Shown: positions 1 to 43,598 of the stretch, one piece after another | Position numbering within the stretch: the stretch's first letter is position 1 | Layout: every line of letters begins with the position of its first letter | NCBI GenBank assembly: GCA_032718475.1 | Contig: JAUCBJ010006997.1 | Location: 1-43,598 of the forward strand | Origin: Nemertoderma westbladi | Lineage: Eukaryota > Animalia > Xenacoelomorpha | Direction of reading: 5' to 3' | DNA length: 43,598 nt | Translations under genes and position numbers: made by a program | The notes under the pieces: generated by a model | Databases searched by the model: none | Told to the model about the DNA's origin: nothing | The model's input: the letters and a program-made list of their open reading frames with translations, nothing else

Positions 1-155
1 CAATACAATATAAACTGTTACTGTTCGACAGAACAGTATTAAACTGTACTTAATGCTTACACTGCAATACAATATAAACTGTTACTGTTCGACAGAACAG
101 TATTAAACTGTATTTAATGCTTACACTGCAATACAATATAAACTGTTACTGTTCG
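1..155. repeat. 64-bp tandem repeat, ~2.4 copies, truncated by window start
   Basis: CAATACAATATAAACTGTTACTGTTCG recurs at 1, 65 and 129 (period 64). Confidence 0.9.
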
Positions 156-722
156 CGCTTTCGAAGACCTTTAGCAGTTTAACCTGCCAAAATTTATATG
201 TCTTTTCGTTAATTAAAACCACTTTAGCATACGACAATAATTTATGCTAATACGCAAAACATTAGCCGAAATCAGCCCATGCGCGATCATTCACCCGATG
301 GATCTACACCCGGGAGACTGAATTCGGATGCTTGAATTGTATTATTACAGTGTAAGGTTGCAGTGTAAACTTACTGTATTATTCGATAGATCGTTAATAA
401 TTAATCTCTGACAGGTATTATTGGCTTTCGGGAAATATTAACAGTTCCTTTAGGACGTGGCGCTTTATCTATTTAAACAGAACTAGGACTTATACTAAAC
501 GCAACGATACTGCTTGGGATTGAAGTATAAAGCGTATTCTTTAGGAAATACTTTGTTACCAATCACAATCATACACACTATTCTGCCGACAGTCAGTACA
601 TTTGATCACACATAAAGAGAGCAGTAATTGACTCACGTAGGGTCTGCTAAATAACATTGGATTCAATACACACCACATTAATATAAATCGCAATTGTTAT
701 ATATAGCCGGTCTCTCTAACCT
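149..722 (+). repeat. Dispersed repeat, copy 1 (possibly a solo-LTR family)
   Basis: Colinear with 43030-43598 (CTGTTCGCGCTTTC..., AATATTAACAGTTCCTTTAGGACGTGGCGCTTTATCTAT, GACTCA.GTAGGGTCT), with many substitutions; similarity starts abruptly near TGTTCGCG. Confidence 0.85.
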
Positions 723-3016
723 GTAGTGTTATCAAGAAAATTGGGAATTGGGTGATTTATCCGTATTATCCAAATAGCAATATTTCCATCAACAAATATT
801 TACAATTAATAACTGACGGTAAAATAACAGTACAAACAATATGATTAATGCAATTAAAAGTATCAAGGTGAGATGAGTGATTTAAGTCAGTGAGTTTAGT
901 TAGGTAACAGTTTATACTTTCGATAATTCAAGCAGTTTACGGTACAGCAGTATCTATCCAAAAATGCCGGTGTTTCTGGCTTAGACAGCAATAACAACAA
1001 AGTATCAAGAAAAAACAGTAAGACTGAACACTCTCCTTATGATCGACTAAAAAGCTACACGTCGACAGGAAAAACCGCCCTGATTGGCCCAAGCCAAACA
1101 AAGAACCACGCGGCCAATGGCTGTTTCCATGTCAGCAACCAGCTGCTAGATGTCGTAATATGAATCATCACAGCTAAACTGTGAAAGGTGGTTGATGCAT
1201 TACAAGTTTTTTGTCTTACCATGTCCGCTAAAACACGTATATAGCAGAATGATTTTTATGTCCGTTAAAACACCTGTAAAGGTACCTTGAGGGCGAGGGG
1301 AATATATATACAGTTAGAAAACCTTTTTTAGAGTATTCCAGCGCCTGGGGGGAACTGGCCAGCATAGGCAAACGTATCAGTTATCCCACAAAAGCTTTTA
1401 CAATATTATTATACTTAACTACTGTAATTATTTTATATGGATGTACAGTTAGTGTGTAAGTGTTGTTCTGTACACATTTGTGGTGTGGATAATTATTAAT
1501 GTTTCCTCAACCTTGCAATATCATTACATGTACATTAGTATTTATGGTTATTTTAAATTGTTAATTAAATTGTAATTATCCTAACTATTTATCATACAGT
1601 ATATATCCGCGATCTATCCGTATTACTATTACTATTACTAATTCTATTACACTGCTTGATTGAAGTATGTGAAAGTTAACAATGGTCAAGGCCATTTATT
1701 TGGTACGGCTGTATTAATATATATATATATTATTATCATTTAAAAAAAAATATCGGTGTAACTGGATATTTTGCAGTAGCTGATATACTACTGTAGCACC
1801 CAATTCATAGGGAAGTAGAGCATGAATTGGAAATCTGCTTTCCACCCACCAACCTACTGTAATTAATTACAAATACAACGGCGTTTTTAAATTCCCGCTT
1901 ACATAATTTTTTATACTGTATGTATAAAAAAATTGAAATCCAAGAATTGATGATTTCGGCCGAAAATTTTAGATACGTTACAATTTACTTTCGATAAGAA
2001 AACTATATCACTTTGGGGCTGAACCATATGAAACTGTAGCATAAGGGCGGAACTAGGGGAGTGGCGGGTGGAGCTCAACTCTGTGTTTACTATCTCTGCG
2101 TGAGCCATGTCTGTGTTAAGTGTCAAGGAGAGTCAATGTGAATTTAAATGCATCGAAAATGATTATCCGTTGTTATCCGCCCATTGTTAGCTTTAGTTTC
2201 CTGTACAAGGAAAATAAAATGACATATTCAACTGAATTGAACGGTAATGGGAATATTCAATTTCGTGTGTTAGTCGGAACTGCCTGCCATAAGGTTAATT
2301 GTTTTCCTTAGGGGTGTCATGTTATAAGCTAATAGAAGGAAATGTTAACTCAGAAGAATTGAGTACTTAGTCATATAGTAAGTAATCAGTTGGGCCTTCA
2401 TTTAAGGTTATCTTAAACCGAAGGAGGAATATAACAAAATAGGGTGAAAAGATGTTTCATTATGATTGATGTTATACTCTACCTAATAAACCGCAGGTGT
2501 TAACAACTTTTACTGGGCGTTGATATTGCCTTGTCTTGATCTGATTGGTCAAATCCTATGAGTAGTATTCGGAAATCTTTAAACGAAAATTGTATTGGCT
2601 AAAATATTTAACTAAGTAATTACCGGGCCAACACAATCAGTGTTTGAAAAACATTATAAAACTCTGAGGAAAATAACTAAACTATTTAAAAGGTATCTTT
2701 AGTTGCATTAAACCTGTTATTTATTTGTATAACGGTCGAGGAATACTCGATTTGGAAGCTATTTTAAGAGTTATTTACAACAAGGTGAGTTTGAATGAGG
2801 CGTTCCTGAAGCAGATCCAATGGGACGTAGGTGCGGTAATAGTGTCATTAGGATTGACTAGGATACAATTTAATCTGAACGTTAGGGTTATTTAAATAAT
2901 AAATTTAACGCCGGGACGAAATTTAATTCACGGCATTTCAAGCTTTACGGGCGATTTTAGCTGTCGCGTTTTTTTGTGGGGTATTCTTACCGGTACTTGG
3001 ACAATGAGGCAGAATA

Positions 3017-3944
3017 GGGTTGGTACGCGAAAATTGTGGGGCTAGAAACAATTGAATAAGGGGTAACAAGGTGCCCTGAATTGAGTGGCGGGGTGTGTTT
3101 TTTGTAAAAAACACGAGGAAACGGTCGTAATAACGGGTTTAAGTATGCGCGGATAGCCAAAATCTATCCATTCAAATGCACATTAAATCGCAATCATTTC
3201 AAACATAGTTTTTATGAATTGAAAGCAAAGTCTTGCGCGTCTTTTAACACTACAATTAATTAAATTAATGATGAGGAACATTGATAAAATGCTGTTTCCG
3301 GCAGTATTTCCAGCAGCAATGCTGCATTCCAAGCTGTATTGAGTACGGTAAGGCCTACAGATTAGATTTATAATACCACTAAACTTATAAATAATACCGT
3401 TCAGCCGGTACTTTCGTATTATAATAATTGGTGTTACTTGAATATTAAAATGTGTACCGGTCACCGGTAAACCTAACTTAATGAAGTAAATCTGGAATAA
3501 TCAGATACTGTAATAGGCTGATAGGGCTTGCATACCCGTCAGGCTATCTGACGAGTTTGCAATTGTGAACAGCATTTTATCAATCTTCATCATTAATTTA
3601 ATTAATTGTAGTGTCAAAAGACGCGCAAGACTCTCCCCCACTTTCAATTGATAGAAGCCATGTGTGAGATGATTGAGATTTAATTTGCATTTGAATGGAT
3701 CTAAAATCACTACCCATAGAAAACAAAATAAGAAATTAATCATAGGACTTAGTAGTGTCGTCAAATCTGTAACAGCCAATCACAGCCGATTTTCAAAATT
3801 GGCTTCCCGCGATTACTTAAACTTGCCATTTCGACAGTTGCCTCGTGTTTTTACAAAAAAACACACCCCGCCACTCGATTCAGGGCACCTTGTTACCCCT
3901 TATTCAATTGTTTATAACCCGACATTTTTTTCACGCACCAACCC
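3017..3944. mobile_element. Non-autonomous TIR DNA transposon with ~150-bp imperfect TIRs
   Basis: 3017-3165 (GGGTTGGTACGCG...AACAATTGAATAAGGGGTAACAAGGTGCCCTGAAT.GAGTGGCGGGGTGTG) is the reverse complement of ~3795-3944; both ends are flanked by TA; no transposase ORF. Confidence 0.85.
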
Positions 3945-4890
3945 TATCAATGAATGGGAATATGGATGCTGTAATTGCCCAATTGCCGTAGATGAATGCA
4001 GAACATCTGTTGAAGGCCAGGCATGCAAGGGTCCGAGCACACAGTGAGACACTAGCCCCATTTCTCGTCCTTATCTTGGTGGACTATATTTCGGTCATCC
4101 CTAGACATCCAGACCAGAATTTGGATGGGGTTGAGAAACTCCTTTCGTAGTGAACATTCAATCTGAGCAGCAGTAACTCCTTGAGAATAACATTTCTTCT
4201 GTGAATGGATCTGTACGTAATGTTGACGATTTCGGTATTGACATGGTAAATTAATTTAATAATATTTGAATATCATTATTACATTCACATTGGCATAAGA
4301 TAAGTTTTAATATTTTTGAGAAATTGGCTCGCCTACAATCTTATTTATAATACACAAACACTCATCAATCTCAGGTACTGGTATCGTAGTGCGCTTGAGA
4401 TAGAATCGCTCAATTTTAATAGATAAGAGAAGAGAAGATGTGAAAAATAGACCCTGGTAACTGAGCCTAGTGATGCGCGAAGGCGCGCGAACGTCATTGC
4501 AGTGAGTGACATGGAATAAGTTGGAAAAATGGCTACAAAAAGTTTTTGCCGATATGGGAAAGGAGCAGGTTACAACAATATTTCTAACCAAAACCTTTCT
4601 ATTTGTTAACATTTTCCTATTTGAGGCCTTTTTCTTTTTTCTATTGTGACACTTGCTCCCCATTACTGGACATTTGCATGTGGAATGCAATGTGAGAAAA
4701 ACATAACAACTCCAGGATCTGCTTGTACCAATTACTTGTTTTAATTGTATTCCCGAGTAACGTAGGGCCGTATTCTTATTGGTAACATCAGTTCGTTAGT
4801 TGATTTGTAATCTTATTATTAGATTGTAGGCGGCAGGCCAACAGAGTTACATTGCAAACAGCTACTCCTATCGCCGAGGAAAGAGACATA

Positions 4891-5079
4891 ATGGAATTCC
4901 GAGTTCTTGTTGCTCTGGTAATATTGGTTGTCACTGCTATCGATATCGCAAAGGGGGCCAATGGGTTTACAGGGGCCAGTAATTGGTTTCCTGGCGGCAA
5001 GCGGAATAATATGGCCAACCTACGTCAGACAGGGCTTGCGACATCAATGAAAGCGATGGCAAACGCACGAGCTCCAAAG
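4891..5079 (+). CDS. GnRH/corazonin-superfamily neuropeptide precursor, coding exon 1 (signal peptide + ANGFTGASNWFPG-G-KR)
   Basis: MEFRVLVALVILVVTAIDIAKG is a hydrophobic signal peptide, directly followed by ANGFTGASNWFPG, an amide-donor G and a KR convertase site. The F..W.PG-amide pattern is typical of GnRH/corazonin/AKH peptides. The exon ends at a phase-0 donor AAG|GTAAGA (5079/5080). Confidence 0.88.
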
Positions 5080-5107
5080 GTAAGATTAATAACCAAACAG
5101 TTACTTG

Positions 5108-7034
5108 TATGGTGGTGATTTTGGGCCAGTTTGTTATTTTTACAAAGGTTCATGAGTTTTCGCTTTCCAGTTTTCTACAAATATGAAAAGCAAAAAGTTT
5201 ATTGATGGTTTTTGCTTTCCACTTTTCAGAAATATGAAAAGCAAAAAGTTTATTGATGGTTTTTGCTTTCCACTTTTCAGAAATATTAAAAGCAAAAAGT
5301 TTATTATTAGTTTTCTCTTTCTCCTTTTTAGAAACGTGTAAAGCAAAAAGTTTACTTACTATAGTTATTAGTTTTTGCTTTCTCGTTTTCAGAAATGTGT
5401 TGGCCTAAACGAAAATCTAGTTTAGTTTTACAGTAGGCCTACCTATACTGAGCCGGATCCTGGTTTCTGAAAGTACAATAGCTTTTGTTTAGGTCTATAT
5501 CTAAAAGACGGGATGGACCGATAGAGCTAATAGTAGTATTCAACGCCGTCAACTGTTTTCAAGTCTTAGACGAGAACTTGATATGCAGATATAAACAGGA
5601 GATTAGAACCGTTAATGGATACAAATGAAAATAATGACGGTAACACACCCTCACCCTCACATGTTGAAATAACCAATTTAATCGAGGCTGAGCTGATCCC
5701 TAGATTTAGTTAATGGAATTAGTCGACTTATGAGAGTACGTCGTGCCAGGGCACACAAGCAATGCTACATTAATTTTACTTTCAAGATTCAGCTGTCAGA
5801 ACAGAAGATCACAAAATTGGTCCCATCGCCAACGGGGAAAGGTCCAGGTGTCTTAACACGTGTTTAGAAAGAATCTCTGGCGAAGTTGTGGTGGTGCTAT
5901 TCAGAGATGGGCCTTCCCTTCACGTAATGAAAGTCTGCGCTTTGAGGCTATTAAATATCCCTATCACTTTGACGATTGTTCTTACAAAATTTTAACAAGG
6001 GTGGGCGATATAATGAATGCACCTAAATGTTATTGGTGTGCCTTCATGTAGAATTCGACCAATTTTATTAGCAAAGTTCAAGGTTACCCCGAGTAACAAT
6101 TATAACATATCTGATGATGTTATCGATATTGTATTGATCAGGGGTTTAATCACAAAAAAGAGTTGGACCCACCTGATAGCTGCAATAAGTCCAGTGACAA
6201 TAACGACTGCGGCAGTGACTCTGCAGATAACCCGCCAGATCGACGTGATTAGCTGAATACTGAATAATTCGATTGTAGTTGACAATCTCGATACCAGTAT
6301 CAGTACCTAACATGATTAAAGGTCATCAAAGATACTACTGCATTAACATTTCAACTCAAAGATACATTTCATCAATACTTAGCAGCTGCTTTATCATCTT
6401 GAAAGAGCAATCCAGTTGGGCTATATACGTCAATTGGAGATCCGCAATCGAAATTCGCATTACAGAGATTGTGTATGAACTATTCGAAACCGAATTATTT
6501 TTATCACCATTAAACTAATCAAATTTGGCGTCATCGTTTCTGTCTGTATGCCTGTCAGTACTTAATAGACATGCTGTCGGACAATCAGATTTGGCCGTTA
6601 CGTCAATGATTGCGCACAAAGTATATTTATTTCAAGTGAGGTTCCCCCATAACAACAGCAGCCGGCGTTCTTGCATAAATCATATACCCTACTACTCTAC
6701 ATCAATATCAAAAGTTCAATGCAATAAATATTGCTACTGTAGGCCTACTCATCAACACAACTATTATTTTAAAATACAATTTGAAGCAAAGATACTATGC
6801 GATTGCTCTACTACAATGAATAACTGCTGTAACGTTCGGTAACCAGTGTCCATCTGACCTACATACTGTCCTACAGAAATAGGAATAGGTCTATACTGTA
6901 GCTTATTATTACAATTTTAGACATTTCTGAAAAGGAGAAAGCAAAAACAAATAATAAACTTTTTGCTTTTCATTTGCGGAAAACTGGAAAGCAAAACGTC
7001 AAGAAAGAACGAAGTGACCCAAATCACCAATGTA
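5108..7034. mobile_element. IS3EU-like DNA transposon (decayed) in intron 1 of the neuropeptide gene
   Basis: Exact 6-bp TSD TACTTG (5102-5107 and 7035-7040); TAT...GTA termini. The left arm (5108-5395, ~59-bp tandem subrepeats) is an inverted match to 6920-7034. The interior has stop-interrupted coding-like sequence. Confidence 0.75.
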
Positions 7035-7232
7035 TACTTGGTACTTCATTGGACAATGGGGCAAGCCACTTGTGGTTGTGGTTGTGACGTAACATTTACA
7101 CCCGTAGGCCTATTGTGTTGAAGGTAAAATGTGGTTTCTCAAACTACTCTATGTGCATTAATTGTATGGCCTGAACTGAAGCTGGGTGGTGCAATGAAGT
7201 TTCTTGCAATTTATATTTTATTTTTATTTAAT

Positions 7233-7481
7233 GAACAAGCAAAGCAAACAGTCGGCCGAAGCCGGAGGCGACCCGAAGGCTCCTCTTTCGATAGCTGCTA
7301 CCCGAGGGTAGGGGGGGGGGGGGGGGGGGCGCTACTCCTATCCCAAGATTTGCTCCCAGTTATTTAACTGGTACTCATTTTATCGACCCCAGTGGATGAA
7401 AGGCTGAGTGGACCCTGGCGGGGCTGAACCTACAACCAATAGATAGCAGGCCCGGCGCTCAACCAACTGAGCTACCCCGCC
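7233..7481 (-). mobile_element. tRNA-derived SINE
   Basis: Minus strand reads GGCGGGGTAGCTCAGTTGGTTGAGCGC (A box) ... GGTTCAGCCCC (B-box-like), then CTCAGCCTTTCATCC...GGGGTCGATAAAATGAGTACC (resembles the Meta/MESC SINE central domain, from memory) and a TTTGC-repeat tail. Confidence 0.85.
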
Positions 7482-7518
7482 TTTGATGGCATTTAATGAA
7501 CAGTTTACTACAATTATA

Positions 7519-7948
7519 CAGGCCCGTAGCCAGGATTTTAAAAGGGCGGTTCGTTTTTTCAAAAAAAAGGGCACTTTTTTAATTTGTTTAAATAATGACA
7601 AATATCCATTGGTTTAGCCAGACATATTAAGGTGTAGGAATAGGGCAGAGGGGGAGGGGTGGGGTGGGGGGGGGGGGGGGGGGGGGGGGTGGATGATCTG
7701 AAGCCCGATACGAAATGTGTGGGGTACTTTTTAAAGCACATTGACGCTGGGATATTGTGGACCCTAACTGTTCTAGCTGCTAATGTAACTTTAATATTTG
7801 TTTTGCCGGAAAGGGCACTTTTACGAATAGGTGAATATAATTAAAACGAGAACATTTCTCAAAAAGGTGAGTATAAAAAGGGGACATTTCCCAAAAGGGC
7901 GGTTCGTTCGAACCAACGAACCCCCCCCCCCTCCTGGCTACGGGCCTG
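7519..7948. mobile_element. hAT-like MITE with 5-bp TSD
   Basis: 17-bp TIR CAGGCCCGTAGCCAGGA / TCCTGGCTACGGGCCTG; TTATA on both sides (7514-7518, 7949-7953). Confidence 0.85.
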
Positions 7949-8090
7949 TTATACATAATGTACATTGTACATTGTACAATGTGTTAGCAGCTTTGGTTTA
8001 AGTATTTAAATGTGTCGCTTTAAAGTTTTTGCTTTACTAACCTTGCTTAATTAGAAGACCGTTAGGACTTCTTACTGTAAAAGTATTCAC

Positions 8091-8117
8091 TATGTATGTA
8101 TGTATGTATGTATGTAT

Positions 8118-8149
<32 letters not shown>

Positions 8150-8210
8150 TGTATGTATGTATGTATGTATCTATGTATGTATGTATGTATGTATGTATGT
8201 ATGTATGTAT

Positions 8211-8242
<32 letters not shown>

Positions 8243-8347
8243 TGTATGTATGTATGTATGTATGTATGTATGTATGTATGTATGTATGTATGTATGTATG
8301 TATGTATGTATCTATGTATGTATGTATGTATGTATGTATGTATGTAT
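8091..8347. repeat. (TATG)n microsatellite
   Basis: Direct reading; explains the MYVC/HTYI pseudo-ORFs. Confidence 0.98.
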
Positions 8348-8425
8348 CTATATATATCGGATGAACTCCTCAAAATAGTTTCGAAAAAAATTATTAAAGT
8401 GTCTTTTTTTTATTTCGAAAATTAG

Positions 8426-8494
8426 CCACAAAACACGAGTATTGCCATCAACTCAACGACAGAAACACCAGCTGCTGGTGCTCATGAGGACTTA
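8426..8494 (+). CDS. Neuropeptide precursor, probable coding exon 2 (PQNTSIAINSTTETPAAGAHEDL)
   Basis: T-rich acceptor ...TTTTTTTATTTCGAAAATTAG|CCA and donor TTA|GTAAGC; 69 nt, phase 0-0, open and compatible with exon 1; lies outside the TEs. Confidence 0.65.
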
Positions 8495-8560
8495 GTAAGC
8501 TACTATTTGATTGAATGGATAGGCCCAAACAATTATGCCTGAACAAATCTAGCTTTCGCA

Positions 8561-8760
8561 GGGTCAGAGTAAAACGCGGATCCGGATTCTACGGAAGTCG
8601 ATTTTTTTTACATTTTTATAACTCCCAAAAATAAAACTATAACCTGTTCTATTGACTTTAGTTTATTGTTTTGGTTAAAATAACGTGCCACTGTAACCTG
8701 CTCCTTTCCCTAATTGAAAATTTTGGAATTCGGATCCGGATCCGCGTTTTACACCTACCC
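8561..8760. mobile_element. MULE-type MITE (200 bp) with 9-bp TSD
   Basis: TSD GCTTTCGCA at 8552-8560 and 8761-8769; TIR GGGT.....GTAAAACGCGGATCCGGAT. Confidence 0.9.
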
Positions 8761-9374
8761 GCTTTCGCACCACGCCCTTTCCTACTCAATATAATTCCTT
8801 TCTTAACTCTAGCTAACCTAGACTAACCTAAAGCTAACCTTGACTAGTTGACTAAGGTTAGGACTAAGTCGTGCCATCGTGCCGGTCTATACATTGTTTG
8901 CCAAACAGGAAAGACACTCCACAATAGAAATAGTTACATCGCCAATTGCTATTACTGTACCAATAGCGCAGTGGGGGGATTTTAATGAAGGTTCAAACTG
9001 ATATTCCACAAACATGCTGCTTATTTTTAGTTTATATTTGGCTTTAGGGTGGGTTGTAAACGCTCTTAAATGGTTTGAAACAGTCGTAATTTAGGGAAGC
9101 CAAGTCGTACCAGGTTGTAAAGGTCGTAAAATACGTAGCCAGGCTGCGATTATTACTGTATTATATCATACTTACATTTATTGCATCTTACTTTTCTCTC
9201 ATCCGGATTGCGGGTGCGTTGATTATATTACCGCGTATTAAAGGCTTGATATAAATAATAGCATTTTTTTATTTATAATGCAATACACCCCGGGCGGGGT
9301 TAATATACGCACAGTGACCGGGTAACAACAATTTTAATTGGTAAAATGAGATTAATATTACATTAATCGGGCAT

Positions 9375-12300
9375 TGTGTTATCCAGTCGGGAGAGAGTGC
9401 GGCAGAGAGCACGGACCAGGACATGGTAACGGTCCCTACAGGAGTTGTGTTAGCCAGTTGGGAGAGAGTGCGGCAGAGAGCACAGACCAGGGCATGGTAT
9501 TGGTGCCCACAGGAGTTGTGTTAGCCTGTTGGGAGAGAGTGCGGCAGAGAGCACGGACCAGGACATGGTAACGGTCCCTACAGGAGTTGTGTTAGCCAGT
9601 TGGGAGAGAGTGCGGCAGAGAGCACACACCAGGACATGGTAACGGTCCCTACAGGAGTTGTGTTAGCCTGTTGGGAGAGAGTGCGGCAGAGAGCACACAC
9701 CAGGACATGGTAACGGTCCCTACAGGAGTTGTGTTAGCCAGTTCGGAGAGAGTGCGGCAGAGAGCACAGACAAGGACATGGTAATGGTCCCTACAGGAGT
9801 TGTGTTAGCCAGTTCGGAGAGAGTGCGGCAGAGAGCACAGACCAGGACATGGTATCTATCCGCACAGGAGTTGTGTTATCCAGTCGGGAGAGAGTGCGGC
9901 AGAGAGCACAGACCAGGACATGGTATCGGTCCGCACAGGAATTGTGTTAGCCAGTTGGGAGAGAGTGCGGCAGAGAGCACAGACCAGGACATGGTATCGG
10001 TCCGCACAGGAGTTGTCTTATCCAGTCGGGAGAGAGTGCGGCAGAGAGCACAGACCAGGACATGGTAACGGTCCCTACAGGAGTTGTGTTAGCCAGTTCG
10101 GAGAGAGTGCGGCAGAGAGCACAGACCAGGACATGGTATCGGTCCGCACAGGAGTTGTGTTAGCCAGTCGGGAGAGAGTGCGGCAGAGAGCACAGACCAG
10201 GACATGGTAGCGGTACGCAGAGGAGTTGTGTTAGCCAGTTGGGAGAGAGTGCGGCAGAGAGCACAGACCAGGACATGGTAGCGGTCCGCACAAGAGTTGT
10301 CTTATCCAGTCGGGAGAGAGTGCGGCAGAGAGCACAGACCAGGACATGGTATCGGTCCGCACAAGAGTTAGTTATGTTAGCCAGTCGGGAGAGAGTGCGG
10401 CAGAGAGCACCGACCAGGACATGGTAGCGGTCCGCACAAGAGTTGTCTTATCCAGTCGGGAGAGAGTGCGGCAGAGAGCACAGACCAGGACATGGTATCG
10501 GTCCGCACAGGAGTTGTGTTAGCCAGTCGGGAGAGAGTGCGACAGAGAGCACAGACCAGGACATGGTATCGGTCCGCACAGGAGTTGTGTTAGCCAGTCG
10601 GGAGAGAGTGCGGCAGAGAGCACAGACCAGGACATGGTAGCGGTCCGCACAAGAGTTGTCTTATCCAGTCGGGAGAGAGTGCGGCAGAGAGCACACACCA
10701 GGACATGGTAGCGGTCCGCACAAGAGTTGTCTTATCCAGTCGGGAGAGAGTGCGGCAGAGAGCACACACCAGGACATGGTAGCGGTCCGCACAAGAGTTG
10801 TCTTATCCAGTCGGGAGAGAGTGCGGCAGAGAGCACAGACCAGGACATGGTATCGGTCCGCACAGGAGTTGTGTTAGCCAGTCGGGAGAGAGTGCGGCAG
10901 AGAGCACAGACCAGGACATGGTAGCGGTACGCAGAGGAGTTGTGTTAGCCAGTTGGGAGAGAGTGCGGCAGAGAGCACAGACCAGGACATGGTATCGGTC
11001 CACACAGGAGTTGTGTTAGCCAGTTGGGAGAGAGTGCGGCAGAGAGCACACACCAGGACATGGTATTGGTCCCCACAGGAGTTGTGTTAGTCAGTTGGGA
11101 GAGAGTGCGGCAGAGAGCACAGACCAGGACATGGTATCGGTCCGCACAGGAGTTGTCTTATCCAGTCGGGAGAGAGTGCGGAAGAGAGCACCGACCAGGA
11201 CATGGTATCGGTCCGCACAGGAGTTGTCTTATCCAGTCGGGAGAGAGTGCGGCAGAGAGCACAGACCAGGACATGGTATCGGTCTGCACAGGAGTTGTGT
11301 TATCCAGTCGGGAGAGAGTGCGGCAGAGAGCACAGACCAGGACATGGAATCGGTCCACACAGGAGTTGTGTTAGCCAGTTGGGAGAGAGTGCGGCAGAGA
11401 GCACACACCAGGACATGGTATTGGTCCCCACAGGAGTTGTGTTAGTCAGTTGGGAGAGAGTGCGGCAGAGAGCACAGACCAGGACATGGTAGCGGTACGC
11501 AGAGGAGTTGTGTTAGCCAGTTGGGAGAGAGTGCGGCAGAGAGCACACACCAGGACATGGTAACGGTTCCTAAAGGAGTTGTGTTAGTCAGTTGGGAGAG
11601 AGTGCGGCAGAGAGCACACACCAGGACATGGTATCTGTCCGCACAGGTGTTGTGTTAGCCAGTTGGGAGAGAGTGCGGCAGAGAGCACACACCTGGACAT
11701 GGTAACGGTCCCTACAGGAGTTGTGTTAGCCAGTTCGGAGAGAGTGCGGCAGAGAGCACAGACCAGGACATGGTAATGGTCCCTACAGGAGTTGTGTTAG
11801 CCAGTTGGAAGAGAGTGCGGCAGAGAGCACACACCAGGAAATGGTATCTGTCCGCACAGGAGTTGTGTTAGCCAGATGGGTGAGAGTGCGGCAGAGAGCA
11901 CACACCAGTACATGGTAACGGTCCCTATAGGAGTTGTGTTAGCCAGTTGGGTGAGAGTGCGGCAGAGAGCACAGACCAGGGCATGGTAATGGTCCCTACA
12001 GGAGTTGTGTTAGCCAGTTGGGAGAGAGTGCGGCAGAGAGCACAGACCAGGGCATGGTAACGGTCCCTACAGGAGTTGTGTTAGCCAGTTGGGAGAGAGT
12101 GCGGCAGAGAGCACAGACCAGGACATGGGATCGGTCCGCACAGGAGTTTTGTTAGCAAGTTGGGAGAGAGTGCGGCAGAGAGCACAGACCAGGGCATGGT
12201 ATCGGTCTGCACAGGAGTTGTGTTAGCCAGTTGGGAGAGAGTGCGGCAGAGAGCACAGACCAGGACATGGTAACGGTCCCTACATGAGTTGTGTTAGCCA

Positions 12301-12717
12301 GTTGGGAGAGAGTGCGGCAGAGAGCACAGACCAGGACATGTTAGTGGTCCGCACAGGAGTTGTGTTAGCAAGTTGGGAGAGAGTGCGGCAGAGAGCACAC
12401 ACCAGGACATGTTATCTGTCCGCACAGGAGTTGTGTTAGCCAGTTGGGAGAGAGTGCGGCAGAGAGCACAGACCAGGACATGGTAACGGTCCCTACAGGA
12501 GTTGTGTTAGCCTGTTGGGAGAGAGTGCGGCAGAGAGCACACACCAGGACATGGTAACGGTCCCTTCAAGAGTTGTGTTAGCCAGTTGGGAGAGAGTGCG
12601 GCAGAGAGCACACACCAGGACATGGTATCTGTCCGCACAGGAGTTATGTTAGCCAGTTGGGAGAGAGTGCGGCAGAGAGCACAGATCAGGGCATTGTACC
12701 AGTCCGCACAGGAGTTG
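9375..12717. repeat. 71-bp satellite array, ~47 copies
   Basis: Unit GGAGTTGTGTTAGCCAGTTGGGAGAGAGTGCGGCAGAGAGCACAGACCAGGACATGGTATCGGTCCGCACA repeats head-to-tail; one unit near 10365 has a 4-nt insertion. Confidence 0.98.
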
Positions 12718-13048
12718 ATAGCATAGAAACTAAATTGCAAATTTACGCGGATATAAAAAGCCGAAATAAACGGAAATAATGAGTGATTTAAACGGAAAAG
12801 AAAAATGATTCTCTAGAAGAAAGTAGGCCTACTATTAGTTTCAAGCTGAGTACCTGATGATACTGTACAACCGGTTTTGCATTAGTTGGGCGATACTTCA
12901 CATAACTACTGTACTCTGTGTAGAGAGTGACAGAACTATACTAACCCAGAAGTACCGGTACTCTACTGTACCACTACTAGCATATGGACCGATCATCGAT
13001 ATGTGACAATTATTGACTTAGAAGTCGTCAACTATATTTGCCATATAG

Positions 13049-13168
13049 ATTATGACACCCAATCTATTTGATTACGACTTTAACTCAGACATCAACTTAC
13101 TTCAGTCCGTGTCCGAATGGGAGGCGACTTTGTTTCAATATGTTTACACCAATCGATACTGTTTGTAG
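13049..13168 (+). CDS. Neuropeptide precursor, candidate terminal exon (IMTPNLFDYDFNSDINLLQSVSEWEATLFQYVYTNRYCL*)
   Basis: Acceptor TATATTTGCCATATAG|ATT, phase 0, giving a 125-aa precursor with a helix-like C-terminal segment ending near a Cys. An alternative acceptor at 13088 gives 13089-13217 in another frame. Confidence 0.4.
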   Translation: MMTPNLFDYDFNSDINLLQSVSEWEATLFQYVYTNRYCL

Positions 13169-14631
13169 GCATTCTGTAGTGGAACGCACCGAATTATTAG
13201 GCCCAGGGCACACATGACCTTTCAACTTTCAACATACATTTAACATTTGACTATCTACTTTCAAATATTAACGTCCTGGTTCACAGATAAACATTCAATT
13301 TCAGCTCATAAAATATCATTGGCTATATGACAATAGACCATAGCGTTTACACCAGTTACATCTTTTAGTTGAATGTTGAAAGCTTATGTGTTACACGGGC
13401 CTAAATAATATTTAATTATTGCACCATTCCACCATGTGAGTTTCCATGTGTCTTATAATTTAGTTTGAAGTATTGAAGATCACCATAATTACACATGTGT
13501 TGCTAAAAGTGAAATATTAAAATATTGACCGAGAACATTTCTGTGATGTGGTCAATAATTCATTTCGGATTAATGCGCACAATGTTGAAATGGGCATCAT
13601 TCGATCACCAACCTTTGATTACCCGACGTTTCTGTCAAAATAAGCAACTCGGCAAACATTCCGGAGTGGTTCGCCGATAGGCAACAACTCGAATGGGAAG
13701 ACAAGAACCTGGAAGAAATTATACCCATCGCCTATAATGTCTGTGGTAAATACATACAAGTTTAATACATTTTTGCGATCAACATAACGCAAGATTAACG
13801 GAAGAGTCACGACGGTCGCAGATTTTTTTGTATCGAAAAGGCTTACTTGCTTATGCATACAATATACTGTAATAACAATAATAATAAAATATTTGTTTAT
13901 TTCAGCCCAAGCGCCATAAAAATACAGTAAGTAGAGCACAGGATGTGTTATTAAATTGGTTACCGGTAAAAGAATTACAGTATATACAGTTGTCAATAAC
14001 AGGAAAAATTATTTGCAAGAAATCACAAAGATGCTAAATAATAAAATAAGAAATATAATATTATTAACAGCATTGTTAGTGTGTACAGTAGAAACCATTA
14101 AAAAAGAATCTTAAGTACAGCTGTTGGTATACATGATGTCGTATTAAGACTACGTATTTGGAGACAAGTATCAATAGACGGACAATATTCTGGGGAACAT
14201 TTAATTTATCTCATACGTTGTAAGGGCTATATAATAATTATACTACAGTTGTAGTAGTCTACGTGAATATTCATACATAAATAAAATGTTCTAGAATGTG
14301 GTGAATTTATCAAATACTGTAGAATCAATGGCACCAGCGGAAGCACATACATGCCAAATTAGAATGCCCATAACTCAGCAGCATGTTTGGAATCCTACAC
14401 GGCCAGCTTCCTAACAGTACCAACAAACAGCTAGAAGAATAACATCAGTAATGTACGACTGGTGCAATTTTCAATGGAGACACGTGTTTAATCGATTGTA
14501 GGCCTACAGTAGCTAAAGAAATTAACCGCTATGGAGGAGGGTGATGAAACTAACTTTGTTTCAAATTTCAGACAATATCATTAAGAATTGTAGAAAAATT
14601 GGGGGGGGGGGGGGGGGGGGGGGGTCCATGT

Positions 14632-16015
14632 GGTCTCAGGTCTTTATATCCCAGGGGTCTTTATATCCCAAGGGTCTTTATATCCCACCCTAAAAAAATG
14701 GGTCTTTATATCCCAAGGGTCGTTATATCCCACTTCTAAACTAAATCGGGTCTTTATATCCAGGGTCTTTATATCCCAGGGGTCTTTATATCCCAGGGGG
14801 CTTTATATCCCAGGGGGCTTTATATCCCACCAGTTATTCTGGGAGAAGAAATTCTTTGGTGGGAAATTCAAACTTTTGGCTTGTGGTGGTAGCACTGCTG
14901 TACAGTACTACTTACAGTACATGTAGTAAACTATTTACTGCCACACTGGAGGTAGCCTATCATGACTTAGGGTTAGGGTTAAATGACTGTTTTAATTATG
15001 GTTTGTGCCGGACCAACACTAACCAAAAAAACAATCCAATATCCAGTCAAAGTACAGAAGTACGGTAGGCCTACTGCAGTATACTGACCTATTGCAGTAC
15101 TGTACGGTAACTCAATAGAACAAAAATAGGTAAAATGATTAAAAAAATAGGTAGATAAAAATAATAATAAAAATAGGTAAGAAAAATAAAACACATAGGT
15201 AGAATGATTAGATTAATTTAAATAGGTACCGGTAGGAAAAATATTTGCGTTTCTCTAATATGGATGTACCGGTGCCAGATTATGGTAGAGTTAAATATGG
15301 ATTCACAAAGCGTAAAAATAGTCTGGCCCTGTTTGAGAGCAACCGACATGAAGGAGTTGTGTTTGAATTTTCAAAGAAACGCGATAACACAAGGGGTACA
15401 ACTGTTCAATGTGTTGGGTGTTGTTTAGTTAACACTGCAAATCGGTGGCGGTGTGGGTGGACTAGGTGTTGGTGGAGGAGAGGGTGGACTAGGTGTTGGT
15501 GGAGGAGAGGGTGGACTAGGTGTTGGTGGAGGAGAGGGTGGACTATGTGTTGGTGGCGGTGTGGGTGGACTAGGTGTTGGTGGAGGAGAGGGTGGACTAG
15601 GTGTTGGTGGCGGTGGTCTAGGTGATAATGGAGGAGGCCGTGGATTAGGTGTTGGTGACAGGGTTTACCTTCAATTGTAAATATTTTAATAATTAATTGT
15701 TATCCTTAATTATTATACTAGTTATTGTTATATTTCCTCAGAAGTATATTTATTGAAAAGTTGCGGGACCATTACAAAAAGGACCTACTGGATATAAAAC
15801 CCCCTGGGATATAAAGCCCCTTGGGATATAAAGCCCCTTGGGATATAAAGACCCCTGGGATATAAAGACTCGCTTTTAGTGTAGAAATGGGATATAAAGA
15901 CCCCTGGGATATAAAGACCCTTGGGATATAAAGACCCATTTTTAAGGCTTTTTTTAAGATGGGATATAAAGACCCCTGGGATATAAAGACCCCTGGGATA
16001 TAAAGACACCCAATC
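14632..16015. mobile_element. MULE/Foldback-like element with arms of tandem subrepeats and a 9-bp TSD
   Basis: TSD GGTCCATGT at 14623-14631 and 16016-16024; left arm (GGGTCTTTATATCCCA)n 14639-14830, right arm inverted (TGGGATATAAAGACCC)n 15788-16008. Confidence 0.9.
15450..15658. repeat. 27-bp tandem repeat (Pro-rich PSPPPTPSP on the minus strand)
   Basis: GGTGGACTAGGTGTTGGTGGAGGAGAG units inside the MULE element. Confidence 0.9.
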
Positions 16016-16429
16016 GGTCCATGTCACTGAATTACTATACTATTCTAGGTCATTGTGCATGTATGTCATCTTGGTATTGTCTACAGTAGTGTACGTGGTA
16101 CGTGTAGCATTCCGGCGGTAATCATACAGTGAACGGCATTGATCTCAAGAAGAGTTGCCCAGTTCTTTCTAAGTAATTACCGACGCACTAGTGCACTGTA
16201 AAGCTATACTCTTAAGTGTAATGGTTTTGTCATCTATTATTTATTTCAATTCAATATTTTAAACTATAGCTAATTTACCCATTTAATAAGAAGCTAATGG
16301 TGAAACAGGTGGTCGAAATGTACTGCATTTAACTGAGTTATGCGTCTCTCCGTCGGCTGGGTTCGGTCATTCACCCTGGTCCTTCCCCCATGCCTAGCTT
16401 ACTTAAAGTACTGTACTGTATGATTGAAC

Positions 16430-16632
16430 ATATTGAGTTGGTTTATCTGTTACCTTGAAATCTCATCTCCGTCTCCAGGGGTCGTAGGTTCGAGCCCCGC
16501 TGAGGAGGCCAAGGACCTTTTCGTTTTTGCATCCTCTGAAATTTAACGGAGGTCGACTTTGATGGAAGTTACTGTAGTCGTCAGACTTTGTGCGTAATCC
16601 TTGGCCAAACGGCGAAGAAAGTTTTCTTTAAC
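16430..16632 (+). mobile_element. Decayed tRNA-derived SINE
   Basis: B box GTAGGTTCGAGCCCCGC (~16485-16500); the 3' tail GTCGTCAGACTTTGTGCGTAATCC.TGGCC is shared with 20018-20070 and 25665-25730. The 5' boundary is approximate. Confidence 0.6.
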
Positions 16633-16708
16633 TAAATGCGCTTTAAAGACGGAATTCTTGCAGAGAATGTGTTGTGGATGTAGAGCGTGTTATGTGTACC
16701 AATAATGC

Positions 16709-16981
16709 CGCCCATGTGAAGAATACCATGATTTCACTTTTCGGTCGACTTTTTATTGAAATTTTATATATGAAGATTTTTTATTTTTATTTTTTATTTA
16801 TCTTTATTACAAAGCGCTTATTTCTGTCTTAAAACCTGTACATATACTAACTTGTTTATTGTTTTGGTTAGATTCAGCCCTTCTTTAACCTGTGTTTTTG
16901 GTGTAAACATGGTATTCTTCATATGGGGGTAACTGCAAAGTGAAATATAACGGCAGAAAGTCTGGTATTCTTCACATGGGC
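16709..16981. mobile_element. MULE-type MITE with 9-10-bp TSD
   Basis: TIR GCCCATGTGAAGAATACCA / TGGTATTCTTCACATGGGC; (C)CAATAATGC direct repeat at 16699-16708 and 16981-16990. Confidence 0.8.
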
Positions 16982-17007
16982 CAATAATGCTGATATCACA
17001 TATGGGC

Positions 17008-17233
17008 CTCCGCTTTGCAGAAAATTGTTTTCGCCGTGAGGACCAGCCTGTGCACAATCTTGTGTATTGGCAGCCCCATGGAGAAAATAAGCATGGTGGA
17101 CAGCCCATGACTTTTGTGAGTCGCTTCTTAAAACTTTTGTGAGTCGCCTCTTAAAGGACACTGGCCTTGAAGATGCGGATAGTCTCGCAAAAGTCATGGG
17201 GGATAGGTGCAACATTGTTGACAAGCCGTGATA
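17008..17233 (+). mobile_element. RTE-clade LINE, 3' end of ORF2 (fragment)
   Basis: Translates LRFAENCFRREDQPVHNLVYWQPHGENKHGGQPMTFVSR(23-bp dup)LLKDTGLEDADSLAKVMGDR, matching the RTE/RTEX C-terminal pattern LRFAGHC.R...P...LV.W.P.HG....G.P..T...L..DTGL....L...M.DR. Confidence 0.75.
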
Positions 17234-19067
17234 ACATTCTTAATGCACGCTGCATTGGGCTTAAAAATTGTGGATTGCATGGTGGTGGCTAAATACTTTT
17301 GTTAAGCTGGTATAGCATCTCAATATACAGTTTCAATGCATCAGGCAGATTATTGTAGTACATGTAGTAGTATATTTATTACATATTATAATGGTATTAT
17401 AATCGGATCAAGTCGGTCCCCATGATCATCTTTATGTAGTCTAGCGCTAGCGTTTACAACGAAATCTATTTATAGTCTTAGACGAAATGTAATTTAAATC
17501 AAAAGTGGACGATATTCAGTTTCTATCTGTTGTTGGATTCTAGGAAGACACTTTACAATGTGGGTGTAATAATTGCCGTTCAGTAAATGTTTTTTAGTTT
17601 ACCTTTCGTGACACATTCTATTGTTTATTTTTTAGACGAAACCTGAGACAGGTCCTTGTGTATGTTTTCTTCCTGGTGGAAACTTGAAATATTTCGAATC
17701 GGTTAGTAAATACAGCAGGTAGCCGATACTCTATACTGTAATTATTGCTCATATGAGGATTAAAAATTAATATAGGCTTGCTGTTGGTTTGGCCTACAGT
17801 ATATTATATTTTAAAATAAATAATTAACTACATTAACGAAAATATTGTATCAGTCGGGAAAATAATGGATCATCCATCTGAAAATGACATACCTACTGTA
17901 CACTACAGTTATTGAACTGCGTGTAAGCGTGTACTCTCGTATTTACGTTGTGTCCATGACTGAGAATGACCTGGCCATGTCATACACACACACCTACTGT
18001 ACATACATGGTATTATCGTGTTGTATTAAACTCACAGGTTAATAAACAATGCATGGTATGCTGTTTTGTATAACTCGGCTTCTGACATACACTTGACTGA
18101 TATGATGTTAAGTCGACTTCGACTTTTCATTAATTGTCAGTGAAGAATGAATTCCCGATTTACAGTTGAATCACTTTTTATTGTGAAATTTCTAAGTTTG
18201 TGATAAACGGTAAAGTAAATATTACGGCAGACGAATTTGCCTGGCTCACTTACTTTATGACAACCTGTCACTTGAGTAGCGGCTAATTGACGGCAATTAT
18301 TCCTGGCAATCAATTCCTTTGTGTTTGGATAACGTATGGCGTACCGCACAGGTCCAGGTTGACTAGTTAATTTCGTAGTCGACAAACACAAGGTTGGCTT
18401 GTTTAACTTATATCGAATATTATACTGAATGTATTCCGCGTATTTTAAGGCGCATGAGAGCGTCTTTTAATTTTTAATTATAAGATTGTACAAATTGTAC
18501 TTTACTCGTGAGACCCAGGCGGCCCGGCCTTATGTCTGAAGTGAACTTCTCCATCCATAGCTTACGTTTTATTTCTTTTAGTTAAATGTTGAAAGTTGAG
18601 AGCTCATATGTGTGACGTGGGACTTACGTTGTTAGGTTATAACGGTTCACCTGATCGTATACACAGACAAGTCACTAACAACCTGCAGCCACGATGTTGT
18701 TCCACTCACCTCATGATTAAAATAAAATATAAGCCTATCGAGGGTGTAAACTCTACGCCGAAACCCAACAACGACAAAACTGCGTGGTCTTCACACTCGT
18801 TTATTGTTTTGGTTAAAATTCCCTTCAAAATTCCACTATTACCTGTTCGCTGTTCCTTTCCCATAATTATTAATTATAGGATTAATTAGCTTTAATAATG
18901 GTTGTCGCTTGTCGGTAGTAGTTGTTGTCGTTTGTCAACTTCGCGTTCACGCATAGGCCTACCATTCCAACTCATTACAGTAGGCCTACATACAGCAAGC
19001 TGACTTCATAAGTTTTTCTCCCTATAAATCATAGTCCGTAGGCCTACTGTACTAATTATACTGACGT

Positions 19068-19207
19068 TATGTAAATGGTTTTGTTCTGAAGTGGAAAAAA
19101 TGAGAAAGCGCGTAACCGGGGGTTGAACCAGCGCTATACGTACGTTTCAGCCTATCGCTATCAGGCCTCATCAGTGGCGCTAACCAGTTCAGCCACTTGT
19201 CCCTGAC
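19068..19207 (-). mobile_element. tRNA-like Pol III retrozyme/SINE carrying a hammerhead ribozyme
   Basis: A-box-like TGGCTGAACTGG (19195-19184), hammerhead, B-box-like GGTTCAACCCC (19129-19119) and T6 run (19100-19095); the 3' 45 nt match 23778-23822 at 41/45. Confidence 0.75.
19126..19185 (-). ncRNA. Type I hammerhead ribozyme with minimal palindromic stem III
   Basis: Minus strand: GGTTAGCGCCA-CTGATGA-GGCCTG(ATAGCGA)TAGGCT-GAAAC-GTAC-GTA^TAGCGCTGGTT. All core nucleotides are present (CUGAUGA, GAAA, GUH). Stem II has 6 bp including two G-U; stem I pairs with one C-A mismatch; stem III is the palindrome ACGTACGT. Confidence 0.88.
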
Positions 19208-19737
19208 ATTCACTATCCCACCTAATCCACTTCTATTGAACAGACAGTCTTAAGTTGCATATATCCTATCTCCAACAGCGGACCTACCGGCATCAAGTAT
19301 GTTAGAGTGAAACAGGAGTGAAGTACAAATAAAAAATATTCAGCTCGAGTATTGCTGCCAGGTGATATTAATTACAGAATTAATTAAACCATTACGATTT
19401 GTAGACAAATTGAGGGGGGGGGGGGGGGGGGGTACCTGAATAACGACACTATATTCCAGGACATGCTGTATACGAGTATAATAACTCCTAAATAACTCTT
19501 TCGCTAATACCTAATTTCATAAATGACACTTCCGTATTTCCACTTTCCACATGTCCTTGATATCTCTTAATTTAGAGGCATGGCATGCCGATTAATCCTT
19601 TCTTTACTCTCTTACCTTACTGATTACTGGATGACTAATGTAAATGGGTAAGGCAGTAGTCCATAAAATCAGATGCCAACCGCGCGTGCAGCAGAATAGC
19701 ATAATGGCGTCCCTAAGGTACAGATTGAAGTAATACT

Positions 19738-19878
19738 GTAGGCCAGCCTGTACAGGTGTGGCTACGCTAAGTAATAGGCCAGCCTGTATCCTCCTGGTGT
19801 TGCTACGGTGAGTAAAGGGCCAGCCTGTATCCTCCTGGTGTGGCTACGGTGAGTAAAGGGCCAGCTTGTATCCACCTG
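19738..19878. repeat. ~40-bp tandem repeat, 3-4 copies
   Basis: GGCCAGCCTGTATCCTCCTGGTGTGGCTACGGTGAGTAAAG-like units. Confidence 0.85.
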
Positions 19879-19932
19879 GGCTGGGGTGGTGCGAGCCAAT
19901 TGAGGCGAGTCTACTCACTACGCACTGTCAGA

Positions 19933-20072
19933 ATTTGCATCTTTGAATGGTGGCTAAATGAGTACTGGGGTTTGCTCTGGGGAGTATAGTTATAAGGGGA
20001 CCGCACTGGAAATAACTCGTCAGACTATATTTTCGTAATCCCTGGCCTAACGTCCGAAGTTAACTTTACTTC
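19933..20072 (+). mobile_element. 3' portion of a SINE (same family as 25660-25940)
   Basis: GCTAAATGAGTACTGGGGTTT.CTCTGGGGAGTA...GGGGACCGCACTGGAAATAA.TCGTCAGACT...GTAATCCCTGGCCTA matches the reverse complement of 25665-25810. Confidence 0.85.
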
Positions 20073-21511
20073 GGTACTTTATAGGGGATATACTGTATTA
20101 TCTATAATTTGGAACGGCGCACAAATTACGGTATTACTTGTGCTGCACCGGTAAATGTTCTAGAACATGGTGTAATTATTCGATAAAATTAATTGGCGAG
20201 TCAATCTAGCCAAAAAAGACAAAAAAATACAAAAAAAACCATAACAAATTCGCAATTCATCCAAAGCAATTTTTATTACACAGCTGTATTCTACATTACC
20301 TTGTTAATACCCACCAAAAACCTCTATAAAAATATATTATGTGGATCACTTTCAATTTCCTGTTTCTTTCCTTAGCCCACATGGATTTTACATAGCAGCA
20401 ACAAATGGTCTATTGGTGGGATAAACTATTGTGGCTTTTAAACTAAAACAATTAAATAAATTACACATAAAATCAATAGAGAAATCACAATTTCATAGCG
20501 TAACAGTACCAAAGCGTTCTCTCAAATAAACAGACTGATGTCGCTTTACTTGTCAGGTATCTAATACGGTACTCTCTGTCGTCGTCTCTGTCGATTTGTT
20601 ACACCGCAGTTATTATTCATATAGGCCCCAAGATATTATAGTGATTTGTTGGTACTGCGTGTGTCTGTCATAGCCCATCATTGATGTCAATCATCTAATG
20701 CCTGCGTATTGACGACTATTAGCAACCAATAGGAACGCAGGAATAAATCACAGTTTATATATATGATGTTATGATGTATATGATATATATATGATGGCAG
20801 TAAGATCCTACATTGACCTCAACAGATTTAGCGCTTCCTTACAGTGTTTTGGTCTCAACAGATTTAGCGCTTCCTTACAGTTTTTAACTAATAGGAACAC
20901 AACATTATGGTGAAGGAAGATCTCTCATTCTATCCCCGATTATTACCCTCAATATATTTACTGATTCCCAAAAGTGGGCTATGGCAGACACTGTAATTGA
21001 TATTTTATTGATTTTTTAATTAACTTATCTTTTCTGCTAGGTGAGTAGTACAGAGCCTCGAATATAATATATATAATATAATATAATATAATTCATCGAG
21101 CAATATATTAATTCTAATTATACTGATTTTTTCGCTGTGGGGAGGATTTCGTACAGCGCAGTGCTACGTAACCGTTGAATAGAGACACTTTGTTTTTATT
21201 GTTAACATAAATAATTACAATACAGATAAATTTACAGATTAAAATAAGTCACACTACACAATAAATCAAGCAGTCCCATGCTTCTTCTTTCCACGCCGAA
21301 TAGTTTGTCATTCTCCAAATAACATCTTCTTAACCTACAATAAATTCAACAAAGTTTAAAGTTTTTACTTTGCGTGTCTTTTTCAGTCTATTTTAAATTA
21401 AATTAAATTTATGTAACACTATTATTAATAATACTGATATGGTGAGGGTTGTAACTTGTTGTTACTTGTTTTATTTACCAATTTATCATTTACATTTACC
21501 ACTTGTTTTAT

Positions 21512-21788
21512 GTCCCACGCTTCTTCTGGCAATTCCATTCTTTTTTCATCTTTCTTTTCGTCTTCTACCTATTGTAGATCTTCTTTCATTTTAACACCTT
21601 TTACCCATTGTAGATATCCTTTTTCATAAATCGATCTTCCATTTCTATATTGGCAGTATTTCATATGATGGTCTTTTTCCGCTTCAGGAAAGTAATGCGC
21701 GCTAAATGTTTGGGCATTGAATCATCTTTTGGTTTGGATTATTTTTTCTGCATTTTCTCAAATGCCAACGAATCTCTCCACATCAACA
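21512..21788 (-). pseudogene. GTSF1/Asterix-like CHHC (U11-48K-type) zinc-finger relic
   Basis: Manual translation with two frameshifts: VDVERFV/WHLRKCRKNNPNQKMIQCPN/FSAHYFPEAEKDHHMKYCQYR...(stop)...ELPEEAWD. The second finger has C-P-x4-H-x9-H-x3-C spacing; RF..HL.KCRKN.P and the acidic EExWD resemble GTSF1. Confidence 0.7.
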
Positions 21789-21887
21789 GTTAATTAATAT
21801 AACACAACAATATATAATGTGCCTAAACAGCAGACTGTGGATCCTTTGGTTATATATAGAGCACATAAGTAAATACAGACAGACTCT

Positions 21888-21991
21888 GAATACAGTATAC
21901 AACTAAAACACAGTACTGGTATATCAAAGTAGGCCTATGTAGAATACAGTATACAACTAAAACACAGTACTGGTATATCAAAGTAGGCCTA
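21888..21991. repeat. 54-bp tandem duplication
   Basis: GAATACAGTATACAACTAAAACACAGTACTGGTATATCAAAGTAGGCCTA at 21888 and 21942. Confidence 0.9.
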
Positions 21992-22185
21992 CAGAGAAAC
22001 ACTCAAATATCTGCACAGGTAAAACATGTGAGCGGAGCGCTGGCGCAATAAGTTTATTATCTTTTGAGTAATTAATTTCTGACAGGCCACATATAAACAA
22101 TAATATAGTAAGGCAGCTAAACTAACATAAAGCAAACAAGTAAACGAACGAATGAAGTGGTAGGCATTCACCAGCAGCAGCATAG

Positions 22186-22289
22186 TGTAAAGATGATAGA
22201 AAAAATAAAGTATTGAGGGTCTTTAGTAGCTGGTTATACTGTATTATATTAGATAAATATTAGATATTATTTTTTCTATCATCTTTACA
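22186..22289. mobile_element. Small MITE-like inverted repeat (23-bp perfect arms, TGT...ACA)
   Basis: TGTAAAGATGATAGAAAAAATAA / TTATTTTTTCTATCATCTTTACA; no TSD visible. Confidence 0.65.
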
Positions 22290-23710
22290 AACAAGTAAAA
22301 AGATAAGAAAGACTCCTGGTGCAATTAGTTGCTTCATTTCCAGTTCTTCTTGTTTGAATTATCATACCAAAACAAATTGTTTATCTATCGAAGATGAAAG
22401 TCATTTACTGGGTTAGTAATATTGAGGTGGACGGTGAATTCGCTGCGGGTAGCGAGGTGTAACCCTAGTAACAAGATCGCCACGAATCGCAGTAGGAAAT
22501 TCAACATCACCTACATCTGGAGTACAATCGGACACATCAGATGAATCATCTGATCCACATGGCGGATTATCAGGTTCAGAATCATCTAGTTGGTCATTAT
22601 CAAGAGCATCCCAATCGTAGTAAGGATAGTTGGCAGTTTGATCAACATGAGTGGAAAGTAGACTCTTTAAGGGAACCTCGTACGGGCGAGAGGCAAATCG
22701 AGAGCCGGTTAACTTCTGAACAAACACATGGTCACCTTCGATCCGAGAAACAATGTAGTTTTCCCAACAATGAGATTTATTCCCCTCAGAATTAATATAC
22801 ACAAGACTTCCAGGGTTGAGATCTGGAGTAGATGCGGAGCAATGACCACGAGCCTTTGACTTAGCACTATGAATATGACTTTTGGATCGTGCAGTATCCT
22901 TCATGTTAGTCATATCAGTATCCTCAAAATATAGTTGTTGACCAGTATAATGATCCTGTTGAAATAGGAGTTCCTTCGCAGAAAGTCCCCGAGAATGTAT
23001 CTGAGAGTTAAGGGAATCTATTACAATAGCTAAAGATAGTGGTGTAACTGGGGAACCTGTTGGGTCATAATGGAGGAGCTCACGTTCCACTTCCTGTACG
23101 CATTTTTCTCCAACGGGGTTTTTATTAATGTTTTTTATCTGTCCTAACTGTTAAGTTATCCCATGGCGTAGTAGGATGGGGTTCTTCTGTAAGGCCTGGA
23201 ATCCTGGGGCTCCATCAATTCGAACTCACATATTGGGACTACAGAAAGGCAACATAGCAATGAGGAGGGCTGTACGAAGTGCATTGGCTTTTTCATCAGC
23301 AATAATCGAGGCTGAAGTAAATGAGGATGAACAATCACAAACAACAAATATCTTCAAATATCTTCGTTAACGTTGGATCACATCAGAAGCAAATAAAGAA
23401 CATGGAATTTCTCCAAGTGGCGTGGATGATTGTTCAATCATTTCCCGAGGTGTTGCTTTAGAAACAGGCACTGTGAACAGTTATTGGTGACGGAATCAAT
23501 AGCATCTGATGAACCAATAGCCCAAAAATAACGACTGAACAGTCTCAAAAGTTGTGTCTTCAGAGGGTGGATAAAGTGAATATGTAGGGCAGTCAACTAA
23601 CCATGAACTAAAGCGAGTGGAACAACAATGAGATCACGTAAATGAACAAAGGGGTCATTTTTACAGACTACAATAAGACCATTTGAAATTGAGCAGATCC
23701 ATAAGTAGTA

Positions 23711-23832
23711 TCAGAGGTCTTTGGCATGCCTAGTTTTTCGCGATGGACGAGTTCCTTGACTGAGGTGAGCACATGCTCCGGTGATGCGCTTTCTCATTTT
23801 TTCCATTTCTGAACAAAACCATAATATTACAT
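23711..23832 (+). mobile_element. Decayed relative of the hammerhead element, inserted into Gypsy pol
   Basis: 23778-23822 matches rc(19075-19119) at 41/45. The upstream part aligns loosely (TCAG.GG, TGGC, CT.GTT, CGC.A, GACGAG vs GATGAG, CCT..AGG), but the catalytic core is degenerate and ~20 nt are missing. It interrupts pol right after ...GGQYIQ. Confidence 0.7.
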
Positions 23833-25659
23833 ATTGAATATACTGACCACCATTTAATCCTTTGATGCTATCCTCCAATGGGGATAGAAGAGAAGCATAT
23901 CCAGGAATACACAGAGATAGAGCCTTGTATGACCCTATAAATGATCTCATGGCAGAACACGTCTTGGGTGGAATGGCAGCTATCAGAGGTGAAATTTTAT
24001 GGGCACTGATGGATAGCGAACCAGAATTCCACACCCAACCAAGGATAATTGTCTGTTTTGGACAAATGGTAATTTTAGAAGCCCAAAGTCGTAGGTTGTT
24101 AAATTCCATCCACTCTAAGACAATGCGCCAATTGCTGAATAGATGATCAATGGAAGTACCTCCAATATAAAGATCATCTGCAAGTTTGCAGACAAACCCA
24201 GACTGAATGATATCACCTAATACGCGAGAAGTAAGCTCATCCAGCCACTCTGAAGAGCCGGGCATTACCATAGCACTGCGTGCATAGACCCTAATACCTT
24301 TAAATGGCGTCACTGTACCAAGAAATGGCATTGTTGATTTGGCAACTGGGATCTGGAAAAAACTCTTGGTTAGGTCTGACACAATAAGGAATGGCCAAGA
24401 AGCAATTTGACGGAGTACATCATCACATTTGGTAGACTTAGATGGTAATATACGGCAGTACTGACCAACATCATTAAACGCTGTGACAAATCGCCACCCA
24501 CCATCTAGCTTTTTAACAAGGAAACTAGGAGAAACATAAATTACGTCAATCCCAACACTCTCTGGTTTCTTTAGCACCCCCAATTCTTCAAGCTTATCAG
24601 CTTCTTCTTGTAGCTGTACAAGATTGGAGTAGTTGTAAAAGGGATGTTTCCTTTGCGAGGTGGTGATAACATTGGGCCAATGTTGACAGTGGCACGAATA
24701 ACACCACTATGGTCATTATAAGCTGAAATAGAAGGATTAAACACTATACTATATATAGTACTATATAGTATATATATACTATATATATACTATATATATA
24801 CATACTCCAGGTGGAGATTGCGAAATGCTTGAACCTGTGAGCTACCTAGTTGATTTGCAGGATCAACAGTAACTAAGGATGAATACGGAGTCTTGTAAGA
24901 CATTAATACAGTAGTATTATGGAGATGTCGAAATATTGGAAAGAGTTGGATTGGATTTAATATCATCAGCTGAAGTTACCCGCCGAAGTTGGGCAAAATG
25001 TTGAGAGCGCTTAAGCTGGGTAGGATCAGGCGATAAGTTAGGGATACAAATTGCACCATTAATTACCCTAGATATTGAGAAACGAGGCCACATACCAGAA
25101 TTACGTGAATCATTGCGTGGATCAATAAGAACATCACCTTCAAAATTCTCCATAGATGAAGCCGAAACCTCTAAGAAATCGCCAGTGAACAAAACAACAG
25201 GATTGGAACAGCGTAAAAGATATGGTTGGTTAGACAGAGGTGAAACGGAATCTGGAGACTTAGCACCACATGGCACTATAATACCTTGAATATTAAGTTC
25301 CTGCTTCTGTATACAAACCTCTATGTTGTTGCGATAAAAAAATGGGACACCACCTAGGACTTCCGAGTCCATGTTTTCAGAAACCAAAGCTTCCAAGTGT
25401 AAATCAATACCATGGAAAGATAGAGTTTCCGACACTTCACCACAGATAGTAATTTTGCCATCAAGCTGTTTTGCCTAATGATCATCCCAGCCGATTTTGT
25501 AAAAAATAAGTCACTAATAAGACACTAAATTTCCTGTGGCCCCAGTATCACATACAACCTTGCAATTATGATGTCTAAAAAAACAAAAGAAGAATGGAGA
25601 AGTCATACATAACACCCGGTTGAATGATGGACCTGGATCTGAGTGTTTGTTATTTGAAC

Positions 25660-25940
25660 TAAGTAAAAAGTAAGTAAAGTAAATTTTCTTCGGCCGCTAG
25701 GCCAGGGATTACGCACAAAGTCTGACGACTTATTTCCAGTGCGGTCCCCCCAGAACTTTACTCCCCAGAGGAAACCCCAGTACTCATTTAGCTACCACTT
25801 AAGGATGCAAGGCAGAGATGCGCCCTGGCTGGTCCCTTTAAAGCATTCGTGCCGAAACGAAAACTGCCCTGGCCCATGTGAGGATCGAACCCACGACCTA
25901 CAGGAGATGTGAATTCAATGCAACCACTACACCAAGGTGG
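25660..25940 (-). mobile_element. tRNA-derived SINE nested in the Gypsy element
   Basis: Minus strand: TTGGTGTAGTGGTT (A box), GTGGGTTCGATCC (B box), body, CACTGGAAATAAG...ATCCC 3' region and TTTAC-repeat tail. Confidence 0.85.
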
Positions 25941-27119
25941 AAAGAGGATTCATCAACTAGTAAATGGCCTAAAGATTCACTGAGTTCAGCAACTTGAACA
26001 CTAGAATCATCGTCATCTTCTATATTGATATTAAATGCTCGGGCAATATCCTGTTTGTCCCCCTTAGATAGATCCCAACAGCTAGATAGGACATTACCTT
26101 GGGATGTGCGGCCAGCACTCTTACACAGAAATCAGGATTTGGAAGATTGGCTACGATTACCGGTAGCTTTTTGGCGAAATTTTGAGCAGGGATTGGATGT
26201 CCTAGAAAAGTGCACTTGCAGTTCTTCTTGAGCGTTCATGTCAGCTAGAAGGGAATCAACTGCCTCGACAATCTGTGGTTGGATTTCCTTCAATGTCTTA
26301 GTTTTCAGGTCGTGTGCAAACACACGAGAAACATGAAGAGGAAGTCGGGGATCAATAAGCTGAAGCCATAAATAAACTGCTATGCGCTCTGTAGTTGGTG
26401 ACATTTCCTCATCATTGGTGGGTATTTGGCCATCATGGAGGAGACCAGATTCAATAGTTAGTAGGTTGTCATCCAAGTGGGCAGATATGCATTGATATAA
26501 TGTTTCATAACGTTCGTTTTCTTCCCGGTTAATGCATGCTAGCTTCAAAAAATTTACCTCAGACTGGCAGAAAGAATAGTACTTTCTAATTCTTTGCCAT
26601 ATCCAGGTGAGTGATATATTTTTCTTGATAATATCATTCCGAAGTAAAGATGGTGAGAATTGAGCAATAAGCCCTACCATGCGGTTTAGTTGAAGGCATT
26701 TTTGAGCTGCAGTACGGAAATTGCGAGCATTGGGATCAGGGTCAGGAGATAAACCACGGTTAGAACATAAATTTTTTCCCAAGTGGCATTAGGCTCAATA
26801 AATGCCACAAACTCAGAGCATAATGACAGGTGATATTGTAAATTAGTGTACGATGTAATAGTCTCGTTTTCTGAGAGAACCTGAGAACCCATTGTTTGGG
26901 GGGGTTTAAATTCAGCCATTCAGTGTACTGTTGTAGGATAATCTGTAGGCCTATAGGTAATGTAGGCTTAATTATTGCATCTACGGCCAGTTAGGCCTAT
27001 CGTTATCAATGAGTGAATCGACAAATAAAATTTATAATATATTAACATTTAATGTATATTTATCATAATCACATTATAAAATCACCCACCATAATAGAAT
27101 AATAACAATAATTAATTTA

Positions 27120-28420
27120 TCCACCACCACAATAGAGTAGACTAACGGCAGACAACTCGTTAATGGTGGCCCAAATGCTAAAGGCTTTGCTCACTTCGTC
27201 CTGCACGAAGGCCCCACGAACGTATAGAGTTATTGTTTGAAAGTTTACCTCCAATGTATTTTCTTTACAGGTTCACCTTCTATATATCCTCCCCATCATC
27301 CCCTTCGGCGTCGCTGACGTCTCCATATAATAAGTTCTACAGTAGCTTTCGCTTGATATCTTTTTCCTTCACTGCTCGTGGCGTTTTCTCCAGAGGTTCA
27401 TTCTCTATTCCAACGGCGTCTTCTGTTTTTTTTTCAAAAAGATCGATTCCTTTCTCGATCGGTTGCAGTATGCTCGCTGCTCGAGTAACATCGTTCGGCA
27501 TTTCTATTTTGAAGAGCTCCGAGTCCATCGCCTCATCAATTGCGGCCTCAACAATCAACCGTTTTACTGGTAGAAGGTCACACTCCTCAGGGATAGGGTG
27601 TTCCATGTACATTTGTAATAAATTTCTTAATTAGCTTGATGTTGGTCCGATTTCGCGGAATTTAAATAACTTTAATTTCGAAGTTATATGTTAGATGGAA
27701 GCCGCGTTCGTTCACAATCGACGTATATCTTGCGCTGATTTCCTCAATACTTTCATTAGTACCCGCCTCTAACTCAAAGTTGAGTTTACCAAACTCATTC
27801 GCCCGGAGATTCAGACCGTTATAATACAGAATGCCTACACCATTGTCTGTATTACTGTAGTTGCCTCCAAAACACCCACAAATCGCTGACCCCCAAAGTC
27901 GTATATGTAACCGACATAGCTGCAATTTTCAAATTATATTCCCATAAATGCTGTGCGCAATATTTACAATTTTGCGCGTAATACCGATCGAAGCACCACT
28001 TTTACTTATGCGCGCGCAGGTACTGTACTTGTCATTCACCGGTATGACAACCAAACTAGCCCTGGAATATTCCTTATAGTATTCCAGGCTCTCTTTTTTA
28101 AAGCCAAAAAATTCAAAGATAAATCTTACATCGTTGCAGCTCAGAGTAATTGAATCTCGACAAGTTGAGTAACTGTAAAATACCAACATATTTTTGATTG
28201 CAGTGTGCCATCAAACTTCTTGTCTTAATCTATTTTCGTACACAATGCATCTTTAACTTCATTAATTTCAGCCGCATCTATGTACATCACCGATATAGCC
28301 ATCTGTTCATCTGCATACACTGTTTCGTATTCGCAATAACGACCTTCTCTGCCTTCACATCGCTAAACACCTTACGCTATATCATCTCGCCTATGCCGTC
28401 ACGAGGTCCCTTTAAATGAT
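27120..28420 (-). pseudogene. Cluster of closely packed, decayed, intron-free ORFs of unknown (possibly virus/Maverick-like) origin
   Basis: Co-oriented minus-strand ORF pieces 28189-27929, 27925-27662 and 27612-27337 with protein-like composition and internal stops; no diagnostic motif recognised. Confidence 0.35.
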
Positions 28421-28763
28421 GGCTCTCACCATAATTCCAGGTCAAATCAAAATCAAATGGATACTCATTTAACAAAGCAAACGTACAGTATATCTGGAAT
28501 TAAATTGGCCTGATGCACCATCTGACCAGATATGAAGGTGTTTTAAATCTAAAGGATAAATTTATTATCGTGCTGCAGATATTAATTTCAGAATGTAACT
28601 AAACGAAACATATTTCTCATGCCCAATCTCATACTACAAGAAATGGTTTCTGAGTGACATCATTAGCTTTGAATTTTATGATGTTGCGTGTTGCGATAAT
28701 TAATTGGAAAGTCCACGGAAAGGACAATGTGACCAGGCTGGAGAGATTCTTTAGACCGTACAT

Positions 28764-30033
28764 GGGTGAATTTCATCAAATCTGTACCGCGTTGCGGACG
28801 GGACATTCGCATATTTCATGGCCGTTTAATTCCTGCTCGTTAATCCAAGGAATGCCTGTTCACCACCATGGGTATGATCTTCTACAATAAACCCTTCCAC
28901 TCTGTTTCCCAAGTTGCCTTGGTTTCCCTTTATCGACCACTTAAGGATGAAAGCCAGGGTTGGGCTAGGCTGCAGCATTTAAAGCACTGTGCCCAAACAG
29001 TGCTGCTCCATCTGGGGATCGAACCAGGGCTTCCTAATACATAGGAAGCCCGGGAATGTAACCACTAGACCAAGCTGCTGTTATAATGATATAATATAAA
29101 TAATAGTAATGGCTCAATTTATTCTACAATAATATTCCAACGTTTGTGCCACAAAAAGGCTTCTGCATGAATATGTCATGTACAGTCCATATTGTCAAAC
29201 AAAAGGACATTGGGACATTGATATGCAACTTTCAGCAGTTCCACTGACTATACTGATGGTTTCTTAACTTTTTAGTATTTAGTATTTTATTATTTACTAA
29301 TGTATTATGAAAGTTGCGGATGGGACATTAATTGAATCATTACTCATTACAACATTTCAAAATGATGTTTGTGTTATGAACATAGAGCCAATTTTAGTCG
29401 TTTGCATTCGCTGCCATCTTTCTGTCAATTTGGTGTTGCCTTTAAATTTCCCGTAATCCCACAATATTCGATAACAAGTAAATAATGTCCCATCCGCAAC
29501 ATTAATAATGAACCAGATGAAGTATGATTTTTCATAGGCGCCAAGTAATTATTTAGTTGTATCACTGTGGTATCGTAGTACATATGAAACAATATATCTG
29601 AGACGCTCATAATTTTTAAATTGGCTTCTTATAAGATGGATTCATATAAGATAAGCTGCTGAATGCCTTCGATTTTGTTAAACAAATAAGAGTTATTTAC
29701 GTATTTTTATAGCAACAAGGTTCTTTATTTTTTAAATATATGAATGCCTAAACATTGTTGTCAGTTTCTAACTCAAAATATCAGCATATCTTATGTGCAA
29801 ACATAATCTATCAGCACAATCGCATGGCTTTGTCCCATCCGCAACAATATGGTAGTCAACCAGATTTATAATACTGTATTTTAAAAACAACAAGTGATAT
29901 TGGGCTATTGCTTGGAAACTTTAAAACACCACACTACTGTAGTATTATAAAACAATATTGTAGTACTGGGATATTTAACTTTCTTTGTCCCGTCCGCATC
30001 CGCAACGCGGTACAGATTTGATGAGAATCACCC
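28764..30033. mobile_element. Non-autonomous TIR DNA transposon
   Basis: TIR GGGTGA.T.TCATCAAATCTGTACCGCGTTGCGGA at both ends; internal GTTGCGGATGGGACA subrepeats at ~29313 (+), ~29486 and ~29832 (-); no TSD resolved. Confidence 0.8.
28890..29078 (-). mobile_element. tRNA-derived SINE nested in the TIR element
   Basis: Minus strand: TTGGTCTAGTGGTTA (A box), CTGGTTCGATCCCCAG (B box), then GCTTTCATCCTTAAGTGGTCGATAAA core related to the other SINEs. Confidence 0.75.
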
Positions 30034-30668
30034 ACCCCACCCCATTCCGAACAAGTTTCTTCAACTAAGTATTTCTTCATTTTCATAAATCCATTGCCAT
30101 TGGTGATACAGGTACAACATAGCCTACTGTTGTACTGCACAGTGCAGTCAGTGTACACGACACAGTGGACAGTCATACAGTACCAGAGTACGCACTGCAG
30201 CAGTGCACTCTGACTGTCTGACCAGCTGACCCAGGTACGGTACCGGTACCAAGTACGGTGACGGCAGGCAGGCAGGCACGACGGTCTGACGCTGACGACT
30301 GATCAGCTGATGGTACCGGTGGTAGGCTAAATTTATTCAGTCTTGCTTTTACAGTTTTAGGATTTATTATAATACCTGAATACTGCAGTACAGCAGTACT
30401 GTCAGACTGTACTGCTGTAATACTGTAATACGTAAATACATATACAGACATACCAATCAGCCGATACCAGGCTGCCAGGATACTGCAGTACTGCGATAGG
30501 AGGCCTACCTGCCTACTGCGTATTACCTGAATACGGTACAATAGTCAAGTCCTACCAGCCTAGCATACTGTCAGACTGTTTGGGCCTAGGCCTATCTGCC
30601 TATACACTGCAGCACTGATACAGGTAGACGTATACTGGTATACTGGTATAACTGAATACCGGTAACAA

Positions 30669-31721
30669 ATGGCCGCTCCCGGTACCACAACATCGGTTCG
30701 TGTCCCAGAACTTCCCCACCAACTCACCGCTGACTCCGTCGGTAACATCCCATACGACAAGATCGTGGTGCACCCGCTTGTGCTACTCAGTGTGGTGGAC
30801 CACTTCAACCGGATGGGGAAAACCGGAAACGTTAAGCGTGTCGTGGGAATTCTGTTGGGAAAACAACGCGGTCGGATTCTCGACGTTTCCAACAGCTTCG
30901 CCGTTCCATTCGACGAAGACGACAAAGACCGCAGCGTGTGGTTCCTCGATCACGACTACCTCGAGAACATGTACAACATGTTCAAGAAGGTGAACGCGCG
31001 CGAGAAGATCGTAGGCTGGTACCACACCGGCCCGAAACTCAACCACAATGATATCGCCGTCAACGAACTCCTAAAGAAATACAACCCCAACTCGGTGCTC
31101 GTGATAATGGACGCGCAACCGCGGGACGTGGACGCGTTGGGGCTGGGGTTGCCGACGCAAGGCTACTACTCGGTAGAGGAAGTCCACGACGACGGCACGC
31201 CGACGAGTAAAACCTTCGAACATCTCGCCAGCGAGATCGACGCCGACGAAGCGGAAGAGGTCGGTGTGGAGCATCTACTGCGGGACATTCGGAACACAAC
31301 GGTCGGGACATTGGGACAGCGGGTCTCGGGACAGCTGAGCGGACTCCACGGACTCTTTAAGACTCTCACCGACATCCAGGGATACTTAGAGCGCGTCGCT
31401 ACTGGTAGACTCCCCGTCAACCATCAGATCGTCTACATGCTCCAAGACGTGTTCAACCTCCTCCCTTCCATCGAATCCCCCGATTTCATTCACTCGTTTA
31501 ACCTAAAGAACAACGACCAGATGTTGGTTATCTATCTCGCGGCTCTCATCCGATCGGTGATCGCCCTCCACAATCTTATTAATAATAAGATCGAAAACAG
31601 AAACAACGAAGACTCCGAGAAATCCAAGAAGAAAGACGAGAAGGATAAAGAAACGGTTAAGGAGGATAAAAAGGATAATCCCAATGTAAAAACTAAAGAG
31701 GAGGAGAAAAAGAAGAAATAG
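30669..31721 (+). CDS. PSMD7: 26S proteasome non-ATPase regulatory subunit 7 (Rpn8/MOV34), intronless CDS
   Basis: MPN domain [69 protein letters not shown]; [13 protein letters not shown]; KEKE-rich tail; AATAAA near 31820. Confidence 0.98.
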
Positions 31722-31956
31722 TCGTATAACTTTATTCTTTGTTACTTTACCTTATAGATTAAACTCTAAATAGTAGGCCTACAGCTGTGCTACTAAAATA
31801 GCGTTAAAAATACCACAATAATAAATAACCTAAGTTATTTGAGAGTTGCATAACTGAATATCTGTGTTACCCGTTATTGGCAATAACATCTAATATATTT
31901 AATTCAAAACCAAATTACTTAATTTCTTACAGCTACAGGAATTCGGTGTACAAGTT

Positions 31957-32172
31957 TAATTAATTCCTCTCCAGGGGAAACGCGAATACAACAGATTACC
32001 TCCAAAAATAAAACTAACTATTCTATTGAGTTTTGTTTATTGTTTTGGTTAGAATAATGTGCCTCTGTAACCTGCTCTCCCTGAATAGAGAATTTAACAT
32101 TGAGGCGAAAAATTAATTAGCCGAGATGGGATTTGCGTACGGTTTCCCCTCAGTTTGGGAGAGAAATTAATT
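31957..32172. mobile_element. Decayed MITE sharing its internal core with 8561-8760
   Basis: Imperfect arms AATTAATT.CTCTCC...GGGGAAAC; the interior CTCC.AAAAATAAAACT...TTTATTGTTTTGGTTA.AATAA.GTGCC.CTGTAACCTGCTC matches 8622-8705. Confidence 0.65.
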
Positions 32173-32494
32173 ACCTATATTAATATAATTAATTAATTAA
32201 GTATATTGTTAGTTATGGTGGTCATTACCTGCCACATTCATCGTAGAACCATGAGCGACTAAATTAGGAATCGGTAAGCTACACAGCACAGATCCACTAA
32301 ATTAATGGGCCCACTTTTTCTTGTTTACTTGTTTATTTTCATAAAATTATTCCTTAGGAACGCAAAGTTCAAACGTTGCCCGCAAATTGAGGCAATACAG
32401 GTATATTAAAATGTCGTGTATTAAAGATTCGAATTTATTTATTTACAATCCCGGTTTCCATGGCAATCAATATAAGGAAAAATTTGAATTATAA

Positions 32495-33300
32495 AAACTT
32501 TAAGAACGTTATCTCCATTCGAAGGGACGCCATGGTCGAATCTATTCATGAGTACCATCCCTCCATCCACAATTACACCCTCGCGCCATATGGGGATGCC
32601 GCCTGTCTTCTCCACGGCGACCAAACCCTGCTTTCTGATGAGGGAGTTCAACACGGCGATCCCGATGGGCCACCGCTATTCGGTGATACGCTAAATCCCA
32701 TCATCCAGACGAGACATTGATGTAGTTCCTTCAATCTATGGAACTTGGATGATAGGAACCTGGCGGACGACTTCCACGTTGTCTTAGATGACTTGAAGAA
32801 GATCATCATAGAAAGGAGGAGATGTTGACTGTCGATAGACCCCAGGAAGAGCGAGCTGTTCTTCCTAGGTCCGGAGACGGAGGAATCTCGCTCTCGGATC
32901 CGTGAGGAGTTTGATGCCATCTGTCCTGTCCTCCACACTTATAATAATAATGGTCTTTTATTTCTTAACTTGTGGATTTATCGAAATAAATTTGCACAAG
33001 GCAGCCTTGGCAGCGGAGTGCTAGGCTGATGGTTGGAATAGGCGTCAATTTTGCGAACGGCGGCTCAGCCGTCGCGATTCCTCGACTGATGTACTTTCTA
33101 CGGACAGCTTTCATTTGGCCTATGCATGGCCTATGACCGGGTTCTCCGTAGTGCCATCCAATATATCGCTAACTGTCACATAGATGACCCTGTCTGGTAC
33201 CAGATATACCTCCCAGCACGGTTGGGTGGTCTTGGATTGAGCGCCCAACAGTGCAGCTTGCACCCTCCGCCTTCTTGACTTCTGCGGCTGCCTGCATAAC
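32495..33300 (+). mobile_element. CRE-clade non-LTR retrotransposon RT fragment (decayed)
   Basis: NFKNVISIRRDAM...LLSDEGVQHGDPDGPPLF...FNLWNLDD...SIDPRKSEL and later WYQIYLPARLGGLGL, matching CRE-type motifs DF.NAFNSIRR, GVQQGDPLGP, YLDD and LP.R.GGLG; stops and an AT-rich interruption near 32940-32990. Confidence 0.8.
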
Positions 33301-35070
33301 TCTGTCCACCCGCTTGTTCCCTTCAGTGGCAGTCTCACGAGCCCAGCTACGGAGTTAGCCCATACGCTTCGGAATGCTATGCTACCTCCCGGTTCACAAC
33401 CTTTCAGAGGGCGTGGATGTCCCCTGTTCATGATGCGAACATATCCGGCGTGCTTTGCCCGACTTAACTCGCTGTATGACCCCGTGGCCTTTGAGACCTT
33501 AGGCCGCTGCCACACCTATACCATAGGGTTATTTGGGGACTAAACTCGCTGTGCTAAACTAAATTTCAAAATTATGTCTAAAAGTTTTATTGTCTGTCTG
33601 TCTGTTTGTTTGCCCGTCATAACTACCTGTATCGTGTTTGGGTATGTGGGCCCTTTGCGATACATATTAATTTACTTAGTCTTATAATAATACTGTGTAG
33701 TGTAATTATAAAACTCTATTCAGTTTCTCAGTTTGAGTAATAATGCAGTTAAATTTGAGGTAAAGGTTTACTACAGTATAAACCAATTTGAGGTAAAGGT
33801 TTACTACAGTATAAACCATAGCCAACGGTCAGGGAAATCAGTTGTAAATGATAAAAACAGAATAAAAAAAGAATTTGCAGCATGAATTCATAAATGTAGA
33901 TTAGTGAGTGTAAATTATTAATTCAGATGGCAAATATTTTAATAGGTATTGTGATTGTGTCGGTTTCTTTCTCACCAAATCGTTAAGATAGACTTACAAA
34001 AAAAAACATAACGAACAATTCGGAAACACACTTATTGTTATTTCCATGAACCTTAGCCATTTCCATAATAAACCAAATTAGCTAATAAGAAGTCCCCAAG
34101 TTAATGTTAAGAAAATTTAATCCAACTAATTTAGTGGGTCTGCTATTACAGCTACTATGTGGATGTGGTGGCGGTATTAAAGACTGTCTTATAAGTAGGT
34201 CAATTGATACGCCATGATCTAGGCCTACTAAATATATCGTTAGTAGGTCATGGGTGGACACCGTAACGAAGTGCTGCTGGTAGTCTTGAAGAGCGTATAG
34301 TCTCGATTTAGTAGTTACAGTTGGGGCGAGAAGATATTTTCTAAATTCAGAATTATTTTATATCGAAGTTTTGATATTATTTATTCACCCATTGCATAGA
34401 AATCGTGTTTTCACATTCAAGGGAACATCCGTCACACTTCGTCTGTATTATTTTTATTAATTCATTGACTTGGCATTATGTCACGTCAACTTTAATATCC
34501 ATTTTTTATATTTAGATACACGAGGTGCCGCGTATTGAAGGGCCAGATATCGATTGAACCAATGGTTGACAGACAAACGATTGCGTCAGACGCGCCGTGT
34601 TCACTATGACGTGTTATGTACTGTGCTGCTACCGTTAATTGTGTTCGTAGATCTACCATTATTTACTTTCAGAAAAACTCTTGATAAATTTTATTAAGTA
34701 TCGTAAAAAAAATTGCAAACTGTAAACAGCTGCGATGCAACCGGTAACTATGAATGTATTGGGTTTCTCATTTGAAATATTTCATGACATTAAAATCAAT
34801 AATATCCACACCACATTCAAGTTGTTTCTGTTACGTAAGTCAATTTCATTTTGTTAATGTAATAGGTTCCCAGACATTGAAAATTTTATCAACCCAAACC
34901 CGTTACTGAACTATTAACCTTAAAATATTGAATCTGGCGGACAGACAGACGGAAAACATGTCGATTATGCCAGTACTAAACTAAATGCTAAGGTTCAATA
35001 ACATCGAGGCTCGCCCCACGAAGTTTTGCCCAATCAAACTAGAGAGACAGCAGCAGGAGTAATTAAGATA

Positions 35071-36094
35071 CAGAAAAGTGGCCAAAACGAACAAATGAGA
35101 CCTTGTGGTAATTCCATTTCTACTGAATGAAATCTCATGAAAAATAAAATGTTACAAGTAGACATTTTCATCAGGAATCTAGGTAACCATGTTTGCTAAA
35201 CGCTACTGTAAATAAATATCATTAAATTTTGCTTGATATCGTCAAAAACCACGGAAAACGTGATGTTTTCACAAAAAAAATGATTAGGAGCAGTTAAATA
35301 AGGATTTCTAGTTTCTATCTGATGTCAATAAAAGTTAATATGTTATATACCAAATGAAAGCTCGAAAATTTGTCTATTAATTTGAAGAAACATAAGTCTG
35401 TAGATGTGTAGTTAGCATAGGAGACCCTGGAACACTTTGTTTTCTATTACACCACTAAAATATCCCCCAATTGCAAAAATGGAATAAAGCACATTGTGGA
35501 TACAGACACACCTTGACATTTTTTTAAGAATCTGTAATTACTCAGCTGTAAGACACAAAAACAATTATACAAATTAATCGGAAACATTTGAAGATATGTG
35601 GGTTTGTGGAGCCTCATATCAGGAGAGAAAACCATAAACTGTTCCCTCCAGTAACCAACGTTAAATCTGATAGAATCGCATAATTGGTACCTCGGTAAAA
35701 CAATAACAGTTCTGAAATCCTCCTCGAAAATGCTTTCATTTGATGTATAATGGTCATACGCAGCATTTATAATGTGTGTTTTGCAGTGTGTCAGTCGTAC
35801 CATAAAACGTCCCCCCATCTGTAACCGCCTGTAACCGGCTCTGATTACATTTACATGGAAGGTTACACAGGCAAAGAAATGTCCCACGCCTGTAACCAAT
35901 TATCCTAGAAAGTATTAAAATAATGGTTACAGGAAGGGTCAAGCAGTATATTTTTTCACAGGTCATATTTAAGGTCGGCCAAAACTCGCATTGAATTCTA
36001 TGGACTCTGAGCTTCCAGAATATATATCATATGTTGGGTTTTGAGAAACTTTATTTTGTACAAAAAATGACTCTATAGTTTGGCCACTTTGCTG
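35071..36094. mobile_element. Probable non-autonomous TA-flanked TIR element (Tc1/mariner-like ends)
   Basis: TA|CAGAAAAGTGGCCAAA ... TTTGGCCACTTTGCTG|TA; short TIR only, no transposase. Confidence 0.5.
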
Positions 36095-37340
36095 TATATC
36101 TCCCCAGCTGTTCAAATAGGACCTTTTATTTTTGCAGAAAGATTACAAAATAAATAGATTTTCTATTTGAGTAGGTCATTATGACAAAAAATTACCAGAT
36201 TAAACTCTGTAGTCGAATAACTTTTTCAAATTATAATATTATTACTTAAATAATATTCAAAGAACATTGATTATATTAGGTAGAAATTAATTAGCACTAA
36301 TAATGAATATTACGTAATCGGAATCACAGCTGCACAGTAACAAATTTAAGGTAAATAAAAATGCGCAATAATTTAGAGCACAATATCGTATCGCTCAGTT
36401 GTACGTTCGTGTGCTACCGACACGGCACCAAATCAAACTTCAGTAAACTATATAGTGACACGAGTGGCTACGGTGGTATGTGTTGGCTCCATGGGTACCA
36501 CGAGATTTTATAAAAGGTTCCGCAAAAATACATATTTATTGTAACAAAATAGGTGTATAGGTGGGAAATAGGTGGCTTGTGATAATAATGAAAATGTGAC
36601 AATGTAAAAAGCAGCGGTGAAAAATAACAATGTGAATCAAGTCGACTACCGATAGTAATTGTAGTTTGGAATGTTCGGACACAGAAATCCTACAAATAAT
36701 TGATAATTTTTAAAATAAATGTTACGAATTTAATTATACAAGAACCGGTATTTAATAATAATCACCCGAACGTAACGGAAACACCAACAGAAACCATCCA
36801 ATACTAGACTACTGATAACTCTGAACCGCTGTTAACCATATAATAATCAAAAGGTTAAAGAGTTTAACAATTTGTTGTTGTTTTGTTATAAATATTTATG
36901 GCGAGCAATATATTATTATGATAATGACACCGAAACTGTACAGAGTGTTATGTACAGATATATTCTTATTCTATGACAAACAATTAAAAAAATTAATAGA
37001 TTGGGTAGGTAATTAAAATAGCTTTAAGTACTACAATGAAACAGATTGGATTCAAAGCACTGGTTATTGAAATGGAACTGGCAGCGTAAATGTGATATAT
37101 CGGTGTCTGATATTATTTAAACGATACTGAAATTAATCTATCGTGCTATTATATTAATAATAATACGGTAATAATGTCATCTACCAGGCGTTATAATAGC
37201 ACAAAGAATAATAATATAATCAGCGTGTACGGATTTTAGGTAGAGCAGATTGTGTGAACAAATAAGTACAAAGTTCCAACAATTACTTATTTATAAAAAC
37301 AACGATTATGTAAAAGAAAAACTTCCTTTATCTGTTTATA

Positions 37341-37868
37341 TTACCCATCCAGGGTTTCCCTATCGAATATATATTCTCCCAGCCCATCTCCGACCCTCTT
37401 TAGATTGGTTATATGATCCCCGAGTTCCTTAATCGACTTAACCTGCTCCTCCAGGTATTCCTCTTCGATAAAGTCGCAGAATTGCGCGTCGTTATGTTTG
37501 CTGGCTATACCGTGCAACTCCAACAGGGCCGTATTCACCTCCCGCTCCAACTCCAAGGCGGACTGCATCGCGCTCAGTCCCGTACCCCAGTCGTCCTTGG
37601 ATGGCTTCTTGATATCGGACATAACGCAACGACCGCCCCGTTTATTCTGGTACGCCATAAACTTATCGGCGTGTTCGCGTTCCTCTTCCGATTGCTTTTT
37701 AAAGTATTTTGAGAATCCCTTTAGCGCCACATCGTCGCGGTCGAAGTAGGAACCCATCGACTGGTAGACGTAACTCGCGTAGAGTTCCATGTTGATTTGT
37801 TTATTCAACGCATTTTCGGATTCTTCGTGGAAGTTTTGTCGACATTGCGATGTTGTTATGGATGACAT
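37341..37868 (-). CDS. Ferritin (cytosolic, H/soma type), intronless CDS
   Basis: [84 protein letters not shown]; ferroxidase residues present; no signal peptide. Confidence 0.98.
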
Positions 37869-38337
37869 TATGAATTTCGATGGAAACTGTAATGCTTCTT
37901 GGATTTATAGTGATTAAAATTAATTAGGCCTACTGAATTAGTGAATTGCTACTACAGTATAGTAGGCCTACTACATTACCGGTACCGGTATAAAATTAAA
38001 GTTATTACTGTATTATAGGACTGAGTCAGGGTCACTGGGTGTAAACGATAAGCAGAAACCGACAGACGCCTACGACAAATACAGAAATATGAAACTGTAA
38101 CCTGTGTTCTTGTCCCTTATTTCAGTATTTATTGTTTTGGTTAAAGCCTGTAACACATGTTGATGTTCCTTACCCTCAATTAATAATCTAATGAATTTAA
38201 TGAAATTAATGAATTATATAATTAATATAATTAACAATAAGTTGCATCTGCCATCCGCTTTGGTTACTGGTATTGCATTTCTAATGACCCGCGGGCACTA
38301 AATTCCATACTGCCATAGACATTAGGCCTAGTGCAGT

Positions 38338-40393
38338 CAGTGCCGGATTAACCTTAAGGCATATAAGGCACGTGCCTTAGGGCCAGCCGAAAATCCGGGC
38401 CATTTTTTTTTGCAAGTCATTCCTGTAAAAAAAATATTTTTATCTGAAAAGTCCGGAAACGGAGCAAGAAAGTGCATCTTTCGACTACTTTCTATCCCTA
38501 AATTTGTGATAGAAAGTGCAAAATTATAGCTCAGTCGACCGACAGGTGCTGTGTTATTAGTTCGAGACCTGATGGCAGAGAAATAATAAAACATGGGCAG
38601 TAAAACTTTAAAGTGCTAATTATGAACAATGGAGAATTTAATTTTATCTATTTGTGGGGAATTATTTGTAGTTATATGCTCTTAAACTTTCTAGAACAAC
38701 CAAATAATGACATACTGGAAATACTGTACATAGTAAATGTATGGCGTGTAGATATGGTAGTGCGAAATTAATTTTTTTTCACCGGAAACTAGTTTTATAA
38801 ACATAGGCCCTAATAGATAAAAAAAAAGGATAAATTAGTTGTAGATAAAATAGTTGTTGATAAAAAAAAGAAATAATTTCAGAAGTAACTTCTTGTCACT
38901 ACTGTAACTTAGTTTAACTGAAATTCGGATGTTCTGCCCTCGTGTATTGAATTTTGCATTCGATGGCATTTTAGGTGCAATTCCTGCAAAACCTAAAACT
39001 CTCGGACAGCACAATTGAATTGGGGTAAATTAAAATTAGCGACAAAAAGTGCTTATTTCCGAGACTGTTCTCTTATCGAAGAACATTACTTTCTCAGCAA
39101 GTCCAAATATAGATCAGAAATATTATATCTTTGCACTAAGCCCACACTTACTGTGTTTTATTTCTCAGCAACTCCTGTAAAGATAAGTACCCTGCGAAAC
39201 CTACAGCAAATAAATAACACATTCCCAAGATCCGATCAAAATTGCTAAATGCCTACAGCTGTACAGGGGCCAGTCTGCCTTAAGGGGGCCAACTATAACC
39301 CCGACAGAAATGAAATTTTCGAAAATTTACACAATTTTTTGTAGTTTGATAGAAGGGCTTTCATAAGGTGATGTCGGTTTTCAAAAGTGAATTATATTTT
39401 GACCTCAAAACTGCTCTTTTCAACAACATAATATATTGCGGATATTTATGACTCTCTGTATAAAACAACCTTTTTATCAATTTGTCGATTTTTTACTTTT
39501 TTCATCACTAAATTCCCTACTATATACTATTTCATTTTTTACTCATTGTCATCCAATATACAAAATGTTCGGCAGCTTTAGGACTACTATCGTTGGTTTT
39601 TAAAACATGGCCATTTGGATCTTCTAGAACCGATTTTGTAACTGCTACACTTTGTCTATAACAAAATATTTATTCTCAAAATATAGCCCGGAAATACTAA
39701 AACCCCCCTAAATTTTTCAAAAACAATAATTTTGTGCTAAAATTATCATAGAAGATAGCCTACATTTTTAGGTCCATTTTACCAAAGTCTTGGACCAAGA
39801 ACTTCAATGCAGGGTATTACAGATCCTTAAACATGAGCTAATTTACATAGAAATGCCACAAATTTATAGAATTTTTGAAAAAACCGACCTGCTCAAAAAG
39901 CGCCATATTTTTCGAACAAACGGTTTATGAAGCTATCTATACTCAGTTTTAATAGTATATATAAGATCACAGATAATTGTATTAAAGTTTCAGAATAGTA
40001 GCTTTATAAATAAAACAAATAGATTTGGGGTAATGGTCCCATTAATATATTAAAAATTAAAGCTTGAGAAGTTCTACCAAAACCATTACACATTTTATAA
40101 CAAAGGTTTTATAGGCATAATATGCCGTTTAGTAATGTTACAATTCTTGATGAAAACTATTTTTGCGAAGTACTTATTATTAAAGTACTTATTACAGTAT
40201 TACTTATTTGCACGCAGTAATCCGACGAAAATACTTTATATTTCCTTCACAACATTTTCACAATTTCAGTTGTTTTTAGCAGCTTTTTCTTTTGAAAGGG
40301 TTTGCGGAAAAATATAAATTTTCGGGCCATTTTTGGAAATTACTAAAATGTGCCTTACAGCCTTAGGGCCACCAGAGGCTTAATCCGGCACTG
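38338..40393. mobile_element. Non-autonomous hAT element (2056 bp) with 8-bp TSD
   Basis: TIR CAGTGCCGGATTAA / TTAATCCGGCACTG; exact TSD AGTGCAGT at 38330-38337 and 40394-40401; subterminal GCCTTAGGGCC at both ends. Confidence 0.92.
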
Positions 40394-41780
40394 AGTGCAG
40401 TAGTGCTAAAATAAAAATTCTGGGTCATCCACTACAGCACTAAGGCGCCTACTGTACCGTAGTGGTCCAACAGAAACATATTATAAATCATAAATGGTTA
40501 TAATGGAGGAAAGAAAAGCGGAACAAAAGGAGCGTTGTTGGTTTCCAGGTTTACCCTATTACTGTAAAGTCAAGCGAAATACCAGCCAGCGTGTTACTGT
40601 GTTAGGCCTATTGCAGTATTGCTACTAATTTAGTATTTCATGTGCTACTGCAGTACTGTACTGTACACGCAGCTAAGAGAAGAAGAGGACAAATTTGAGA
40701 ATTACACAGCATGTTATAGGCCTATTTAAAATAATACGGATTGTTGTGTAACTTGTAACAGTACCAAATTTTCCGGTTGCTGCTACCAAGGTAATAATTA
40801 CACAGCAGATGATGGTATTGACACATGGGAGGACCAGAATACGTGTAAATTGCAGACATACACGCTTTTTTATGTTTTTAATCCGTAGGCTTACAGGGCC
40901 AAGGGGTTCTAAATAATAGATACAAGGTATCAGGTAGAATTTGCAGGTCTACCTTTTATTTTACCTGAGCCGCTAACAGAATGGTTAGAGCGTCAGACTT
41001 CCAGACAAATATATATGCTGTATGATTCTATTACAGTTTCCGGTGGCGCGGTGGCGGCGTAGCAGCAGGCTGCAGCCTGCTCCTCACAGCAACCTCACAA
41101 CAGAACAGGTTTAAACTTGCGTCCAAAATGTATTCTGTATTCTACGTGTAAATCTACAGAATGGCAGTTATGTGTGTCGTAACTTGAAGTTAATATATGG
41201 CTGATTGGCTAAAAGCTCCAACTTATACAACAACAAAGTTCACAGAGATTAAAAAGCTCTGTGTAAATATCACAAACTAAAACGTCCAATAGCAAAAGTC
41301 AAAGTTATACTTATCTTCAATGTATTCATCCTTCTGTAGTTGAATTAATATTTATAAAACAAATATTGTAGACTACAGGGAGAACATAAAAATTAAAGAT
41401 GCAATAGATAACAACAATGACCTTGATGAGATGACGCAATGTCATGATTAAGATAACACGGGACTGGGATCCGGATGGTTGGATGCAGTTATAGTTGTAA
41501 ATTACTGTATGTGACCTACAGTACAGTATAATGTTTCAAAACGGTTTTAAGATTCGGACTCTGCAGATGAAGGCGGTTCTAATGATATCTAAGATTACCT
41601 TCCAGAGTCGAAAATAAACCCAACAGAGATGGTAACATGTTCCTAGATAGATATTTTTTAACGGTGTATTTATTAAATTATAAATTAATCTGATATTGCT
41701 AAAAAATAATAATGTTAGCGTTGGATTGTTTTGGTAATGATATGTAATAATTTTTGTGCGATACTGTAGCCTACAGTACT

Positions 41781-41910
41781 TACGGTGGCTGAATTGTGCC
41801 ACTTAATACTTTTTTTTATTTTTTTTTTGAAGCGACTTTTTGGTCGACCAAAAAGTCCCTTAAAAAAATAAATAAAAAAAAGTATTAAGTGGCACAATTC
41901 AGCCACCGTA
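41781..41910. mobile_element. 130-bp near-perfect palindromic MITE (IS3EU-type ends)
   Basis: TACGGTGGCTGAATTGTGCCACTTAATACTTTT...GGTCGACC...AAAAGTATTAAGTGGCACAATTCAGCCACCGTA, flanked on both sides by AGTACT (6 bp). Confidence 0.85.
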
Positions 41911-43029
41911 AGTACTTGTATAGCGAATCTTGAGATAATAATTAATAGAACCAAAAGTCTATCATTAACAACCCTATTTAAAATTTGATTTAATTAAAAT
42001 TTAAAAACAACCCTAAAAAAATTTTAAATTTAAAATATAATATATATATATCAAGTCCCAGGCGGCGCGGCGCAGGGGCGCCGGAAGCACGGGGGCAGCT
42101 GCCCCCCCTGCCCTTACGACAGGGGGGCAGGGGGGGCAGCAATGTGCCCCTCCAGAATTAACTCACACAACGGAAACGGCCCACACTATCTGACTATTAA
42201 TTAATATATGTAAAATCGTTGCAAAAATGTTAAAGTTACATTAGCAGCCAGACCAGATAGGATTCACTGGTGGCCAAAGGAAGGTTAACTTTAGCTAAAT
42301 ATAAGAAGACTCCATCTAATCCATCTAAATGTTGTAGCCCTAAGCCATATTACCAATAATGACCCCCCCCCCCCCCCCCCCAACCTCGGCCCAGTCCTCC
42401 TCCGTGTATGATATAAAATCAAGTTCATAGAAAGCCAGCCTATCTCTACCACAGCATAGTAGTCTGTATATGGCCTTGTGACTTGGACAATGGAAGCAAG
42501 GGGAGACTAATTGACCACAGATGTTCAGCACGGTGCGTACAGTGTACAATTGGGAACAGCTTTAACTCCACCTATGTTCAATATACCAATGTAAGATACA
42601 TGTACCTACCTCAATAGTGATGTAATCTTATTGAAGGGCACTACAGGTGCACGAGGCCAATATGTGGTCTGATTGGACACTATGGACAGAGTTGTTTAAG
42701 TCGCTGGTTATGTATAATGTATGCAGTTATTATGTAATAACAGTTCTGTTAATCGTTTTGTCAGATTTCATACTGTCATATTGGCGTCATAATCATAATA
42801 TTATTACTGTTTATTACTGAAGATTTCGATTTATTAATTATTATAATTAATTAATAATATATAATAAATAAAATAAATTATTACAATTATTACGTTTACT
42901 GCACCATATTTGGTTTTAATTTTCTTTTTATGATATGATATTACAAAATGTTTTATGTTTTAGCGAGGTTAATACAGGGTCGAGAGAATATTGAAAAAAA
43001 AATTCAACTTTTTTTTTCTATTTAATAGG

Positions 43030-43598
43030 CTGTTCGCGCTTTCAGACCTTTGGCAGTTTAACCCGCCAAATTAGAATGTCTTCTAGATAATAAATCGCTT
43101 TTTAGTCTATGACAAGTATTTGATTCACTACACTAGTCGAAACCAATCCGTGCGCGACCATTCACCCGCTGGATATTCCCGGGAGATTGGGTTCGACGGT
43201 TTAATTTTTATTGCTATGTAAGCCTAATGTATTATTCGACTGACAGTAATATATAATCTCTGACAATATTATTCACCTTCGGTAATATTAACAGTTCCTT
43301 TAGGACGTGGCGCTTTATCTATATAAACAGAGTTATGACTTAAACTACTCACAACGATATGGCTTAATTATAATTCACATATATGGCGCATTCTTTAGGA
43401 ATTGCTTCTTTAACAGACTCACTCATACACAATGCTGCACAATACTGCACACTAATCTGCCAATCTTCACTGATTTTAGTCACATATAAAAGGAACACAG
43501 GCTGACTCATGTAGGGTCTATCAAATAACATTAGATTCACTTCAAACCACTTTAACATAAGTCACAATCGTTTATCTGTAACCCTTCTCTCTTACCTT
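43030..43598 (+). repeat. Dispersed repeat, copy 2 (runs off the window end)
   Basis: Colinear, diverged match to 149-722. Confidence 0.85.

Follow-up and report, generated by a model that had tools for sequence, protein, structure and literature searches.

A type I hammerhead motif between A- and B-box-like motifs in a high-copy repeat of Nemertoderma westbladi

A hammerhead ribozyme motif flanked by tRNA-like promoter boxes raises the question of what kind of element carries it. We asked this of a locus in contig JAUCBJ010006997.1 (assembly GCA_032718475.1) of the xenacoelomorph Nemertoderma westbladi; the whole stretch analysed, 43,598 nucleotides, is called the window here. The DNA is of animal origin: it holds intact ferritin and PSMD7 frames with many animal matches, the best at ~74-75% identity. 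PSMD7 (30666-31721, plus strand) and ferritin (37341-37904, minus strand) each occupy one unbroken frame, and are thus intronless genes or retrocopies. The window also holds a 71-bp unit in 47 tandem copies (9374-12717; 92% matches) and a near-perfect (96%) inverted repeat of 142 bp (41775-41916). Pieces of a dispersed repeat, probably an ordinary tRNA-derived SINE, lie at 16487-16610, 19935-20071 and 25672-25891, with B-box patterns at 16487 (plus strand) and 25891 (minus strand). A broken LTR-retroelement-like remnant at 22413-26788 on the minus strand gives a weak RVT_1 match (E 7.5e-5) that falls below cut-off.

The hammerhead motif lies on the minus strand and is described here in that direction. 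Its core CTGATGA (CUGAUGA in RNA; 19174-19168) is followed by helix II and its loop (19167-19149; in the window copy the basal pair is G-U and the loop is the longer of the two alleles), by GAAAC (19148-19144), by the palindrome ACGTACGT (19145-19138), which would form a 2-bp helix III with a GUAC loop, and by the triplet GTA (19139-19137), with the predicted cut between 19137 and 19136. In helix I, a 5′ strand at 19181-19175 pairs over 7 bp with a 3′ strand at 19136-19130, by sequence and predicted fold alike; a C-A mismatch (19176 x 19135) is found in the window copy only. CUGAUGA, GAAA and UH are all present, and the three helices stand in type I order. Upstream of the core is an A-box-like motif, TGGCTGAACTGG (19195-19184), which fits the consensus TRGCY..YGG taken from the description of Helenus TRIMs (PMC10886601) and part of which is predicted to pair with the B-box-like motif GGTTCAACCCC (19129-19119) beyond the cut site. 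A T6 run resembling a Pol III terminator follows at 19100-19095. A first-pass annotation of this DNA had proposed such a core, with a T6 after the boxes. All of its motifs are found where it placed them, the T6 beginning 18 nt past the B box. A type I descriptor (core, helix II of at least 4 pairs, helix I with 5 of 6 pairs, helix III closing pair) matched this site alone in the window and nothing in 300 dinucleotide shuffles of it. The Rfam check that the annotation named gave no match at the gathering score over the whole window; in 18900-19400 Hammerhead_3 matched weakly, at 17.7 bits and E 0.56 against a cut-off of 48.5.

Canonical animal hammerheads have a helix I of 6 bp, a helix II of 4 bp and a helix III of 1-2 bp with a palindromic loop, and the minimal hammerheads of Penelope elements have a long helix II, a short helix I and a bulged base before helix II (PMC4209133, in its accessible text). 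In the Nemertoderma repeat helices I, II and III have 7, 5 and 2 bp, the last with a palindromic GUAC tetraloop, and neither a long helix II, a short helix I nor an unpaired base 5′ of helix II is seen. By helix geometry the family is of the canonical animal type I class, with cleavage predicted from the sequence. Of the earlier label "minimal type I", type I was right and minimal was not, as 7/5/2 bp fits the canonical class of PMC4209133. According to the available part of PMC7229834, canonical motifs are tied to non-LTR retrozymes of 150-450 bp that make RtcB-ligated circles, and helix III of invertebrate retrozymes consists of 2 bp and a tetraloop. In the same source, invertebrate retrozyme monomers cleave alone and amphibian ones cleave better as dimers; a dimer is thus possible but not required for the hammerhead family.

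The motif belongs to a high-copy repeat. Six public runs under one organism label, present as contigs only, were taken as DNA; three of them (X1, X3 and X5, three samples from three studies) hold the stretch, and the best-matching run may be the window's own source. Mapping at 80% likeness placed 1,022 (X1), 1,839 (X3), 75 (X5) and 2 (X4) contigs on 18980-19320, and 688 (X1), 1,111 (X3), 60 (X5) and 0 (X6) on 19165-19800; X4 and X6, with so few contigs, carried no information. Summed contig depth at 19176 was 56,568 in X1 (flank 14-17) and 114,150 in X3 (flank 14-39), values that are no copy number and are taken here to mean only "thousands" of times flank. Depth delimits the window copy as 19374-19069 on the minus strand (~1e4-1e5 in the two deep runs vs 14-39 and 3-5 outside), so the annotated extent of 19068-19207 was too short. 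The repeat family postulated there is borne out by high-copy contigs in three runs, with no core substitution of 3% or more listed. A short, separate repeat of very high copy lies ~55 nt from the hammerhead copy, at 19429-19472 beside a run of 20 G (summed contig depth 1.8-4.1e4 vs 17 in X1).

The window copy is 5′-truncated and lacks ~12 nt of the family 3′ end, with loose contig ends at 19075 and 19374. On the 3′ side, 41, 40 and 4 contigs (X1, X3, X5) agree over ~22 more letters and then diverge; on the 5′ side, 13, 23 and 3 contigs share 9 more letters, and the X1 and X3 consensus runs to 19. High depth over ~19070-19374 and the further shared letters at both sides together give a family unit of at least ~335 nt, which is within the retrozyme range of 150-450 bp (PMC7229834). 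The family reaches ~180 nt upstream of the A box (19374-19196, by contig depth) and ~45 nt past the T6, its common 3′ end lying ~84 nt past the predicted cut site. A second, short 3′ fragment of the family (23778-23832, 55 nt, plus strand; 86% likeness over 56 nt, E 4e-13) sits within the LTR-retroelement remnant. Both window copies are 5′-truncated and end in TTACAT at the 3′ side, and the second, which also has the T6, likewise runs past it. Two stop-free frames in the upstream part and one across the ribozyme gave no Pfam match at E 1. The family is non-coding in these three frames, has a GC content below 50% and is present in high copy.

Past the family 3′ end we did not find a poly(A), a simple-repeat tail or a primer-binding site in the diverging contigs, and no repeat of 7 nt or more, as a target duplication would leave, was found round the junctions of the window copy, which is itself truncated at both ends. 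Tandem copies were not found within the window. One contig gives a possible head-to-tail sign, running from 19367 back to 19165 at a depth of 15 with its middle unread. Joints between opposite strands make up seven of the 15 joints listed, out of 21, on 18980-19320 and four of 13 on 19165-19800 (nine distinct); each is a single contig per run and, at 80% likeness, may be spurious, belong to other repeats or reflect alignment breaks. One such joint falls exactly at 19136 in X3 and X5, but as one of 21 joints, with its orientation not given, it may be there by chance. The cluster of joints at 19139-19148 is most simply explained by alignments breaking at the loop II indel.

The contigs also tell which features of the window copy are its own. 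At 19176 the pairing base is present in 99.8% (X1), 99.8% (X3) and 100% (X5) of depth; the C-A mismatch is therefore private to the window copy. The base of helix II is G-C in 52%, 58% and 81% of depth in the same runs, and loop II is shorter by 6 nt in 38%, 24% and 86%. Alleles other than that of the window copy account for 99.8%, 99.7% and 72% of depth at 19114, for 76%, 48% and 98% at 19200 and for 55%, 28% and 82% at 19209. Within the core, the B box and the T6 no substitution of 3% or more is listed, although a missing entry proves little. In X5, four extra nucleotides are inserted where helix I meets the core in one contig (depth 1,108 of 2,783), and a variant at 19132 disrupts a pair in 5.6% of X5 depth. 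An A to G change at 19141 (2.4-17% of depth) would leave dimer pairing in place as G-U. These are contig allele shares per position, unlinked, and the changes seen are one-sided only.

Family versions of the repeat were built by script from contig alleles, three of the six alleles (19200, 19209 and the short loop) not being the majority in every run. In the window copy the fold constrained to the hammerhead lies 5.8 kcal/mol above the minimum; putting in the two near-fixed alleles narrows the gap to 2.5 kcal/mol, and putting in all alleles narrows it to 1.8. This agrees with the earlier remark that this copy may be weakened by its C-A mismatch. The constrained energy is -25.9 kcal/mol without and -34.3 kcal/mol with four of the family alleles, a gain equalled by 3 of 1000 random sets of four changes; that of the two near-fixed alleles alone is equalled by 44 of 1000. 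In the model, helix I pairs with a probability of 0.90-0.96 when family alleles are used. With all alleles the predicted structure continues from the 7-bp helix I through a GGUU bulge into a 6-bp helix between the A and B boxes and an outer helix, the 3′ strand of which is 19115-19110, paired with 19209-19204. The feature that bears on a tertiary contact between loops 1 and 2, this 4-nt bulge beyond the seventh pair of helix I, is predicted when five common alleles are used and absent with the two near-fixed ones, and the outer helix has a probability of 0.96-0.98 with the former vs 0.22 with the latter. As probabilities drop to 0.2-0.3 without the 19200 and 19209 alleles, the distal helices are a model and not a result. 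Compared with shuffles, 19108-19209 is only modestly stable in its allele-repaired form (z -1.8; 14 of 300), and the window copy (z +1.1) is not stable.

Helix III has a probability of 0.02 in the monomer model. For allele-repaired molecules the predicted dimer is a double hammerhead with an 8-bp helix III (-83.8 kcal/mol vs -72.8 for two monomers), which is not the predicted dimer for the window copy. The idea that such motifs work as dimers thus gains from the model, where the double hammerhead is the minimum-energy dimer for family alleles. With the family allele, the two helix I strands (19175-19182 and 19129-19136) are near copies of one self-complementary 8-mer, and so are direct repeats as well as complements. 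This arrangement could ease strand exchange in a dimer.

The reading that we favour, and hold to be reasonably probable, is that the locus is a degraded, 5′-truncated copy of a non-LTR retrozyme family that is likely moved by Penelope-type enzymes and consists mostly of dispersed truncated copies. Long transcripts would arise by read-through or from rare tandem master loci and would be cut after GUA, either by the monomer fold or by a double hammerhead through the palindrome ACGUACGU. A host ligase of RtcB type may then join the cut units into circles, as in the retrozymes of coral, mussel and axolotl, and a Penelope-type reverse transcriptase that starts at a fixed 3′ end would leave truncated, sometimes inverted copies. 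Mobilisation by Penelope enzymes, which the first-pass annotation also suggested, is plausible given truncated copies with a fixed 3′ end and inverted joints. Inverted truncated copies and an optional tail are described as typical of Penelope-like elements (PMC8557442, accessible part). It has been argued that retrozymes derive from Penelope elements and are non-autonomous; the fraction of solo copies ranges from 0 to 1 among them, and families with mostly solo copies exist (bioRxiv 10.64898/2026.07.22.740005, in the portion available). Several points count against this reading. The tandem arrangement, which is the defining retrozyme feature, rests on one contig; no autonomous Penelope element turned up within the window; the modest fold stability, the minority share of some alleles used in the model and the low helix III probability in the monomer weigh against it as well; a T6 inside the unit is awkward for any multimer driven by Pol III; and animal retrozymes seem to lack promoters (PMC7761336).

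The closest competitor takes the repeat for the 3′ terminal repeat of an autonomous Penelope-like element with a captured tRNA promoter, most copies being truncated 3′ ends of it. The fixed 3′ end, 5′ truncation, inverted joints and short optional tail are Penelope traits (PMC8557442), and the family 5′ end lies beyond the mapped stretch, which leaves room for a longer element. We nevertheless regard this origin as unlikely. The hammerheads of animal Penelope elements, as PMC4209133 describes them in the part at hand, are minimal and this one is canonical, and two stop-free frames in the 180 nt upstream of the A box were without a Pfam match. No RT/GIY-YIG ORF was seen next to the window copy, which is itself 5′-truncated.

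How the boxes are to be understood bears on the remaining readings. In the window copy they are 66 nt apart from start to start, a workable spacing. By chance, a given site has a probability of ~4e-6 of being flanked by an A-box pattern on its upstream side and a B-box pattern on its downstream side, each at no more than 40 nt, a figure that overstates the significance because the patterns were picked post hoc and the two boxes are partly complementary; for the same reasons the chance of a B-box pattern alone within 40 nt, ~9e-4, is the safer one. The window has four B-box patterns against ~1.9 expected per shuffled window. An ordinary retrozyme might come to look like this if the boxes were a by-product of helix I pairing, with neither tRNA ancestry nor Pol III activity. 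The boxes are not independent of each other, as UGAAC in the A box is the complement of GUUCA in the B box; there are 13 A-box patterns in the window; and Rfam found no tRNA in 18900-19400 up to E 10, nor did ARAGORN at default settings. Relaxing ARAGORN to -ps85 gave 40 matches across the window, which we discarded as noise. A cloverleaf-like fold was also rejected: it has no acceptor stem and, when forced, reaches -19.5 vs -34.3 kcal/mol, ~15 worse. The earlier placement of the ribozyme at the position of an anticodon arm is therefore correct as to its site between the boxes and fails as to the tRNA fold around it. The by-product reading has to contend with the low chance of the B box and with the TGG at both A-box ends and the T6, which pairing leaves unexplained. 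The sole common A-box variant, an A to G change at 19188 in 5-15% of depth (one listed variant), leaves the motif intact and keeps the pair as well. Taken together, we consider this account quite improbable. On the retrozyme reading favoured above, the core was likely built into a tRNA-derived ancestor that supplied the boxes, and these likely persist both as helix I and as Pol III promoter. Judged from the sequence, a Pol III RNA of ~115 nt, from ~19209 to the T6, could be made from the hammerhead repeat.

A more specific version of the retrozyme reading has the element built inside a tRNA gene, with its promoter split by its own predicted cut site. With all of the products that follow included, we rate it as unlikely. 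An RNA running from cut to cut would start with the B box and end with the A box, so that a working promoter would be regained only across a re-ligated (circular) or uncut junction. Each intact copy would also yield a 115-nt Pol III RNA that cleaves itself once, where a tRNA has its anticodon. At the nick its ends would be chemically the same as those of a cut pre-tRNA; the RNA may be an RtcB substrate, and it may also act in trans as the partner strand of a double hammerhead.

A tRNA-derived SINE of 115-140 nt, retrotransposed in the form in which Pol III transcribes it between boxes and T6, would account for the correct order and spacing of A box, B box and T6, and the predicted outer helix closes exactly this unit. 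Summed depth is also greatest at 19112-19135, just 3′ of the predicted cut site. Since depth falls toward the shared 3′ end and tracks mismatches to the window copy, however, this profile follows contig likeness to that copy and cannot rank the parts of the repeat. Against a short SINE, depth is thousands of times flank over 180 nt upstream of the A box and past the T6, and the second window copy likewise extends beyond the T6. Where such a SINE should start at the tRNA head, at least 180 nt of family sequence lie upstream of the A box. A Pol III transcript of 115-140 nt thus cannot be the copied template, and the proposal of a ~140-nt SINE as the mobile unit gives way to a family of at least ~335 nt that passes both sides of the A-box-to-T6 unit. 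We therefore think a short SINE very improbable. Least probable of all is the solo LTR of a Helenus-type miniature LTR retrotransposon, with tRNA boxes in its LTR, that gained a hammerhead: Helenus has the same box motifs internally and LTRs of up to ~320 bp (PMC10886601, accessible part) and both window copies finish near a CA, but the family runs ~13 letters past that CA without a primer-binding site, the apparent junctions have no 4-5 bp target duplication, and inverted joints are not an LTR trait.

Relatives were sought by pattern scans of mainly prokaryotic collections. The strict pattern found none in viral contigs and none in metagenomes; a looser one found 117 metagenome loci (80 with full flanks) and six viral loci, none combining helix I, helix II and the A box. 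One genome match and eight viral matches in these collections lack the split-box architecture and were set aside as chance. Four metagenome contigs (L016, L030, L043 and L082) carry an unrelated hammerhead-like motif, type III-looking, near contig ends. In the main texts of openly available papers, we found no hammerhead described as lying between an A and a B box.

The literature describes animal retrozymes as promoterless, and in SM-alpha cutting costs the promoter its position, so that how animal retrozymes are transcribed is an open question. Promoter halves that flank the cut site and double as helix I would offer a compact test of a Pol III-driven retrozyme, and a split-promoter family would also test for selection for circle formation. 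If this reading is true, the repeat would be an example from nature of a ribozyme set into a frame of tRNA origin; should the boxes be inactive, it adds a further retrozyme family from an animal that has received little study.

Among known systems, the Nemertoderma repeat shares with animal non-LTR retrozymes (PMC7229834; bioRxiv 10.64898/2026.07.22.740005; both in their accessible portions) the non-coding state, a length of 150-450 bp, a GC content below 50%, thousands of copies, a canonical type I hammerhead with a 2-bp helix III and tetraloop, and no LTR features. It differs in that retrozymes are described as promoterless in the available text of PMC7761336, whereas here boxes flank the core and a T6 follows. 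With the terminal repeats of Penelope elements (PMC4209133; PMC8557442; accessible parts) it has in common a type I hammerhead near a fixed 3′ end, a palindromic helix III, 5′ truncation and inverted joints. Unlike them, it has canonical helix sizes and tRNA boxes, no bulged base before helix II and no ORF that we found. Helenus TRIMs (PMC10886601) resemble it in that A and B boxes of tRNA origin are embedded in a longer repeat that has no functional cloverleaf. In the Nemertoderma repeat, an LTR pair, a primer-binding site and a short target duplication were not seen, and the accessible part of the Helenus description mentions no hammerhead. The Schistosoma repeats SM-alpha and Sj-alpha (PMC6765202, PMC2770079; accessible parts) are high-copy elements that likewise combine a tRNA-type Pol III promoter with a canonical type I hammerhead. 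In SM-alpha the Pol III promoter comes first and the hammerhead after it (PMC6765202), so that cutting leaves the promoter complete, at the 3′ end of the unit. In the Nemertoderma repeat, in contrast, the predicted cut falls between the boxes, the B box lies downstream, and helix I, as predicted, is made up in part of the boxes. The combination of a Pol III promoter with a hammerhead is thus already known from SM-alpha, and a predicted cut site that splits the promoter is the unusual point.
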